A DNA stretch of 64,000 nucleotides, from IMG/VR virus record IMGVR_UViG_3300045988_101578, positions 1 to 64,000 of that record; one strand, 5' to 3'. Numbering within the stretch: the stretch's first letter is position 1; each line of letters begins with the position of its first letter. Shown here piece after piece: positions 1-64,000 of this stretch. A model generated the notes under the pieces. The model was given only the letters and a program-made list of their open reading frames with translations, was not told where the DNA came from and made no database searches. Source of the DNA: a virus. The position numbers were made by a program, and so were the translations under genes.

Positions 1-27
1 AAAAAGTCAATTCAGACTTTTTAAATC
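1..27 (+). terminator. possible rho-independent terminator hairpin (aaaagtc/gactttt) with a T-run at the window start
   Basis: 7-bp inverted repeat followed by ttttt. Confidence 0.3.
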
Positions 28-525
28 CCTATTTAAAACGGTTAAACACAACCGAATAAAAGAAGAAAAGAATACTTCTATAAAAACTCATGGTAACGCC
101 ATAACCCATGTAAAAAAGATGATAGGGTAGAGTGTCGCCCGATGCAATAAGTGACATTAAGGTTATTTAGCTAATAACCCATTAGTTAGTATGTATGGCT
201 AATGTCGGGAGACACCAGCAACGCAAAACACTATACATTACATTGAACGGTATAACTTAAGGGTGTTTTATAAACACTCTGAAAAATCTTTTTTGAATAA
301 AACATCATAGCCAAAGATTAACAATGATTCAACCAGTGATCCACTGGTTAAGATATCATAATTCTTTTATAGGTCGATGATGGGGTACAAATTAACGCCT
401 TGCATGGTATGCACTCGAAAGACAAGCCACTGTCCATGACACTGTTATTTGTATCCATTCATGAACTTATAACTGAAAAATCCAGCCTTGAAAAGCTGGT
501 CGTAGTATCAAGGAGGTAAACAACT

Positions 526-708
526 ATGAAAGAAGCAATTGAAAGATTAAAAGAAAAGATCCACAATCAGTTTTTAGCTGAATGTGAAGAAATTTCATAT
601 GAATGTATGGAAGAAGGATACCCTAGCACGGGTTATAACTACGACTTAAGAGTCGCAGATTTAGAAGAATGGTACGATGGAGAATATGGATATATCGGGC
701 TATTCTAA
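526..708 (+). CDS. hypothetical small acidic protein
   Basis: ORF with RBS caaggagg 8 nt upstream of ATG. Confidence 0.5.
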   Translation: MKEAIERLKEKIHNQFLAECEEISYECMEEGYPSTGYNYDLRVADLEEWYDGEYGYIGLF

Positions 709-817
709 ACCATAAAGGCACGATCTAAAAAGATTGTGTCTTTTTTATTGTAACTATTTAAAATCCCGCTTTTATAACTTAATGTAAGTCGGGTAACTAA
801 AGAAAGAAGGTAGAATC

Positions 818-1366
818 ATGAACACGAACACAAATAAAGACGGTTTTACAGCATGGGTTACAAACTTAGGGAAATACAATGAAGGAGAAATCATTGATAA
901 AGCTGTAAATTTCCCACTTGCTGATGAAGATGAAATCAAGAACATCTTAAAAGAAATCGGTATCAATGCAAAATATGAAGAATACTTTGTCGCTGATTAT
1001 GATGCAGAGTTTGATACAACGGACTTAGGAGAATACACACCACTTTCAAGACTCCAGGAAATTGGAGAACGGTATTCAGAACTTTCAGATGAAGAAAGAA
1101 CGGTATTTAATGAAATTAGTTCAGAAACATCAACTTTAGATGAAGCCTTTGACATTGTAGAAGATGGTAACTATATCATCTATTCAGATTGCGACAGCAT
1201 GAAAGACGTTGCTTATCAGTATGTTGATAATACTGGACTACTTGAAAATATTCCAACAAGTGTATCAAATTATTTTGATTATGAAAAATTCAGTCGTGAA
1301 ATGAATATTCGTGGTTGGTATGTTAATTCTACAGCATTCAACGGCTACATTTCAATTTTAAATTAA
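818..1366 (+). CDS. ArdA-like antirestriction protein
   Basis: very acidic 182-aa protein; N-terminal LGKYNEGEI and C-terminal NYFDYEKFSREM...GWYV match ArdA family hallmarks (YNnG ... YFDYEaFarDL ... GyvF). Confidence 0.55.
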   Translation: MNTNTNKDGFTAWVTNLGKYNEGEIIDKAVNFPLADEDEIKNILKEIGINAKYEEYFVADYDAEFDTTDLGEYTPLSRLQEIGERYSELSDEERTVFNEISSETSTLDEAFDIVEDGNYIIYSDCDSMKDVAYQYVDNTGLLENIPTSVSNYFDYEKFSREMNIRGWYVNSTAFNGYISILN

Positions 1367-1377
1367 GGAGGTATATT

Positions 1378-1890
1378 ATGAACTATTATGATTTAGATGG
1401 AATTCAGACAGAAATCAAAAGGCAGATCGAAAGAACAAAATGTTTAATTGAAACATGGAAAAAAGTTACCTACCCAACTAAAAAAGATGGCACACCATTC
1501 AAAAATATGTCAAAGAATTTTGACGGTGCTACATATACCGCAAAAGATAACAGTGCAGAATTATCAATCTGCGGATGGTCTGAACTCAGCGGATATGAAC
1601 ATGATACTATTTTCTGCCATGAAACAAAATACGATCATGGACAATATACAACCATCCTTTATGACGTAAATCAGATTAAAGAAAAGATCAATAATAGGAT
1701 TGACGATTTAAAAGACAATCTTGTTTCATTAGAAAAACAATTAGAAGTATCTAAAAAAGCATATACAGAATTCCAGGAAGTATATGAAAATATGAGAAAT
1801 AGCCTTAAGGAATTAAGCGGATGCAAAAACGAACAATACGGAAATACTTTATTCCATGCAATCTATGGAACTATTGTTAAGCCATATTAG
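1378..1890 (+). CDS. hypothetical protein
   Basis: ORF with RBS aaggagg. Confidence 0.5.
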   Translation: MNYYDLDGIQTEIKRQIERTKCLIETWKKVTYPTKKDGTPFKNMSKNFDGATYTAKDNSAELSICGWSELSGYEHDTIFCHETKYDHGQYTTILYDVNQIKEKINNRIDDLKDNLVSLEKQLEVSKKAYTEFQEVYENMRNSLKELSGCKNEQYGNTLFHAIYGTIVKPY

Positions 1891-1914
1891 AGAAATAAAA
1901 GGAGTGTTTGAATT

Positions 1915-2277
1915 ATGGAACAATATTTATATGCTGATGAATATGATGACAACGAAATTAAAATTCTAACGGTTGGACAACTGTTGGAATTTTTTAATAA
2001 ATCGGATGATAAAAAGAACGGTTCAAGCCTAGATGATTATATTCAAGACAATATAAGAATGGATCTTATTGAAGCGTTCTGCCAACATAAAGAAGCAGAA
2101 ACGGTTGTTTGTGACTTACAGCCATTAGCAAAACAATATATCTTGCAAGAAGCCGAGAAGGTTTTTAATGGTATGCCGTGGGTAGATACTCAAGAAGAAC
2201 TTGATAATGTGTATCATGAGAAAATCAAGAACTTATATGATACGGTTGATTTTTCAGAGTTTGTGGCGTATTTATAG
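1915..2277 (+). CDS. hypothetical acidic protein
   Basis: ORF with RBS aaaggag. Confidence 0.5.
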   Translation: MEQYLYADEYDDNEIKILTVGQLLEFFNKSDDKKNGSSLDDYIQDNIRMDLIEAFCQHKEAETVVCDLQPLAKQYILQEAEKVFNGMPWVDTQEELDNVYHEKIKNLYDTVDFSEFVAYL

Positions 2278-2371
2278 ATTGAATATTATAGACAAGTCGT
2301 GTTTTGGCTTGTCTATTTTATTGAACTTATAAATATTTAAAGTCCCGTAAAGGGCAGAAAGAAGGAAAGTT

Positions 2372-2623
2372 ATGACAAAATATAAAGTGATTTTCGGTTA
2401 TTTTAGCGAACTTGTAGAAGTTGACGAACCTACAACGGATTATGGTGCGATCTTAGATTGTGCGATCGATCAACTAGAACGTGATGGATGCATGAGTGTA
2501 TTCATTACAGATGAAGATATAGAACGTGATGGGATCACTGATGATGCATATATCACTGGTGGCAATCATGGATTGAACCTATATCATGGTGGAAATTTCA
2601 TGATAGAAAGAGTTGATGAGTAA
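2372..2623 (+). CDS. hypothetical protein
   Basis: ORF with RBS agaaggaaag. Confidence 0.5.
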   Translation: MTKYKVIFGYFSELVEVDEPTTDYGAILDCAIDQLERDGCMSVFITDEDIERDGITDDAYITGGNHGLNLYHGGNFMIERVDE

Positions 2624-2640
2624 AGAAAGAAGGAAGAACA

Positions 2641-2835
2641 ATGGAAAATAAAGTACAACTACATAAACCACAACCGATAGACATAGCCGTTGCACTTGTA
2701 GGAATTGCAATGGCTATTATTGCGTTTATAAAGATACCGCAAGCCTTCATTTTAGAAGCATTATTGGTAATGATTACCGCTGTCTATATGCTTGCTTGCG
2801 TTGGATTTTTTGATGATGATACAGATACAGAATAA
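2641..2835 (+). CDS. small membrane protein (2 predicted TM helices)
   Basis: hydrophobic segments IAVALVGIAMAIIAFI and LLVMITAVYMLACVGFF. Confidence 0.45.
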   Translation: MENKVQLHKPQPIDIAVALVGIAMAIIAFIKIPQAFILEALLVMITAVYMLACVGFFDDDTDTE

Positions 2836-2847
2836 GAAAGAAGGTAA

Positions 2848-3249
2848 ATGATTATGAATTTTGAAAAATATAGAGAACTTGACACAATTAAATTGCATGG
2901 GATTTCTGCTGACATATTTCAAGAGAATGAACATGGAGAACTTATTGATCCTTTACGTGGAAAAGATGCAGACTGGTTAACGGGAAAATCTACATTAGCA
3001 AAAGCGGAAAATTTCAATTTTGAACAATTCGTTCTTAATGAAATCAATCAGCATTTTATTAACAATTTAGAAGCAAAAGATATTTGTATTTGTGGTAGTT
3101 GTTTTTCTTTTTGGAAACAAGAAGATGATGATGGTTTAGAAGATGATAATGGAAAATATTTTGTATCCTATGCCGTTAGTATCACAATTAATGGAAAATA
3201 CATAGATGAAGAAGATTTATACGAACTATTTCCGAATTTTGAATATTAA
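2848..3249 (+). CDS. hypothetical protein
   Basis: ORF with RBS. Confidence 0.5.
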   Translation: MIMNFEKYRELDTIKLHGISADIFQENEHGELIDPLRGKDADWLTGKSTLAKAENFNFEQFVLNEINQHFINNLEAKDICICGSCFSFWKQEDDDGLEDDNGKYFVSYAVSITINGKYIDEEDLYELFPNFEY

Positions 3250-3269
3250 GAAAGAAGGTACAGAACGCA

Positions 3270-3878
3270 ATGAAAACAAAACAGAATAAAACAATCAAGA
3301 TCCTATTAGCCGTAGCACTTATGTTTATGGCTTTTTTAATGATGGAAAATACAGTACACGCAAAGACAAAAAGAAGTAAATACAGAACGACAAACGGCAT
3401 TTACAACGCAGATGGAACAATTGACACGGTTGACGGTTACTGTTGGAAAGTTCGCAAGGAATCATATGCCTATCCAAAGACTACCGTTGTAACTGTAAAA
3501 TTCAATACTCACGGCACTAGAAACAAGCTCGATGATTCGATCGTAAAGATCAATGCAAAGAATAAAAACATCCAGCTTGTAAACGATTATATACGCCACG
3601 AGTACGACTTAAAAGCCTATAGAGTAAAGTATATCAGCACTGGAAAATTAACCGATAAAATGATTCGTGAACGTGCTGTAAAGCATACGATTTATGTGGA
3701 AATTATTAAAAGTGTTTCTGCCGGAGGTAAACATGGAACGTATGAAAAAGGTTATTACATTGCATATAACAAACGTGTACGCAGGGGAAAGCACGTAACA
3801 AGTTATTGCATATGGAATCCTTGCAATAGCTACTGTGATGATGTAGAAGCGATCGCAGATAATGGAAAAATCAGATAG
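3270..3878 (+). CDS. secreted protein with N-terminal signal peptide
   Basis: MKTKQNKTIKILLAVALMFMAFLMMENTVHA signal-like N-terminus. Confidence 0.5.
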   Translation: MKTKQNKTIKILLAVALMFMAFLMMENTVHAKTKRSKYRTTNGIYNADGTIDTVDGYCWKVRKESYAYPKTTVVTVKFNTHGTRNKLDDSIVKINAKNKNIQLVNDYIRHEYDLKAYRVKYISTGKLTDKMIRERAVKHTIYVEIIKSVSAGGKHGTYEKGYYIAYNKRVRRGKHVTSYCIWNPCNSYCDDVEAIADNGKIR

Positions 3879-3894
3879 AAAGAAGGTTGGAATC

Positions 3895-4143
3895 ATGAAA
3901 AAGAAATTAATCAATATTAATATCAAGGCATTTTTGGAAAAATTCAATGAAGAATACGACTTCTTATATGATAACTATGATCGAGTAGCTGGTTATACAG
4001 AAGCACTTGAAGCTGGTGATTCTTTTATAGAAAGTCATTTAGATTTTGTTAAAGAGTTTAATAATTATAGGGGAGATATTCTTTCTAGTGATAGAGAAGT
4101 TGTAGCATTTATGTTTGCATTAGAATCCATGGAGGTGGCATAG
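3895..4143 (+). CDS. hypothetical protein (start moved to the internal ATG with RBS gaaggttgg)
   Basis: track ORF 3862..4143; the ATG at 3895 has the better RBS. Confidence 0.4.
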   Translation: MKKKLININIKAFLEKFNEEYDFLYDNYDRVAGYTEALEAGDSFIESHLDFVKEFNNYRGDILSSDREVVAFMFALESMEVA

Positions 4144-4144
4144 A

Positions 4145-4456
4145 ATGAAAGATTATAGAACGATTATTTCTAGCGGTACAGTGGAAAATATCTGCGATGC
4201 TTTAGCGGATTTCCTTGACGAATATTTTGTAGGATGTTTACAAGATAATTATTTCTTTAGTGTTGGAAATAACAATCTAAAGTTAGGCAGAATCAAACTA
4301 AGAAAGTACGTGATGATCTTAGAAAAAGGCTTGAATGAATGGTCTAGTGTCAATGAATTGTACATGACAGACAGCGAAAAGAAGTATAGAGAACTGTTGG
4401 ATATGTACTATAAAGATCGTGAAGAATATGAGAAAGAAGAACTGGAAACGGCATAG
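4145..4456 (+). CDS. hypothetical protein
   Basis: ORF. Confidence 0.45.
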   Translation: MKDYRTIISSGTVENICDALADFLDEYFVGCLQDNYFFSVGNNNLKLGRIKLRKYVMILEKGLNEWSSVNELYMTDSEKKYRELLDMYYKDREEYEKEELETA

Positions 4457-4475
4457 AATAGGAGGATGGAAGATC

Positions 4476-4820
4476 ATGAAAGAAAGAGAAATAAGAACCG
4501 CAAAGAAGTTTGGAATTTTAGATAAATGTCAAGAACTAGAACAAGAACTCTTACAAATTGGCAGAGTTAAAAAGATAGAATTTGATCTTAATGGATTTTA
4601 CAGTGATATATATCAAGTAATTATCTTAGCAATATATGATATTCCAGCAACTTTGGAAAACTATTTTGAAACACGGAAGGAAGTCGTGAAAAATATCATC
4701 AAGGTTGCTGGAAATTATGGATTAACAAGAACAGAAGATGCTATCGAGGACTACGGAACGACATTTTATTTTGTGTTTCGTTGTTCTAAAGAATGGAAAA
4801 ATAAAGAAACTAAAAGATAA
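4476..4820 (+). CDS. hypothetical protein (start at the ATG at 4476 after RBS ggagg)
   Basis: track ORF 4419..4820; RBS-supported internal start. Confidence 0.45.
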   Translation: MKEREIRTAKKFGILDKCQELEQELLQIGRVKKIEFDLNGFYSDIYQVIILAIYDIPATLENYFETRKEVVKNIIKVAGNYGLTRTEDAIEDYGTTFYFVFRCSKEWKNKETKR

Positions 4821-4838
4821 CCAGGAGGAACAATAGAT

Positions 4839-5174
4839 ATGATTGGAAATAGATATGAATTGAAAAAAGATGGAACAGAACTAAAAGAAATTGAAAATGA
4901 TCTTGCAAAATATCTTAATGTGCCATTTGTAAAATGTAGCTACGATAATGTAAATAGTCATAAATATAAAGATAAGAATGAAATTGAATATAGAAATAAA
5001 GAAGCAATGGAAACTGGTTTATATGATATGTGTGATTACATTATTAACTATGAAAAATACAATACGCTAGATGGCTATAAACAAAATAATGGCGGATACG
5101 ATGGGGAGGTGTATGAATTGTTATATCTTAAGGGAAATGGAAATTATATTGTGATTACCAATATCGCAGAATGA
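4839..5174 (+). CDS. hypothetical protein
   Basis: RBS aggagg upstream. Confidence 0.5.
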   Translation: MIGNRYELKKDGTELKEIENDLAKYLNVPFVKCSYDNVNSHKYKDKNEIEYRNKEAMETGLYDMCDYIINYEKYNTLDGYKQNNGGYDGEVYELLYLKGNGNYIVITNIAE

Positions 5175-5204
5175 TTTATAAGAAAGAAAAGGAGGTAAGA
5201 TAGA

Positions 5205-5477
5205 ATGGAAATTTTAAAGATGACAAGAACAAACATGGTAGTGATTCAGACAGTGGAAAAGGAAGAACGTAACACTTTTGACATTGGAAAAATCAAGGTA
5301 TCAGCTTTACCACCGATCGCAAAGAAAGATCTTATCGCAGAACTTAAAAGTAAAGGATTCTGTGATGGAATGATTCATACAGCTTTACAATGTAAGTTAG
5401 AAGATCTGAACGGATATGTGAACGTATGGAAGTATGTAGCATATATCCTTGCTGTAGAACTGATGGAAAGATTATAA
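5205..5477 (+). CDS. hypothetical protein
   Basis: RBS aaaggagg. Confidence 0.5.
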   Translation: MEILKMTRTNMVVIQTVEKEERNTFDIGKIKVSALPPIAKKDLIAELKSKGFCDGMIHTALQCKLEDLNGYVNVWKYVAYILAVELMERL

Positions 5478-5493
5478 GAAGGGCGGTGGAAAC

Positions 5494-5952
5494 ATGGAAA
5501 ATACAAATACATTAACAGTAAAATTCGTCGGTTTTGGTGGTGGATTTATGGAATATCCATGCTATAAAGATGAAAACGAAAAGCTATATTTTGACATAAA
5601 CGATGGGAAAAATGGACTTGACTTATACACTGGTGCTTACATGGATGAACTTGGAGATATTTGTGGTGAACCAAATCAGTCAGTAATGCAAGAAATCAAA
5701 TGCGATAAACCATTTTCAAGGAATCTTAGAGAACGTGATTATCAGTTTCTAAGTAGATTAAAAGCAGATTGCGAATACTTCTTAAGAAATGGAAACGGTT
5801 GTAAGAAATACTTATATAAAGAAAGCATTGAAAAACATTGCGATGAGATGGAAAAAATATGGAATTCATTTACAGACGAACAAAAACCTAAATGGTTAAC
5901 GATGGAACAAATAAAAGATTTTAGAAAGAAAATGTTAAATACAAGAAAGTAG
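5494..5952 (+). CDS. hypothetical Cys-rich protein
   Basis: ORF. Confidence 0.45.
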   Translation: MENTNTLTVKFVGFGGGFMEYPCYKDENEKLYFDINDGKNGLDLYTGAYMDELGDICGEPNQSVMQEIKCDKPFSRNLRERDYQFLSRLKADCEYFLRNGNGCKKYLYKESIEKHCDEMEKIWNSFTDEQKPKWLTMEQIKDFRKKMLNTRK

Positions 5953-6150
5953 GTGGAAATTATGATCGTAAGAAACACTTATACAGATGGTAGAACAGAA
6001 ATTTTTTGTAATACGCCCGATGAATACAATGACTTATGTTGTGAGTACGATTTAGAAGATTGTGGTATGAGTGGAAAATACGTTGGATCTAGTTGGAGCC
6101 ACGATGATAAGAACAATGTAGACGTTTATTTTAAATATAAAGAAGAATAG
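5953..6150 (+). CDS. hypothetical small protein
   Basis: RBS aggtgg. Confidence 0.45.
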   Translation: MEIMIVRNTYTDGRTEIFCNTPDEYNDLCCEYDLEDCGMSGKYVGSSWSHDDKNNVDVYFKYKEE

Positions 6151-6157
6151 AAAGTAG

Positions 6158-6340
6158 GTGGAAAGAATGAGTCGCAGAACAACTATGACAGCATTAGCGT
6201 GTCACGTAGAACGAAAGTATAATACTTTATACTTCACAGAAAATCCTCCGAACGCTGGAATTGATGATAGCTTACATGGTTACAAATACTTCTTGTTATT
6301 CAAGAACACGTTCGGAATTTTTCGGAAGTACAAAACGTAA
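6158..6340 (+). CDS. hypothetical small protein
   Basis: RBS aggtgg. Confidence 0.4.
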   Translation: MERMSRRTTMTALACHVERKYNTLYFTENPPNAGIDDSLHGYKYFLLFKNTFGIFRKYKT

Positions 6341-6631
6341 GAAGAAGCAATTAATGGCATGACGGAAATTTTAAAAGGAGATCCAACTAATCTATTCAAT
6401 TTCTCTATGTGTCGTGCATAGCTTATTACATAGCCAATTAAAGGCTTTTACTGTCTGTAATGAAGCAGACTACACCTTAACGGAAATACTGGACTATTGA
6501 AGCTAATAGTTACTTCAAATGAACGGAATGACTGTACTACTGATTGCTAGTAGTGACGTATTGGAACGGAAAAACGGTGGCGTATGGTAGATAAAAGAAA
6601 AGTTTTATCACATGAATAGGAGTGACGAACA

Positions 6632-7168
6632 ATGGAAAATAAAACAAGATTAATTACTTTATCTGATAGTCCTGGAATGGATGGAGAGTTAGTTATTTTT
6701 AGAACAAACGCACCTGTGGAAAGATTGAAAGCGTTAGAAGTAGAAAGCTGTAAAGCATATACAAACAATACTGATATTCCAGTTTGGGCAGGTGTATTGG
6801 AAAAAGAAGGTTATATATGCGATATTGTAGATTCGCACAGTCATGTAACACCATATGAAACATCTTTTGTATGGAAAACAAAGTGTTATCCTTATATTAC
6901 AGAATGTTATGACATTGATAATGTTATAAGTCTTATTAACGGATCAGAAGAAGAGAGAATTGCAAATATTTTATTTAATATGTCTTTAGATATGGATTAT
7001 GATAGCTCTGTTGATGACTACAGAGAGGATATGGAAATGCTGACTAAAAGCATTGGAAATTTATCTATGATAGATGATCCTCTGTTCCATGTATTACAGA
7101 ATATTGCAGACAACAACGCAGAAATGGAAAATAAGCTTGTCAATGCAGATGGATCTATTTGCAGATAG
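6632..7168 (+). CDS. hypothetical protein
   Basis: RBS aggag. Confidence 0.5.
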   Translation: MENKTRLITLSDSPGMDGELVIFRTNAPVERLKALEVESCKAYTNNTDIPVWAGVLEKEGYICDIVDSHSHVTPYETSFVWKTKCYPYITECYDIDNVISLINGSEEERIANILFNMSLDMDYDSSVDDYREDMEMLTKSIGNLSMIDDPLFHVLQNIADNNAEMENKLVNADGSICR

Positions 7169-7171
7169 GAG

Positions 7172-7462
7172 ATGGAAACTATGAATGATAAAAAATATGA
7201 TACAGAAATGATGATGGCAATAAGATTTAAATATAGACAGTCGTCTCAAAATCTATCTGATTTAACCAAAAAGTTGGAAAATGTTAATTTGGAGTTAATG
7301 CAAGCAGAAAACTATACAAAAGAAATGTCATATAAACAGTATAAAAGATTAAAAGAAGAAGCAGAAGAATTAACAGAAGCAATTCGTATTGAAACGATTG
7401 CCCGTAATGTTTGGGATGACGCAAGAGAAGTTTGCATGAATGTTGTTGATGATGAAAATTAA
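7172..7462 (+). CDS. hypothetical coiled-coil protein
   Basis: ORF. Confidence 0.45.
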   Translation: METMNDKKYDTEMMMAIRFKYRQSSQNLSDLTKKLENVNLELMQAENYTKEMSYKQYKRLKEEAEELTEAIRIETIARNVWDDAREVCMNVVDDEN

Positions 7463-7485
7463 ATGTCAATTCTATTGTAGGAAGG

Positions 7486-7692
7486 ATGGAAATTTACATG
7501 AAAAAATATATAATAGATGTTGTAGAAACATATAAGAGATCAGTTGAAATTAAAGCAGAAACAGAGGATGAAGCAAGAAATATTGTAGCGGAAAAGATTA
7601 ATACAGGAGATATTGATATTCCTTGTGATGGCGGTGGTTACGACTATGAGTACGAGTTATTTGCAAGTGAGGTAGAGGAAAGCGAAGTGTAA
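7486..7692 (+). CDS. hypothetical small acidic protein
   Basis: RBS aggaagg. Confidence 0.45.
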   Translation: MEIYMKKYIIDVVETYKRSVEIKAETEDEARNIVAEKINTGDIDIPCDGGGYDYEYELFASEVEESEV

Positions 7693-7799
7693 TTTTTATG
7701 GACTGTTTACTACAGTTAGAGAAGATGATAATATATACATATTAGTTGAGATACAAGACAAACAAAAAACTTAAAGAACAGAGCAAAGGAGAGTAAATT

Positions 7800-7970
7800 A
7801 TGCCATTTGTTTTATTATTAATAATTATATTTATCGTTCCAGAGGATAGTTTGGAATATATGTTAGGAGCTATCTTAGGTGGTGGCTATGGAATTTTAAT
7901 GGTTATAGCATTTGTTGCTATTCTGTATGGAATTTATAAGTTCTTTTCCGATCTTTGGAACGGAAGATAG
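7800..7970 (+). CDS. small membrane protein (56 aa, 2 TM); not in the ORF track because it is under 60 aa
   Basis: ATG at 7800 preceded by RBS aaaggagag; hydrophobic MPFVLLLIIIFIV and GILMVIAFVAILYGI. Confidence 0.45.
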   Translation: MPFVLLLIIIFIVPEDSLEYMLGAILGGGYGILMVIAFVAILYGIYKFFSDLWNGR

Positions 7971-8004
7971 AATGGAAAATATTATTTGATAAAGCAGATT
8001 ATAT

Positions 8005-8544
8005 ATGGAAGGAGTTATGAATATGAATAAATTCAAGCATTATGGGAAAGATGTATGGGTTCAGACATTTACAGAAACAAACTGGGTAGATGGACTAAAG
8101 AAAAACGGATTAGAATATGTAGCACTTCCAGATCTTGAACATGAAGTATATAAATATGTTAAGAATGGAAAAGAGAGGTATGCTCTAATTCATTATCCTG
8201 ATGTACCTGAAGAAGCATTACAAGAAGTATATATAATAGAAAAGATTCCTGATGATCTTAGTTGGGATAACATAATAGAAGATTACAGACAGCAGAGTAG
8301 AGGATATGAACCGATGAAACTGCCAACACGAGCAAGGCTATTGTATGATAAAGCCGATCACATAGCATATGAATTGGAAAAAGAAGATCACAATTTTGCT
8401 AAAAATTTTTGGCATAGACCTACAGGATATATTGATCCTAAACGATTTAAGTCGGCTCTTACTTTGCTTGGAACAAGTATCGAAGAACTAAGGGAAATGG
8501 ATCATTCCGATACGCCAGAAATTGATGAACTAGAATTAGAATGA
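8005..8544 (+). CDS. hypothetical protein
   Basis: ORF. Confidence 0.5.
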   Translation: MEGVMNMNKFKHYGKDVWVQTFTETNWVDGLKKNGLEYVALPDLEHEVYKYVKNGKERYALIHYPDVPEEALQEVYIIEKIPDDLSWDNIIEDYRQQSRGYEPMKLPTRARLLYDKADHIAYELEKEDHNFAKNFWHRPTGYIDPKRFKSALTLLGTSIEELREMDHSDTPEIDELELE

Positions 8545-8566
8545 ATACAAATTAATATAGGTAACT

Positions 8567-8602
8567 AGGACACTTATGGAAAATTCCAGAGTGTCTTTTT
8601 TA
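8567..8602 (+). terminator. rho-independent terminator
   Basis: hairpin gacact...agtgtc followed by tttttt. Confidence 0.5.
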
Positions 8603-8637
8603 ATACAAATTTTTACATAAGAAAGGTGGAATTAATT

Positions 8638-9990
8638 ATGAATCTAAACGAAATGGAAATCCCTTGCGATCCAATTTTGGATAAAGCAAAGAGGGATGAG
8701 TTAGTGCAGAACACGGAGCTTTTAAAACAAGTTACGATCAAGCCGATTCCGTGGCTCCCTGGACGAGATTATATCACTACGGAACAGGTAGCACGATTTT
8801 TTGATGGAGATGTTGACGAGGTTAAGAGATTGTGTACGAAGTATCGCAAAGAGTTTTTAGACGATGGAATGGAAGTTAAGACAATACAAGAAATCATTGA
8901 CGGTCAGGACGCAACAACGGAAAAACAGAAGGGAAGAATCATTGTAACGTATCCGAACGGATTGAATATCTCATTCGGCTATAAGGGTGCTAAGGTGTTT
9001 ACTCTTAAATGTTTGATCAGATTGTCTTTACTGATGGAAACTTCAAGCCTTGCTGAGAACGTAAGACATTATGTTTTTATTAATGAGTACATCACGATGG
9101 AAGAGCAGAGAGAACAAGAGCAGGTAGAGGCAGGTGTGCAGCTTGTAGACACAACGGAAATTTTAGGTAGAAGAATTGACTTATACAGAAGCATTGAAGA
9201 TCCGTTATTCTTGGCAAGAGATGTTGCAGAATGGATTGATTATAGTAAACGTCCTGATGGAAGTTATAAAACAGATATGATGTTACAGGCGATTGATTCA
9301 GAGGAAAAATATAAGACCAAAATCTTAACCGCCAATAATGTTGGCGGGTCAAATTTAGGTCAGATTGATTCTACGGGAAAGACTATTAATCCATTTTGGT
9401 TTCTGACAGAAGATGGACTCTATGAAGTATGTATGCAGTCACGCAAACCGATTGCAAAGCAGATGAAGAAACAGATTAAAGAATATCTTAGAAACATTCG
9501 TAAGACAGGCGGTGCGGTTGACTTTGGAAAAGAGTCACAGTTCATTGAACACTACTTCCCGTCATTTTCTGAGGATGTCAAGCTTGCTATGGTAACCGAT
9601 CTGCGAACACAAAACAAAGAACTCAAAGAAGAGAATCAGAAGTTACAGAATGATAATAAGCTATTAGCAGCGGAAATTTTGACGTGGGATGATCGCAATA
9701 AGATGAACGCTGGAATTAGGAAGTTGGCTGCCGTTACAGGAACACAATTCTCTGTTATGTGGAACGAGCTTTATAAGAACTTGCAATACAAATATCAGAT
9801 TGATGTTAAGAAACGTGGTAAGAAACCATTTCTTCAGTGGATTCAAGAACATGAATGGGATAAGGTAATGAAAGTCTTTTGTGCAATGTGTGAAGCTAGA
9901 AACCTATCTCCAACAGATATGTTCCAACAGACAGCACCAGTGGAAAATTTATATGATAATGAAGATGAGGCTGATGAAGTATGGAATTAG
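8638..9990 (+). CDS. Bro-N domain protein (phage antirepressor-like) with a central Bro-N domain
   Basis: segment FLTEDGLYEVCMQSRKPIAKQMKKQIKEYLRNIRKTG matches the Bro-N C-terminal consensus (GlY.L...Srkp.Ak.F..Wv...v.P.IRktG); ATG at 8638 after RBS aaaggtgg (track ORF starts at GTG 8626). Confidence 0.6.
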   Translation: MNLNEMEIPCDPILDKAKRDELVQNTELLKQVTIKPIPWLPGRDYITTEQVARFFDGDVDEVKRLCTKYRKEFLDDGMEVKTIQEIIDGQDATTEKQKGRIIVTYPNGLNISFGYKGAKVFTLKCLIRLSLLMETSSLAENVRHYVFINEYITMEEQREQEQVEAGVQLVDTTEILGRRIDLYRSIEDPLFLARDVAEWIDYSKRPDGSYKTDMMLQAIDSEEKYKTKILTANNVGGSNLGQIDSTGKTINPFWFLTEDGLYEVCMQSRKPIAKQMKKQIKEYLRNIRKTGGAVDFGKESQFIEHYFPSFSEDVKLAMVTDLRTQNKELKEENQKLQNDNKLLAAEILTWDDRNKMNAGIRKLAAVTGTQFSVMWNELYKNLQYKYQIDVKKRGKKPFLQWIQEHEWDKVMKVFCAMCEARNLSPTDMFQQTAPVENLYDNEDEADEVWN

Positions 9991-10226
9991 AACAGATTAT
10001 TCATTTCTTTGAACAGTTCTGCGGAATATCTTTTGTGTTATATGTGATTGTTTTCCTAGCTTGGTTATCGCTAAGAAAAATTGATCGTGAACATAATAAG
10101 GTATATTTAAGCAAATATATAGACGTATTAGAGGAAATATTAGAAGCTATTATGAAGCCTATGAAAGCAATTACGACATTATGGGTTATCGTAGCTTTCG
10201 GAATGCTTATTTATCAGCTGATTTAA
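9981..10226 (+). CDS. small membrane protein
   Basis: two hydrophobic helices. Confidence 0.4.
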   Translation: MELEQIIHFFEQFCGISFVLYVIVFLAWLSLRKIDREHNKVYLSKYIDVLEEILEAIMKPMKAITTLWVIVAFGMLIYQLI

Positions 10227-10246
10227 TTCCATATAATAATTTTGGC

Positions 10247-10276
10247 AAAGAACCGAACGGAAGGTTCTTTTTGTTT
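10247..10276 (+). terminator. rho-independent terminator 1
   Basis: agaaccgaacggaaggttct hairpin followed by ttttgtttt. Confidence 0.55.
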
Positions 10277-10292
10277 TACGGAAATATTTGGC

Positions 10293-10323
10293 AGGAACCG
10301 ATTTGGCAGGTCGGTTCTTTGTC
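10293..10323 (+). terminator. rho-independent terminator 2
   Basis: gaaccgatttggcaggtcggttc hairpin followed by tttg. Confidence 0.5.
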
Positions 10324-10548
10324 AAATTTATTATACACAAATTAATGATTAACTAAGCATAGAATTGTTAATAGGTAAGGTGTTAATTACATAGAGAACT
10401 AATAGGAATAGAATAGGTTTCTATTAGGATTGGCACACTAATAGTTGGAATTAAATGTTGATTTTATTCCTATTGGTTTACGGAATACAGTTATACAAAA
10501 ATAATGAGTGTAGAGAAAAATAAGACAGTTTAGAAAGGAAGATGAAGA

Positions 10549-11643
10549 ATGAACCTACAGTTAGTAAAAACGGAAAATTTTAACGATATAACGTGTGATT
10601 TTTATAGTGCTGACGATCAGTTGTGGATGAGCAGGCAACAGATTGGACTTGCATTAGAATATAAAGATCCTAGAGTCGCCATTGCAAAAATTCACGATGC
10701 TAATAAAGAAAGACTAGATAGAGATTCAGTTGTTACCAAATTGGAAACAACTGATGGAAAATCTTATTCTAGTTATATCTATAATGAACGTGGCATTTAT
10801 GAAATTTGTAGAAGAAGTAGACAGCCCAAGGCTGATGCCTTTATGGATTGGGTATGGGATGTGATTGGAGCTTATCGTCATGGAAATTTAAGAACAGGAA
10901 CTCCTGTAACGACAGTAGAGCAATTTCTTACAGAACAGACAGAACTTATGAGGCAGATGGAAAGAAACAATGAACGCCTATACAATGTTACTATCAAAGG
11001 TTTCAATCAATTAGCAGACATTGTGAAAGAGATGAAAGCCGAACGGAAAGAATTGTATAAGCAGATTGGCAAACCTACGAAAGATATTCCAGTCGTAGAT
11101 ACTGAAAGTGTTATTGCAGAATACAAACTCAATGAATGGAAATCCAATGTCTATTCTATTATTGATGATATTCTAAAAGAATCTGACGAACTAGGAACAA
11201 CTACTAGAGATATTCTTAAAGAAGTATACAGGTATCTCACTAACACATATGGAATTGTGTGGGAGCAGGATCGGAAAGAATACAAGGAGAAATATAATAT
11301 TAGCGAAAGAGGTAATGTACCAACGATTGATCTTTGCTATGACAAGTATCCTGATCTGCTAGTCAATTCATTGGAAAAAGTTTTACGGCAGTTTAGAAAA
11401 GAAAATGCACAGCCTGATTGGGAAGAAATGAAGATCAAGATTACTAATTATGCTAATCATATTGGAAATAAATCTAAAGGTGGAACGTCTGTTTATCGGA
11501 AAATTTACACTAAGATGACAGAGAATGGAGTTAACTGGGATGAGTATGCTCATGGAGTGCCTAAATCTCAACTTATTAAAACTAATGCAACTTTATACAA
11601 TAGATTTTATGAAGCTGCGGTGGAAATTATTTCAGAAGAATAG
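10549..11643 (+). CDS. Bro-N domain antirepressor-like protein
   Basis: N-terminal ...FYSADDQLWMSRQQIGLALEY...ERGIYEICRRSRQPKADAFMDWV fits Bro-N. Confidence 0.6.
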   Translation: MNLQLVKTENFNDITCDFYSADDQLWMSRQQIGLALEYKDPRVAIAKIHDANKERLDRDSVVTKLETTDGKSYSSYIYNERGIYEICRRSRQPKADAFMDWVWDVIGAYRHGNLRTGTPVTTVEQFLTEQTELMRQMERNNERLYNVTIKGFNQLADIVKEMKAERKELYKQIGKPTKDIPVVDTESVIAEYKLNEWKSNVYSIIDDILKESDELGTTTRDILKEVYRYLTNTYGIVWEQDRKEYKEKYNISERGNVPTIDLCYDKYPDLLVNSLEKVLRQFRKENAQPDWEEMKIKITNYANHIGNKSKGGTSVYRKIYTKMTENGVNWDEYAHGVPKSQLIKTNATLYNRFYEAAVEIISEE

Positions 11644-11692
11644 AGAGGTGTGATATAATTATGACACAAAACGAAAAAGGAGTTGTCTCAAA

Positions 11693-11962
11693 ATGAATAA
11701 ATTGGAAAACCGAAAAGAAGAAGCTAAAGAATATAGGAAATTAGTTGATAAATGTTTAGCTTTAATGGATAAATACGTTGGAGTAACATTTGGAATTCCT
11801 GTATGGGTAGATCGTGGCTCTCATACACTAGAGTTTAAAAAGAATGGAACTGATGAATGGAGACTCCTAACAAAAGAAGAAGTATCTAATATTATTGAAA
11901 AATATGAGATATTAGATTCTGTAGCGGCAAAGATTACAAAAGAAACCAATATGGGATATTGA
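11693..11962 (+). CDS. hypothetical protein
   Basis: ORF. Confidence 0.45.
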   Translation: MNKLENRKEEAKEYRKLVDKCLALMDKYVGVTFGIPVWVDRGSHTLEFKKNGTDEWRLLTKEEVSNIIEKYEILDSVAAKITKETNMGY

Positions 11963-11989
11963 AATCAAACAAATATTTGATCAGAAGGA

Positions 11990-12583
11990 GTGATGGAAAT
12001 GGAAGATAGATATATGTATAAAGATATGAGCAAAATTCTAAAAGATAGGCAGATTGGAGATTTTAAATTATCTCATTTTATAATAAGCAATCATGATGGG
12101 TATGCCATGTGTCATGGAATTACATCAGGAGATTATGTAAGATTAGAACATCGTGGCAGCGTCTTAATGTCTAATACACCAATGGAAAAAAGGACTAATG
12201 AAGATTTTGTAACAAATGCCCACGGAAAAGTTCTTATTGGTGGACTTGGAATTGGTTTGATTTTACTTGCGATTCAAGATGATCCAATGATAGATAAGAT
12301 TACTGTAGTGGAAAAGAATCAGGAAGTTATTGATTTGGTAGCAAGTCAGTTGCCATTGAACGATAAGGTAGAAATCATCTGTGAAGATGTATATGATTAT
12401 GTCCCAGAAGATTTTTATAATACAATTTATATGGACATTTGGAGCTTTATTAATGAAGATGTTTGTTACGATGAAATGTACCCACTCATGGATAAATATG
12501 AACAGTATTTAGATGTTAATGATGAAGATGGATATATTGATTGCTGGTGTAGATATGAGGCAGAGCATGGTATTAGAATTTAG
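11990..12583 (+). CDS. Rossmann-fold protein, possible SAM-dependent methyltransferase-like
   Basis: VLIGGLGIGLILLAI (motif I-like GxGxG), acidic VVEKN, EDVYDYV; weak. Confidence 0.3.
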   Translation: MMEMEDRYMYKDMSKILKDRQIGDFKLSHFIISNHDGYAMCHGITSGDYVRLEHRGSVLMSNTPMEKRTNEDFVTNAHGKVLIGGLGIGLILLAIQDDPMIDKITVVEKNQEVIDLVASQLPLNDKVEIICEDVYDYVPEDFYNTIYMDIWSFINEDVCYDEMYPLMDKYEQYLDVNDEDGYIDCWCRYEAEHGIRI

Positions 12584-12758
12584 AAATTGAGGTGATGTGA
12601 ATGGAAATATTAACATTAAAAGGTATTGGAAAATCCAAATTGTTCACACGATTATTAAGGCAATGCCCGACAGAAAATTGTTTGATTACAGTTATCCAAC
12701 TTGCATTGTAGCCTGCAAAGAATAAAATGAAACTTTGATAGAAAGGAAAGTGGTAAGT

Positions 12759-13748
12759 ATGGCTAAATATGAAGGTACTTACGCTTGTGGGCATGATGGC
12801 GTAGTAAATGTGATTGGAAAAATGAGTGAAAGACAGAGAAAAGCTGACTATGCTTTTTCTCATTTATGTCCGAAATGTGCAAAAGAAGAAAAAGAAAGAA
12901 AAATTGCAGAAGAAAACAAAAAGTCTAAAGAACTATCAGAAGAATACGGATTCCCAAACCTAACAGGAACGGAAAAACAAGTAGCATGGGGTAATACCAT
13001 TCGATTGGGTTTTTACAATGAGTTTGAAAACGACAGAACGGCACAATCTATTATTGAGAATGAAACGACAGCTTCTTTTTGGTTAGACTTAGACCGATTT
13101 ATTAGTAAACAAGATTTTCTGCGAAAATATAAACGAACTAAGAGGGAGAAAGAACGTCGAGAAAGAATCATTAGTATTGATGCTGTGGCACCAGAAAGAT
13201 TAGAACATGAAGGTGTTGTGGAAATTGTTAAAAAACTTGATAAAATATGCCTGTTTTATCTGAAAGATCAGGACTTCATCAATTTGGTTAAATCAAAAGA
13301 TTATAGATGGAATGAAGATGATTGTTGTTGGTGTCGTTGTCTGACCGAGAAAAGCGGAAATTATGCTGATAGAGTAGCAGAAATTGGACATGGCTTATTG
13401 CAGAATGGGTTTGCAATTTGTATTCATGATAGTGAAATTACAGAAATGGCAATCAGTGGAAATTATAAAAAAGAAAACACTCGTTGGATTAATTACGATT
13501 CAGAAGATAAAGTTCTAACATTGCGTTGGAGCGCAAGGAGTAATGAAATTTACAATGCTGCAAGGAAAATTATGAATAATCGGTATAGTCGGGATAAAGG
13601 GTGTGTGGAAGTACCTATAGCCAATTACAGGTCTGTAAATAACTTTGCGAAAAAGTATGATTTTTGTTATACTGAAAATGCACTTGATGCTATCGAACAG
13701 TATAAAAAAGAAGTCAGAGAAATGAGAAGGGTTAAGGTGGACAAGTAA
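12759..13748 (+). CDS. hypothetical protein with an N-terminal Cys4 zinc-ribbon-like motif
   Basis: CGHD...CPKC; start at ATG 12759 with RBS aaaggaaagtgg. Confidence 0.45.
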   Translation: MAKYEGTYACGHDGVVNVIGKMSERQRKADYAFSHLCPKCAKEEKERKIAEENKKSKELSEEYGFPNLTGTEKQVAWGNTIRLGFYNEFENDRTAQSIIENETTASFWLDLDRFISKQDFLRKYKRTKREKERRERIISIDAVAPERLEHEGVVEIVKKLDKICLFYLKDQDFINLVKSKDYRWNEDDCCWCRCLTEKSGNYADRVAEIGHGLLQNGFAICIHDSEITEMAISGNYKKENTRWINYDSEDKVLTLRWSARSNEIYNAARKIMNNRYSRDKGCVEVPIANYRSVNNFAKKYDFCYTENALDAIEQYKKEVREMRRVKVDK

Positions 13749-14533
13749 TGGAATATATTAATCATTATACTCTGTTGACAGGGCATATGAGAAAATCTTA
13801 TTCAGAGGAAATCAGTAGTGAAATAAGAACTAGAATGAGAGAGCTTATTGAATTTGATAGGAATGTATCATCTAATTACACAGTACCGTTTATGGATGGA
13901 ACTAAATTGCACATTACTGCGGATGGAGCTTTCTATTGTGCAGAAGTTATATTAGAAGCTGAAGGCGAAAATATTGTATTGCTGACAACAGTAGGATGCA
14001 AAGATAGAAGCGGATTATCCCTTGCAATGAGATCAATAGAGTGTGCGTACAAAGATTTGTTTGGAAAATCCTTGGGTGAATATCACCCAGAACTGCCATT
14101 CATTGTAGATATTCCAACGCCATTTTGTACCATAATCTCAAACTGGTCAGGGGATTTTTGCAGAACATTGGCATGGTCAGTTTTTGATGACAAAGATGAT
14201 CAGCCGACAGAAGAAAAAGTAGAAACAAATACAATTCGTAGAAGTGTAGAAGATCTTCACGGAGTAAAGAAAGATAATTATAAAGGACTTCCAGAGGAAT
14301 TAAAAGAATTCAATTATTATTTTGCTGATTGTGGACATTCTATCCTTGCAATTCCAGAATGTAAGTTAGACGAAGCAATTAAAGATGGAGATTTGGATAT
14401 GTTTGAATGTCCGTTCCCTGTAAAATATGTTCTTGAAAAAGGATATAGAATGTATAAAGATCATGTAGTTTGTGACGCAGAATATCATCCTGCATTTGGG
14501 TTAGTAATTGACGAAGAATGGGATGAATTTTAG
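13748..14533 (+). CDS. hypothetical protein
   Basis: ORF overlapping the upstream stop (ATGA). Confidence 0.5.
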   Translation: MEYINHYTLLTGHMRKSYSEEISSEIRTRMRELIEFDRNVSSNYTVPFMDGTKLHITADGAFYCAEVILEAEGENIVLLTTVGCKDRSGLSLAMRSIECAYKDLFGKSLGEYHPELPFIVDIPTPFCTIISNWSGDFCRTLAWSVFDDKDDQPTEEKVETNTIRRSVEDLHGVKKDNYKGLPEELKEFNYYFADCGHSILAIPECKLDEAIKDGDLDMFECPFPVKYVLEKGYRMYKDHVVCDAEYHPAFGLVIDEEWDEF

Positions 14534-14560
14534 AGCAACTTAATAAGATAGAACAAGTTA

Positions 14561-14594
14561 AAGCATATCATTTTTTGTAATGGTATGCTTTAAA
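14561..14594 (+). terminator. possible terminator hairpin (aaagcata...tatgcttt)
   Basis: imperfect 12-bp inverted repeat downstream of a stop codon. Confidence 0.35.
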
Positions 14595-14617
14595 AATATA
14601 GAAAGGAATGAGAGTAG

Positions 14618-15001
14618 GTGAAAGATAAAGAAAAGAAATTTATATCAAAAGGAGATATAGATTTTGCTTATGGTAAAGATGGAATGATGCATAGGGTATG
14701 GCAGCTTGAAGATTTAAGAAGGTTATATCATGGTGTTTTAACAGATGATATGATAAAAGATATGCATTGTACCTATAATATTTATGATCTATTCAGTGGA
14801 AAAGAGTTTCTACAAATGGTTGAAGAAGATTGTATTATAGATTATGATGGTTCTCTATCGGATATTTTCGTCGATGGATACAAAAGTAACTTAGGACTTG
14901 TAGCTAACAATTTTTGTCAAGGAAAATTCTTAGTAACAACGGAAATATTCAGAGAATTATGTGATGAATATGATATTCAAGTTAACTGGGCAAATAAATA
15001 A
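14618..15001 (+). CDS. hypothetical protein (GTG start)
   Basis: ORF. Confidence 0.4.
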   Translation: MKDKEKKFISKGDIDFAYGKDGMMHRVWQLEDLRRLYHGVLTDDMIKDMHCTYNIYDLFSGKEFLQMVEEDCIIDYDGSLSDIFVDGYKSNLGLVANNFCQGKFLVTTEIFRELCDEYDIQVNWANK

Positions 15002-15025
15002 GCAAATGGAAAGGAAGTTGGATAA

Positions 15026-15754
15026 ATGAGAGAAAATGCTAGGAAAGAAGGAGATTATATAATATCAGAAGATGCTCTTGGGACATCATATAAACACCCA
15101 TCATTTGGAATGTTATCATTCAATCGTACTCATGGCGGGCATAGCAATTTATTTGGCAGTAGCATTCAGCATAACGATACAATCCATATGGTATTAAGGG
15201 AAGGTGTGGTTACAAGGGGGCTCAATGATGATTGGTATGTTGGAGAAGATGAGATTCTGGAAGTAGAAATGTCGCAATCACAATTTGCGGAATTAATTAC
15301 TTCTATGAACGTTGGAACAGGTACTCCATGTACTATTAAATATTTACGTGGTAAAGGACGTATTAACGAAGCGGATTTTATCAATAAAAGACAGCAGATA
15401 ACAAATGAATTTAAAGAGTCTATGAACGAGCGTATGAGCAATGCAAAAGAATTTTATGATGAAGTCAAGGAGCTTTTTACTACGAAGAAATCTATTGGAA
15501 AAGGTGATCGAGAAATGATTCTAAGAAGACTTGCCAACGTGACTCAAGGTATGGAATCTAGTTCAAAATTTATCTTTGATCAATTCCAAAATCAGATAGA
15601 CAAAACAATTACAGAAGCTAAAGGAGAAATCGAGGCTTTTGCACAGAATAAAATTAATGCAATAGCTCAACAGGCTCTTGTAGAACAGAAAGAAGATATT
15701 TTAAAATTAGAGAATCCTGTTGATGTAAATCATATGGAACTTGATGAAGAATAA
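15026..15754 (+). CDS. hypothetical protein
   Basis: ORF with RBS aaaggaag. Confidence 0.5.
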   Translation: MRENARKEGDYIISEDALGTSYKHPSFGMLSFNRTHGGHSNLFGSSIQHNDTIHMVLREGVVTRGLNDDWYVGEDEILEVEMSQSQFAELITSMNVGTGTPCTIKYLRGKGRINEADFINKRQQITNEFKESMNERMSNAKEFYDEVKELFTTKKSIGKGDREMILRRLANVTQGMESSSKFIFDQFQNQIDKTITEAKGEIEAFAQNKINAIAQQALVEQKEDILKLENPVDVNHMELDEE

Positions 15755-15782
15755 AACGAAAATTTGATAGGTGGTGGTACGA

Positions 15783-16157
15783 ATGGTGGATTTGAATGAT
15801 CACAAATGTACGTTTGAATATACAGATGATGAACTGTTGGAGCAGGGAAAGTTAGACATTCAGGTAAGATCACATGGAATAAGAGACGATAGAACTTTTT
15901 TAGAACAATATATAGTCTTGGAAGAAATCGGCAAGCGATGGATTCGAGAACATGAAAATATGAAGAAAGAAAATATCGTGAGTAATCAGTTCAAAAGCTG
16001 GAGCGATGATAAGTTGTTGAAATTTTATAAGGAACGAAAAGAAATTTATAATGGAAATTTCCCTATCTCGTATATTAATATGTTAGCGGAAATTTCTGAT
16101 CGTTGGATTAAACAGAATGAAATTAAAGAGATAGAATTAGAAGAAGGTGCTAAATGA
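15783..16157 (+). CDS. hypothetical protein (ATG 15783 after RBS ggtggtgg)
   Basis: track ORF 15771..16157. Confidence 0.45.
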   Translation: MVDLNDHKCTFEYTDDELLEQGKLDIQVRSHGIRDDRTFLEQYIVLEEIGKRWIREHENMKKENIVSNQFKSWSDDKLLKFYKERKEIYNGNFPISYINMLAEISDRWIKQNEIKEIELEEGAK

Positions 16158-16399
16158 GAAAACCAATAACAAAATGTCCGCACTGCGGAAGTGATCGTGG
16201 AATGGCTGTTAGGTTTAAAGCTACTGGAACCGATATATATAGTTTTGATGGACATTTTCAAGATGAAGAAATTATTGAATACTGTACATATAATAAATGT
16301 ATGACATGCTGTGACTGTGGTAAACGTATAATGAGTTATGATGAATTTATGACACATTATGCAATTGATGAATTAACAGGTAAGCATTTAAAACAGTGA
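16154..16399 (+). CDS. zinc-ribbon protein
   Basis: CPHCGS ... CMTCCDCGKR. Confidence 0.45.
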   Translation: MRKPITKCPHCGSDRGMAVRFKATGTDIYSFDGHFQDEEIIEYCTYNKCMTCCDCGKRIMSYDEFMTHYAIDELTGKHLKQ

Positions 16400-16439
16400 A
16401 AGGAGAATTTTATCTCCATATATAGAGGGGAGTGATGCC

Positions 16440-17162
16440 ATGAGTAACACAGGATGGATCAAACTCCATCGGAAAATTACAGATCATTGGCTATGGGAAG
16501 ACAAACCATTTGCCAGAGGACAAGCAATGATTGACTTACTTATTCTCGCAGGTTATAATAATCAACCTAAGTATGTTGATGGAAACTTAGAAATAGTCGA
16601 GCGAGGATCGATGGTTACTTCGATCAGAAGATTGTGTGATCGATGGGGGTGGAGTAATTCAAAGGTTATCAAATTTTTAAAGACACTGGAAAACGACAGT
16701 ATCATACATGTAAAAAGCGACACTAAAAAGACGGTCATAACCATAGTAAATTACAGTGTTTATCAAGGTTTTGTAGACGAACAAGCTACACAGAAACGAC
16801 ACCAAAACGACGCAGAAGCGACACATAAAAAGAAAGTAAAGAATAATAATAAATATAATAATAATAATATAAAGCGATTCACACCGCCTGATTGCGAGCA
16901 AGTCTCCAGATATTGTCAACAAAGAAACAATGGGATTGATCCAGAAGAGTTTGTGGATTATTACACAGCCAAAGATTGGATGATGGGCAATAGCAAGATG
17001 CAAGACTGGAAGGCAGCAGTACGAAACTGGGAACGAAATCAGGCTAAGAAGAACGCTAAACAAAAGCCAAAGGTAACGAACCTTGCACACTTGGAATGTG
17101 ATCGTGATTATGATTTTGGTGCGTTGGAAAGACAGTTGTTTGAGAAGCAGATGACAGGATAA
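16440..17162 (+). CDS. phage replication initiator / replisome organizer (N-terminal HTH domain plus Phg_2220_C-like C-terminus)
   Basis: N-terminus IKLHRKITDHWLWEDKPF...ITIVNYSVYQ typical of Firmicute phage replisome organizers; C-terminus FTPPDCEQVSRYCQQRNNGIDPEEFVDYYTAKDWMMGNSKMQDWKAAVRNWERN matches the conserved phage C-terminal domain. Confidence 0.65.
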   Translation: MSNTGWIKLHRKITDHWLWEDKPFARGQAMIDLLILAGYNNQPKYVDGNLEIVERGSMVTSIRRLCDRWGWSNSKVIKFLKTLENDSIIHVKSDTKKTVITIVNYSVYQGFVDEQATQKRHQNDAEATHKKKVKNNNKYNNNNIKRFTPPDCEQVSRYCQQRNNGIDPEEFVDYYTAKDWMMGNSKMQDWKAAVRNWERNQAKKNAKQKPKVTNLAHLECDRDYDFGALERQLFEKQMTG

Positions 17163-17240
17163 GTTTGACGAAAGGATGGAAAAATGTCAGAAAATATTTA
17201 TATTCACTACGGAAGTGATAAGTTTTAGAAAGAGTTGTTT

Positions 17241-17648
17241 ATGTCAATTGTGAACAGAAACATGATTAACAAACCATTTGGAGGTTTATGGGCATCGGAT
17301 ATAAAGGCGGATCAGCCGTGGGAGAAATGGTGTATTGATAATGATTTTAGAATTGATAAACTAGACAAAAACTTTAAATTTACATTGGATGATTCGGCAA
17401 ATATTGTTGAATGGACAGCGAAAGCCGATTTAAAGCAGGTTCCAACGCAAGATCTATCGGGATATCTCCCAGAATATTTATTTGATACAATGGGCGTTGT
17501 GCCAGATTTTGAGAAGATGGTCGAAGATGGAGTTGATGCAATTAAGCTTAATTTATCCAAAGGTGATTATGAGTTATATTATGAGCTTTACGGTTGGGAT
17601 TGTGATAGTATTCTGATCATGAATCCTGATATTATTAGACCATTGTAG
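17241..17648 (+). CDS. hypothetical protein
   Basis: track ORF 17235 (TTG); ATG at 17241. Confidence 0.45.
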   Translation: MSIVNRNMINKPFGGLWASDIKADQPWEKWCIDNDFRIDKLDKNFKFTLDDSANIVEWTAKADLKQVPTQDLSGYLPEYLFDTMGVVPDFEKMVEDGVDAIKLNLSKGDYELYYELYGWDCDSILIMNPDIIRPL

Positions 17649-17672
17649 AAATTGAATAACAGAATGAGATTG

Positions 17673-17699
17673 AGAAGCTTAGGGGCTTCTTTTTATTTT
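17673..17699 (+). terminator. rho-independent terminator
   Basis: agaagc-ttaggg-gcttct followed by ttttatttt. Confidence 0.6.
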
Positions 17700-17801
17700 G
17701 CCTAAATTTAGAGAATAGGAGTAAGAATTATGGAATTAATCGAAGTAGAAATTAGACCAGAAGTACGTGAACAGTGTAATAATTAGAGAGGAGAGATTAT
17801 C

Positions 17802-18752
17802 ATGGCAGCAACACAGTTTGAAGTTATTGAAACAGTAAACAATAATAACGCAGAAGAATCTGAAACAAAGATTAAAAGACGTAAGGATGGAAGTCCTAAA
17901 TGGACTCGATCTAACAAACAGAAAGGCGTATCATCTTTAGTGTATCCGATCAAGGACAGAAAACAATTTGCAGCCTTTAATGCATATTTTAGAGACCAGA
18001 TTGATAAATCGTACACAGAGTACAAACGATATGTAGCTGCCAGAAACAATCTTTTGGTTGCAGTTGGAAACAATACAGCATATCGTATCTCTGATATCGT
18101 CAGACTCAAATGGGGCGATTTATTAGACGATAAGACTCGTAAGCAGGAAAAGAAAACAAAGAAATTCAGAACTGTATACTTTAACGATTTGGTAACTGAA
18201 GCAGTGGATATTTTCTTTGAAGCTGTTGCAGGAACTAAATATGATGTCAAGATTGATGGCGAAGTGCCAATGGATGATTATGTTTTTGGAACATGTAAGT
18301 CTGGATCAGGACACATGACTGAAGCAAATGCTTTGGATTTTGTTAAAAAAGGTGCTAAAGCAGTTGGAATTGAGGACAATATTGGTACGCATACATTACG
18401 AAAGAACTTTGTGTATTGGACACTTGTCGATCATAAAGATGATCAGAACGTATTGTATACACTTATGAGATTATTGAATCATAGTAGCCCTGCAATGACA
18501 TTTCTGTATGCAACAATCACAGAGGAAGAAACTCATGTATTGTTTGATGATATTGCGCAGACATACAAGGAAATTATCAGTGGGGCTTTTAACGGATTGA
18601 AGGAAAATGTTGTTAATGTGAGTTATGATAGAGTTATGGAGATTATCAAGTTTGCTTATAAGACTGGCAAAGATGATGCAGATCAAGATGATAGAGTACA
18701 TGAAGATAATATGCAGGCATTAGAAGAGTTATTGGAAGGAGTAATTGTATGA
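17802..18752 (+). CDS. tyrosine recombinase / phage integrase family protein
   Basis: box I AYRISDIVRLKWGDL; HTLRKNF (HxxR); LNHSSPAMTFLYAT (catalytic Tyr context). Confidence 0.7.
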   Translation: MAATQFEVIETVNNNNAEESETKIKRRKDGSPKWTRSNKQKGVSSLVYPIKDRKQFAAFNAYFRDQIDKSYTEYKRYVAARNNLLVAVGNNTAYRISDIVRLKWGDLLDDKTRKQEKKTKKFRTVYFNDLVTEAVDIFFEAVAGTKYDVKIDGEVPMDDYVFGTCKSGSGHMTEANALDFVKKGAKAVGIEDNIGTHTLRKNFVYWTLVDHKDDQNVLYTLMRLLNHSSPAMTFLYATITEEETHVLFDDIAQTYKEIISGAFNGLKENVVNVSYDRVMEIIKFAYKTGKDDADQDDRVHEDNMQALEELLEGVIV

Positions 18753-19495
18753 TATTTGTAACAGGAGATACACATGGGGATTGGATGACTCGATTAAACA
18801 GTCGTTCTTTCCCAGAGGGAGTTGAGTTAACCAAAGATGATTATGTGATTATCTGCGGAGATTTTGGACTGTGGCATGACACAAAAGAAGAACGATATAA
18901 TCTGGAATGGTTAGATAACAAGCCATTTACTACATTGTTTGTATGTGGGAATCATGAAAATTACGACCGCTTATATCAATATCCTGTAGAGAAATGGTGT
19001 GGCGGAAAGATTCACAAGATCAAAGACTCTGTATTTCATCTTATGCGTGGACAGGTGTTTGAAATTCAAGTAAAGAAATTCTTTACATTTGGCGGTGCCA
19101 GTTCCCATGATGTGCAAGATGGAATTTTAGAGCCAGACGATCCAAGAATTAATGAATGGTACAGAGATTATGACAAAATGTTTAGGATTAATCATGTGAG
19201 CTGGTGGAAAGAAGAATTGCCTTCAGAGGAGGAAATGACAGAAGGTATGATGAATCTGAAGCAGAATGGATCGCAAGTGGATTATATAATTACACATAGT
19301 CCATATGCATCTGTATTATGTCAAATGGATCAAGGATTAGGAGTGTATAAAACAGATATATTGACGGATTATTTGCAAGAGATTAAAGAATCTGTTGAAT
19401 ATAAAAAGTGGTTCTTTGGACATATGCATGTGAACCAGAACTTTCCAGGAGATAATGCGATTGCAATTTACGAACAAATTATTAGGATTTTATAG
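18749..19495 (+). CDS. calcineurin-like metallophosphoesterase
   Basis: GDTHGD, GDFGLW, GNHENYD motifs. Confidence 0.75.
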   Translation: MIFVTGDTHGDWMTRLNSRSFPEGVELTKDDYVIICGDFGLWHDTKEERYNLEWLDNKPFTTLFVCGNHENYDRLYQYPVEKWCGGKIHKIKDSVFHLMRGQVFEIQVKKFFTFGGASSHDVQDGILEPDDPRINEWYRDYDKMFRINHVSWWKEELPSEEEMTEGMMNLKQNGSQVDYIITHSPYASVLCQMDQGLGVYKTDILTDYLQEIKESVEYKKWFFGHMHVNQNFPGDNAIAIYEQIIRIL

Positions 19496-19506
19496 GAGAA
19501 TTTTGT

Positions 19507-19827
19507 ATGAAGATAAATACGATTAGACAAAATAAGGAAGAAAAGAAAGCAAACCAGAATCTTATGTGGATTTCAGCAGAGATTCCACCATTAAAACCAG
19601 ATAATGCATCACGTTACATGAGGTATAAAACATATCCTGTTATTGTGGATTACAAATATAATGATGGATGTGTGGACGAAGTGCTTGATTTTTGTGACTA
19701 TGATTTTGAAGAAAAGAAATGGAAACTGGATAAGCCTCATAAAGTTAGACAGTATTTCCCCCTTCCAAGTAAGCACAAAGTAAAGTGTTCGAACAAAAAG
19801 AGAACATCTGTTCGAAAAATATCTTGA
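19507..19827 (+). CDS. hypothetical protein
   Basis: ORF. Confidence 0.45.
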   Translation: MKINTIRQNKEEKKANQNLMWISAEIPPLKPDNASRYMRYKTYPVIVDYKYNDGCVDEVLDFCDYDFEEKKWKLDKPHKVRQYFPLPSKHKVKCSNKKRTSVRKIS

Positions 19828-19881
19828 TTTTGTTCTATGGTAGCATTATAATAAGAAATGTAGAGATTCTTTGTTCACAAC

Positions 19882-19933
19882 AAAAATTAACTTTCTTTCT
19901 TGCACCTATTGACAGGGTGCAAAAAGTATGGTA
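19882..19933 (+). repeat. 52-bp direct repeat copy A (aaaaattaactttctttcttgcacctattgacagggtgcaaaaagtatggta); contains the hairpin ttgcacc/ggtgcaa
   Basis: exact second copy at 61950..62001. Confidence 0.9.
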
Positions 19934-19987
19934 TATTTAATTCATGAAAATAAAAAATACAACTGGGGAAAGTTGAGGGACGTAAAA

Positions 19988-20437
19988 ATGAACGGATATA
20001 CTAACAAAGAAAGAAAAGGAAACGATAACAGAAAAAGAAAAGAATATGTATATGGTAAATATCAAAATCCTCAAGTTTGGGGAATATATTTTGCAGATTT
20101 GCCGAAAATCGAAGGTAGCCATATCTTGCATGGAAAAAGACCAGTTATTGTATATTCTAATAACATCTGTAACAATACGAGCACAGAGATTAACGTGTAT
20201 CCAATTACAAAAAAATTAAGGAACTGGATACCAACACATGTAACCATTTATCCAAATACCAGTAATGGATTAAAAATGGTATCACAGGTGTATTTAGAGC
20301 AAGGAAGAACAATTCCAAAGAATAATCTTTTAGAGTATTGGGGAAGAATATCTGATCTATCTTTAATGCTAAAAATAGGACATGGCATTTTAATACAAAA
20401 CGGCATGTTATCGTACATGAATGCAATGGCATCCTAG
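19988..20437 (+). CDS. MazF/EndoA (PemK) family endoribonuclease toxin-like protein
   Basis: GIYFADLPKIEGSHILHGKRPVIVYSNNICN ... IPTHVTI ... SQVYLEQGRTIPKNNL closely parallels B. subtilis EndoA ([29 protein letters not shown] ... LPTHVEI ... ILLEQIRTIDKQRL); start placed at ATG 19988 (RBS gaggga); the track start 19928 lies inside the 52-bp repeat. Confidence 0.75.
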   Translation: MNGYTNKERKGNDNRKRKEYVYGKYQNPQVWGIYFADLPKIEGSHILHGKRPVIVYSNNICNNTSTEINVYPITKKLRNWIPTHVTIYPNTSNGLKMVSQVYLEQGRTIPKNNLLEYWGRISDLSLMLKIGHGILIQNGMLSYMNAMAS

Positions 20438-20439
20438 AA

Positions 20440-21468
20440 ATGGAGAATATTATGAATAATAAAGAATTGATACAAAATTATATAGATTCTCACGTATCAG
20501 AATCACGTCGCCCAACATGGAATTGGTTATTAGATTCTGATATTGCGGACGACAATGAATCTGGGTTAACGTATGCACCAGGTACAATCCAAGAGGCTAT
20601 ATTATCAGATACTAGAGGTAAAAAAACCAAAAGTATGAATTCTATTAAAAAAAGATATGACCAGCTCGTTAAACTATATACTTATGCATATGAACAAAAT
20701 TACATTAAATATAATCCATTTGTTAATGATAAATTTATAAACTTGCAATTAGCAGTTGATATATATTTCTCAAATAGAGTTAATGTTAATTATGTTACAC
20801 CAGATAAAATAAATGCGTTTATTGCGAATCTGATGTCGTGCAATGCATCAGCCGATACCAAATTAAATACTAGATTTCACATTGTGAGTTTATATAATGG
20901 GATAAATGGAAAGGAGTTAAGAAATCTAAAATTCTCAGATATTAATCAAAATGATTTAACAATTTTTGGGAAACCAGTCTCCAAAGATTTTATCGAGACA
21001 TTGAATGAATATAAATTGAAAATGGGAGATACGAATATATATGATGATTTTGTATTAATACCACGAAAAAAATGTAATAATATAGAAGAATATCAGGCAG
21101 AGCAAAAGAGGATATATAATAATGTGCAGTCTCAATTAGAATTAACTGGTAACACTTTATCTTATGAGAAATTGACAACCATTGATGTTATTAATTCTGG
21201 TTTTATACAATATTTAAAATCTAAAATGGATATCAAGGCAATTGCAGATTTATATTATATTAAATCAAAAGAAGGAATCGCACGATCTGTAATCGCACGT
21301 CAATTTAGTGATATTGCAATTGATTTTTATTATAATTATTATATATCATATAGATTAAAAAAGAAACAATTTAGTGATCGTCAAACTGTAATTGGTAAAA
21401 CTATTGGTTATTTATATAAAGATGAGGACTATAAGAATTATCGTGTACATCAAATCATGACAGAATAA
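20440..21468 (+). CDS. hypothetical protein, integrase-like box-I motif only (GKELRNLKFSDI); very AT-rich
   Basis: no HxxR or Tyr motifs recognisable. Confidence 0.4.
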   Translation: MENIMNNKELIQNYIDSHVSESRRPTWNWLLDSDIADDNESGLTYAPGTIQEAILSDTRGKKTKSMNSIKKRYDQLVKLYTYAYEQNYIKYNPFVNDKFINLQLAVDIYFSNRVNVNYVTPDKINAFIANLMSCNASADTKLNTRFHIVSLYNGINGKELRNLKFSDINQNDLTIFGKPVSKDFIETLNEYKLKMGDTNIYDDFVLIPRKKCNNIEEYQAEQKRIYNNVQSQLELTGNTLSYEKLTTIDVINSGFIQYLKSKMDIKAIADLYYIKSKEGIARSVIARQFSDIAIDFYYNYYISYRLKKKQFSDRQTVIGKTIGYLYKDEDYKNYRVHQIMTE

Positions 21469-21482
21469 AGGAAGGTATATGT

Positions 21483-21848
21483 ATGGACAATCAAATATTA
21501 GAAATGTTGGCAGCGAATCAATCAAATCAAATGCATATTGATGTACTTGATTTACACTCATCAGAAATGTCATCGTGGTTTCTGAGTGAATATAAGATTC
21601 GAGCAGATGATAGAAAGATGAAGATCTATGGCAAAGATAAAGATCTTTCATATCATTGGATCGAATTTATTCAAGATGAGAATTTGTTCTCTCATATTAG
21701 GCAGGACGACATATTTGACATAATCAAATGCCTGCAATTTACATACAAAGAGAGATACAATGTTGGAATAAAAATACAGACAATAAAAAAGAAAGTAGAA
21801 GTCTTTGATAAAACTTCTACTTTCACACAAACTAAAAATTTCAACTAA
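21483..21848 (+). CDS. hypothetical protein
   Basis: ORF. Confidence 0.45.
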   Translation: MDNQILEMLAANQSNQMHIDVLDLHSSEMSSWFLSEYKIRADDRKMKIYGKDKDLSYHWIEFIQDENLFSHIRQDDIFDIIKCLQFTYKERYNVGIKIQTIKKKVEVFDKTSTFTQTKNFN

Positions 21849-22040
21849 ACAAATCATAGATAACAAAAAAAGATTTTTTGAATCTACCGTGTTGGCAGCA
21901 CGATAGAAAATCGAATTTGATATTTAGAATTGTTTAATCTGAAAGGATAATAATATCCTTAAAATCATTATAACAATTCTAAACATGTTCGTCAACATGA
22001 AAATTTTTCCAAAAACTACAATTAAATATAGGAGTGATGT

Positions 22041-22691
22041 ATGAAATACATAATTACGAATGAAGAGTTCTATGTGAAAAGAGATCATGCAAGAAATAAA
22101 TACGTTCGTGATAATCGTAAGTCTGAAGCTACTCAATTTACCTCCAAGCAAGCAAAGCACATTTTAGGTTTGAAGCATAAATATACGTGGATGAAAGACG
22201 GATTTTATGCCAGAGAAATTGAGCTAGGTAAAGTTGGAAAACCCATGGAATCTAGCGAAATAATGCGTAAAGGTAATGGAAATTGCTTTATGGACTGGGA
22301 ATGTGATAATACATTGATCGACAACATAGAGACTGAGGAAAGAGCTATAGTAGGGCTTTTAGCATATGACTCAGATCAATTAGGAGAAAAGAAGTTTGAG
22401 TTAGAACAGGCATTATCATATGCCGATTCTGCCAGAAGTGATATTCTTCATGCAATTGAGTTTAAAAAGATTGATGCTGCGAAACGTGCCGTGATTGTTG
22501 GGTATCTTAAAACCTTACAAGAATTGCATAGAAAGATCAAGAATTGTATTCGATACATAGAAGTGATGCAGAATTGCATGGATAATCAGAAAGACATATG
22601 TACTTTGAAGAAAGAATTAAAAGATGCAGAGCATAAACCTTATGTCGGCAGAACAAAGTATTATGAGCTGATTCAGAATATAATCGGGTAG
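22041..22691 (+). CDS. hypothetical protein
   Basis: RBS aggagtg. Confidence 0.5.
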   Translation: MKYIITNEEFYVKRDHARNKYVRDNRKSEATQFTSKQAKHILGLKHKYTWMKDGFYAREIELGKVGKPMESSEIMRKGNGNCFMDWECDNTLIDNIETEERAIVGLLAYDSDQLGEKKFELEQALSYADSARSDILHAIEFKKIDAAKRAVIVGYLKTLQELHRKIKNCIRYIEVMQNCMDNQKDICTLKKELKDAEHKPYVGRTKYYELIQNIIG

Positions 22692-22887
22692 AGTTCTTCC
22701 TTATTATATATGATGACTCGCACAGGTATTTGTGCAAAATTGAAATGTAAATATTATGTTAGAAAGGAGAAAAACTCCAATACTGTCTGGGTATTCGAGA
22801 TGGGTACGCAGGTATTGAGTGTCGATGAATGTCGATACCATAAAAAATGTAAAGTAACAAATTGATACATTAGAAAAGGAGAATTAT

Positions 22888-24231
22888 ATGGACGAAAATA
22901 AAACGGGCGTTTGGATACAAAACAGTATGAATGGCAAAATAATTAAATATAATCCACGAGATGATATGGCACCATTTAATGTAGGAGATGTTGTTGAAGT
23001 AGAGAATGACGATGTATATGCGATGTTTAAAATTGAAACAGTAGAATTCAAAGGAAATCTTCCAATAACCGAAACTTATATGATAAAGCCGCATGGAAAG
23101 GTTTCTAAAAAAACGCAATCTTGGCAATATGTTACATTTGATGATGCTGAGTCGATTGAAATGGATGTGTATAGAGATGGTAGAGTAAATATTATTGTTC
23201 CATATTGGTATGAAAAAGTGCGATATAGACTACAAAGTATAAAGTCGACAGAGGCAACCATTATAATCAGAAGAATCACAAGAAAAGAATCAATGAATGA
23301 AAATCTTGAGATTCATACAGGTACGATTTTAGCTGACGAAATAAAAATTGGAACATTAGCCCCACCACCACGCTCAGAAAGAAGAGTGTCTGCTATGCCC
23401 TACTATCAGCAAAAACCAATTACCGCAATGTCAGAAGCAGAAAAGAATTGGCTTGGTGGACTCTCAGCCCCAGGGGAATCAAGGATGATACATGACGACC
23501 ATGGGTTGAGTCCTTATGCACCAACACATATTGTTTGGAATGGTGAAACGAGTGCGACTTTAACGTTTTCGTCAGAAAAATTGGATGAAATCATGAGTGA
23601 ACTTACAGAAAACGAAGAGGAGAAAGATATGTATACAGAAAAATTAAAAGACAAAATCAAAAAAGTTATTTATGTAGACAAGGAAATGACGGTCAAAGAA
23701 CCAGTGTTAGATGGTAATGGTAAGCCGCTCGAAGAAGATGGTAAACCAGTAACTAAGTATAAATTTTACAGAGGTATGGTTAAGGTGGTTTGGAACTGCG
23801 GTACTGAAACTGTTGCTTATACAAGCAGGTTCGACAGATTTAACAGAGAAGAAGGTTTCAAGACTTGTGTATTAAAATACCTGTTTGGTAACGCAGGTGC
23901 TCATGATGCAGTTGATTTTTGGACAAACAAATATGTGAAATATCCAAGTAGCTGCATTGAAGTGACAGAAAATTTATGCAAACTGGAAGAGATCATCGAG
24001 AATGATAAGCACAGAGAAGAGGAACGCAAAGGTTTACCTCATGCAAAATTCTTTGTCGTAAAGAAAGAAGAATTAATGTTTGATCCACTTAAAGAATCAT
24101 ATGAGGACGAGAATGGTCAAAAGATTAAGGAATTTAAGAAACTTGCTAAGAAGTATTTCCCAGAACTCAAGGGCAAAGAAATTTATATCAATGACAATAA
24201 GAGTTATGAAATCTTCGTAGCAATTAAATAA
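22888..24231 (+). CDS. hypothetical protein (447 aa)
   Basis: RBS aaaggag. Confidence 0.55.
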   Translation: MDENKTGVWIQNSMNGKIIKYNPRDDMAPFNVGDVVEVENDDVYAMFKIETVEFKGNLPITETYMIKPHGKVSKKTQSWQYVTFDDAESIEMDVYRDGRVNIIVPYWYEKVRYRLQSIKSTEATIIIRRITRKESMNENLEIHTGTILADEIKIGTLAPPPRSERRVSAMPYYQQKPITAMSEAEKNWLGGLSAPGESRMIHDDHGLSPYAPTHIVWNGETSATLTFSSEKLDEIMSELTENEEEKDMYTEKLKDKIKKVIYVDKEMTVKEPVLDGNGKPLEEDGKPVTKYKFYRGMVKVVWNCGTETVAYTSRFDRFNREEGFKTCVLKYLFGNAGAHDAVDFWTNKYVKYPSSCIEVTENLCKLEEIIENDKHREEERKGLPHAKFFVVKKEELMFDPLKESYEDENGQKIKEFKKLAKKYFPELKGKEIYINDNKSYEIFVAIK

Positions 24232-24253
24232 CAAAATGAAAAGGAGATAAATT

Positions 24254-26323
24254 ATGTGCACACCAATGAATGAAAACTGGAGCAATTTTTTAAACAAATT
24301 GTCAGAGCGTTTAAATAAGATGCTCGACTATGTAGAGAAAAACAATTCTACATTGTATGAAACTGATATTGATAAAGATGTGCTGTGGGAAGTATATCTG
24401 AGCAGTTTTCCTGAAGGAACTAATAAGATGTATCGCAAGCGACGAGAATATGACTGTGGTCATTGCCGTAACTTTATTAAAACAATCGGTGGAGCTGTGG
24501 CAATTGTTGACGGCAAGATTCATACAATTTGGGAAATTGATACTGAGGATGCCGTATTTCAGCCAGTAGTTGATGCTTTACGAACATATGTAGAATCAAA
24601 GCCGATCAAAGATATTTGGAGACATTTTACAAATACAGTTGGTACAAAAACCACAAATGAGTATACAGAAGATAAGCAGATTATCAAATGGACTCATATG
24701 TATACACCGATTCCAGAGAGATTACTAGAAAGAAAATCCGATATTCCTACAGCAAAAGCAAAAGTGAGAGATCGAAAGAATGTGTTTAAAAGATCACTTG
24801 ATGAAATCACAGAAGAAGCTGTTGATACAGTGTTAGAGCTGATCGCTTCAAATACTCTTTATAGAGGACAGGAGTGGGAAAGAGTCTTAAAGGACTTTAG
24901 AAAATATCAGCGAGAATACAATGGTTTATCCGATGAAGAAAAAGATACATATACATGGACAAAAGCCATGACCATCGGAGATGTAATTGGTCGTATTAGA
25001 AATCATAGCATCGGTACATTACTTGTGAATATCAGCGAAGGCATGGACTTAGATAATGCAGTAAAAGCCTATGAAAATGTTGTAGCTCCTGCGAATTACA
25101 AACGACCAAAGGTAATTTTTACGAAGAAAATGCTTGAGGATGCAAAGAAAACTGTAACCGATTTAGGATATATGGATTCATTGCAGCGTAGATTTGCAAG
25201 ACTTGACGATATTACGGTAAACAATATTCTGTTTTGTAATCGTGATGCAGCACCACGTATCCAGGGCGGCTTAGATATTTTTGATGAGATGAGTAAGGAA
25301 GTCGCTGTAAATCCTAAGAAATTCTCTAAAGTAGAAGAGATCAGTGCAGAGAAATTTGTATCAGATGTTCTTCCAACCGCAAAAGAATTAGAAGTCTTGT
25401 TTGAAAATCGACATAAGAAGAACATGGTTTCACTGATCGCACCTGTAAACAAAGATGCCAAGAACATGATGAAGTGGAGCAATCCTTTCAGTTGGGCATA
25501 TTCAGGAAATATGACAGATAGCGAGATGAAAGAACGAGTTAAGAACGCAGGCGGAGCAGTTGATGGTGTCTTAAGATTTTCAATCCAGTGGAACGCAGGA
25601 AAAGATTGGAACAGAGATGACTTTGACGCACATTGTAAAACACCTTGTCAGCATATTTTCTTTAGTCATATGTTTGATTCTGGAACACGAGGCAGACTTG
25701 ATGTTGATGTGATTAATCCAGTAAAGGGGAAACCTGCTGTAGAAAATATTACATGGGCGGATAAATCCAAGATGGTTGATGGAGATTATGAATTTTTCGT
25801 ACACAATTATTGCCATAGCAACGGTACATCAGGATTTACAGCAGAGATTGAATTTGATGGTCAGATTTATGAATTTGAATACGATCAGCCTTTGCGACAG
25901 GGACAAAACGTGCCAGTGGCTACAGTTACATTAAAAGATGGAGTATTCACAATCAAAGAGAAACTTCCATCTACAACATCTTCAAGAGAAATCTGGGGTG
26001 TCAATACAAATCAGTTTGTGCCAGTAACAGTAATGTGTTATTCGCCTAACTATTGGGATGAACAGACAGGTATTGGACACAAACATTATCTGTTCATGTT
26101 AAACGGATGTGTAAATGAAGATACTCCAAATGGATTCTTCAATGAGTTCTTGAAACAGGAATTAGTACAGCACAAGAGAGTATTCGAGGCTTTAGGAAGT
26201 AAGATGCATGTCGCAGATGATCAAAACCAGTTATCAGGAATTGGTTTTAGTTCTACAAAACGAGATGATGTGATCGTCAAAGTCAAGGGCGCTACTGAAA
26301 GAGTTCTTAAAATTAAATTTTAA
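24254..26323 (+). CDS. large hypothetical protein (689 aa)
   Basis: RBS aaaggag. Confidence 0.55.
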   Translation: MCTPMNENWSNFLNKLSERLNKMLDYVEKNNSTLYETDIDKDVLWEVYLSSFPEGTNKMYRKRREYDCGHCRNFIKTIGGAVAIVDGKIHTIWEIDTEDAVFQPVVDALRTYVESKPIKDIWRHFTNTVGTKTTNEYTEDKQIIKWTHMYTPIPERLLERKSDIPTAKAKVRDRKNVFKRSLDEITEEAVDTVLELIASNTLYRGQEWERVLKDFRKYQREYNGLSDEEKDTYTWTKAMTIGDVIGRIRNHSIGTLLVNISEGMDLDNAVKAYENVVAPANYKRPKVIFTKKMLEDAKKTVTDLGYMDSLQRRFARLDDITVNNILFCNRDAAPRIQGGLDIFDEMSKEVAVNPKKFSKVEEISAEKFVSDVLPTAKELEVLFENRHKKNMVSLIAPVNKDAKNMMKWSNPFSWAYSGNMTDSEMKERVKNAGGAVDGVLRFSIQWNAGKDWNRDDFDAHCKTPCQHIFFSHMFDSGTRGRLDVDVINPVKGKPAVENITWADKSKMVDGDYEFFVHNYCHSNGTSGFTAEIEFDGQIYEFEYDQPLRQGQNVPVATVTLKDGVFTIKEKLPSTTSSREIWGVNTNQFVPVTVMCYSPNYWDEQTGIGHKHYLFMLNGCVNEDTPNGFFNEFLKQELVQHKRVFEALGSKMHVADDQNQLSGIGFSSTKRDDVIVKVKGATERVLKIKF

Positions 26324-26343
26324 TATAAAAAGGAGATTGAATT

Positions 26344-26733
26344 ATGACAACAGAAAATTTATTCGAAATGGCAACAAGAAGTAAATTGAGATTCCCATCA
26401 ACAAAGGGCGAATTATCCGTAGAAGATTTATGGGATTTATCTGATAAAGATTTAGACGTGGTTTATAAAAATCTGAAAGATCAGGAAGTTAAATCTTCAG
26501 AAGAAAGTCTGTTGGATGATGCAAATGTTGATCCAAAGTTAACAGCTGCGATTGGTATTGTGAAGTATATCTTTATAACAAAACGTAATGAGAGACTTGC
26601 TGAAAAGGAACGTATTAATAAGAAACTGACACAGAGAAAATATATTGATGCTCTTTCCAAGAAACAGGATGAGGCTATTGAGAAGATGTCAGAAGCAGAA
26701 TTACGTGCGATGATTGATTCTTTAGAAGATTAA
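26344..26733 (+). CDS. hypothetical protein
   Basis: RBS aaaggag. Confidence 0.5.
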   Translation: MTTENLFEMATRSKLRFPSTKGELSVEDLWDLSDKDLDVVYKNLKDQEVKSSEESLLDDANVDPKLTAAIGIVKYIFITKRNERLAEKERINKKLTQRKYIDALSKKQDEAIEKMSEAELRAMIDSLED

Positions 26734-26790
26734 GATGATATACCTGCTCGTCATATTTGACGGGTGGGTGCCTAAAGAAAGGAGACTGGA

Positions 26791-27258
26791 ATGATTTATA
26801 AATTAGAATTAGGCGACTGGTCGGAAGATGGGCATAAAATATCAGAAAGTTTTTTATTTGATTGTAACTATGATATTCATAAAATTCGACAAGCGTATAA
26901 AGACAGCTGTAAAAAGCTAGGAGTAGGTTTTAATTGTAATGAAGATTATACGGGGCTAGGTCTTGGTCGTAGAAGTGAGAGACTGATTTGGACAGAGTAT
27001 CAAGAATCAGAAATTAGCGAAACAGCATTTGAAATTTTAAATAATTCTGGGTGTTTTAAAGAGGTTGATTTCTATAAAGAAGATGGCGTGTATTATATCG
27101 AAGAAAGGAAAGACTGTGCAAAACTTATTATGAATTTTATCGCATTGTCTATGCCTAAAGATTTTCGATATAAGCTTGTCAAAGAGCGAAAAGTTGAATC
27201 GATTAATAGTTGGAATCATGAACTGAGACAGCACTTTGGGTATGGATTATTTGATTAA
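26791..27258 (+). CDS. hypothetical protein
   Basis: RBS aaaggag. Confidence 0.5.
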   Translation: MIYKLELGDWSEDGHKISESFLFDCNYDIHKIRQAYKDSCKKLGVGFNCNEDYTGLGLGRRSERLIWTEYQESEISETAFEILNNSGCFKEVDFYKEDGVYYIEERKDCAKLIMNFIALSMPKDFRYKLVKERKVESINSWNHELRQHFGYGLFD

Positions 27259-27288
27259 TAAAACAGTAATTTAAAGGAAGGAGAGAAA

Positions 27289-28251
27289 ATGAGACAGATT
27301 ACAGACACACATACAGGAGAAATTATCTCCGATACAGATTTAACATTGGAATACTTATTTGTTGGTGATTATGGCAAGGAAAACAACATTAAGGCAGATT
27401 TTCTTGGGTATGATAAACGAATTGAAAAAGTTGAACATAAACCAGTTGATATTAGAGAAAAATTAGTTGTGACTGTTTCGTCACAGAAAGGTTGCCCGAT
27501 GCATTGCAATTTCTGTGATTGCCCTAAACTTGGATTTAAAGGAAACGCATCGTTGCCAGAGTTAATGATGGAGATCACTTCTGGAATTGCTTTATCAGGA
27601 ATCAGACATGGAGAACGATTAAATGTACATTATGCAAGAATGGGAGAGCCTACATTTAATCAAAATGTAATTGCTTCGGCTAAACAGATTGCACATATGT
27701 TAGCAGATCCAGACAGCGATATACATTTCAACACATATCATCCAGTAATTTCTACAATGATGCCAAAGGCAAATAATAATTTAAAAGAATTTTTACATAA
27801 ATGGGTTAAAACTGGATTCGAATATGGTGGAGAAGATGGCTTTGGTCTTCAGTTCTCTATCAATACTCTTAATGAAGAACAAAGAAATGAAATGTTTCGA
27901 GGATGTTCATTATCTTTAACAGAGATCGGAGGCATTATTGATTGGTTGCCAATGCCAAAGAAACGTAAGTATACATTGAATTTTGCTGTTACATCCAAAA
28001 GTAATTTAGACGTAGATTTGATGAACAAGTATTTCGATAAGGAAAAATGCATTGTCAAGATTACTCCTATCCATGAAACAGTTGAAGCAGTTAACGAAGG
28101 ATATGAGATCGTAACAGATTTTGACGTATATGAAAAATTTGAACAACCACTTGTAAAAGACGGTTGGGATGTAATTGTATTTGTTCCGTCGAAAGAAGAA
28201 GACACAGACAGAATTACATGTGGAAATTCATTAATTGCATTAGGAAATTAA
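27289..28251 (+). CDS. radical SAM domain protein
   Basis: CPMHCNFC = CxxxCxxC cluster near the N-terminus, GxE-like motif downstream. Confidence 0.55.
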   Translation: MRQITDTHTGEIISDTDLTLEYLFVGDYGKENNIKADFLGYDKRIEKVEHKPVDIREKLVVTVSSQKGCPMHCNFCDCPKLGFKGNASLPELMMEITSGIALSGIRHGERLNVHYARMGEPTFNQNVIASAKQIAHMLADPDSDIHFNTYHPVISTMMPKANNNLKEFLHKWVKTGFEYGGEDGFGLQFSINTLNEEQRNEMFRGCSLSLTEIGGIIDWLPMPKKRKYTLNFAVTSKSNLDVDLMNKYFDKEKCIVKITPIHETVEAVNEGYEIVTDFDVYEKFEQPLVKDGWDVIVFVPSKEEDTDRITCGNSLIALGN

Positions 28252-28271
28252 ATTGAAGAGGATGATTAAAT

Positions 28272-28604
28272 ATGGAAGTTAAAGCAAAATGGACAGGTCG
28301 TGGTTTTGCACTCTGTATTGGAGAATGGAAGCTTTATGTTGATGGCAAAGATGTTACCGATAAGATTCCAGAAGACTTACGCACAGAACCTATGAATACA
28401 TATAAGAAATATGAGAGATGGTATTTCAAAGGTTGGGTTGAAGAATGGGAGTCATATTATGACGGACTGAAACAAGATGAGTGGATTGAGGCTAATAAGT
28501 ATTGGTTAGATAAAATTACAAAAGATATTGATGTTCAGCGCCAGATCTTCAAAGCAATCAATGAAGAGGATTTTCGCACTAATTCTTGTGGCGGATGTAT
28601 TTAG
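28272..28604 (+). CDS. hypothetical protein
   Basis: ORF. Confidence 0.45.
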   Translation: MEVKAKWTGRGFALCIGEWKLYVDGKDVTDKIPEDLRTEPMNTYKKYERWYFKGWVEEWESYYDGLKQDEWIEANKYWLDKITKDIDVQRQIFKAINEEDFRTNSCGGCI

Positions 28605-28669
28605 TAACAAGATTATGACATCTATATATGGTGTTGTGATAAATAAATTTTATAACAAAGGAGATATTT

Positions 28670-30130
28670 ATGGTTGAAGTAATTGGAACAGTGGTACCAG
28701 CGGTTATTGCGGTAGGTGGCGTAGGAGCTATTATCGGTAGCGGTTATGTCAAAGCAAGTCCAGATAAAGCTTATATTATTTCTGGACTTAGAAAGACACC
28801 TAAGACATTAATTGGTAAGGCAGGGTTAAAAATCCCATTCTTTGAAAAAGCAGATCATCTTAATCTTGAGTTAATTCCAATTGATGTTAAGACATCAAGT
28901 TCTGTGCCTACAGCAGATTATATCAATATCAATGTAGATGCAGCGGTCAATGTAAAGGTTAGCAGTAATCCAGAAAGATTAAAACTTGCAGCAGAAAACT
29001 TCTTAAATAAGCCAGTAGGCGATATTGGACAGGTCGCAAGAGAAGTCCTTGAAGGTAATATGCGAGAGATCGTTGGAAAGATGAGCCTCGAAGAAATGGT
29101 TTCTGATCGTCAGAAATTTGCACAGCTTGTTACAGAAAATGCGAAGCCAGACCTTGCTGCAATGGGATTAGATATCATCAGTTTTAATGTGCAGAATTTT
29201 ATGGATGATAATGATGTTATTGAAAATCTTGGTGTAGATAATGTTGTTAAAATTCAGAAGAAGGCTGCAATTTCCAGAGCTGAAAGCGAAAGAGATATTG
29301 AAAAAGCAAAAGCAATGGCTGAAAAAGAAGCGAATGATGCAAGGGTTGAGTCAGAAACAGCGATCGCAGAAAAGAATAACAATCTGGAAATTAAAAAATC
29401 TGAACTTGAGAAGATTTCAAAAGCAAAGAAGGCTGAGGCAGATGCAGCATACAAGATTCAGGAAGAAAAATCACGTAAAGAAATTGAAATTGTAACTGCG
29501 GATGCTAATATTATGCGTCAGGAAAAAGAAATTGAACTGAAACGTAAAGACGTTGAGGTAACAGAGCAGACATTAGATGCACAGATCAAGAAACAGGCAG
29601 AGGCTGAAAGATATGCCTCTCAGCAGAAAGCAGATGCAGATTTATATAAGAGACAGAAAGAGTCTGAAGCTAACAAATATGCCAAAGAAAAAGAAGCTGA
29701 ATCTACAAAATATGCTATGGAGCAGGAAGCTGAAGGTATTCGTGCAAAGGGTGTAGCAGAAGCCGAGGCAATCAAAGCTAAAGGTATTGCTGAAGCAGAA
29801 GCAATTGAAAAGAAAGCAGAAGCTATGAAACAGATGGGTAAAGCATCTATTGTAGAAATGATGTGTCAGATGTTCCCAGAAGCAGTTAAAAATGCAGCCG
29901 CACCATTAGGAAATGTAGGAAGTATCACTATGTATGGAGAAGGAAACACAACAAAATTAACAAAAGATATTATGAATGTTGTGAATCAGGTATCAGATGG
30001 TGTTAAAGGATCTACAGGTGTTGATCTTGCAAAGATGTTAAAAGATTTTGTTTCTGAAGATAACGAAGTAGAATCTACAGATAATGAAAATCTTGTAACA
30101 CCAGAGCCAGCAGATTACCGTGAGTTCTAA
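28670..30130 (+). CDS. flotillin-like SPFH/band-7 membrane protein with a C-terminal EA-repeat coiled coil
   Basis: N-terminal TM; SPFH-like core; AEAEAIKAKGIAEAEAIEKKAEAMKQ EA repeats as in FloT/YuaG. Confidence 0.7.
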   Translation: MVEVIGTVVPAVIAVGGVGAIIGSGYVKASPDKAYIISGLRKTPKTLIGKAGLKIPFFEKADHLNLELIPIDVKTSSSVPTADYININVDAAVNVKVSSNPERLKLAAENFLNKPVGDIGQVAREVLEGNMREIVGKMSLEEMVSDRQKFAQLVTENAKPDLAAMGLDIISFNVQNFMDDNDVIENLGVDNVVKIQKKAAISRAESERDIEKAKAMAEKEANDARVESETAIAEKNNNLEIKKSELEKISKAKKAEADAAYKIQEEKSRKEIEIVTADANIMRQEKEIELKRKDVEVTEQTLDAQIKKQAEAERYASQQKADADLYKRQKESEANKYAKEKEAESTKYAMEQEAEGIRAKGVAEAEAIKAKGIAEAEAIEKKAEAMKQMGKASIVEMMCQMFPEAVKNAAAPLGNVGSITMYGEGNTTKLTKDIMNVVNQVSDGVKGSTGVDLAKMLKDFVSEDNEVESTDNENLVTPEPADYREF

Positions 30131-30144
30131 TAGGAGAAATTATT

Positions 30145-30879
30145 ATGGCAATTATTATTATTTGTGTAATTGTAGTGATTATCGCATATTTACAATTTAC
30201 TAAAAATGGAAAGCAGATTAAAAATGTAGCATCTGGAACAGTTACAGAGAAAATCAAAGAAAATGCAATGACTCCAGAGGGAGCTAGAGCTAGATATAAT
30301 ACTGCAATTAAAGATAAGCAGGACTTCTACCAGAAAACAATGGGTACATACACAATGGTAGCTGGTCGATTAGCAACAATGGAAGATGACCTCAAAGAAA
30401 CAAAAGAAGAAATTTCTAAAACCGAGGCAATGATCAACCAGTATATTGATAACAATGATGATAAAAAAGCAATGTATTATGCTCAAAAATTAGCCACGTT
30501 AAAGGCACAGAAATCAGTGTACGAAAAGAAGATCCCAGAGTTGCAAGCAACAAAAGATAAGCAAGAAGAAATTAAAAACCAAGCATATGATCAGCTTATT
30601 AAACTAAAAGGCGAAAAAGACACTGTAGTTCTCCAGATGGAGGCAGATCAGCAGATTGCAGAATTGCAGAAAAATTTAGATCAATACAATAGTTCAAATG
30701 CTGCTCAGGAAGGTTTGGAAGAGGTTCGAGAAGGAGCAAAGAAACTTAGCGAACAAGCCAAAGGCGTTGCTATTGCGTATGAATCTAGTGCAGAAACATT
30801 GGATTATCATATGGAGCAAGAAGAGCGACAGCAAGAAGCTAAAGCCATATTAGATCAGATGAAAAATGCTCGCAAATAA
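30145..30879 (+). CDS. membrane-anchored coiled-coil protein, possible PspA/IM30-like partner of the flotillin
   Basis: N-terminal TM then long heptad coiled coil; weak resemblance only. Confidence 0.3.
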   Translation: MAIIIICVIVVIIAYLQFTKNGKQIKNVASGTVTEKIKENAMTPEGARARYNTAIKDKQDFYQKTMGTYTMVAGRLATMEDDLKETKEEISKTEAMINQYIDNNDDKKAMYYAQKLATLKAQKSVYEKKIPELQATKDKQEEIKNQAYDQLIKLKGEKDTVVLQMEADQQIAELQKNLDQYNSSNAAQEGLEEVREGAKKLSEQAKGVAIAYESSAETLDYHMEQEERQQEAKAILDQMKNARK

Positions 30880-31009
30880 CGGATAAATTCATCTACAAAA
30901 ATTAATTTCACAAACATAAAACTGGCATTTTATGACTCTATAAAACACAATATATAGTGATTATCCAATTACTGAACCACTATATATAGTTGTATAAAGT
31001 GCCAGTCAT

Positions 31010-31147
31010 GGAAACATAGCTCAGTTGGTAGAGCAGGCAATACATAAACATTCATTTTTCTACCTCCATATAAGTATTTTTATTTATTTACATTTAATTT
31101 TCATCACATATAAATTGCCGACACAGGTTCGATTCCTGTCGTGTCCA
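31010..31147 (+). tRNA. tRNA-like element split by a 72-nt AT-rich insertion (5-prime half with canonical D-arm; 3-prime half with anticodon-stem strand, T-arm and acceptor strand); acceptor stem pairs only 5 of 7
   Basis: ggaaacaTAGCTCAGTTGGTAGAGCAggcaat ... attgccgacACAGGTTCGATTCCTGTcgtgtcca. Confidence 0.35.
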
Positions 31148-31150
31148 CTA

Positions 31151-31185
31151 AAAAAGACCTCAACCTAAATGGTTAAAGTCTTTTT
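31151..31185. terminator. bidirectional terminator hairpin (aaaaagac...gtcttttt)
   Basis: A-run / stem / inner aacc-ggtt stem / T-run; sits between the tRNA-like element and the minus-strand HTH gene. Confidence 0.55.
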
Positions 31186-31187
31186 GG

Positions 31188-31391
31188 TTAATCGTTTGGT
31201 ATGACCTCGATAACATCTTCAACTTTGCAATCAAGATATAAGCAAATTTTGTCAATGTTTTCGAGACTGATATACTGATTCTTTGCCATCTTGGCAATTG
31301 TACCAGACCCCATATTTAAAGCGGTTCGTAAATCAGATTTTGTCATACCCTTTTTCGCTAAAGTTACGAAAAGCGGTTTATAACTTATCAT
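31188..31391 (-). CDS. XRE-family HTH DNA-binding protein (Cro/CI-like; HTH_26-type)
   Basis: MISYKPLFVTLAKKGMTKSDLRTALNMGSGTIAKMAKNQYISLENIDKICLYLDCKVEDVIEV; start at the internal ATG with RBS ggagg; the only convincing minus-strand gene. Confidence 0.7.
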   Translation of the reverse strand: MISYKPLFVTLAKKGMTKSDLRTALNMGSGTIAKMAKNQYISLENIDKICLYLDCKVEDVIEVIPND

Positions 31392-31412
31392 ATGATATAC
31401 CTCCACATCTAT

Positions 31413-31441
31413 ATTGTAACATATTATATACAGGATGTAAA
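31413..31441 (-). promoter_or_regulatory. candidate promoter for the HTH gene (tttaca, 17 nt, tacaat on the minus strand)
   Basis: consensus-like hexamers at correct spacing; leader would be very short. Confidence 0.35.
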
Positions 31442-31472
31442 ATAAAATATTCAAGAAGTTGAAGATTTTGTA

Positions 31473-31501
31473 TTGACACTATGTGCAAGAAGTGGTATAT
31501 T
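31473..31501 (+). promoter_or_regulatory. near-consensus sigma-A promoter: TTGACA, 17 nt, TGgTATATT (extended -10)
   Basis: ttgacactatgtgcaagaagtggtatatt; divergent from the HTH gene, drives 31558 onward. Confidence 0.6.
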
Positions 31502-31557
31502 ATATTCAACAAATGAAAGATAAACTTCAAGAAAATGAAATATGAAGGAGTGAGAAA

Positions 31558-31965
31558 ATGTCAAATAAAATTTACAGATATTATCAACCAAACGATAAAG
31601 ATACAAAAGACAATCATTCAGATTGCGTGATCAGAGCATTAACAAAAGTGCTTGATAAAGAATGGTTAACAACATTTGATGATTTGTTACCATACGCAAG
31701 GGATATGCAGTGTATGCCATCAGAGCGAAAATGTTACGAAGAATATTTATTCGATAATGGGTTTGCTTATCAAGGTATTAGCAACCGAAAAGGATCTAAA
31801 CGACCAACAGTTGAAAGTTTTGCAAAAGATCATAAACAAGGCAATTACTTGGTAAATGTTGCGAATCATGTAGTTGCAATTTCAGACGGTTGTTATTACG
31901 ACACATGGGATTCTGGAGATTGTTGCTTGTATGGATATTACTATAAGGAAGAAGGAGAGAAATAA
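31558..31965 (+). CDS. hypothetical protein
   Basis: RBS gaaggagtg. Confidence 0.5.
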   Translation: MSNKIYRYYQPNDKDTKDNHSDCVIRALTKVLDKEWLTTFDDLLPYARDMQCMPSERKCYEEYLFDNGFAYQGISNRKGSKRPTVESFAKDHKQGNYLVNVANHVVAISDGCYYDTWDSGDCCLYGYYYKEEGEK

Positions 31966-32253
31966 ATGAGAAAGAAAATTTTGGCAACGGTTCTAGGAAC
32001 AACGATTTGCTTAGGATCAATGACAGGATGTACCGCAGGATTCAAAAGAGGAGTTGTTGATATGAAAAGCAATTGGAATGGTGGTATGAATAGAGTCATT
32101 ACAGTATACACGGCAGACGGTAAGAAGATTGCTGAATATAAAGGAAAAATTGATATTGATACAAATGATGGTGGATATGTCAAGTTTGACTACAAAGGTA
32201 AGAGATATATTTATTATAACTGTTTTGTAGAGAGTATCGCAGATATTGATTAG
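31966..32253 (+). CDS. putative lipoprotein
   Basis: MRKKILATVLGTTICLGSMTGC signal with lipobox-like MTGC. Confidence 0.5.
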   Translation: MRKKILATVLGTTICLGSMTGCTAGFKRGVVDMKSNWNGGMNRVITVYTADGKKIAEYKGKIDIDTNDGGYVKFDYKGKRYIYYNCFVESIADID

Positions 32254-32268
32254 AGAGGAGAGAAACAA

Positions 32269-32661
32269 ATGAATTTAGAAGAAACTATCAAATGCGCAAA
32301 TGATATGACAACAAAGAAATACACAGAAGCCATGTTGTGTCATGCGAATCCAGACGATGAAGAACTTGATGGATTGATTGACTGTGCCTTAAATCATGAG
32401 CAACTTGCGAAGTGGCTGGGAGAATTGAAAGAGTTAAAAGAATATAAAGAAAAGTATAGATGGCATGACTTAAGAAAGAATCCTGATGATCTGCCAGAAG
32501 ATATTAAGTACGTTTGGGTTTTTATAAAAGGTGAATGCACTCATAGGTCATGGCACGATTCTCATGGATGGAGAAGGCGTAACAGTAACATTTTATACTA
32601 TAACGACGAAAGTGTTTTGGCGTGGAGAGAGATTGAAGAGTTTAAAAGTGAGGGGAAATAA
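32269..32661 (+). CDS. hypothetical protein
   Basis: ORF. Confidence 0.5.
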   Translation: MNLEETIKCANDMTTKKYTEAMLCHANPDDEELDGLIDCALNHEQLAKWLGELKELKEYKEKYRWHDLRKNPDDLPEDIKYVWVFIKGECTHRSWHDSHGWRRRNSNILYYNDESVLAWREIEEFKSEGK

Positions 32662-33174
32662 ATGAGTACAACAAAAACAATTGATATTTCAGTGCTGCCA
32701 GAGGCAGAACAGGATCTAATAAAAGCATTATTTGATAAATGTTGTGAAAGAGCGAAACCAAAAGAAAAAACTAATTCAGGGTCTAAAGTTTGGAAACCAA
32801 AATACGGTGAAAGATATCATTACATTGATGGTAGCGGATCTATTTATAGTGCAATATGGTTTAATAGCATTGTCGATAGCGGTAGATGGGTATTAGGCAA
32901 CGTATTTAAAACACAAGAAGAAGCAGTATTTGCAAGAAAGAAAAGAAAAGTAGAAGTTGAACTTGAGCGGTATGCAAAGGAACACAACGGCACAGAATTT
33001 GCCAATCGTTGTTATTGTATTCGATGTGAAGAAGATGGAAAAAGACTTCTTTGCGATACATGGGCTACAACAAAAATACAGGGTACAGTTATGTTTACAT
33101 CAAAAGATGTTTTAGTTGATGCAATTGAAGCAATCGGAAGAGACAGAATCATTAAATACATCTTTGATGCGTAA
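32662..33174 (+). CDS. hypothetical protein
   Basis: ORF. Confidence 0.5.
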   Translation: MSTTKTIDISVLPEAEQDLIKALFDKCCERAKPKEKTNSGSKVWKPKYGERYHYIDGSGSIYSAIWFNSIVDSGRWVLGNVFKTQEEAVFARKKRKVEVELERYAKEHNGTEFANRCYCIRCEEDGKRLLCDTWATTKIQGTVMFTSKDVLVDAIEAIGRDRIIKYIFDA

Positions 33175-33191
33175 AGTGAGGGAAATGAGTA

Positions 33192-33515
33192 ATGAGTACA
33201 TATAAAATCGGAGAAATATTAGTATCAAAAAGAGAAACAGAAGTTGAAACAATTTTTGGACGAAAAGAGGTAATCCCTAAAGGAAACAAAATTATTATTA
33301 CAGCTCATAGGCTTGGGCATCATATCAGGAATGGCATGAAACAACCTTTACAAAAAGAAGATGTTGTAGAAGGCTATGACACAGAAGGACTTGCGGAGTA
33401 TTTGTTTACATGTATGAAAAGTCATCTTCCGATGGATGATATGATGTGTGATTATGATTTAACACAAACAGATGTTCAAGAAGTTATTGAAGAAGCATTG
33501 GATGAGATTTTTTAG
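33192..33515 (+). CDS. hypothetical protein
   Basis: ORF. Confidence 0.5.
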   Translation: MSTYKIGEILVSKRETEVETIFGRKEVIPKGNKIIITAHRLGHHIRNGMKQPLQKEDVVEGYDTEGLAEYLFTCMKSHLPMDDMMCDYDLTQTDVQEVIEEALDEIF

Positions 33516-33531
33516 AAGAGGAGGATGAATA

Positions 33532-33996
33532 GTGCTGATAACAATACTTGTAATTACTATAATTGCTTCAATAACCTATTATCATCATGCTAAAAACAAG
33601 GATTACTCCTCTGGTGATCTTGATATTCTTAGTGTTGTATTAATTCTGATTAACTTTGCCATTATCGTACTTTTATGTTCACTACTGAGTAATCTATATG
33701 AAAATCAAGGTGTCAATCAGAAAATCAAAATGTATGAAACACAAAATCGGCAGCTTGAGAGAAAGATTGATGTGACTGTTAAGAGTTACATGAATCATGA
33801 AAAGGATACATACAAAGAATTTAAAGCTGGTGATGGAATGGCATTGATCACAACATATCCTGAATTAAGAAGCAATGAACTTGTTAAAAAACAGATGGAT
33901 ACATACCAAAGCAATAATCGTAAGATTGCAAAATTAAAAGAAAAAGAAATTGATTGCAATGTTACCAAGTGGTGGATTTATTTTGGAGGAGAATAA
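33532..33996 (+). CDS. membrane protein (2 TM) with a coiled-coil tail
   Basis: hydrophobic N-terminal 50 aa. Confidence 0.5.
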   Translation: MLITILVITIIASITYYHHAKNKDYSSGDLDILSVVLILINFAIIVLLCSLLSNLYENQGVNQKIKMYETQNRQLERKIDVTVKSYMNHEKDTYKEFKAGDGMALITTYPELRSNELVKKQMDTYQSNNRKIAKLKEKEIDCNVTKWWIYFGGE

Positions 33997-33998
33997 TT

Positions 33999-34175
33999 AT
34001 GAAAGTTTTATATCATGCAAAACCATATAAAGTGTATGGAGTTTGCACAGACAAATGTGATTCTAGCAGTTGTGGAGACACTTATACAGCCTTTTTGATT
34101 TATCTTGATGAAGCATTTAGATGGTCATGGGTTAATGTTCGTGATTGTACGCCATATAAGAAGAAAAAAACATAA
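33999..34175 (+). CDS. small Cys-rich protein (start at ATG 33999 after RBS ggagga)
   Basis: track ORF 33954..34175. Confidence 0.4.
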   Translation: MKVLYHAKPYKVYGVCTDKCDSSSCGDTYTAFLIYLDEAFRWSWVNVRDCTPYKKKKT

Positions 34176-34294
34176 GAAGAAAGGGTGTAAACAATATTAG
34201 ATACGCACTTAGAGATGTTTCGCTATTTGCACTTAGTGACGATACAACTGATGAAGAAAAAATAATATTTACAATTCAAGGGAGCAAGGCTGAT

Positions 34295-34615
34295 ATGAAT
34301 TACAATCTAACATTCCCTGTCGTAGTTCTGAAAGATGAAAATGACTCAGTTCCATATATGGCATATATCCCATATTTTGATGTAATAACGCAGGGATATG
34401 ATGAAGAAGAATTGCAGATGATGATCAAAGATTTGTTAAATCTCTGCTTAGAAGATAAGGAATCTTACACAATTCCTGCATGGGCATATAGTTATTTCAA
34501 TGAAGACGATGTTAAGGAACGAGGCAGAAAATATTTTAAAGAACTTGATGACGGAGACGATACATATTTTCAAAAGAATTTTTACACAGTATGGTGGTTC
34601 GATTTTAGGAGATAG
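34295..34615 (+). CDS. hypothetical protein
   Basis: ORF. Confidence 0.45.
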   Translation: MNYNLTFPVVVLKDENDSVPYMAYIPYFDVITQGYDEEELQMMIKDLLNLCLEDKESYTIPAWAYSYFNEDDVKERGRKYFKELDDGDDTYFQKNFYTVWWFDFRR

Positions 34616-34642
34616 TAGTAGATAGAAAAGGAGAAAGATAAA

Positions 34643-34825
34643 ATGGACGTTTTGTTTTACATAATTTGGGTATTGGCGTTTATGGTGATCATAGCAATTG
34701 GAATTGGAGTACCATATATGACATATTACAACTACAAAAGAATCAAGGCAATGGACAAGAAACTTACAGGAATGTGTACAGGTCTTGGGATTATGCTAAG
34801 ACCAGAAGAGGGTGATGAAGAATGA
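34643..34825 (+). CDS. small membrane protein
   Basis: RBS aaaggag; one TM. Confidence 0.45.
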   Translation: MDVLFYIIWVLAFMVIIAIGIGVPYMTYYNYKRIKAMDKKLTGMCTGLGIMLRPEEGDEE

Positions 34826-35130
34826 AAGATATGAGAAATAATCCCATTGAAAATGGAAATCTGTGTTTTAGATCAAGAATAGTAAATGGAGAAACATTGA
34901 TGGGATATGCATTAGTTATCTCAAACAAGTTGTTTTGGAAAGACGGATGGAATAACTATATTTCTAGTCACGACAAACTTAATTCTAAGCAATTAATTGT
35001 AATCGAACACTTAAATGATGACGAAAAGAAAATGAGAAAAGAGTGGTTAGAGTTTATGGCAACAACAAAATCAAAAAAAGTTAAAGACGAAGATCGAGTA
35101 ATTGTGAAAGACTTATTGAGTGAAATATGA
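34822..35130 (+). CDS. hypothetical protein
   Basis: overlapping start ATGA. Confidence 0.45.
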   Translation: MKDMRNNPIENGNLCFRSRIVNGETLMGYALVISNKLFWKDGWNNYISSHDKLNSKQLIVIEHLNDDEKKMRKEWLEFMATTKSKKVKDEDRVIVKDLLSEI

Positions 35131-35348
35131 GGTGCAAGGTATTAAATGAGAAGATTAATTTGGTATATCAGGTCTTGTTTCTGTAAACATGATTGGGAAC
35201 AGATATTTGAGTCTGTAATATATTATGGCGACAGATCTACAAAACCTTATAGATGTGAGAAGGTTTATCGCTGCAAGAAATGTGGCTGTGAGAAAAGATA
35301 TGTAATAGAGTAAAATCTGAGTTTTATGTAAAGAGAGGATGATGAGAA

Positions 35349-35933
35349 ATGAGTTGGTGGACATATGTAAAGGGATTTGTTGAAGTTAGACCATTTGGAA
35401 GAACACAAGCAGAGGAAAGATACATACTTGAAACTGCATTGAATCATTTGCCTAGAGTAACAGGGTCTGAAAGCGATATGAATATACATATAGTTCAAAA
35501 AGCAGGATATGATATGAGCGATTCATGTAATGAATTTGAACAACGAACTCATTTGGGAAATGGTAGAAGAGGAAATTTCGAAACACAGGGAACATATTAT
35601 TTGTTAGTCGAAGGCAGTTTGCGAGACAGAGAATTTCAAGAAACATATAGAGAATTACAAAAATGGCTATGTCGGCTTGCTAAAAGAGTTAGTGTCCAAG
35701 ATGTAATGATTGAGGTCAAAGCATGGAACAGAAATAAACTTATTAGAAATGATAAAGGACTTTATACTCAAATGCTCGAAGATGTTAGTTGGATAAACAA
35801 GAATAGCATTAATTGGTGCGAATATCTAATGTGGAAACCTTATGGAACACATAGAATGGTTGGTTATCCTGAGAAGCTTGTAGAAAAATATTATTCAGAG
35901 ATATACAAGAAAGAAAAGGAGTATGAGGAATGA
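35349..35933 (+). CDS. hypothetical protein
   Basis: RBS agaggatg. Confidence 0.5.
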   Translation: MSWWTYVKGFVEVRPFGRTQAEERYILETALNHLPRVTGSESDMNIHIVQKAGYDMSDSCNEFEQRTHLGNGRRGNFETQGTYYLLVEGSLRDREFQETYRELQKWLCRLAKRVSVQDVMIEVKAWNRNKLIRNDKGLYTQMLEDVSWINKNSINWCEYLMWKPYGTHRMVGYPEKLVEKYYSEIYKKEKEYEE

Positions 35934-36268
35934 TAAATATAGTTGCGATTATATTGGGAACGATTGTTGGTAACATTATTGGTAACGAAATATTTGATAG
36001 TTTGTATCGAAAAGATAAACGTGTTAGTGATTTTCACAAGGATAATGATGTATCACTGCGTACTCGGACAGAAAATGATATGAAGCAATTAGATATGATG
36101 TTTGATGATCAGGTTATTAGGATATTAAGAGATATTCAAAACCATTGGTTACCTGAAAGACCAATAATATACGAAGATGATCGTATGTATACAGAGTCAC
36201 AATACCAGGCAGAAAAGATGCATCAGGCTATTGACGATGCCGTTACTGTGTTATTAGAAAAAATGTAA
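35930..36268 (+). CDS. hypothetical protein with N-terminal TM
   Basis: overlapping start. Confidence 0.45.
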   Translation: MINIVAIILGTIVGNIIGNEIFDSLYRKDKRVSDFHKDNDVSLRTRTENDMKQLDMMFDDQVIRILRDIQNHWLPERPIIYEDDRMYTESQYQAEKMHQAIDDAVTVLLEKM

Positions 36269-36274
36269 AGCGAG

Positions 36275-36595
36275 GTGATTAATATGGGAGCCAATATTGA
36301 GTTTGCCATTGGCTATGCAATCGGTTTTTGTATCGTTGGAGTGATTGTATTTCTAAGATACGAAAGAAAGATGGATCGACTGAGGAAGACAAATGTAAAT
36401 CTGATCTTGGATAAGATGTCGTTTATGTCAGATGCCAACGACAAAGAAAGTGGTACATATAATAAGGAAGAAACTCGTTCAGATGTTAAGGACGCAGTGA
36501 AGTATGCAATGAAGAAAAGTCATCCAGATAATGGTGGTAGTGCAGATGATTTTAGAAAATTTAGAGAGCTTTATGAAGAAATGGAAGGTAAGTAA
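36275..36595 (+). CDS. membrane protein with a C-terminal J-domain-like segment (HPD motif)
   Basis: AMKKSHPDNGGSADDFRKFRELYEEM resembles the DnaJ J-domain helix II-III. Confidence 0.35.
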   Translation: MINMGANIEFAIGYAIGFCIVGVIVFLRYERKMDRLRKTNVNLILDKMSFMSDANDKESGTYNKEETRSDVKDAVKYAMKKSHPDNGGSADDFRKFRELYEEMEGK

Positions 36596-36877
36596 ATGCT
36601 AAAGGTCGGAGATAGAGTTTATATTTATAGAATGAAGCCAGCGGCTAAAGGAGGTTTGGTTAGAAATAACGACAAAGGTACAATTACTCGCATCGGAACA
36701 GATGAGATTGGTCGCAGATATGGGTATAGATATATGACCGTTAAATTTGACAAACCAGTAAATACCTCTAATCGTGATATTTACTCTTTAGAATTTTTTG
36801 AAAACAAGGATGATCGTAAGATAGGTAGAATACGAGATATTGGATTCTTACTATATGGTAGAAAATGTGAGGAATAA
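36596..36877 (+). CDS. hypothetical protein
   Basis: ORF, tightly coupled to neighbours. Confidence 0.45.
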   Translation: MLKVGDRVYIYRMKPAAKGGLVRNNDKGTITRIGTDEIGRRYGYRYMTVKFDKPVNTSNRDIYSLEFFENKDDRKIGRIRDIGFLLYGRKCEE

Positions 36878-36882
36878 GACTC

Positions 36883-37071
36883 ATGAGTAAACAAGACTCA
36901 TTAAAGTTTCTGAAAAGTCTGATTGATGAAATTAGAAACGGTTTAACAAAAGAAGATATTGAGCGAGGTCAGAAATTGATGGAGAAAATAAAAAAAGAAG
37001 AACTAAAAGAAGTTGAAAATAGTGATGGGTATTGGGAATTTATAATGCCAGATGGTAAAGGAGTGAAGTAG
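36883..37071 (+). CDS. small hypothetical protein immediately upstream of the nuclease gene (stop 2 nt before its ATG)
   Basis: ORF. Confidence 0.4.
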   Translation: MSKQDSLKFLKSLIDEIRNGLTKEDIERGQKLMEKIKKEELKEVENSDGYWEFIMPDGKGVK

Positions 37072-37073
37072 AT

Positions 37074-38705
37074 ATGGCTAAGAAACAAGACGATAACACA
37101 ATGACAATTGCAAGGAAAATCACGTTAATTCCTGTTGCAAGCGAGCGAAAAGAGTGGAAGAAAAGAATTGATGCTTTCTTAGAAAAAGATTTTCCAAGGA
37201 AAATTGAAGCAAAGAAGAAACAGATTAAGAACACAAGTAAACCAGAAAAGAAAGATGGGTATAAACAGCAGCTTGCAGAATTAGAAAAGCAATATGAAGA
37301 GTTCAAAGAAAATGAAATGAAAGAATACACTCAGAAAATGGTTAATGATTATACATATGGTCTTGTGAGAGATGCGATGGAAAGTGAAGCAAGGCGAAAG
37401 AATTACATTATGTCATACATATATACAAAAATGGTACAGGACGAAGTAGCGAATTTACCGACTCTTACAGAAAAGAATAAATGGGTGAGTGCCAATGTTA
37501 ACAAATGTTATCGTAAAGCGGGTAATAAAAATGGAAGTATTTTTACAGACGTTGATATTAGTAATCCGTTGATGGGATACGGTTTTGAGTTTAAACAAGC
37601 GCTTACAAGCAAAATTAAGAATTTAATTAAAGATGGAGTATTGAAAGGAAAAGTTTCTGTCCCAAATTATAAATTCGATTCTCCTTTTACTTTAAGTAAT
37701 AAGAGTTTTGGTATTTTTACAGATTGCAAAGATATAACAGAATTAAAAAAGAATATTGGTAAGCCTACATACCCAGTGTATGTGTGCTTGGGCGGTAATG
37801 GTCTTCCAACAATTGCTAAATTCAAGATTAATTTTGGACATAAACAAAACAAGAATAAGGCAGAATTAATTTCAACAATTATTAAGATTTTCACAGGGGA
37901 GTATTCAGTTGGCGGAAGTACATTTGGTATTGATAATAATAAAATAGAAATGAACTTAAGCATAACAATGAAAAAACAAAAAATGGATTTAGATGAAAAT
38001 ACTGTTGTTGGAGTTGACTTGGGACTTGCTGTTCCTGCTGTGTGTGCTTTAAATAATAACGAATATGATAAACAATATATTGGAAGTGGGAATGATCTTG
38101 TTTCAAAAAGAACAAAATTTCAAAATGAATATACGCAGTTACAAAAAGCTTTAAAATTAGCAAAAGGTGGACATGGAAGAAAAAGAAAATTATTAGCTTT
38201 AGAAAGGCTAAAAGAAAAAGAAAACAATTTTGTTGATACATATTGTCATCGAGTTAGTAAAAAAGTTGTTGATTATGCAATCAAACATAGAGCAAAATAT
38301 ATCAACATAGAAAATTTAAAAGGGTATGATTCAAGTGAATTTGTTTTAAGAAATTGGAGCTTTTATAAACTACAGCAATATATTACATATAAAGCAGAAC
38401 AATGTGGGATCATAGTTAGAAAAATCAATCCATCATTTACATCTCAAGTGTGTAGTTTTTGTGGGCACTGGGAGAAAGGACAAAGAAAAGATCAGGCAAC
38501 ATTTAAATGTAAGAACCCTAATTGTAAAAGTCACAAGCTATATACTGTAAATGCAGATTACAATGCGGCTAGAAACATCGCAATGTCAACACAATTTACA
38601 GACGATAAATTTAAATGTTCAGAAGAAACGATTCAAGCTGCGGCAGATTATTATGGAATTGTATTAGAAGATGATAAAAATAATGATAATAAAAAAACTG
38701 CTTAA
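37074..38705 (+). CDS. cas12f: Cas12f (Cas14)/TnpB-family RNA-guided nuclease, 543 aa; RuvC split by a CxxC...CxxC zinc finger; catalytic D/E/D intact
   Basis: RuvC-I VVGVDLGLAVPAVCALNN; GGHGRKRK linker; RuvC-II KYINIENLKG; Zn finger CSFCGH...CKNPNCKSH; RuvC-III NADYNAARNIA; RBS gaaggagtgaag; followed by tracr-like RNAs and repeat-spacer arrays. Confidence 0.8.
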   Translation: MAKKQDDNTMTIARKITLIPVASERKEWKKRIDAFLEKDFPRKIEAKKKQIKNTSKPEKKDGYKQQLAELEKQYEEFKENEMKEYTQKMVNDYTYGLVRDAMESEARRKNYIMSYIYTKMVQDEVANLPTLTEKNKWVSANVNKCYRKAGNKNGSIFTDVDISNPLMGYGFEFKQALTSKIKNLIKDGVLKGKVSVPNYKFDSPFTLSNKSFGIFTDCKDITELKKNIGKPTYPVYVCLGGNGLPTIAKFKINFGHKQNKNKAELISTIIKIFTGEYSVGGSTFGIDNNKIEMNLSITMKKQKMDLDENTVVGVDLGLAVPAVCALNNNEYDKQYIGSGNDLVSKRTKFQNEYTQLQKALKLAKGGHGRKRKLLALERLKEKENNFVDTYCHRVSKKVVDYAIKHRAKYINIENLKGYDSSEFVLRNWSFYKLQQYITYKAEQCGIIVRKINPSFTSQVCSFCGHWEKGQRKDQATFKCKNPNCKSHKLYTVNADYNAARNIAMSTQFTDDKFKCSEETIQAAADYYGIVLEDDKNNDNKKTA

Positions 38706-38852
38706 ATATTTGGTGTGTTTTGGAGGGAGTTCGGTACTCCCTCAGCCATAAATAAAATGGTTACGCCAAAAGTGAGGAGAAATCACTCACTAAAATTTGT
38801 GTAATGAAGCAGAACGTAAAGTTTTGTATTGTATACATAATTAAGATTTGAG
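38706..38852 (+). ncRNA. tracrRNA-like scaffold 1 (conserved blocks tggtgtgttttgg / acgccaaaagtgag / actcactaaaat, then an anti-repeat atttgtgtaat and gttttgtatt complementary to repeat family 1)
   Basis: hairpin gagggagt/actccctc; stem agtgag/ctcact; anti-repeat complementary to attacacaaat of the downstream repeat. Confidence 0.6.
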
Positions 38853-38954
38853 GTTTGAGAACCATAAAAAATTACACAAATACAAAACGATCTTGGCTCG
38901 CTGATCCAGTGCATGGGTGTTTGAGAACCATAAAAAATTACACAAATAAAATAC
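38853..38954 (+). CRISPR. mini CRISPR array 1: 36-nt repeat gtttgagaaccataaaaaattacacaaatacaaaac, 30-nt spacer gatcttggctcgctgatccagtgcatgggt, second repeat 34/36 identical
   Basis: repeat-spacer-repeat read directly. Confidence 0.7.
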
Positions 38955-39089
38955 ATGGCATGTTTTGGGAAATTTTATTCCAATTAAAATTTCTGGTCAC
39001 AGAGTTGTGGCTATGCCAAAAGTGAGATCGTAAGGTACTCACTAAAATCTATGTAAATTAGGTAACAAAATTGGACAAAAGAATTTGAG
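38955..39089 (+). ncRNA. tracrRNA-like scaffold 2 (catgttttggg ... tatgccaaaagtgag ... actcactaaaat then anti-repeat ctatgtaaattaggtaacaaa)
   Basis: hairpin gaaatttta/taaaatttc; stem agtgag/ctcact with a different loop; anti-repeat complementary to repeat family 2. Confidence 0.6.
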
Positions 39090-39263
39090 GTTTGATACCT
39101 AATTAATTTTACATAGGTACAAAACTGTGCAAGCCTCTTTCTTCTGCTAATGCTTTGTTTGATACCTAATTAATTTTACATAGGTACAAAACGGCAGAAG
39201 CAATTAAAGAAAAAATGCAAAAATGTAGTTTGATGCCTAATTAATTTTACATCATAAACTTAA
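39090..39263 (+). CRISPR. mini CRISPR array 2: two exact 36-nt repeats gtttgatacctaattaattttacataggtacaaaac, spacers of 31 and 35 nt, and a degenerate terminal repeat gtttgatgcctaattaattttacatcataaacttaa
   Basis: R-S-R-S-degenerate R architecture. Confidence 0.8.
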
Positions 39264-39273
39264 TAAAATTTTA

Positions 39274-39400
39274 AAATATTTGGTGTGTTTTGGGAGTATA
39301 TAAAATATTCTGCTCAAATAATATTGAGTACGCCAAAAGTGAGGCTTACTATAGCACTCACTAAAATCTATGTTATATTGTCGGATTTATGTTATTTGAT
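39274..39400 (+). ncRNA. tracrRNA-like scaffold 3 (aaatatttggtgtgttttgggag ... tacgccaaaagtgag ... actcactaaaat then anti-repeat ctatgttat ... ttgtc)
   Basis: first 20 nt identical to the scaffold-1 start; anti-repeat complementary to repeat family 3. Confidence 0.6.
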
Positions 39401-39497
39401 GTTTGACAACTATAAAAAATAACATAGGTACAAAACCAACACATTTGCCCTTGATTTATCGAATGTGTTTGGCAATTATAAAAAAAATAACAAAAAC
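39401..39497 (+). CRISPR. mini CRISPR array 3: 36-nt repeat gtttgacaactataaaaaataacataggtacaaaac, 30-nt spacer caacacatttgcccttgatttatcgaatgt, degenerate 31-nt terminal repeat
   Basis: read directly. Confidence 0.65.
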
Positions 39498-39517
39498 CTA
39501 AAGGAATTTAAACAAAA

Positions 39518-39685
39518 ATGAAAACAAGACGGCAACGTAAACAGGAAATAAAACGATTCTTTGATCGGCTGAGTCCCAGTGAATTGGACAGGCTGTTAGA
39601 AAGAAATGGAATTAATGATAGAGAGTCCAATGAAGCTTCTGTATATAGAATCATTAAAGAAGAAATTGAGAAAGGAGAGATATAA
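39518..39685 (+). CDS. small basic protein (55 aa, MKTRRQRKQEIKRFFDRLSPSELDRLLERNG...) immediately after the arrays; below the ORF-track cutoff
   Basis: ATG 39518 with RBS aaggaa 12 nt upstream; stop 39683-39685. Confidence 0.35.
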   Translation: MKTRRQRKQEIKRFFDRLSPSELDRLLERNGINDRESNEASVYRIIKEEIEKGEI

Positions 39686-39686
39686 T

Positions 39687-39989
39687 ATGGCACATAACTT
39701 GTATATTGAAACACAATCAGAATATACAGGATGTAGTCCACAGCTGGAGGTATTAAATGTAAGAGATTGCAAACATATCATTGCATCATTAGATCATTAC
39801 CCACCTACAGCCGAGGAGGTTAAGAAAGCAGCTTGTATATTAATCGGACGATGTATTTACAAACGTATTTGGAACATGGAAATCGACATTGATAATTTGG
39901 ATATGCATTGTTCTCCGCCAAAAGAAATGACGATTGAAGAAATTGAAAAGGAACTTGGTTATAAAGTTAAAATTGTAAAGGAGAAATAA
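39687..39989 (+). CDS. hypothetical protein (start at ATG 39687 after RBS aaaggagaga)
   Basis: track ORF 39606..39989 extends 5-prime over the small ORF. Confidence 0.45.
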   Translation: MAHNLYIETQSEYTGCSPQLEVLNVRDCKHIIASLDHYPPTAEEVKKAACILIGRCIYKRIWNMEIDIDNLDMHCSPPKEMTIEEIEKELGYKVKIVKEK

Positions 39990-40300
39990 TGCCAATGGCA
40001 AAAAAGAAACAAGGAATGTCGTTTGAAATGATGATGCAAAATATGGAAATTAATCCAAGGCAATTGTATCGTCGTAGTTCGTGGAAGAAGACACGAACAA
40101 CTTATGATTATGTGTTTATGATGTGCGAAGAAGAATTAAATGAGATTATTCCATTTGATAAAAAATATAAAATGAAACCACTCTTATGTAGAGACCAAAA
40201 TGGAGTTATAACATTGGGATGGTTGCCTACACAAGAGGATATTTTCGCAAATGATTGGGTTGAGCAAGGATGGGATTTTAACAGTAAAAGGAAGAGGTGA
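39989..40300 (+). CDS. hypothetical protein
   Basis: ORF. Confidence 0.45.
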   Translation: MPMAKKKQGMSFEMMMQNMEINPRQLYRRSSWKKTRTTYDYVFMMCEEELNEIIPFDKKYKMKPLLCRDQNGVITLGWLPTQEDIFANDWVEQGWDFNSKRKR

Positions 40301-40308
40301 ATAATTAA

Positions 40309-40593
40309 TTGAATTTTATAAAAGCAATGATTGCAATAAAAAAAGACAAAACTACTATAAGAAGAGGCATTTGGGGAAAGGAAAAGTATTTGAAAATTTA
40401 TTCGTCAGAATTAACTAATGTTTATTTTGAGTGTAATGATATGGGTGAATATAAGCCAGATTCAATTATTTTTTTATTTGATAAAGAAAACGCAGAAGTT
40501 TGGATACCTCTTGCGGAAGATGTATATGCAGATGACTGGGAAATATATGTTGAGTCACTTAATAAAGGTGAGCAGATAAAGGAGGAAAAATAA
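40309..40593 (+). CDS. hypothetical protein (TTG start)
   Basis: ORF. Confidence 0.4.
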   Translation: MNFIKAMIAIKKDKTTIRRGIWGKEKYLKIYSSELTNVYFECNDMGEYKPDSIIFLFDKENAEVWIPLAEDVYADDWEIYVESLNKGEQIKEEK

Positions 40594-41546
40594 TGAAGTG
40601 TTTTTATCATGTTGATCAAGACGGCATCGTATCTGGTTTCTATGTCAGAAAAGCTTGCGAACAGCGAGGTTTAGCATTTGAACCAGAAGACTTCCGAAAA
40701 ATTAATTACGACATGAAATTCCCGTTTCATGACATTGAGCAGGATGAATTTGTGTTTATTGTAGACTACAGTATTGAGCCAGAAGAGATGTGGCAGTTGC
40801 TCAGTATTACAAAGAATGTATTTTGGATCGACCATCATCAGTCTACGATTGAAGCGTATAAAGATTTCAAGTGTGATGTAAAAGGAATCAGAATTACTGG
40901 AGCGGGTATTTCAGGAGCGAATTTGACATGGTTATATTTTAAATATATGTGTGATGAAAATTGGGAGCAAATTGAGAGGACGGATGAGAAAAATGTAAAA
41001 AGATTACTCAATATATATAAATATAAAGCAGATTATCCAAAACTGGCAGAATATACAGCCATGTGGGATACATTTTATTTTGGTGAAACGTCAAAACAAT
41101 TCGTAAAAGCATTTCACTATGCATTTGAATCGTATGATTTTGATGCGTTAAGTCCATTGCTAAACACGTTAAATAAAGATCAAGGAATTTATGAAGCAGC
41201 AAAAATTATTGGTGATATGATAGCAGATGGCTTATCAATTATTGAGTATTTAGCAGCAAATGCAGAACAATATCTTAGAGCATATGGTTTTGAAACCATA
41301 TTTGAGGGACATAAAGTCTATGCAATCAACCGAGCATTAATCAATTCTGATTTCTTTGAATCTATTGATGCTTCTAAATATGATATGTTCATTGGTTTTT
41401 CGTTCAATGGAAGTATGTGGGAATATCAGTTGCGATCCGCAGAACAGGATAAAGTAAATGTGTATGAGCTTGCTGTGAAATATGGTGGCGGTGGTCATCC
41501 AAATGCAGCTGGGTTCAGAAGTGATAAGTATGTGTTAGGAGTGTGA
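40593..41546 (+). CDS. DHH/DHHA1 phosphoesterase, NrnA-like (nanoRNase / pAp phosphatase family)
   Basis: YHVDQDGIVSG (DxD motif), FWIDHHQ (DHH), GGGGHPNAAGF (DHHA1 GGGH); 317 aa like NrnA. Confidence 0.7.
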   Translation: MKCFYHVDQDGIVSGFYVRKACEQRGLAFEPEDFRKINYDMKFPFHDIEQDEFVFIVDYSIEPEEMWQLLSITKNVFWIDHHQSTIEAYKDFKCDVKGIRITGAGISGANLTWLYFKYMCDENWEQIERTDEKNVKRLLNIYKYKADYPKLAEYTAMWDTFYFGETSKQFVKAFHYAFESYDFDALSPLLNTLNKDQGIYEAAKIIGDMIADGLSIIEYLAANAEQYLRAYGFETIFEGHKVYAINRALINSDFFESIDASKYDMFIGFSFNGSMWEYQLRSAEQDKVNVYELAVKYGGGGHPNAAGFRSDKYVLGV

Positions 41547-41549
41547 TGT

Positions 41550-42311
41550 ATGGATAAAGGTATAACTATAGAATTTTATAGGAATTATGAATTTGATATT
41601 GTACGAGGTATTTGTCTTGGAGATGAATCAACAAAAATTGACTTCCCTATAAATGATGAAACTTTAAACATAATGGCTTCAGATTTTCAATATAATGAAC
41701 AAACTATACAGTTAGATTATGGTTATAAATATAGAAGAAAAAATTATGTAAAAATCGACGAAATGCAAGCTACATCAACAAATATATTGTCATGTAACGG
41801 AATTATATTAAAAGATGGCATTAAGTTTTTTATTGGTGAAGCAGTAATGGATGTTTCTAGTGGAAAAGAAATATATAAATTATATGACAAAGATGTATAT
41901 AAAGATAAAACTTATTATAATCAAACGAAAGAAATGGTATTTGAATGGGCAAAGAAAGATATATATAAAGTTGTAATGATGATGGACAGGATTGCAGGAG
42001 AGGCAATTAATCGAGCGATGACCGAATATGCTAATCACGGATCTTTGTATCGTATGTTCTTTCCACCTAATATTCCTGAGCCACAATATAGTTATTCTAT
42101 GCATGATTTATACTTGATGACTGATCCTAATATAATGAAGGGTGACATTCGTAGGCGTATATGCTGCAAGGTACCTAATTTTGATAGGAGGGTGAGGAAA
42201 TGGGATTATAGTGCAGATCGTTATGAACATTACTTAGTGTTGGATTACAGTAAGGAAGTACAAAAATTCATTAAAGAACAGGAGGCAAAGAGATGTGAAG
42301 AAGCTAAATGA
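41550..42311 (+). CDS. hypothetical protein
   Basis: ORF. Confidence 0.5.
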   Translation: MDKGITIEFYRNYEFDIVRGICLGDESTKIDFPINDETLNIMASDFQYNEQTIQLDYGYKYRRKNYVKIDEMQATSTNILSCNGIILKDGIKFFIGEAVMDVSSGKEIYKLYDKDVYKDKTYYNQTKEMVFEWAKKDIYKVVMMMDRIAGEAINRAMTEYANHGSLYRMFFPPNIPEPQYSYSMHDLYLMTDPNIMKGDIRRRICCKVPNFDRRVRKWDYSADRYEHYLVLDYSKEVQKFIKEQEAKRCEEAK

Positions 42312-42828
42312 TGAACAGCGAAGGCTGATTGAAGATAATTACTCTTTGATTTGGCATTTACATGAAAAATATTTTACAAAGTTTACAGATTTTGATACAT
42401 ATATGGATCTTGGTCGTATGGCAATTTGTAAAGCAGCATTAAAATGGGACGAGTCTAAAGGAACTTTTGGTACATATCTCTTCTGGGTATTACGTTCAGA
42501 AGTGAATCAATATTATACAAAATGGCACAGACTAACAGAAAAAATGAATAGGAATGCTGAATCGTTAGATACGCCATTGGCAGGATATGAGCTAGAAGAT
42601 GATATTACAATCGGAACAACACTGATGAGTAAAGATAATGTGGAGGATGAGGTGCTTACAAAGGTACATTTTCAAAATGAGTTTGATAAATTGGCACCGA
42701 GAAATAAAAAGATTATCACGTTAAAGCAGAAAGGTTTAACACAAAGACAAATTGCAAGTCAGCTTGGAATCACTCATCAGTGGGTTAGTCAAAATATTGT
42801 ACAGTTTAAGAAAGCATTATGTGGATAA
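42295..42828 (+). CDS. sigma-70 family RNA polymerase sigma factor (phage-encoded), paralogue 1
   Basis: region 2 DLGRMAICKAALKWDESKGTFGTYLFWVLRSEV; region 4 HTH LTQRQIASQLGITHQWVSQNIVQFKKAL. Confidence 0.75.
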   Translation: MKKLNDEQRRLIEDNYSLIWHLHEKYFTKFTDFDTYMDLGRMAICKAALKWDESKGTFGTYLFWVLRSEVNQYYTKWHRLTEKMNRNAESLDTPLAGYELEDDITIGTTLMSKDNVEDEVLTKVHFQNEFDKLAPRNKKIITLKQKGLTQRQIASQLGITHQWVSQNIVQFKKALCG

Positions 42829-42841
42829 AAGAGGTGAGACC

Positions 42842-43675
42842 ATGACAATTGAAGAAGTAAAGGATTACATAAACTCGTCTACAGAGTATGACTTTTTGCG
42901 AGATTATCCGCACAAAATCGCTTTTCTCACGTTAGGTGGAAGTTATGCCTACGGAACAAACACAGAGGATTCTGACATTGATTTACGTGGTGTTTTTCTT
43001 AGTGATAAAAGAGAGATTTTGTTGAATAATAATCCAAATAATCTTGAAAAGACAGACGATCATAAAGATGTTGATACTGTGTTACATTCGCATATTAAGA
43101 TGATTAACATGCTTGCAAAAGGTAACCCTACATATTTAGAACTGTTGTATTTTGCGCCAGACCGTTATTTGTGTGTATCCGATATTGGTATGGAGTTGAT
43201 CAAAAATAGAGATATGTTCTTATCTAAGAGAGTTTATCATGCATATCAAGGATATATATGTGATTGCCTGACTCGAACGAGTTTTAAGTATTATAAAAAT
43301 AAAGATTCAGAGAAAGAAAAGCAAAAGGCGGAACGATACGCTAATAAATCAATGATGCACGCAGTTCGATTATTGTTACAGGGCATTGAATTATTGCATA
43401 ACGGAACAATGTTAGGATCTATGGATGACATAGGAAAAGATCTTGTAAAGATCAAAGAAGGATATAATAGTACGCATAAAACATATAGATTTGGCAAACA
43501 CAATGAGCATACAGAATATTTCCCAAATCAGTCATACGATGTTTTTATTGAAGGATTACTTTATCAATTTGATTATGATTATATGAATACTGATTTGCCA
43601 GACGAACCAGACTGGGATCGTATCAATAACTTCTTGATGACAACAAATGAACGAATTGTGAGAGGAATGGTGTAA
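42842..43675 (+). CDS. nucleotidyltransferase (Pol-beta superfamily, PF10127-like)
   Basis: GGSYAYGTNTEDSDIDLRGVF = GS...D.D NTase motif; ATG 42842 after RBS aagaggtgag. Confidence 0.55.
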   Translation: MTIEEVKDYINSSTEYDFLRDYPHKIAFLTLGGSYAYGTNTEDSDIDLRGVFLSDKREILLNNNPNNLEKTDDHKDVDTVLHSHIKMINMLAKGNPTYLELLYFAPDRYLCVSDIGMELIKNRDMFLSKRVYHAYQGYICDCLTRTSFKYYKNKDSEKEKQKAERYANKSMMHAVRLLLQGIELLHNGTMLGSMDDIGKDLVKIKEGYNSTHKTYRFGKHNEHTEYFPNQSYDVFIEGLLYQFDYDYMNTDLPDEPDWDRINNFLMTTNERIVRGMV

Positions 43676-43677
43676 AA

Positions 43678-43947
43678 ATGTATGTAAAGATTGGAGACGA
43701 AATTGCTTTTCATCCTGGCGAATGCTTAGAAGAATTTGTTGAATCTTGCAGGATGACTCCTTATCAGCTTGCGAGTAAAATTGGCATGGATGTTGATTAT
43801 GTTCAAGGGTTGATTGACGGATCACAAAGTGTTACAAAAGAATTTGCGAAAACAATGGCAGACCATTATGGGTTTGCTGATGATGGTCAGTTCTGGTTAA
43901 ATTTGCAAGAAACATTTGATAAGAAAGTAGGTGGCAGAAATGTTTAA
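43678..43947 (+). CDS. HigA-family HTH antitoxin-like protein
   Basis: FHPGECLEEF ... QLASKIGMDVDYVQGLIDGSQSVTKEFAKTMADHYGF ... FWLNLQETFD matches the HigA consensus (hPGE.L.Eef...FWlnLQ..yD). Confidence 0.7.
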   Translation: MYVKIGDEIAFHPGECLEEFVESCRMTPYQLASKIGMDVDYVQGLIDGSQSVTKEFAKTMADHYGFADDGQFWLNLQETFDKKVGGRNV

Positions 43948-44443
43948 TTTGTTGAAAAGTGATGTAAAATTTGACAAGGAATATACCGTTAAAAAATTTA
44001 TTGAAGAAATGATGCAAACAAGAGTTGGGGATTGGGGATATATCAATATTTATGATAATGCGAAGCGTATTGAACAATTAGAATATGATACGGCAGGATA
44101 TTATGTTGCATCAGACAATGAAGATTATAAGATTAAAAAGGCATATGCAGTCCGTAGAGGCTCAAGAACGGATTATAATATCTGTATTGAATATCAAAAA
44201 CAGAAGCCGAATAAAGCAGCAAAAGGTTCACTTCGATTCATTGTCAAAAAACCAAATGGAGAAGAATCAGTAGTTGTTATTTTTAAGAACAAATCCGATG
44301 GCACATATTCATTTGTTAATTTGACAAAAGAGCATATTTGTTCATGTAAATTTAAAACAATTGAGGAAGCCATTCAGGACATGAATGATCGCTTAAGAAA
44401 AGGATTGATTGAGTCCTATATTGTGAAAGGAGAAAGAAAATAA
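43931..44443 (+). CDS. hypothetical protein
   Basis: ORF. Confidence 0.45.
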   Translation: MAEMFNLLKSDVKFDKEYTVKKFIEEMMQTRVGDWGYINIYDNAKRIEQLEYDTAGYYVASDNEDYKIKKAYAVRRGSRTDYNICIEYQKQKPNKAAKGSLRFIVKKPNGEESVVVIFKNKSDGTYSFVNLTKEHICSCKFKTIEEAIQDMNDRLRKGLIESYIVKGERK

Positions 44444-44781
44444 TGGATATACATATTGGAGATTTTTGGCAGAATAAATGTAATCCAAAAGTAATTCAGC
44501 ATGTGGTTAATTTTTCATTTAGAATGGGTGGAGTCCCAAGTAGTAAAGATATGCTACTGATCTGTGAAGAATTTCATTATACAAAGATAGGTGAGAATCC
44601 TGCCTCTGTTAAAGAAGATTCCAGATTCTTCTCACATATTACAGTGGATAATTTTAAAAAGATGAATCAATGTATTCTCAGTGCTGAGAGGATTATGAAA
44701 GATACTCAGGCATTTAAAACAGATAAAGATATTTTGGATTATTTAACGAAGAAAGTGGAGGAGAAATTAAATGCAAAATAA
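44443..44781 (+). CDS. hypothetical protein
   Basis: ORF. Confidence 0.45.
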   Translation: MDIHIGDFWQNKCNPKVIQHVVNFSFRMGGVPSSKDMLLICEEFHYTKIGENPASVKEDSRFFSHITVDNFKKMNQCILSAERIMKDTQAFKTDKDILDYLTKKVEEKLNAK

Positions 44782-45244
44782 TATATTTCAGATTTATTTG
44801 GCTGGCGGTATGCAGGATTTATCGTTTGAAGAGCAGAATGTTTGGAGAGAAAGAATTTGCAATCAAATTATTACTATGCGTAGGATTCTTAATGTTAATA
44901 TGAAAGAAGTTAATATTATTAACCCTGTTGATTATTACAATTTTCAAACAGAGTTGCATGATACAGAAAAAGAAGTAATGAGATTTGATACAAATTTTGT
45001 TAGAAATAGTGATCTTGTTGTAGTAAATGCGAATGATCCGAAAAGCATTGGTACATCTATGGAGATTGCAATTGCATATGAACGTCATATTCCTGTACTG
45101 GTTTTGAATACAGAAAAGAAAAGATTACATGCTTGGTGGGTGCAAATGTCTGACAAGATATTTGACGATGAGAAAAAATTATGTACATATATATATGATT
45201 TTTATCTTAAGATGGGTCATTGTAGTATTCGAGCATGGGTGTAA
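44771..45244 (+). CDS. nucleoside 2-deoxyribosyltransferase-like protein
   Basis: IYLAGGM ... DLVVVNANDPKSIGTSMEIAIAYERHIPVLVL matches PF05014-type motifs. Confidence 0.45.
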   Translation: MQNNIFQIYLAGGMQDLSFEEQNVWRERICNQIITMRRILNVNMKEVNIINPVDYYNFQTELHDTEKEVMRFDTNFVRNSDLVVVNANDPKSIGTSMEIAIAYERHIPVLVLNTEKKRLHAWWVQMSDKIFDDEKKLCTYIYDFYLKMGHCSIRAWV

Positions 45245-45405
45245 ATGCAATGATATAAAATAGGAATTTGAGGCGAAATGAAAGGAGTTGAAACATTATC
45301 ACGGCAGAAAAACAAGGCAAGTGTATTATTTTCCATCTGGATGATGGTAAAACTTGCAAATATGATTTATCAAATGGTGATTGCTATGGCAAAAGTGGTA
45401 AGAAA

Positions 45406-46440
45406 GTGAAAGCTTTAAATAATATTCTGTCTGGGCATTCGGCTGATGAATTGGATAAATTATTTGTGTCCGATCCACATTATGCAGAGTTTTTAAAATA
45501 TGTAAACTGGCGAAAAAATTGTGAAATGGGAAGAACTACATGGGGCTTCATTGATTATAATTTAGGAACATTGTTTAAATATGCAAGTAAATATTCGGTA
45601 TGTGAGCAGTTCTTTGCTATAGGATTTACACATAAACAAGTCACAGAAGATTTTAAATATTCAATCAATGAAGTACCAAAATGGTTAAGGAATTATTGTC
45701 TTGGTGTGAAGAATAGACGATTGTTAAGTAATGATTTTGTTGATTTTTATAAGATGTATCCAGATTATGTACAAACGATTTTGCAGACAGAGTATATGAC
45801 ATTAACTAAAGAATATTTAATAAATTTCTTCGAGGATAATCATAGATATCGTTTCACAAAAATTTTGGAGGCTTTAAATCAGGATTATGGCTATAATCTT
45901 GCAGATGTGTTTGTTTATATAGATAGAATAATTACATTTGAAGCTGCTACCAATAGTATAAATTGGTTACTCGGAGAATTGCGTGATTATGCCCGTATGA
46001 TGGACGCAATCAGTCATAAATTTGATAGATATCCAAGACATTTCAAAACAACAATGGATATTGTCACAAGAAATTACAAAAGATTGCAAAAAGAATTTTC
46101 GGAAGAAGTCTTTAAGAACCGTATTAACAAAGAATACGAATTTACATATAAAGGACTGAGATTCTTTTATCCAGATTCTACTCAAGACATTAAAGACGAA
46201 GCGGTGCAGCAAAATAATTGTGTGGCAAGTTACATAGATCGAGTCATTGATGGCGAATGCCATATTATGTTCTTGAGAAGAGTAAAAGAACCAAACAAAT
46301 CGTTAGTGACGATTGAAATACAAAATGGACGAATCGTACAAGCACTGCAAAGATTCAATGATCCTCTAACTGCCGATCAACAAGAAGCGGTTGATGCATG
46401 GAATAAACATTTTAGTAAGAAAGGTAAGGTGGCAGCATGA
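45406..46440 (+). CDS. hypothetical protein, possibly PcfJ-like (GTG start; the in-frame coding-like sequence extends upstream to 45289 without an ATG)
   Basis: NNCVASYIDRVIDGECHIMFLRR segment; tentative. Confidence 0.3.
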   Translation: MKALNNILSGHSADELDKLFVSDPHYAEFLKYVNWRKNCEMGRTTWGFIDYNLGTLFKYASKYSVCEQFFAIGFTHKQVTEDFKYSINEVPKWLRNYCLGVKNRRLLSNDFVDFYKMYPDYVQTILQTEYMTLTKEYLINFFEDNHRYRFTKILEALNQDYGYNLADVFVYIDRIITFEAATNSINWLLGELRDYARMMDAISHKFDRYPRHFKTTMDIVTRNYKRLQKEFSEEVFKNRINKEYEFTYKGLRFFYPDSTQDIKDEAVQQNNCVASYIDRVIDGECHIMFLRRVKEPNKSLVTIEIQNGRIVQALQRFNDPLTADQQEAVDAWNKHFSKKGKVAA

Positions 46441-46976
46441 TTAATATTAATGAATTGACAACAGATCATAAGATTAAATTAAAGAAACCAATGGGATGCT
46501 TCGATAATCTTGGCGAGGTATGTGAGATTGTTAAGATTGATACAGATGAAAATGTTATTAATTTTAGATTTGGTGTAGATGGAGTACATCTTGGCGTGAT
46601 GTCAGGAGATGAATTGGAAAAATATTTTGATGTTATTGAACCAACTGTTATTCCTGATGATTATGAGTGGCATCCATATGGTTTTATTGAAGATAATCAG
46701 GTTATGTATCATGCTCTTAAGAATGGTAGTATTTCGATGGAGACTACATATGATGGAGATGGAACAATTTCTGTTGTGTACGAGCACCCTGAAAATCCTT
46801 ATCGGCAAATTAAAAATGGGCAAAGAGGTAGGTTTTATTGTGAAGATTTGAAAGTAGCATTTTTTAAATTAAAGAAAACATACTATGACAAATTATATGA
46901 AGATATACAAGAAGAAGTCATGTTGGATTTTGTTAAAAATAAAGACAAATTAGAGCCAGTTGAAGTCAATGAATAG
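46437..46976 (+). CDS. hypothetical protein
   Basis: overlapping start ATGA. Confidence 0.5.
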   Translation: MININELTTDHKIKLKKPMGCFDNLGEVCEIVKIDTDENVINFRFGVDGVHLGVMSGDELEKYFDVIEPTVIPDDYEWHPYGFIEDNQVMYHALKNGSISMETTYDGDGTISVVYEHPENPYRQIKNGQRGRFYCEDLKVAFFKLKKTYYDKLYEDIQEEVMLDFVKNKDKLEPVEVNE

Positions 46977-46985
46977 TAGGATGCA

Positions 46986-47192
46986 ATGATAGATAATGTT
47001 AAATTAACAATCAGAATATTTTCAATTGCTGTGTGCGTATTGTTGTATGTAGCTGCTTGGGTTTGGTTCATAATTACTGCTCGTGATGACTCGGACAATT
47101 GGAATTGGACTAAATATTATAGGACATTTTTCTTATGGATTATGTTACATGTAGTATGCTTAATTGGAGTAATTTTGTGGGCTTGGTGTTAG
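46986..47192 (+). CDS. small membrane protein (2 TM)
   Basis: hydrophobic helices. Confidence 0.45.
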   Translation: MIDNVKLTIRIFSIAVCVLLYVAAWVWFIITARDDSDNWNWTKYYRTFFLWIMLHVVCLIGVILWAWC

Positions 47193-47198
47193 AAAGAG

Positions 47199-47606
47199 GT
47201 GATAAAGATGGGCGATTTTAAAGTTGGAGACGAAGTGTATTTTGCTTGGTACGATGAACCATATACTGTTAAATCTGGAATTATTACGGAGATTAAATGC
47301 CTTGGCGATCTAATATATATAATGATACAAGACAGTATAACGCATGGTTTATATATGGTTCTTTTAGAAGAGATATATCGCACTGAATCAGAAATAAAAT
47401 CGGTTTTAAAACGAGAGTTTTATGGCAAGGTAAATGAGGTTAAAAAAGACATTCATACTTTAGAAGATTTGCTGAAATTTATGTATGACAATGATCTCAC
47501 AGATTGGTCATCAAAATCTATAAATGGCTGGCAGACAGATTGGGTAGGTCGTGTTGCAGTAAGAGAACTAGCAAAAGAAATTTGCGGTATTGAGTTAGGA
47601 GAGTAA
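47199..47606 (+). CDS. hypothetical protein
   Basis: RBS agaggtg. Confidence 0.5.
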   Translation: MIKMGDFKVGDEVYFAWYDEPYTVKSGIITEIKCLGDLIYIMIQDSITHGLYMVLLEEIYRTESEIKSVLKREFYGKVNEVKKDIHTLEDLLKFMYDNDLTDWSSKSINGWQTDWVGRVAVRELAKEICGIELGE

Positions 47607-47611
47607 TGTAG

Positions 47612-47851
47612 ATGGAGAAAGAAAAGAAAAATAAATTACATACATCTGAAGAAATTTTAAATGCACTGCATGTGATTCAGGATACGTGCGAATATTATCA
47701 GAGCAATATTGTCGATAGAGATCGGTGTAAGCAATGCCCTTTATGCACGAGAATCGAAGATAATGATACGTGTACAATTACAGATTTAGAGCCTGATAAT
47801 TGGAGTATTGCAGACAATCCAGATACTACGTGGCGAGCATTTGAAAAGTAG
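47612..47851 (+). CDS. small Cys-rich protein, paralogue A
   Basis: shares the pattern IQD.C...C..CP...W...W..F.K with 47865..48101. Confidence 0.45.
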   Translation: MEKEKKNKLHTSEEILNALHVIQDTCEYYQSNIVDRDRCKQCPLCTRIEDNDTCTITDLEPDNWSIADNPDTTWRAFEK

Positions 47852-47864
47852 GAGATGAAGATTT

Positions 47865-48101
47865 ATGAGTGAGAAAAATTATGGAGAGTATACGGAAGAA
47901 GCAGTTGCTGTTGCATTAAAAACAATTCAAGATATTTGTACTATTAACAAAGATAGTTGTGGTTGTAATATCACATGTCCGTTTTTAAAATTACTAGATG
48001 GCGGGACTAGGCAAATATGTCCTATTACCTCTAGTCATCCTGGTTATTGGAGATTGAACGAATTTCCGCCCAAACAATGGGTGCCTTTTTGCAAGGGATA
48101 A
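47865..48101 (+). CDS. small Cys-rich protein, paralogue B
   Basis: paralogous to 47612..47851. Confidence 0.45.
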   Translation: MSEKNYGEYTEEAVAVALKTIQDICTINKDSCGCNITCPFLKLLDGGTRQICPITSSHPGYWRLNEFPPKQWVPFCKG

Positions 48102-48131
48102 TTACATAAGAACAAGTAAATAAAGGAGTAA

Positions 48132-48674
48132 ATGTCGTTGAAATTAAATGACGAACAGAGAAAATTAGTAGAACAAAATCATAATTTGATTTACTCTGCT
48201 ATGACAAAATGCGGTATCCGCAGACAAGATTTTGATGACTATTATGGATTCGCTGCTATTGGGTTGTGTAAGGCAGCAATTGATTATGATGAAACACGAT
48301 CTAAATCATTTTCGACATATGCGTATTTATGTATACAAAATGAAATAACGGTATATAATAAATACAGATTTCGGCAGAGAAGAAAGGGTGATATGAATAC
48401 TATTTCATATAATCATATGTTAGATGATTGGGATGAAGACAAAAATGAAAATTCATTTCTTTTAAAGGATGAAGAAAATTTTGAAAAAAATATTATTTTC
48501 AAGTTGAATTTTCAAGATAAATGTTACACACTAAATAATAAGGACAGAATGATTGTTGATTTAAAATCAAAAGGTTATACATATCAAGAAATCGCAAAAA
48601 TGTTTGGTACATCATTTCAAGCGATACAACAAAAGATTAAAAGAATGCGATCAACAACATTTTCCAGATTATAA
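48132..48674 (+). CDS. sigma-70 family sigma factor, paralogue 2
   Basis: same N-terminal LNDEQRKLVEQNHNLIY ... GLCKAAIDYDE ... C-terminal HTH YTYQEIAKMFGTSFQAIQQKIKRM as 42295..42828. Confidence 0.7.
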   Translation: MSLKLNDEQRKLVEQNHNLIYSAMTKCGIRRQDFDDYYGFAAIGLCKAAIDYDETRSKSFSTYAYLCIQNEITVYNKYRFRQRRKGDMNTISYNHMLDDWDEDKNENSFLLKDEENFEKNIIFKLNFQDKCYTLNNKDRMIVDLKSKGYTYQEIAKMFGTSFQAIQQKIKRMRSTTFSRL

Positions 48675-48710
48675 AAGTTGAATAACGCAAACAACTTTTA
48701 TTATTTTTTT
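48672..48710 (+). terminator. rho-independent terminator
   Basis: aaaagttg ... caactttt hairpin followed by tattatttttttt. Confidence 0.65.
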
Positions 48711-48884
48711 TGACGCATTTGTTATAAACGTGCTAGAACGATTATAACAATATAAGACGATCAGATAAAATTATTTTTTGTTCCTGTTGACTTTGGCAGA
48801 GTTGACAGTGGATATAAATTGATGACTTATTTACAAACTAAAAACTAACTAAACAAATTTAATAACAGAAAGAGGTAAATTTAT

Positions 48885-49997
48885 TTGGCAGAAAACACAA
48901 AATCTAAAAGACTTTTCAACTTACCAGAAACTAAAGGTACATTTCAGTTAGAAGGATTAATCACTGATTGTGCAAAAGACGACTTTTATAAGGAAGGTAA
49001 AACGCAGAAAGGCAAAGATAAACGAACGTTATCTTTCGGAGTTAAAGTAGAACCCGATGTAAAAGTTGGATGTAAAATTCAGGCATTTGAAAAACCTACA
49101 GTATGTTTTATCAAACGAGAGAAAGACGGTACATACAAAACTAAAAAAATTCCTTGGGCGGATCGTTTTAAATCGGCTGAAGAATTAGGACTTGGCGAAG
49201 GTTGGGCAATTATTGGTTCAAGAGCAGGTCTTGAAAAAGAGACCAATGATAAAGGACAGGTTGTTAATAAGAAAGTTGTCTTAGATCCATTTGATTTAAC
49301 AAAATATACTTCAGAACATATGGCAGACAACCAGAGCGTATTCATCAAAGGAGATATTGAATATGGAAGTTTTACTGGGGAAGACGGTACTAAACGTCAG
49401 TGGTCAAGAATGTCTCCAACACAGATTAGTTTAACAAGTAAAGAAATTGATCTTGATGATGAAGAACGTAAAGTAAGATCTGATTTCAAACAGACAATGG
49501 TATTCACAAATATCGAACAGGAAAAAGAAAATGATGTGCCAACAGGACGTTTTATCGTTTATGGAAAGATTATTGGTTATTCATCTGTTGATGACGCTGA
49601 ATTCTATATGACAAATAAGAAATTAGCAAAAACTTTTAAGAAAAATGTGAAGCCATATTCATCTATTGAAGTTTGGGGACATATTAAGACAGAAATTCAG
49701 ACAGAAGAAGTTGAAGTAGAAGATGATGGATGGGGAGAAGCAGATCCTACAAAGAGAGTCGTAAATTCTGCAAGAAAAGAACTTATTATCACTGGCGCAA
49801 GCAAAGACAGTATTGATTCAGAAACATACACCAGAGAAGCAATTGATGCAGCGATTGAAGCTATTAAAAAGGCAGAAGCAGCAAGAAGTGATTTCGGTGA
49901 GTCTGATGATAAACAGACAAGTAGTTCTTCTACAGATGATGAATGGGGATCTGGTTTTGATGATTCTTCAGATGATACTGAAGGCGATGTTTGGTAA
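48885..49997 (+). CDS. acidic protein with a D/E-rich C-terminal tail; possible DNA-binding/SSB-like (TTG start)
   Basis: acidic tail DDEWGSGFDDSSDDTEGDVW; position ahead of the replisome genes. Confidence 0.3.
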   Translation: MAENTKSKRLFNLPETKGTFQLEGLITDCAKDDFYKEGKTQKGKDKRTLSFGVKVEPDVKVGCKIQAFEKPTVCFIKREKDGTYKTKKIPWADRFKSAEELGLGEGWAIIGSRAGLEKETNDKGQVVNKKVVLDPFDLTKYTSEHMADNQSVFIKGDIEYGSFTGEDGTKRQWSRMSPTQISLTSKEIDLDDEERKVRSDFKQTMVFTNIEQEKENDVPTGRFIVYGKIIGYSSVDDAEFYMTNKKLAKTFKKNVKPYSSIEVWGHIKTEIQTEEVEVEDDGWGEADPTKRVVNSARKELIITGASKDSIDSETYTREAIDAAIEAIKKAEAARSDFGESDDKQTSSSSTDDEWGSGFDDSSDDTEGDVW

Positions 49998-50062
49998 GAG
50001 CAATTCTAAATCGTTTCACAAATAAATAACAAAAACAATATATACATAAAGGAGTTTTACAT

Positions 50063-51277
50063 TTGGCAAAAGCAAGAAAAGCAGCAAAAACACAGAGTAA
50101 ATTGATGACTATTATTTATGGAGAACCTTTTACTGGTAAAAGTACACTGGCAATGCAGTTAGCGTATTTTAAACGCCCAGATGGGAAACCTTTCAGAGTC
50201 TTATATTTAGACTCTGAATCAGGAAGTATTGATGATTATTTACCAGAATTAGAGGAAAATGGTGTAAATCTCGAAAACATTTACATTGTTTACACTCAGA
50301 GCTTAGGAGAAGTAAGACATTATATTGATACAGTTAAAACAAACGGTGACTTCTACGAGCTTGATGACGATGGAGAAGAAACTGATGATGTAGTTTTAGA
50401 TGCAGATGGTCTTCCATTTAGAGCTGATGCAATTGTTGTAGATGGATCAACAATCTTAAATCTGACTACAAAACAGGGATTGATTGAGTTCTCTAAGAAA
50501 AGAAATCGTGTAAAAGCGGATGCTGCAAATATGACAGGTGAAGCCAGACTTGTCAAGATTGAAGGTGCAGGTATGGAATTAAAAGATTACCAGACTGTAA
50601 ATTTCAAAGGTCAGGATTTAATTCTTGATTTATTAGCTTCTGGAGCACATTGTGTTGTAACAGCAAGAGAAAAAGATGAAACAGAATCTAAGATGATTGA
50701 TGGTAAAAGAGAAACTGTTACAACAGGTCGTAAAATTATTGACGGATTTAAAGGTATGGATTATAACGCCAAAACAGTAATTCGTACATTCGTTGATAGT
50801 GAAACTGATATGGTTTGTGCTCAGATATTGAAAGATAGAACACATACATATAAAAAGAACGAGATTGTAGAAGATCCACAGATGTTAGCTTGGCAGAAAG
50901 TTATTGATAATTCTGTTGGGAACAAAGAGTTTACACTTGGTAATGCTCTTACAAAAGCAGTAGATGTCGAACAGAAAATCTATAAGAGAGAAATTCTTGG
51001 AGAAGCAGGTAAACCAGTTTCCGAAGAGGAAGCAGAAAAAGAAGAATCTGGTGTGTTATCCAGTGGCTCATCTAGCAAAAAAGATTCTGTTCAGGATGTA
51101 AAAAAACGAATTTCTGATAGAATTAAAAAATTAGCCCCTCCAAAAAGACAGGAAATGAAAGATAAGCTCGCCAAAGAAGGATTACCTACCGCCTTTAGTC
51201 GTCTTAATGATCTTGATCAGCTAAAGAAGATAGAAGAAATCTTAGTGAAAAAAATCAAAGAAGATCAAGAAGGATAA
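50063..51277 (+). CDS. phage AAA_24/Sak4-like ATPase (RecA-fold)
   Basis: Walker A IIYGEPFTGKSTLA then LYLDSESG. Confidence 0.55.
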   Translation: MAKARKAAKTQSKLMTIIYGEPFTGKSTLAMQLAYFKRPDGKPFRVLYLDSESGSIDDYLPELEENGVNLENIYIVYTQSLGEVRHYIDTVKTNGDFYELDDDGEETDDVVLDADGLPFRADAIVVDGSTILNLTTKQGLIEFSKKRNRVKADAANMTGEARLVKIEGAGMELKDYQTVNFKGQDLILDLLASGAHCVVTAREKDETESKMIDGKRETVTTGRKIIDGFKGMDYNAKTVIRTFVDSETDMVCAQILKDRTHTYKKNEIVEDPQMLAWQKVIDNSVGNKEFTLGNALTKAVDVEQKIYKREILGEAGKPVSEEEAEKEESGVLSSGSSSKKDSVQDVKKRISDRIKKLAPPKRQEMKDKLAKEGLPTAFSRLNDLDQLKKIEEILVKKIKEDQEG

Positions 51278-51356
51278 GGTGAAATTACAAAAGGGTTTAT
51301 TTGGTAGCCATTTTGGCTACCTAATCCTTTGATATTGGACGAGGAGTAACTGTAGT

Positions 51357-52052
51357 ATGGCAGATGTTTTAACAGTAAAATGTGCTTATTGTAAAGAAGT
51401 AATTGAACTTGATTTAGATAAAGTACAAGAGATTGTTAAATATGACAATAGTTATTATCACAAAGAATGTTTCCGAAAAATGTGTGAAGCAAAATTATTA
51501 TCCAAAAATACTAAACATGATAAATGGTTATCTGCATTATCTAAGATTGACGAATATAATCAGAAAGCACGATTGTTACTTGAACCAAGATTATTAGAAG
51601 ACAAAGTATATCGGTTTATTCTTGATAATTATAATTACATTGGTTCTGTACCAGCATATGTTTTTACAAAATTGAAAAGCATTTACAAAGGTACATATCG
51701 TGGTTTGGCGAAACCAATTCCGCCAAGTGACCTTTTAGATATGTGGAAGCGTCAAATGAAATATCTTAAGAAAAATCGAACATTTTTGATACAAAAAGGA
51801 ACGATGGATGAAGATAATCCAACACATCAGGTTAATTATGATTTAGCAGTTTTAGTAGGAAAGTATGATAGTTATTTACGATGGAAAGAGAAACAGAAAT
51901 TAAATGAAGTAGACAAAAAGAATAATGAAAAATTTGCAAAATCTTTTGTTGAAACAAATAATATCACAACTCAGAAAACTGTAGTAACAGCCACACAAGA
52001 CGATGATATGGACGACATTTTAAGTGATATTTTTGGTGAGGGACTTGATTGA
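51357..52052 (+). CDS. hypothetical protein with an N-terminal zinc-ribbon motif (CAYCKE...HKEC)
   Basis: ORF. Confidence 0.45.
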   Translation: MADVLTVKCAYCKEVIELDLDKVQEIVKYDNSYYHKECFRKMCEAKLLSKNTKHDKWLSALSKIDEYNQKARLLLEPRLLEDKVYRFILDNYNYIGSVPAYVFTKLKSIYKGTYRGLAKPIPPSDLLDMWKRQMKYLKKNRTFLIQKGTMDEDNPTHQVNYDLAVLVGKYDSYLRWKEKQKLNEVDKKNNEKFAKSFVETNNITTQKTVVTATQDDDMDDILSDIFGEGLD

Positions 52053-53602
52053 CAGAAGAAACAGTAGAACGTAAAAGTGTAACTAACATTCAGAGTGAAA
52101 TGATGTTTATCGGTGCTTTGTATAAACAGCCAGATTTATATGTTTCTTATGGTGGATATATGAGAAGTCAGTATGATTTCAGTGACGAGGCATGTAAATT
52201 TTTCTATGATATGTTTGAGATTATGTATAAAACATTTACTCAAACGATTGAGGAAGACAAGGTAAATATGTTCATGAGTCAATCAGATGAAAGACTTAGG
52301 ACATACAAAAGATACAAAGGGTGGAAGACGATTTCATCATGGATGCAGGTTGCAGATTGTGATGATTTTAAAAAATATTATAATCTCGTTAAGAAATATT
52401 CTCTTGTAAGAGAGTATGACAGAAATGGATATCCTGTTCAACGAATTTTAAACCATAGGTTATTTGAAAAATGGGAAGCAAAAGATATTTATAGAGTGAT
52501 TCGATCTCAGGCGGACAAAATTAACACTGTTATTAGCGCAGGCGAAGATTCTGTCTTATTGAATAGTGGTGTTGAATCACAGGTTGAATCATTTTTATCA
52601 AAACCAGATTTGGGGATTCCGTTACCTTGGGCGATTCTCAATAAGATGTTCAGAGGGTGTCGTCTTGGAAAGGTAATTTTTAATGGATTCTTAAGTAATG
52701 AAGGAAAATCAAGAAATATGATGTTGTTGATTGCATATATCGTATTGGCAATGGACGAGAAATTTTTATTACTCAGTAATGAGATGGATGAAGACGATTT
52801 ACGAAATTGCTTAGTCGTTACAGTGATCAACAACAAATGTTTCAAAGAGCTTCATGGGATTGATATTGAAAAGCCAGAAGAAGAAATAGTTCTTGGTATT
52901 TACAGAGATAACAATGGCAATGTGATTGAAAGAAAAACAAATGAAAATGGAGACTTTATTGAAACAGAAGATGAGTACAAACATAGAGTGGCTACTACGT
53001 CAGATGAGTTTCAGAAAGTTATGCAAGTTGCAAAATGGGTTGATCAGAAACGTCAAGGGAAATTATATTTCAAAGATGTTGGCTCTGACTACTCAGATTC
53101 TGCATTAGAGTTTGAATTTAGAAAACATCGTATGTTATATGATGTGAAATATTGTGGTTATGACACATTAAAAGGTTATCGTATTGATGATTGGCAAACA
53201 GTGAAACAGACAGCCACAAAAATTAAAGAACTTATGAAAGAGATCCATATGTTTTGCTTTTCTGTATTCCAGTTAACTGATGATACGGTGTATACAGATA
53301 TATTCCAGCTAAGTAGTAATAATATTGCCAATGCAAAACAGATTAAGCACGTTGCTGACATCTTAATGCTTGGTAAAAGATTACATCCTGACGAATATTA
53401 CAAATATCAGTATATATCAATTAGCGATTGGGGAGAACCACAGGCGCACGATCTAAAAAAGGACAAGACATATTTCTGTATTAAGGTTGATAAAAACCGA
53501 GGTGGTAACAAGAATGTTATTCCAATTTTTGAAATCAATTTGGATTTAAATACTTGGGACGAAATAGGATATGTCATAAAACGAGAGAAAAACGGAGCGT
53601 AG
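52049..53602 (+). CDS. DnaB-like replicative helicase
   Basis: N-terminal DnaB-like helical domain (IGALYKQPDLY...) and GIPLPWAILNKMFRGCRLGKVIFNGFLSNEGKS (P-loop-like) resembling DnaB motifs H1/H1a. Confidence 0.5.
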   Translation: MTEETVERKSVTNIQSEMMFIGALYKQPDLYVSYGGYMRSQYDFSDEACKFFYDMFEIMYKTFTQTIEEDKVNMFMSQSDERLRTYKRYKGWKTISSWMQVADCDDFKKYYNLVKKYSLVREYDRNGYPVQRILNHRLFEKWEAKDIYRVIRSQADKINTVISAGEDSVLLNSGVESQVESFLSKPDLGIPLPWAILNKMFRGCRLGKVIFNGFLSNEGKSRNMMLLIAYIVLAMDEKFLLLSNEMDEDDLRNCLVVTVINNKCFKELHGIDIEKPEEEIVLGIYRDNNGNVIERKTNENGDFIETEDEYKHRVATTSDEFQKVMQVAKWVDQKRQGKLYFKDVGSDYSDSALEFEFRKHRMLYDVKYCGYDTLKGYRIDDWQTVKQTATKIKELMKEIHMFCFSVFQLTDDTVYTDIFQLSSNNIANAKQIKHVADILMLGKRLHPDEYYKYQYISISDWGEPQAHDLKKDKTYFCIKVDKNRGGNKNVIPIFEINLDLNTWDEIGYVIKREKNGA

Positions 53603-53605
53603 GTT

Positions 53606-54634
53606 ATGGACGTAGCACAGCTAAAAGAATATATATACGACAACAATTATGTAGAAAATATTCTGAAAGATATAGGCTGTCATCATATTAAATATCATTC
53701 GTCTGGATATTGGAGCTGTGCAAATAAAGATGGGGATAATGAATCCGCAGTTATTACATATAACAACGAAAACCTAAATTGCACAAATTATACAAGAAAA
53801 ATGACAGCAAAAGAAAGACAGACAGATTTAATTGACTTGGTATGCTTTACAAAAAGTCTGTCTTTCCCAGACGGTTTAAAATATCTAGCCAATTTGATCG
53901 GCATAGATTATTATCATGATTTTAATGAGCAACTGCCAGAAAGTTTGCAGATCACTCAATTGATTCATGATATGAAAGAAAATATAGAAACCGAAGAAGA
54001 TAAACCAGTCAAGCCAATTCCAAAACAAATTCTTTCCTATTATAAAGACTATGTTAATGATTTATTTTATGAAGATCATATCAGTTATTTAACTCAGAAG
54101 GAATTTAATATTGGCTATGACGAAGATACAAACAGAATTACAATACCTATTTTTTCTGAAATTGGTGATTTGGTAGGTGTTAAAGGACGATTGTTCAAGA
54201 AAAAGTTAGATAAACATGATTTGAAATATTTATATATTGAGCCATGCGCTAGACAAAGAATCTTATACGGATTGAATAAAACTCTACCTTATATAGAAAG
54301 GATTGGAAGAGTATATGTTGCAGAAGCAGAAAAAGCTGTCATGCAGCTATGGTCATATGGATATCAAAATGTTGTGGCAACTGGCGGCAAGCAAGTTTCA
54401 AGACAGCAAATCGACATGTTAACAAGACTCGGAGTTGAAATAGTATTTATTTTTGACAAAGATGTTGAGTTAAAAGAGATTCAAAAGCTTGGCGATCGTT
54501 TTATTGATGGAGTTCCGATTTCATACATTATGGATAATTCAAAAGAAGGAATCCTTGATGAAAAAGAATCACCTACTGATGATCCTAAAAAATGGGAACT
54601 ATTGTTAAATAACTATTTGTATACACTTAAATAA
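53606..54634 (+). CDS. DNA primase (TOPRIM domain)
   Basis: VYVAEAEKAVMQLWSYGYQNVVATGGKQVSRQQIDMLTRLGVEIVFIFDKDVE fits TOPRIM (E...G...D.D). Confidence 0.5.
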   Translation: MDVAQLKEYIYDNNYVENILKDIGCHHIKYHSSGYWSCANKDGDNESAVITYNNENLNCTNYTRKMTAKERQTDLIDLVCFTKSLSFPDGLKYLANLIGIDYYHDFNEQLPESLQITQLIHDMKENIETEEDKPVKPIPKQILSYYKDYVNDLFYEDHISYLTQKEFNIGYDEDTNRITIPIFSEIGDLVGVKGRLFKKKLDKHDLKYLYIEPCARQRILYGLNKTLPYIERIGRVYVAEAEKAVMQLWSYGYQNVVATGGKQVSRQQIDMLTRLGVEIVFIFDKDVELKEIQKLGDRFIDGVPISYIMDNSKEGILDEKESPTDDPKKWELLLNNYLYTLK

Positions 54635-54701
54635 GAACAGGCAGGTTATACATATAAAATACAAATTATATGAAGGAGGCACAAATGATACCTCTAATGT
54701 T

Positions 54702-56450
54702 GTGCCAGAAATTTTAAGAAATAGAGGGATTGATGATTATGAAACGTATTTGAACCTTGATGATAGCGTAATTCAAGAGTATGCCGATTTAGAGGGTATC
54801 AAAAATGCAGTAAATACAACGATTTTTGCACTTGAAAATGGACATAAAATCGGTATTTTAATTGACGAGGACGTAGACGGATTTTGCTCAGCTTCAATGG
54901 CATACATGTACTTAAATCGTATTAATAATGAACTTTATGACAGCAAGAGTAACATTTGTTACTTATTGCATAAAAAAGCAAAAGCTCACGGATTAAGTGA
55001 AGATATTACTATACCTGAAGACGTAAAACTTTTAATAATCCCAGATGCAGGCACCAACGATGTAACACAGTGTGCAGAACTTACAAATCGTGGCGTACAG
55101 ATTGTAATTCTTGATCACCATGAAAAAGAAGAATCTGAAATTAAAATGCCAGAGGAAGTTGTAATTGTAAATAACCAGTGCAGTCCACGCTATAAGAACA
55201 AAGACTTATGTGGGGCAGGCGTTGTTTATAGATTTTTGCAAGCAATGGATGACGAATTATGGATCAATTATGCTGATGATTATTTAGATTTATGTGCATT
55301 AGCGAATATCGGTGATGTCATGGATATGAGATCATTTGAGACACGTCGATTAGTGGATAAAGGGATTCAGAATATTCAGAATAAATGCTTTAAAGCACTA
55401 ATTCAGGCACAAGATTATTCAATGCATAGTATTGTAAATATTCATAACATTCAGTGGTATATCGTTCCAATTATCAATGGTATGGTGCGATTTGGTTCTT
55501 TGAAAGATAAAGAATTGGTTTTTAGAGCATTTATCGAAGACTATGAGGTATTTGATTATAAGAAAAGAGCAACAAAGAACAATCCTGCGGAAGTAATTAA
55601 AGAGAACATTTACGATCGTGCTGCTCGATTATGCAAAAATGCCAAAGGTAAACAGGATCGTCAAAAGAAAAAGATGGTTCCAATCATTATGAAAGAGGCT
55701 GAAAAAGATAAAGATAGCAAGATTACTATTCTTGATGTTACAGAAACATTAGATAGCAGTTTGACAGGATTGGTTGCTATTAAGATTGCTGAAGATATGA
55801 ACAGACCATGTTTGTTATTACGAAAACATATTAATCCAGAAACAGGATTAGTAGAAATGAGTGGTAGCGCAAGGAATGTAGATCATAGCCCGATTGATAG
55901 TTTGAAAGATGTGATATCCGAAACAAATTCATTTTTATGGGCAAAAGGTCACGCCAATGCATTTGGATGTTCGACAGATAATATCTCTGGAGCAATCACA
56001 GAATTAAACGACAAGCTGAAAGATATTAAATATGATGCAACTTATAGAGTTGATTTCATTGTAGATGCTTGCAGATTAGATTTTGAACTACTACAGGAAA
56101 TGTCTAAATTGGATGATATTCGTGGGCAGGGCATTGATGATCCGATGATTGCTGTCGAGAATATAACATTAAATAAGGAAGAAATTAATGTTGTTGGTAA
56201 GAAAATGGATACAATGCAATTCAAGATTAATGATATTCCATGCGTGATGTTTAGATGCGATGAACAAAATAAGATTTATGATTGGATTATGAACGATTTT
56301 TCTGACGAAGGCACAGTTACATTTGAATTAGTAGGAACTGCACAGACTAATATCTTTAACGGAATTAGACAATATCAAATTGCGGTTGATGATATTAATG
56401 TTCTGAGCATCACAACAGATGAAGAATTAGACGAAGATATTTGGGATTGA
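54702..56450 (+). CDS. RecJ-like DHH/DHHA1 single-strand exonuclease
   Basis: IDEDVDGF (DxDG), ILDHHE (DHH), GHANAFG (DHHA1). Confidence 0.65.
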   Translation: MPEILRNRGIDDYETYLNLDDSVIQEYADLEGIKNAVNTTIFALENGHKIGILIDEDVDGFCSASMAYMYLNRINNELYDSKSNICYLLHKKAKAHGLSEDITIPEDVKLLIIPDAGTNDVTQCAELTNRGVQIVILDHHEKEESEIKMPEEVVIVNNQCSPRYKNKDLCGAGVVYRFLQAMDDELWINYADDYLDLCALANIGDVMDMRSFETRRLVDKGIQNIQNKCFKALIQAQDYSMHSIVNIHNIQWYIVPIINGMVRFGSLKDKELVFRAFIEDYEVFDYKKRATKNNPAEVIKENIYDRAARLCKNAKGKQDRQKKKMVPIIMKEAEKDKDSKITILDVTETLDSSLTGLVAIKIAEDMNRPCLLLRKHINPETGLVEMSGSARNVDHSPIDSLKDVISETNSFLWAKGHANAFGCSTDNISGAITELNDKLKDIKYDATYRVDFIVDACRLDFELLQEMSKLDDIRGQGIDDPMIAVENITLNKEEINVVGKKMDTMQFKINDIPCVMFRCDEQNKIYDWIMNDFSDEGTVTFELVGTAQTNIFNGIRQYQIAVDDINVLSITTDEELDEDIWD

Positions 56451-56461
56451 GGTGAAAGTTA

Positions 56462-59400
56462 GTGAGCAGTTCATTACATACACATTCGCATTATTCATTG
56501 TTAGATGGATATGCATTACCTGAAGAAAACTTACAAAGAGCAGAAGAGATAGGACTAAAAGCCCTGGCTATCACAGAACATGGCAATGAGTATAGTTGGT
56601 GCTATTATGATAAGCTTCATGAGAAATATCCAAGTGTTAAATTGATTTTTGGAGTTGAATTTTATGAATGCTTTGATATGACAGAACAGAATAAGGATAG
56701 CAAATATTTCCATTTAATTGCATTGGCAAAGAATGAGAATGGTAGAAAAGCAATTAATCAATTGGTAACTGATTCAAATTTTCATGGATTTTACTACAAA
56801 CCACGAATTGATCTGAACGCATTGAAACCATATGCTAAGGATTTGATTGTAAGTAGTGCTTGTTTAGCATCTAAACTTGCCAGAGAGCCAGATTACCAGA
56901 AATGTGTTGAATATGTTCGTGAATACAAAGAGATTTTTCCACATTTTTATTTAGAAATGCAGTCACATTCACATCAGGATCAAATGGTATATAATCAGAA
57001 AATCTTACAGCTTTCAGTAGACACTAATACACCATACATTATCACAACTGATAGTCACGCTGCTAGAAAAGAAGATTTATATTATCAGAACTGGCATGTA
57101 AAACTTGCTCACGATACTGAAACCGCAGCAGAAATTTACGAAGGATGTTATTTGCAATCTGATGATGAAATTCATGCAATTATGGATAGTCAAATTGGAG
57201 AAGACGCAGTAACTAAAGGACTTGAAGAAACTGATAGGATTGCAGATTTAATTGATGAAATCCACATGCCATTTCAGGCACCTCAGTTACCATCTTTTCC
57301 ATTACCAGAAGGGTTTGAAGATAATTATTCTTATTTAAAGTATCTGATTGATACAGGGTGGGTAAAACGAGGATTCGATAAATTACCAGAAGAAGAACAG
57401 AAACTCAGAAAAGAAAGAATTGATTATGAATTAGATATTATTCATTCAATGGGATTCGATGGGTATTTCTTAATTGTATGGGATTTTATCAATTTTGCAA
57501 GAGAAAATGGTATTCCAATTGGTGCTGGTCGAGGTAGTTGTGCAGGTAGTTTAGTGTGTTACACGATTACAATTACAGACTTAGATCCTATCAAATATGG
57601 ACTAATTTTTGAAAGATTTTTGAATCCAGAGCGAATTTCAATGCCAGATACAGATACAGATGTTGGTACACGAGATGAGATTATCCAATATTTGATCGAT
57701 AAGTATGGCGACAACAGAGTATGCCAGATTATCAATTTCAGTTTTATTACTCCAATTGTAGCGATCAAAGATGTTGGTAAGGTCTTAGGGTTCAATTATC
57801 ACGAGATGGACAAATTAAGTAAAAAATTCGTATATGACACAATTGAAGAATCTTTGTGGAATAACAGAGATTTAACAGAGAACCCAAGATATGAAGAACT
57901 TTTTGATGTTGCATCACATCTTGCAGGCAGAGTAAAAACAGTATCTTCTCATGCAGGTGGTGTAGGAATTGTAGATACAGATATTAGCGATTATATGGCA
58001 ATGAAGCTTGGAACTGACGGAGAGCACGTTATTCAAGTAGATAAACGTATCGTTGAAGAAATTGGAATTATTAAATTTGATATTCTGGGTGTTGCCACAT
58101 TAAACACTGTAAAAGAAGCTGAAATTGACGCAGGGTTAACTGAGTTTGATGTAAATATTAACAATCCAAAGTTTGAAATGGATAAAGGATCATATGAATT
58201 ATTGCGTAGTGCAATGACGAATGGTGTTTTCCAAGTTGAAAGTGCTGGCATGAAGGATTTGTTGGTTAGGTTACAGGTATCAAACATGGAAGAGTTGGCA
58301 GCTGTATTAGCACTGTATAGACCAGATGCAATGGATGTCTTAGAAGAATTTATTGAGTACAAACATCACCCAGAGAAAATTACATATATCCATCCAGATA
58401 TGGAGCCAATCTTAAAGGAAACGTATGGATGTATGATTTATCAGGAGCAATTACTTGATATTGTTCGTAAATTTGGTAGTCGAAGTTATGGAGGAGCCGA
58501 CTTATTCCGTAAAGCGATTGGTAAAAAGAATATTGAACTTGTGAAGTCTGAATCTAAAAAACTTTATTACGAGATTATTGAGAATGGATACCCCGAAGAA
58601 ATTGCAAAACAGATTAGCGAGACGTTATCTCAAAAAGGGGGATACTTATTCAATAAAAGTCATGCGTACTCATACGCTGTATTATGCTTACAAACAGCGT
58701 TTTTAAAGAAACATTATGCGTTGTGTTTTTTTAAGGCATTATTGAATCGCAATAAAGATAAGGCAGGAATGGTAAATAAATATATTCTTGATGCCAAGGC
58801 GTTTAAGATTCAAGTGTTACCACCAAACTTAAATAAATCAATGATGAATTTCAGTATTGACGATGTGTATATATTGTTTGGATTATCGGCTATCAGTGGT
58901 ATTGGAGAAAAAATTGCAAAGGTAATTCTTGAAGACCGTGATAAAAATGGTAAATTCATAGGATTTGAAAACTTTTGCGAACGTATTAATCCAAGTAAAT
59001 CACAGGTTATTCAGTTGATCAAAGCAGGTGCAATTCCAACAAAGAATAAACGTAAAACTTTAATTCAGTATTTGAAATCTATGTATCAGCCAACAACATT
59101 CAAGCCAGTTGCAAAAGCACCGAGTTACAAACAATTACTTATTAAATGGGATATTGACGCTGAAGATTACCGTATAGGTGAGAAGAAATATGATTACGAC
59201 AAAGATGCAATATTGAAAGCTTATAACGATAAAAAGTATGAATTGTACAAAGATAAGGAAAAAGAACGATTTCAGAAATTTATCGCACAGAATCAAAAAT
59301 ATCTTGAGAATGAAGATTTTTGGGAATTTGAAGCATTGCAAATCTTTATCAACGATAACCCATTTGATCAGGCATACAAGTATATGTCAAAACAATTTCA

Positions 59401-59695
59401 AGATGTTGAAAATGGAGATGATTGCACTGTGGTTGCAGTGATCGCTAAAGTTGATAAAAAGAAAGACAAAAATAAAAAGACATTTGCGTATGTGAATTTA
59501 TATTCTAGTTTTGGATTGACTGAGGCAATCGTCTGGCATTCGCAATTAAAAGAATATGAAGATATGATTGCCAAAGGAAATCAGATTGCGATGTTATGCA
59601 GAAAAGATTCAGACGAGAAGGTTATCGCAAAGAAAATTAAACCATATAAACAATGGCTAGAAGATATTAAGAAAGTGAAGGGGGTTGTCGCCTAA
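56462..59695 (+). CDS. dnaE: DNA polymerase III alpha subunit (DnaE-type; PHP domain plus polymerase core)
   Basis: HTHSHYSLLDGY PHP motif; GAGRGSCAGSLVCYTITITDLDPIKYGLIFERFLNPERISMPDTDTD hallmark. Confidence 0.9.
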   Translation: MSSSLHTHSHYSLLDGYALPEENLQRAEEIGLKALAITEHGNEYSWCYYDKLHEKYPSVKLIFGVEFYECFDMTEQNKDSKYFHLIALAKNENGRKAINQLVTDSNFHGFYYKPRIDLNALKPYAKDLIVSSACLASKLAREPDYQKCVEYVREYKEIFPHFYLEMQSHSHQDQMVYNQKILQLSVDTNTPYIITTDSHAARKEDLYYQNWHVKLAHDTETAAEIYEGCYLQSDDEIHAIMDSQIGEDAVTKGLEETDRIADLIDEIHMPFQAPQLPSFPLPEGFEDNYSYLKYLIDTGWVKRGFDKLPEEEQKLRKERIDYELDIIHSMGFDGYFLIVWDFINFARENGIPIGAGRGSCAGSLVCYTITITDLDPIKYGLIFERFLNPERISMPDTDTDVGTRDEIIQYLIDKYGDNRVCQIINFSFITPIVAIKDVGKVLGFNYHEMDKLSKKFVYDTIEESLWNNRDLTENPRYEELFDVASHLAGRVKTVSSHAGGVGIVDTDISDYMAMKLGTDGEHVIQVDKRIVEEIGIIKFDILGVATLNTVKEAEIDAGLTEFDVNINNPKFEMDKGSYELLRSAMTNGVFQVESAGMKDLLVRLQVSNMEELAAVLALYRPDAMDVLEEFIEYKHHPEKITYIHPDMEPILKETYGCMIYQEQLLDIVRKFGSRSYGGADLFRKAIGKKNIELVKSESKKLYYEIIENGYPEEIAKQISETLSQKGGYLFNKSHAYSYAVLCLQTAFLKKHYALCFFKALLNRNKDKAGMVNKYILDAKAFKIQVLPPNLNKSMMNFSIDDVYILFGLSAISGIGEKIAKVILEDRDKNGKFIGFENFCERINPSKSQVIQLIKAGAIPTKNKRKTLIQYLKSMYQPTTFKPVAKAPSYKQLLIKWDIDAEDYRIGEKKYDYDKDAILKAYNDKKYELYKDKEKERFQKFIAQNQKYLENEDFWEFEALQIFINDNPFDQAYKYMSKQFQDVENGDDCTVVAVIAKVDKKKDKNKKTFAYVNLYSSFGLTEAIVWHSQLKEYEDMIAKGNQIAMLCRKDSDEKVIAKKIKPYKQWLEDIKKVKGVVA

Positions 59696-61958
59696 AGTGG
59701 TGGATAGTACAAAAGAATATGAGTTTGAGATTGTCCCATTATATCAGATTTATTATAATGAAGAATCTTTATTTGGGATTTACACATTCTGTACAGCAGA
59801 AGATTTACCAGAATGTAAACCATATAATAATAATGATTTTGATGACTTATCCGATAAAAAAATGAACAAATGTGGCAAATTGGTTGGTAATATGCAGGAG
59901 TTGTATTTAGGAACGAAATATAAGGTTAAAGCCAATATGACATATTCTAAGAAATACAATGAATATCAATATAAACCACTTTCTATAGTTGCTGAAGTTC
60001 CTAAAACTTTTGAAGCACAAAAGGTATTTTTAAAAACACAGACGAACGCAGCGATCGCAGATCAGTTAATTGCGAAATATCCTAATGTTGTTGAAGATGT
60101 AATGAATGGTCAGTTAGAGATGATTGACCATTCAGAAATCAAAGGACTAGGAGATAAAACTTGGAAGAAACTTAGAGATAAAATTATTAAAAATTATGTG
60201 ATTTCTGATATTGTTGTAATGTTACAACCATATGGAGTTACATTACCAACGATTGAAAGATTGTTGAAATCTGAACCTAATCCAAGTGTTTTAAAAAAAC
60301 AGATTGAACAAAATCCATATATACTCACTAGAGTAAAGGGCATGGGGTTTAAACGAGTTGATGATATTGCGCTCAAATTAAAACCAGAATTGCGATGCTC
60401 AAATCAACGGTTAAATGCATTTATTTCTTACGACTTGCATCAAGTTGGTGATAATGATGGACATACATATGTATATATCAAAAATTTAAGAAGCGATATT
60501 AGTAATGCAGCGTCTGAATGCCTACCTATATTTGACGAATGGCTTGATGAAGAATCAGATAAAAAAATACCAAATTATTTATATACATCTGGAGATAAAA
60601 TTGGTCTGAAATCGTATCATAAAATTGAAATGGATATTTACGAATTAATTAAAGATATGGAGAAATATTCATTTGGGGATACGACAGATTACGAACCAAT
60701 AACAGATAATGAGATTAGCCAGACGATTTCTGAGGTTGAAGATGAAGAAGGATTTATGTTTTCAGAAGAGCAAATTACAGGAGTTAACAAAGCGTTAAAT
60801 TGCCAAGTTGTGTTTATTTCTGGAGAAGCTGGAACTGGTAAAACAACAATTCTGAAACCAATTATTAAATGCTACCAAAAAAGAAATAATAGCATTGTTG
60901 CGTGTGCGTTATCTGCAAAAGCAGCCCAGAGAATTAAAGAAGCAACAGGTTTGGACTCACGGACTATTCATAGATTACTTGTGGCAGAAGGTATTGATAG
61001 TTTTTGCTACAATCAAGATAACCCATTACCTGCTGATGTTGTGATCATGGATGAAAGCAGTATGACAAATGCGAGCCTTTTCTATAATTTTTTATTGGCA
61101 ATTCGACCAGGAACACGATTAATTTTTTGTGGTGACTATATGCAGTTGCCACCGATTGGATTTGGTAATATTTTCTCGGATCTGTTAAAAAAGAAAGGCT
61201 TGAATAGCGTTCAGCTTACCAAACCGATGAGGCAAGCAGAAAAATCTGGTATTTTAACGGATGCAAGAAAGATTCGTAGAGGGATCAACCCATTGGACAG
61301 TCCACAATTAAAAATTGTTCATGGTGAACTAAATGATATGTTCTATTTGTTCAGGAAGAATAGAGAATCGTTGTTTAACATGGCAGTAAAGCAGTATATT
61401 AAATCTGTTAAAGAGGAAGGGCTTGATAATGTTGTGATTATTTCCCCACGAAGAAGTAATTGTACCAATAGCACAGATGAATTAAATAAAGCAGTGCAGA
61501 AAGAATTATTTGCTGATAGTAATAAACCATTTGTTGAATTCAAAGATCGTAAATACTATTTAGGAGATAAGGTATTACAGACTTCAAATGACTACGAGCG
61601 AGATGTATTCAATGGCGATATCGGATATATTACAGCGATTGATAAAGAAAAAGAAATATGTTTGGTATCTATGAATGCAAATATTGAAGAGAAGATGATT
61701 GAATATTCTTTTGCTCAGTTGGGACAATTGCAATTAGCATACGCATTAACAACGCATAAGCTGCAAGGATCGGCTGCTCAAACTGTCATTGGTATCATTG
61801 ATAACACACATTACAAATTGCTTGATAACTGTATGTTATATACGATGTTAACACGAGCTAAGAAAAGATTTGCACTCCTTGCAGAGCCAGAAGCCTTTAA
61901 GAGATGTATCGTAACAAATCATAATAAGAGGCGCACTTGGTTAAGCCTAAAAAATTAA
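59685..61958 (+). CDS. RecD-like SF1 DNA helicase
   Basis: Walker A ISGEAGTGKTT; Walker B VVIMDESSM; motif VI-like ALTTHKLQGSAAQTV. Confidence 0.75.
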   Translation: MSPKVVDSTKEYEFEIVPLYQIYYNEESLFGIYTFCTAEDLPECKPYNNNDFDDLSDKKMNKCGKLVGNMQELYLGTKYKVKANMTYSKKYNEYQYKPLSIVAEVPKTFEAQKVFLKTQTNAAIADQLIAKYPNVVEDVMNGQLEMIDHSEIKGLGDKTWKKLRDKIIKNYVISDIVVMLQPYGVTLPTIERLLKSEPNPSVLKKQIEQNPYILTRVKGMGFKRVDDIALKLKPELRCSNQRLNAFISYDLHQVGDNDGHTYVYIKNLRSDISNAASECLPIFDEWLDEESDKKIPNYLYTSGDKIGLKSYHKIEMDIYELIKDMEKYSFGDTTDYEPITDNEISQTISEVEDEEGFMFSEEQITGVNKALNCQVVFISGEAGTGKTTILKPIIKCYQKRNNSIVACALSAKAAQRIKEATGLDSRTIHRLLVAEGIDSFCYNQDNPLPADVVIMDESSMTNASLFYNFLLAIRPGTRLIFCGDYMQLPPIGFGNIFSDLLKKKGLNSVQLTKPMRQAEKSGILTDARKIRRGINPLDSPQLKIVHGELNDMFYLFRKNRESLFNMAVKQYIKSVKEEGLDNVVIISPRRSNCTNSTDELNKAVQKELFADSNKPFVEFKDRKYYLGDKVLQTSNDYERDVFNGDIGYITAIDKEKEICLVSMNANIEEKMIEYSFAQLGQLQLAYALTTHKLQGSAAQTVIGIIDNTHYKLLDNCMLYTMLTRAKKRFALLAEPEAFKRCIVTNHNKRRTWLSLKN

Positions 61959-62001
61959 CTTTCTTTCTTGCACCTATTGACAGGGTGCAAAAAGTATGGT
62001 A
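61950..62001 (+). repeat. 52-bp direct repeat copy B, identical to 19882..19933
   Basis: exact match read in sequence. Confidence 0.9.
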
Positions 62002-62035
62002 AGATACCAATATGTTAAAGAAAGGAGATGTGAAA

Positions 62036-62674
62036 ATGAGAAAAAGATTTTTAACGAAAGTTGTCTCGTTTAGTTTTTTAGCAATGTGCTCGGGCTTTAT
62101 GACTCACACAGTTAAAGCAGAGGAGCGACCCTCGGTAGAGGCTTCAACCTCACCAACAGAGACAACTGTTGTAGAAAATAAACAAGATGATGTGATTTCA
62201 AACAATCCGATCAGTCAAAGCGTTGAATTAAAAGATGTTCATGAGCATTATCAGAAATGTAAGAAAGCTGATGACGAGAAAGCAAGGCAGATTCGATTAG
62301 AAAAACTTCGAAAAAAACGATTGCGAATTAAACGACAACGGCTGAAGCGAAAGCGAGAACTTGAAAAGAGTTCACTTGGAACATTTTTAATCACGGCATA
62401 TTGTCCATGTTATGAGTGTTCTGAAGGATATGGATCTAAGATTTCTTGGAATCATGCAGGACATAAATTTGCTCGACCGTATCATACGATTGCGGTTGAT
62501 CCAAACATTATCCCTTATGGTACAAAAGTTAAGATTGAGGGATATGGAGATACAATCTTTGTGGCAGAAGATTGTGGAGGCAAAGTAAAAGGAATGCATG
62601 TAGATGTGTTCAAATCAACACATTCCGAAACAATCAATGTGCAACAGCACAGAAAAATATATGTAGTGAAGTAA
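62036..62674 (+). CDS. secreted 3D-domain protein (MltA/YuiC-like lytic transglycosylase fold)
   Basis: signal peptide MRKRFLTKVVSFSFLAMCSGFMTHTVKA; TAY...GHKFARPYHTIAVDPNIIPYGTKVKIEGYGDTIFVAEDCGGKVKGMHVDVF 3D motifs; ATG 62036 after RBS aaaggagatg. Confidence 0.65.
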   Translation: MRKRFLTKVVSFSFLAMCSGFMTHTVKAEERPSVEASTSPTETTVVENKQDDVISNNPISQSVELKDVHEHYQKCKKADDEKARQIRLEKLRKKRLRIKRQRLKRKRELEKSSLGTFLITAYCPCYECSEGYGSKISWNHAGHKFARPYHTIAVDPNIIPYGTKVKIEGYGDTIFVAEDCGGKVKGMHVDVFKSTHSETINVQQHRKIYVVK

Positions 62675-62757
62675 TTGGCAGTTACTGAAAGACATAGAAA
62701 CACAAATTAAAATAATTAACTAAACAATATAAACAAGAAAAGGAAAATCCAAAAATT

Positions 62758-64000
62758 ATGAAAACTGAATATGTGAAAGAAATGAATGTCTTGATCGACA
62801 GAATCAATGATGCTTCATATGCGTACTACGCAGAGGATAATCCGATCATTTCAGATAAAGAATTTGACGATTTATGCGCTGCTTTAGAACGACTTGAGAG
62901 AGATTCTGACGTTGTTTTGAATAATTCGCCCATCCACCACGTTCAAGGATTTATAATTGATTCTCTTGCTAAAGTAAAGCATACACGCCCAATGTTATCA
63001 GCTCAGAAGACGAAGGATGTCAATGAGGTCAAAAAATTTCTTGCGGATAAAATTGGTGTTTTATCGTGGAAAGAAGATGGTCTCAGTATTGTTCTCAGAT
63101 ACGAAAATGGACGCTTAAAACAAGCAATTACAAGGGGAAATGGAGAAATCGGTGAGGATGTCACTCACACGATGAAAATGGTACGAAATGTTCCACAGTC
63201 AATCCCTGAAAAGCGTTATCTTGAAATTCGTGGTGAAGCAGTTATTGGATATGATGATTTTGCTAAGATTAATGAAAAATTACATGGCAAATACAAAAAT
63301 GCAAGAAATTTAGCAGCAGGTACTGTTAGACAGTTAGACTCTAATGTGGCAAAAGACAGGAAGTTGGCTTACAAAGTATTTGAATTAGTCAAACTTGGAG
63401 ACACACCTGAATCAGAAATGCCAAGCATTGCAGATAGCTTTAAATATCTTGCAGAACAAGGGTTTGATGTAGTAGAGCATCAGGTCGTTAACCGAGATAA
63501 TGTTGAAGAGTATATGGCAACATTTCAGCCAGAAGAATACAAATATCCTGTTGATGGTTTAATTATTTCCTACAACGATTATCAATATGGTAAATCGTTA
63601 GGAATGACGGGGCATCATCCATTATCGTTGATCGCCTACAAATATAAAGATGACCTCTACGAAACAACAATCAGAGATATTGAATGGAATACATCTCGTA
63701 CAGGGTTGATTAATCCAGTTGCAGTATTCGATCCAGTTGATCTTGATGGCGCAGAAACCACAAGAGCTACATTACATAATGTAAGTTACATTGAAGGGTT
63801 GGAACTTGGTGCAGGTGATACGATTCAGGTTTATCGTAGTAATATGGTGATTCCAAAAGTACACGATAATCTGACAAGAAGCAATACATTCAAGATTCCA
63901 GATACTTGTCCAACCTGCGGTGGCGAAGCAAAAATCATCAATGAAAATGGTAGCAAAGTTTTAAAATGCATGAATCCTGACTGCAAAGCGAAATTGTTAA
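62758..64000 (+). CDS. ligA: NAD-dependent DNA ligase LigA (truncated by the window end)
   Basis: YYAEDNPIISDKEFDDL; RPMLSAQKT; WKEDG (KxDG adenylation site); TRGNGEIGEDVT; CPTCGG zinc finger near the end. Confidence 0.85.
   Translation, partial: MKTEYVKEMNVLIDRINDASYAYYAEDNPIISDKEFDDLCAALERLERDSDVVLNNSPIHHVQGFIIDSLAKVKHTRPMLSAQKTKDVNEVKKFLADKIGVLSWKEDGLSIVLRYENGRLKQAITRGNGEIGEDVTHTMKMVRNVPQSIPEKRYLEIRGEAVIGYDDFAKINEKLHGKYKNARNLAAGTVRQLDSNVAKDRKLAYKVFELVKLGDTPESEMPSIADSFKYLAEQGFDVVEHQVVNRDNVEEYMATFQPEEYKYPVDGLIISYNDYQYGKSLGMTGHHPLSLIAYKYKDDLYETTIRDIEWNTSRTGLINPVAVFDPVDLDGAETTRATLHNVSYIEGLELGAGDTIQVYRSNMVIPKVHDNLTRSNTFKIPDTCPTCGGEAKIINENGSKVLKCMNPDCKAKLL

Follow-up and report, generated by a model that had tools for sequence, protein, structure and literature searches.

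The window analysed here, 64,000 nucleotides of viral DNA (positions 1 to 64,000 of the IMG/VR record IMGVR_UViG_3300045988_101578), belongs to a phage genome, as seen from its genes for DNA polymerase, DnaB, a RecJ-like protein, exonuclease V and Ant/Bro proteins. The carrier is a large human-gut phage of ~146–180 kb, and its relatives are IMG/VR contigs of 85–169 kb. The locus consists of an intact cas12f1-type effector gene and, downstream of it, three tandem modules, each with its own predicted tracrRNA and its own mini-array (Table 1).

The effector of 543 amino acids matches the Pfam families PF07282 (Cas12f1-like_TNB, 1.4e-17) and PF01385 (OrfB_IS605, 6e-11). Its top PDB matches are the Al3Cas12f entries 9NZO and 9NZR (2e-59) and the entry 8HR5 (5e-59), and PADLOC returns Cas12u3 (1.5e-94) and Cas12f (4e-92). 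RuvC-type motifs are found at residues 313 (GVDLG), 410 (INIENL) and 493 (NADYNAARN), and the zinc cysteines of the pattern CxxC...CxxxxC at residues 460 (CSFCGH) and 479 (CKNPNC). At the sequence level, the D-E-D triad of RuvC and the zinc cysteines align to the same motifs in 9NZO. The protein is thereby a TnpB-derived effector within the 400–700 residues of type V-F1, with both a RuvC domain and a TNB zinc ribbon. An identity as the 'hacker' nuclease Cas12p was rejected because the similarity reaches only E = 3e-5 (9JFS).

In each module, a predicted tracrRNA of ~95–110 nt is followed by a short leader and then by a mini-array holding one or two spacers. The arrays are built of 36-nt repeats and 30–35-nt spacers and end in degenerate terminal repeats, as in type V-F1 systems. 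Tracr-like units in triplicate are conserved in at least eight related phages, and the anti-repeat of each module co-varies with the repeat of that module. RNAalifold predicts a P1 helix, stem 1, a stem formed by GTGAG and CTCAC, and pairing of anti-repeat and repeat in a helix that contains covarying pairs; compensatory changes are found in stem 1, in P1 and in four pairs of the anti-repeat:repeat helix. Calculated duplex energies with the cognate repeat and with the two non-cognate repeats are −11.8 versus −8.2 and −6.1 kcal/mol for tracrRNA 1, −20.5 versus −5.4 and −8.6 kcal/mol for tracrRNA 2, and −16.3 versus −4.4 and −10.3 kcal/mol for tracrRNA 3. The cognate duplex is the most stable one in every row and column of this three-by-three comparison, and by these predicted energies the preferred partner of each tracrRNA is its own module's repeat. 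The 3' end of the tracrRNA (CACUCACUAAAAU followed by the anti-repeat) and the repeat tail ..ACAAAAC both resemble the corresponding parts of sgRNAs that have been validated experimentally for Al3Cas12f and for the MG119 family of Cas12f. A tracrRNA whose anti-repeat is complementary to the repeat, a further mark of type V-F1, is thus present as a predicted RNA. Rfam contains no known family over the tracrRNA region.

Table 1. Features of the Cas12f locus, numbered from the first nucleotide of the window.
Feature	Position	Strand	Basis or remark
cas12f1-type effector gene, 543 aa, intact	37074..38705	+	Pfam, PDB, PADLOC, motifs
Predicted tracrRNA 1 (ends approximate)	38708..38800	+	Alignment A1 and RNAalifold; duplex energy
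Predicted tracrRNA 1 anti-repeat, ATTTGTGTAAT	38790-38800	+	
Module 1 repeat, GTTTGAGAACCATAAAAAATTACACAAATACAAAAC	38853..38888	+	
Spacer S1	38889-38918	+	Module 1; matches codons of helicase motif VI in the ~18-kb island
Module 1 terminal repeat, degenerate	38919..38954	+	
Predicted tracrRNA 2 (ends approximate)	38953..39063	+	Alignment, RNAalifold; duplex energy
Predicted tracrRNA 2 bipartite anti-repeat	39041-39063	+	
Module 2 repeat 1	39090..39125	+	
Spacer S2a	39126-39156	+	Module 2, leader-proximal, polymorphic; no target found
Module 2 repeat 2	39157..39192	+	
Spacer S2b	39193-39227	+	Module 2; no target found
Module 2 terminal repeat, degenerate	39228..39263	+	
Predicted tracrRNA 3 (ends approximate)	39278..39378	+	Alignment, RNAalifold; duplex energy
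Predicted tracrRNA 3 anti-repeat	39360-39378	+	
Module 3 repeat	39401..39436	+	
Spacer S3	39437-39466	+	Module 3; no target found
Module 3 terminal repeat, degenerate	39467..39502	+	

The four spacers had been picked out in a sequence-only reading of the window, and its positions and sequences for them are exact. Each occurs once in the window and has 36-nt repeats on both sides. That reading took the genome to be roughly one-third GC, in agreement with the 33.6% of the window, and regarded the composition of all four as unlike that of the phage. This holds for S1, whose 56.7% GC is reached by only 0.4% of the window's 30-mers. The GC contents of S2a (41.9%, in the top 20% of window k-mers of the same length), S3 (36.7%, in the top 42%) and S2b (28.6%, below the mean) are ordinary, and composition gives no argument for a foreign origin of these three, for which no credible target was found either. 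As a population the spacers are modestly enriched in GC, since the mean of 24 spacers pooled from the phage family is 39.5% versus 33.6% (resampling P ~1e-4). No protospacer had been seen by eye within the window, and indeed the best match outside the arrays has at least 10 mismatches. The scan for self-targets in the window and, by IMG/VR scans, in a near-identical 146-kb contig returns the array only.

A match of S1 outside the phage is found in IMG/VR with 29/30 identity in seven contigs (L042–L048), and 24 contigs of the same ~18-kb island match it with 1–5 mismatches. The suggestion that S1 is foreign and directed at a rival mobile element or a host-resident locus is borne out by this match. 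The protospacer starts at a codon boundary within a ResIII/DEAD helicase gene, at 'LIQCMGRRR' of motif VI, and is preceded by ACATTCGT; its flanks in the island and those of S1 in the phage are wholly different. In the 29/30 match, the lone mismatch falls on a wobble base, position 9 or 12, and is synonymous. No sampled island is free of a mismatch to S1 inside the ~20-nt guide region (position 9 or 12), and the present activity of S1 may therefore be poor, or the island may already have escaped it. The protospacer ranks with the best-conserved 30-nt stretches of the helicase gene (91% of windows are at least as diverse), and this high conservation rules out escape-driven hypervariability at the site. 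S1 does not owe its GC content to a GC-rich source genome, because the island has 36% GC, but to the codons used locally for the conserved helicase motif DLGSLIQCMG.

The island encodes an integrase, a scaffold protein, a major capsid protein, TerL and a portal protein. It is flanked by a host tRNA-Lys on one side and by tRNA-Leu/Pro/Gly/Arg on the other, and it is integrated in a bacterial chromosome, most likely that of the phage's host, so that phage and island would meet in one cell. Unusual tandem non-coding repeats are also carried by the island. Phage and island share two other short identical segments (window positions 9318–9363 and 22785–22811). The former, of 46 nt, is a hairpin unit within the Bro-N/Ant gene of the phage; the latter, a 27-nt hairpin, lies upstream of a phage gene and, in the island, just after the portal gene. 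Rfam gave no known family for the hairpin shared by phage and island. On the question of interference with the phage by the island, the two shared segments are hints at most, and PADLOC gave no defence match except a helicase–Cas3 similarity.

A comparison of the eight phage lineages shows that all of them differ in the module-1 spacer, yet all eight spacers match the same island family. The eight protospacers lie at eight island positions, in different genes and on both strands. Identities are 29/29 for L113, 29/30 for L116 and 29/30 for L003, and the module-1 spacers of several lineages give perfect 20-nt guide matches to the island. None of the 21 module-2 and module-3 spacers matches the island family (Fisher p = 2.3e-7 versus module 1), a set assembled by homology to the S1 target, so that the 0/21 is silent on targets elsewhere. 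The sequence-only reading had proposed inspecting protospacer flanks for a PAM, and the 5' flanks of the eight protospacer families are biased, with T at −4 in 7/8, T at −3 in 7/8, a purine at −2 in 7/8 and A or T at −1 in 8/8. These eight families, a small sample, point to a T-rich 5' PAM of about TTRW, in keeping with type V-F1, where the 5' PAM on the non-target strand is T-rich or C-rich. Flanks departing from TT are S1's own (TCGT) and that of L003 (CTGT). A T-rich 5' PAM is also reported for the nearest characterised relatives, the MG119/Al3 enzymes.

No convincing target was found for S2a, S2b and S3 in any collection searched. Three of the four spacers are thus without a target, and it is only for module 1 that the matches show an anti-MGE aim. 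GenBank phages have no DNA similarity to the locus and gave only chance-level spacer matches (E ≥ 0.6), and 23 spacers searched against PLSDB plasmids gave nothing at E up to 1. Among genomes of 185,579 species, nucleotides 1–22 of S1 and of S2a gave zero matches each. In the JGI metagenomes, nucleotides 1–20 of S1 gave zero matches, with the phage's own array likewise not returned, and nucleotides 12–30 of S3 gave two further arrays and four chance matches only. The 5' 20-mers of S1, S2a and S3 found only their own arrays in IMG/VR. Matches of the S2b 5' 20-mer in two unrelated families, one of them contig L027 with the flank CTTT, extend over 20 nt and then diverge (24–25 of 35); since a spacer that had been acquired would be expected to match over its full length, they were put down to chance. 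Four matches of the S2a 3' 20-mer, at 21–24 of 31, were also taken as chance.

Module 2 forms a nested series, with [S2b] in L036/L037, [S2a, S2b] in the present phage and [new, S2a, S2b] in L112, and new spacers enter at the leader end. S3 is regarded as an old spacer: several lineages have it in common, and SNPs separate their copies at positions 7, 10 and 11. Cas1, Cas2 and Cas4 are found neither among the window ORFs of at least 200 aa nor in the Pfam lists for ±10 kb around the loci of the relatives. An adaptation module of cas1, cas2 and cas4 is common in cellular V-F loci, though not obligatory.

Taken together, the four sequences are best explained as real spacers of a phage-borne type V-F1 (Cas12f1) system directed against mobile genetic elements, an explanation to which, as a whole, we give a probability of about 0.8. 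Since S1 matches a helicase gene of the island, the phage appears to aim CRISPR at a rival mobile element. Relatives of Cas12f act as an asymmetric homodimer on one guide RNA and cleave double-stranded DNA (PMC13186708). By analogy, a Cas12f dimer with a tracrRNA:crRNA guide, whatever its processing route, would read ~20 nt of target beside a 5' T-rich PAM of about TTRW, and we infer from the characterised relatives that the loaded enzyme would cut double-stranded DNA. S1 would guide it to the helicase motif VI codons of the integrase-bearing island, probably so that the infecting phage can eliminate a rival or parasite residing in the cell. In every lineage module 1 would be kept on the same island family while the spacer itself is replaced over time, as in an arms race. 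S2a, S2b and S3 are presumably aimed at two other mobile elements, as yet unsampled. New leader-end spacers would probably be inserted by Cas1–Cas2 of the host, because no adaptation genes are present in the phage regions examined.

The strongest alternative, though still an unlikely one, is that the arrays are relics of a once-active system and that S1 records an old encounter, with no present targeting. Many independent samples with the same Cas12f protein carry S1, S2b and S3 without any change, every sampled island mismatches S1, the SNPs in S3 look like drift, and adaptation genes were not found in the regions given above. However, the catalytic motifs of the effector are intact, and compensatory changes keep tracrRNA and repeat complementary. 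All diverged lineages have swapped the module-1 spacer, always to the same island family and with a consistent PAM, several of the replacements matching the full 20-nt guide perfectly. The polymorphic leader end of module 2 and assembly breaks inside the arrays also speak against a fossil.

We consider it very unlikely that the spacers serve a Cas effector of the host, hijacked by virus-borne mini-arrays, instead of the phage's own Cas12f. Viral arrays of this kind typically hold just one or two spacers and lack adaptation genes (PMC11656645), but here the cognate effector gene lies immediately upstream, three co-varying Cas12f-type tracrRNAs lie between effector and arrays, and this architecture accompanies cas12f in all relatives. 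There is equally little to recommend the idea that the island is cut for another end, for example to break the host chromosome at a defined site, for shutdown or for nucleotides, or to trigger or steer recombination with the island. The target is integrated in the chromosome, and its cleavage would therefore break the chromosome too; the short segments shared by phage and island hint at recombination. For mere breakage, however, any conserved host gene would do, whereas all lineages stay on one mobile island with their spacers spread over its genes, as an arms race with that element would lead one to expect. Highly improbable, finally, is that the S1 match and its GC content reflect chance or DNA common to phage and island by ancestry: the two other identical segments would fit the latter, but a 29/30 match is unexpected by chance, CRISPR repeats bound S1 exactly, the eight module-1 protospacers on both strands share a 5' flank bias, the 5' 20-mers of S1, S2a and S3 are confined to their arrays in IMG/VR, and around the S1 match no island–phage homology extends beyond 30 nt.

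Within the preferred reading, an active anti-MGE system, we put forward a more elaborate model only tentatively, in which semi-orthogonal guide channels, a satellite and cis-folded single guides are combined; that all of it holds is doubtful. Three modules would feed one Cas12f, each selected on a different enemy. Module 1 would be a dedicated weapon against the ~18-kb capsid-encoding integrative island as the satellite of the phage family, and the shared 46-nt and 27-nt hairpins would be helper signals copied by the satellite. Folding in cis may, in addition, let each tracrRNA–leader–repeat–spacer unit serve as a natural single-guide RNA.

The system is closest to the Al3Cas12f/MG119 family and CnCas12f1 (V-F1, formerly V-U3; 9NZO, 9NZR, 8HR5), with which it shares the RuvC/zinc-ribbon core at 2e-59 to 5e-59. 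As in the Al3/MG119 guides, the predicted tracrRNA is long and ends in ..ACUCA(N)AAAAU and the anti-repeat, and the crRNA would use the last ~18 nt of the repeat; the inferred PAM of about TTRW also agrees with the T-rich 5' PAM of these enzymes. The PAM of CnCas12f1 is C-rich (reference 22 in PMC13186708). Unlike all of these, the 543-aa effector has a longer N-terminal half that is not alignable, is encoded by a large phage with no adaptation genes found nearby, and is accompanied by three distinct co-varying tracrRNA/mini-array modules instead of one tracrRNA and one array.

TnpB/omega-RNA systems have one guide fused to the scaffold at a transposon end, with neither array nor spacer turnover. 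An IS200/IS605 element of this kind is ruled out here by the repeat–spacer–repeat units, the multi-spacer arrays and the lineage-specific spacers at the leader end. Phage-borne miniature Cas12 systems with short arrays, and usually without adaptation genes, are also represented by Cas-phi/Cas12j and Cas-lambda, both from huge phages, and by Cas12p, which are thought to be aimed at rival elements. Cas-phi and Cas-lambda are tracrRNA-free and process their own crRNA, and Cas12p, with its GTN PAM, is only distantly related to the present effector. The virus-borne mini-arrays of Medvedeva et al. 2019 and Faure et al. 2019, as summarised in PMC11656645, are similar in having one or two spacers in a viral genome and in serving conflicts between mobile elements. 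As described there, these arrays borrow the host effector, have host-type repeats and mostly target close relatives, whereas the present phage brings effector and tracrRNAs of its own, and its identified target is an unrelated island. With cas12f and cognate tracrRNAs immediately upstream of the arrays, the locus does not belong to that class.

A further parallel is the type I-F CRISPR-Cas of Vibrio phage ICP1, aimed at the PLE island (Seed et al. 2013, in PMC11656645). In both cases a phage-encoded CRISPR system carries spacers against a chromosomally integrated, phage-like host island, here S1 and the seven other module-1 spacers, with arms-race turnover. According to that account, the ICP1 system is of class 1, has several subunits and brings along an adaptation module as well as ordinary arrays; the present phage, by contrast, has a miniature class 2 Cas12f with predicted tracrRNAs, arrays of only one or two spacers each, and no cas1 or cas2 in the regions searched. 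Unlike that of PLE, a role of the present island as an anti-phage satellite is hypothetical.

The locus offers a concrete case of a miniature Cas12f apparently working for a human-gut phage with a named target, in a conflict that resembles that of ICP1 and PLE but involves another CRISPR class and another ecosystem. Three natural tracrRNA/repeat pairs on one effector indicate which guide-RNA positions may co-vary, knowledge that would help in designing Cas12f guides for orthogonal or multiplexed use. That one module stays paired with one enemy poses the general question of how mini-arrays of one or two spacers keep their aim without adaptation genes of their own. The island is of interest in itself for its capsid genes, its tandem non-coding repeats and the sequences it shares with the phage. 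If true, the satellite reading would make this conflict the human-gut Cas12f counterpart of ICP1 versus PLE.

Behind a Cas12f1-type effector gene, the window carries three tandem modules instead of a single array. The effector has the Pfam domains Cas12f1-like_TNB and OrfB_IS605 and, at the sequence level, retains the RuvC motifs and zinc cysteines. Its closest solved structures are Al3Cas12f (9NZO/9NZR, 2e-59) and 8HR5, and PADLOC reports Cas12u3 (1e-94) and Cas12f (4e-92). Each module opens with a conserved unit of ~95-110 nt, followed by a 25-50-nt leader and a mini-array of 36-nt repeats closed by a degenerate repeat. The conserved unit starts with A[T/C][T/A]TGG..TGTTTTGG, continues with CGCCAAAAGTGAG...CTCACTAAAAT and has a module-specific stretch at its end. 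The coordinates of the four spacers S1, S2a, S2b and S3 are exactly those proposed by the sequence-only reading. A few hundred bases downstream lie two adjacent Tad2-like (anti-Thoeris) genes; the same pair also adjoins the CRISPR locus in relatives, thus placing it in a counter-defence neighbourhood.

Features of the window discussed in the text
Feature	Position (nt)	Size or GC	Context
Cas12f1-type effector ORF	37074-38705	543 aa	directly upstream of arrays
S1	38889-38918	56.7% GC	module 1
S2a	39126-39156	41.9% GC	module 2
S2b	39193-39227	28.6% GC	module 2
S3	39437-39466	36.7% GC	module 3
Tad2-like genes	39989-40300, 40309-40593		downstream of arrays
46-nt segment	9318-9363	46 nt	in Bro-N/Ant-like gene (ORF 8626-9990)
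27-nt motif	22785-22811	27 nt	intergenic, upstream of ORF 22888-24231
tRNA-like match	31010-31147	138 nt	
Phage_integrase gene	17802-18752		

An alignment of 18 conserved units from six lineages, three per lineage, gave a consensus fold with four elements. In the long-range helix P1, TTGGTGTG pairs with TACGCCAA, including one GC-to-AU compensatory pair. The first hairpin differs wholly in sequence among the three modules with its pairing always kept, and a GTGAG/CTCAC stem is invariant. An 11-bp helix joins the module-specific stretch to the 3' half of the repeat of the same module, and in four of its pairs both partners have changed. Cognate anti-repeat:repeat duplexes have energies of -11.8, -20.5 and -16.3 kcal/mol, non-cognate ones -4.4 to -10.3 kcal/mol, and the cognate duplex is best in every row and column of the comparison. 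At its 3' end the unit reads ..CACUCACUAAAAU and then anti-repeat, and the repeat tail ..ACAAAAC (~9 nt) is unpaired before the spacer. Experimentally validated sgRNAs of Al3Cas12f likewise have ..ACACUCAAAAAAU plus anti-repeat and a repeat tail ..AUAUCCAAC, and the validated sgRNAs of the MG119 enzymes share this guide design. Effector and guide are of type V-F1. No Rfam family covers the conserved units, which are, as judged from sequence, tracrRNAs.

Effectors 90-99% identical to that of the window occur on seven IMG/VR contigs (44-169 kb) with the same three-module layout. Contigs with an identical effector protein, from many independent human-gut assemblies, contain S1, S2b and S3; in lineages with 90-93% effector identity, every spacer of every module is different. 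A homologue further removed (49% identity, 233-kb contig) has one tracrRNA with a short array, so the triple layout is confined to the phage's clade. The contents of module 2 are nested, with S2b alone in two relatives (L036 and L037), S2a and S2b in the window, and a new spacer before both in a third (L112), and hence point to stepwise addition at the leader end. Searches of the window ORFs of at least 200 aa, and of the surrounding +-10 kb in relatives, yielded no Cas1, Cas2 or Cas4. Several independent assemblies (L038-L041 and L113-L115) stop 414-435 nt past the cas12f stop codon, in the first module 2 repeats, and such breaks inside arrays are consistent with array polymorphism within samples. 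Between S3 and its copies in four relatives (L001, L037, L109 and L112), only spacer positions 7, 10 and 11 vary (CAACACATTTGCCC, ..TTTACCC, ..TTGCCCC, ..CGTTGACCC), with no change in the 3' 19 nt; the variants could reflect drift or re-acquisition from variant targets. In the relative L007, the module 2 (8080-8111) and module 3 (8323-8353) spacers have an identical 13-nt 3' end, ATGCAAGTCTGCA, and the first bases of the terminal repeat after the spacer are altered in both, which suggests recombination between modules.

Could the locus be a fossil? Its intact motifs, compensatory changes and repeated re-targeting make this unlikely. That the spacers serve a host effector is also unlikely, as a cognate effector and tracrRNAs are adjacent.

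The sequence-only reading had described the spacers as compositionally unlike the phage. At a window GC of 33.6%, this holds for S1, whose GC is equalled or surpassed by only 0.4% of window 30-mers, but not for S2a, S2b and S3, which lie inside the normal range. Pooled GC of 24 spacers from the phage family is 39.5%, a modest and significant excess over the genome (resampling P ~1e-4). Each spacer occurs once in the window, and the self-target check suggested earlier returned no second copy or near match there (best, at least 10 mismatches).

Collection scans required exact seeds. No credible spacer target was found in GenBank phages, in plasmids, among one genome per species (nt 1-22 of S1 and S2a) or in a JGI metagenome set (nt 1-20 of S1), and in IMG/VR the 5' 20-mers of S1, S2a and S3 returned only the arrays themselves. 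The 3' 20-mer of S1 matched seven further IMG/VR contigs, which on extension are 29/30 identical to S1 (28/30 in one) with a conserved 5' flank, ACATTCGT. These were missed by the 5'-seed scans because the sole mismatch is at position 9. The 5' 20-mer of S2b matched two unrelated families, whose similarity to the spacer stops after 20 nt. An exact match lies at 3381-3400 of L027 (IMG/VR contig 3300045988_083358, 49 kb; 5' flank GCTTT), in a 67-aa ORF adjoining DNA polymerase and RuvC-like genes. Although a functional Cas12f guide is also 20 nt long, we judged the S2b matches to be chance, since they end at that length.

The S1 protospacer begins with the first base of a codon in the gene for a 534-aa ResIII/DEAD-type helicase and codes for DLGSLIQCMG, the start of motif VI (..QCMGRRRIGR). 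The high GC of S1 comes from these motif codons and not from a GC-rich source genome. The gene belongs to an island of ~18 kb and 36% GC that also encodes a tyrosine integrase, a scaffold protein, an HK97-type major capsid protein, a large terminase subunit, an SPP1-type portal protein and a collagen-like fibre protein. In several island contigs, host tRNA-Lys adjoins one end and a tRNA-Leu/Pro/Gly/Arg/His/Gln cluster the other. From this gene content and these borders, the island is a chromosomally integrated small prophage or capsid-encoding satellite, and the earlier proposal that S1 is foreign-derived and directed at a competing mobile element or a host-resident locus is borne out by its match. 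One island, L049, contains a non-coding, gene-free stretch of ~2 kb (2300-4050) with ~8 tandem units of ~117-127 nt and then ~4 of ~135 nt, built of conserved cores (TATAGGAGAGA.., GTAAAAAAA.G.CAAAAA) and variable parts.

One scan with the helicase alignment gathered 55 loci, including 22 full-length helicase genes of close members, several on complete ~18-kb contigs. All eight different module-1 spacers match the island family, at different positions and on both strands. S1 falls in the helicase gene, and the spacers of related phages fall in the integrase (L003), terminase (L004) and capsid (P0003 lineage) genes and at other island sites (L005, L006, L007 and the P0135 lineage). Identities reach 29/29, 29/30 and 29/30, and several are perfect over the first 20 nt. 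None of 21 module-2 and module-3 spacers matches (Fisher p = 2.3e-7 versus module 1). A chance match of S1 is excluded. The eight 5' protospacer flanks carry, where the sequence-only reading had advised looking for a PAM, T at -4 and at -3 (7/8 each), a purine at -2 (7/8) and A or T at -1 (8/8). They form an apparent T-rich 5' PAM whose position and base preference are those expected of this Cas12f branch, and they confirm reading of the arrays on the + strand.

Each of the 24 sampled island contigs has one or more mismatches to S1. Most carry the haplotype GGT-TCG (position 9) and some GGC-TCA (position 12), both changes being synonymous, and S1's own GGC-TCG occurs in 0/24. General hypervariability is ruled out, as the protospacer ranks with the best-conserved stretches of the helicase gene, 91% of whose 30-nt windows are at least as diverse. 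That the perfect haplotype is missing while both one-step neighbours exist is compatible, in this small sample, with selection against it. Characterised Cas12f relatives work best with 19-20-nt guides, so both mismatches lie inside the functional guide.

Two short sequences are common to phage and island and hint at direct interaction. The 46-nt segment CAAAATCTTAACCGCCAATAATGTTGGCGGGTCAAATTTAGGTCAG is 100% identical in the window and in island L048 (2385-2430), and is found in at least five island genomes. The island copy belongs to a set of ~six 'AAATTTAGGT + variable hairpin' repeats immediately upstream of the helicase operon. The segment may serve as an origin or operator, or may stem from phage-island recombination. 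A single copy of the 27-nt hairpin-forming motif GTCTGGGTAYTCGARATGGGTACGCAG is present in the window and in each of 12 island loci (e.g. L049 13706-13732). Its distance downstream of the helicase gene is constant in the 11 full-helicase loci, and in L046 and L049 the motif directly follows the portal gene. It has no match in Rfam and may be a shared regulatory signal. Elsewhere in the window, an Rfam tRNA-like match (34.9 bits), not reported by ARAGORN, may be an intron-containing or degenerate tRNA. Furthermore, this large phage has a tyrosine-recombinase gene, so it may be temperate or use site-specific recombination.

Compact phage-borne type V systems without adaptation genes are already known, and ICP1 likewise uses a phage CRISPR system against an integrated island, PLE (PMC11656645). 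We found no published precedent, on a limited literature basis, for a single cas12f followed by three tandem, co-varying tracrRNA/mini-array modules, or for one module being strictly tied to one target family. In the best-supported account, which we hold to be about 80% probable, this is a functional phage-borne system that cuts rival mobile DNA. Its demonstrated parts are the locus anatomy, the covariation, the protospacer matches, the PAM bias and the spacer turnover. One Cas12f1 would be fed by three cognate tracrRNA/crRNA channels, each expressed and processed, and new spacers would probably be acquired through borrowed host Cas1-Cas2. Selection, through a fitness benefit to the phage, would keep module 1 on the island while its spacer is replaced over time.
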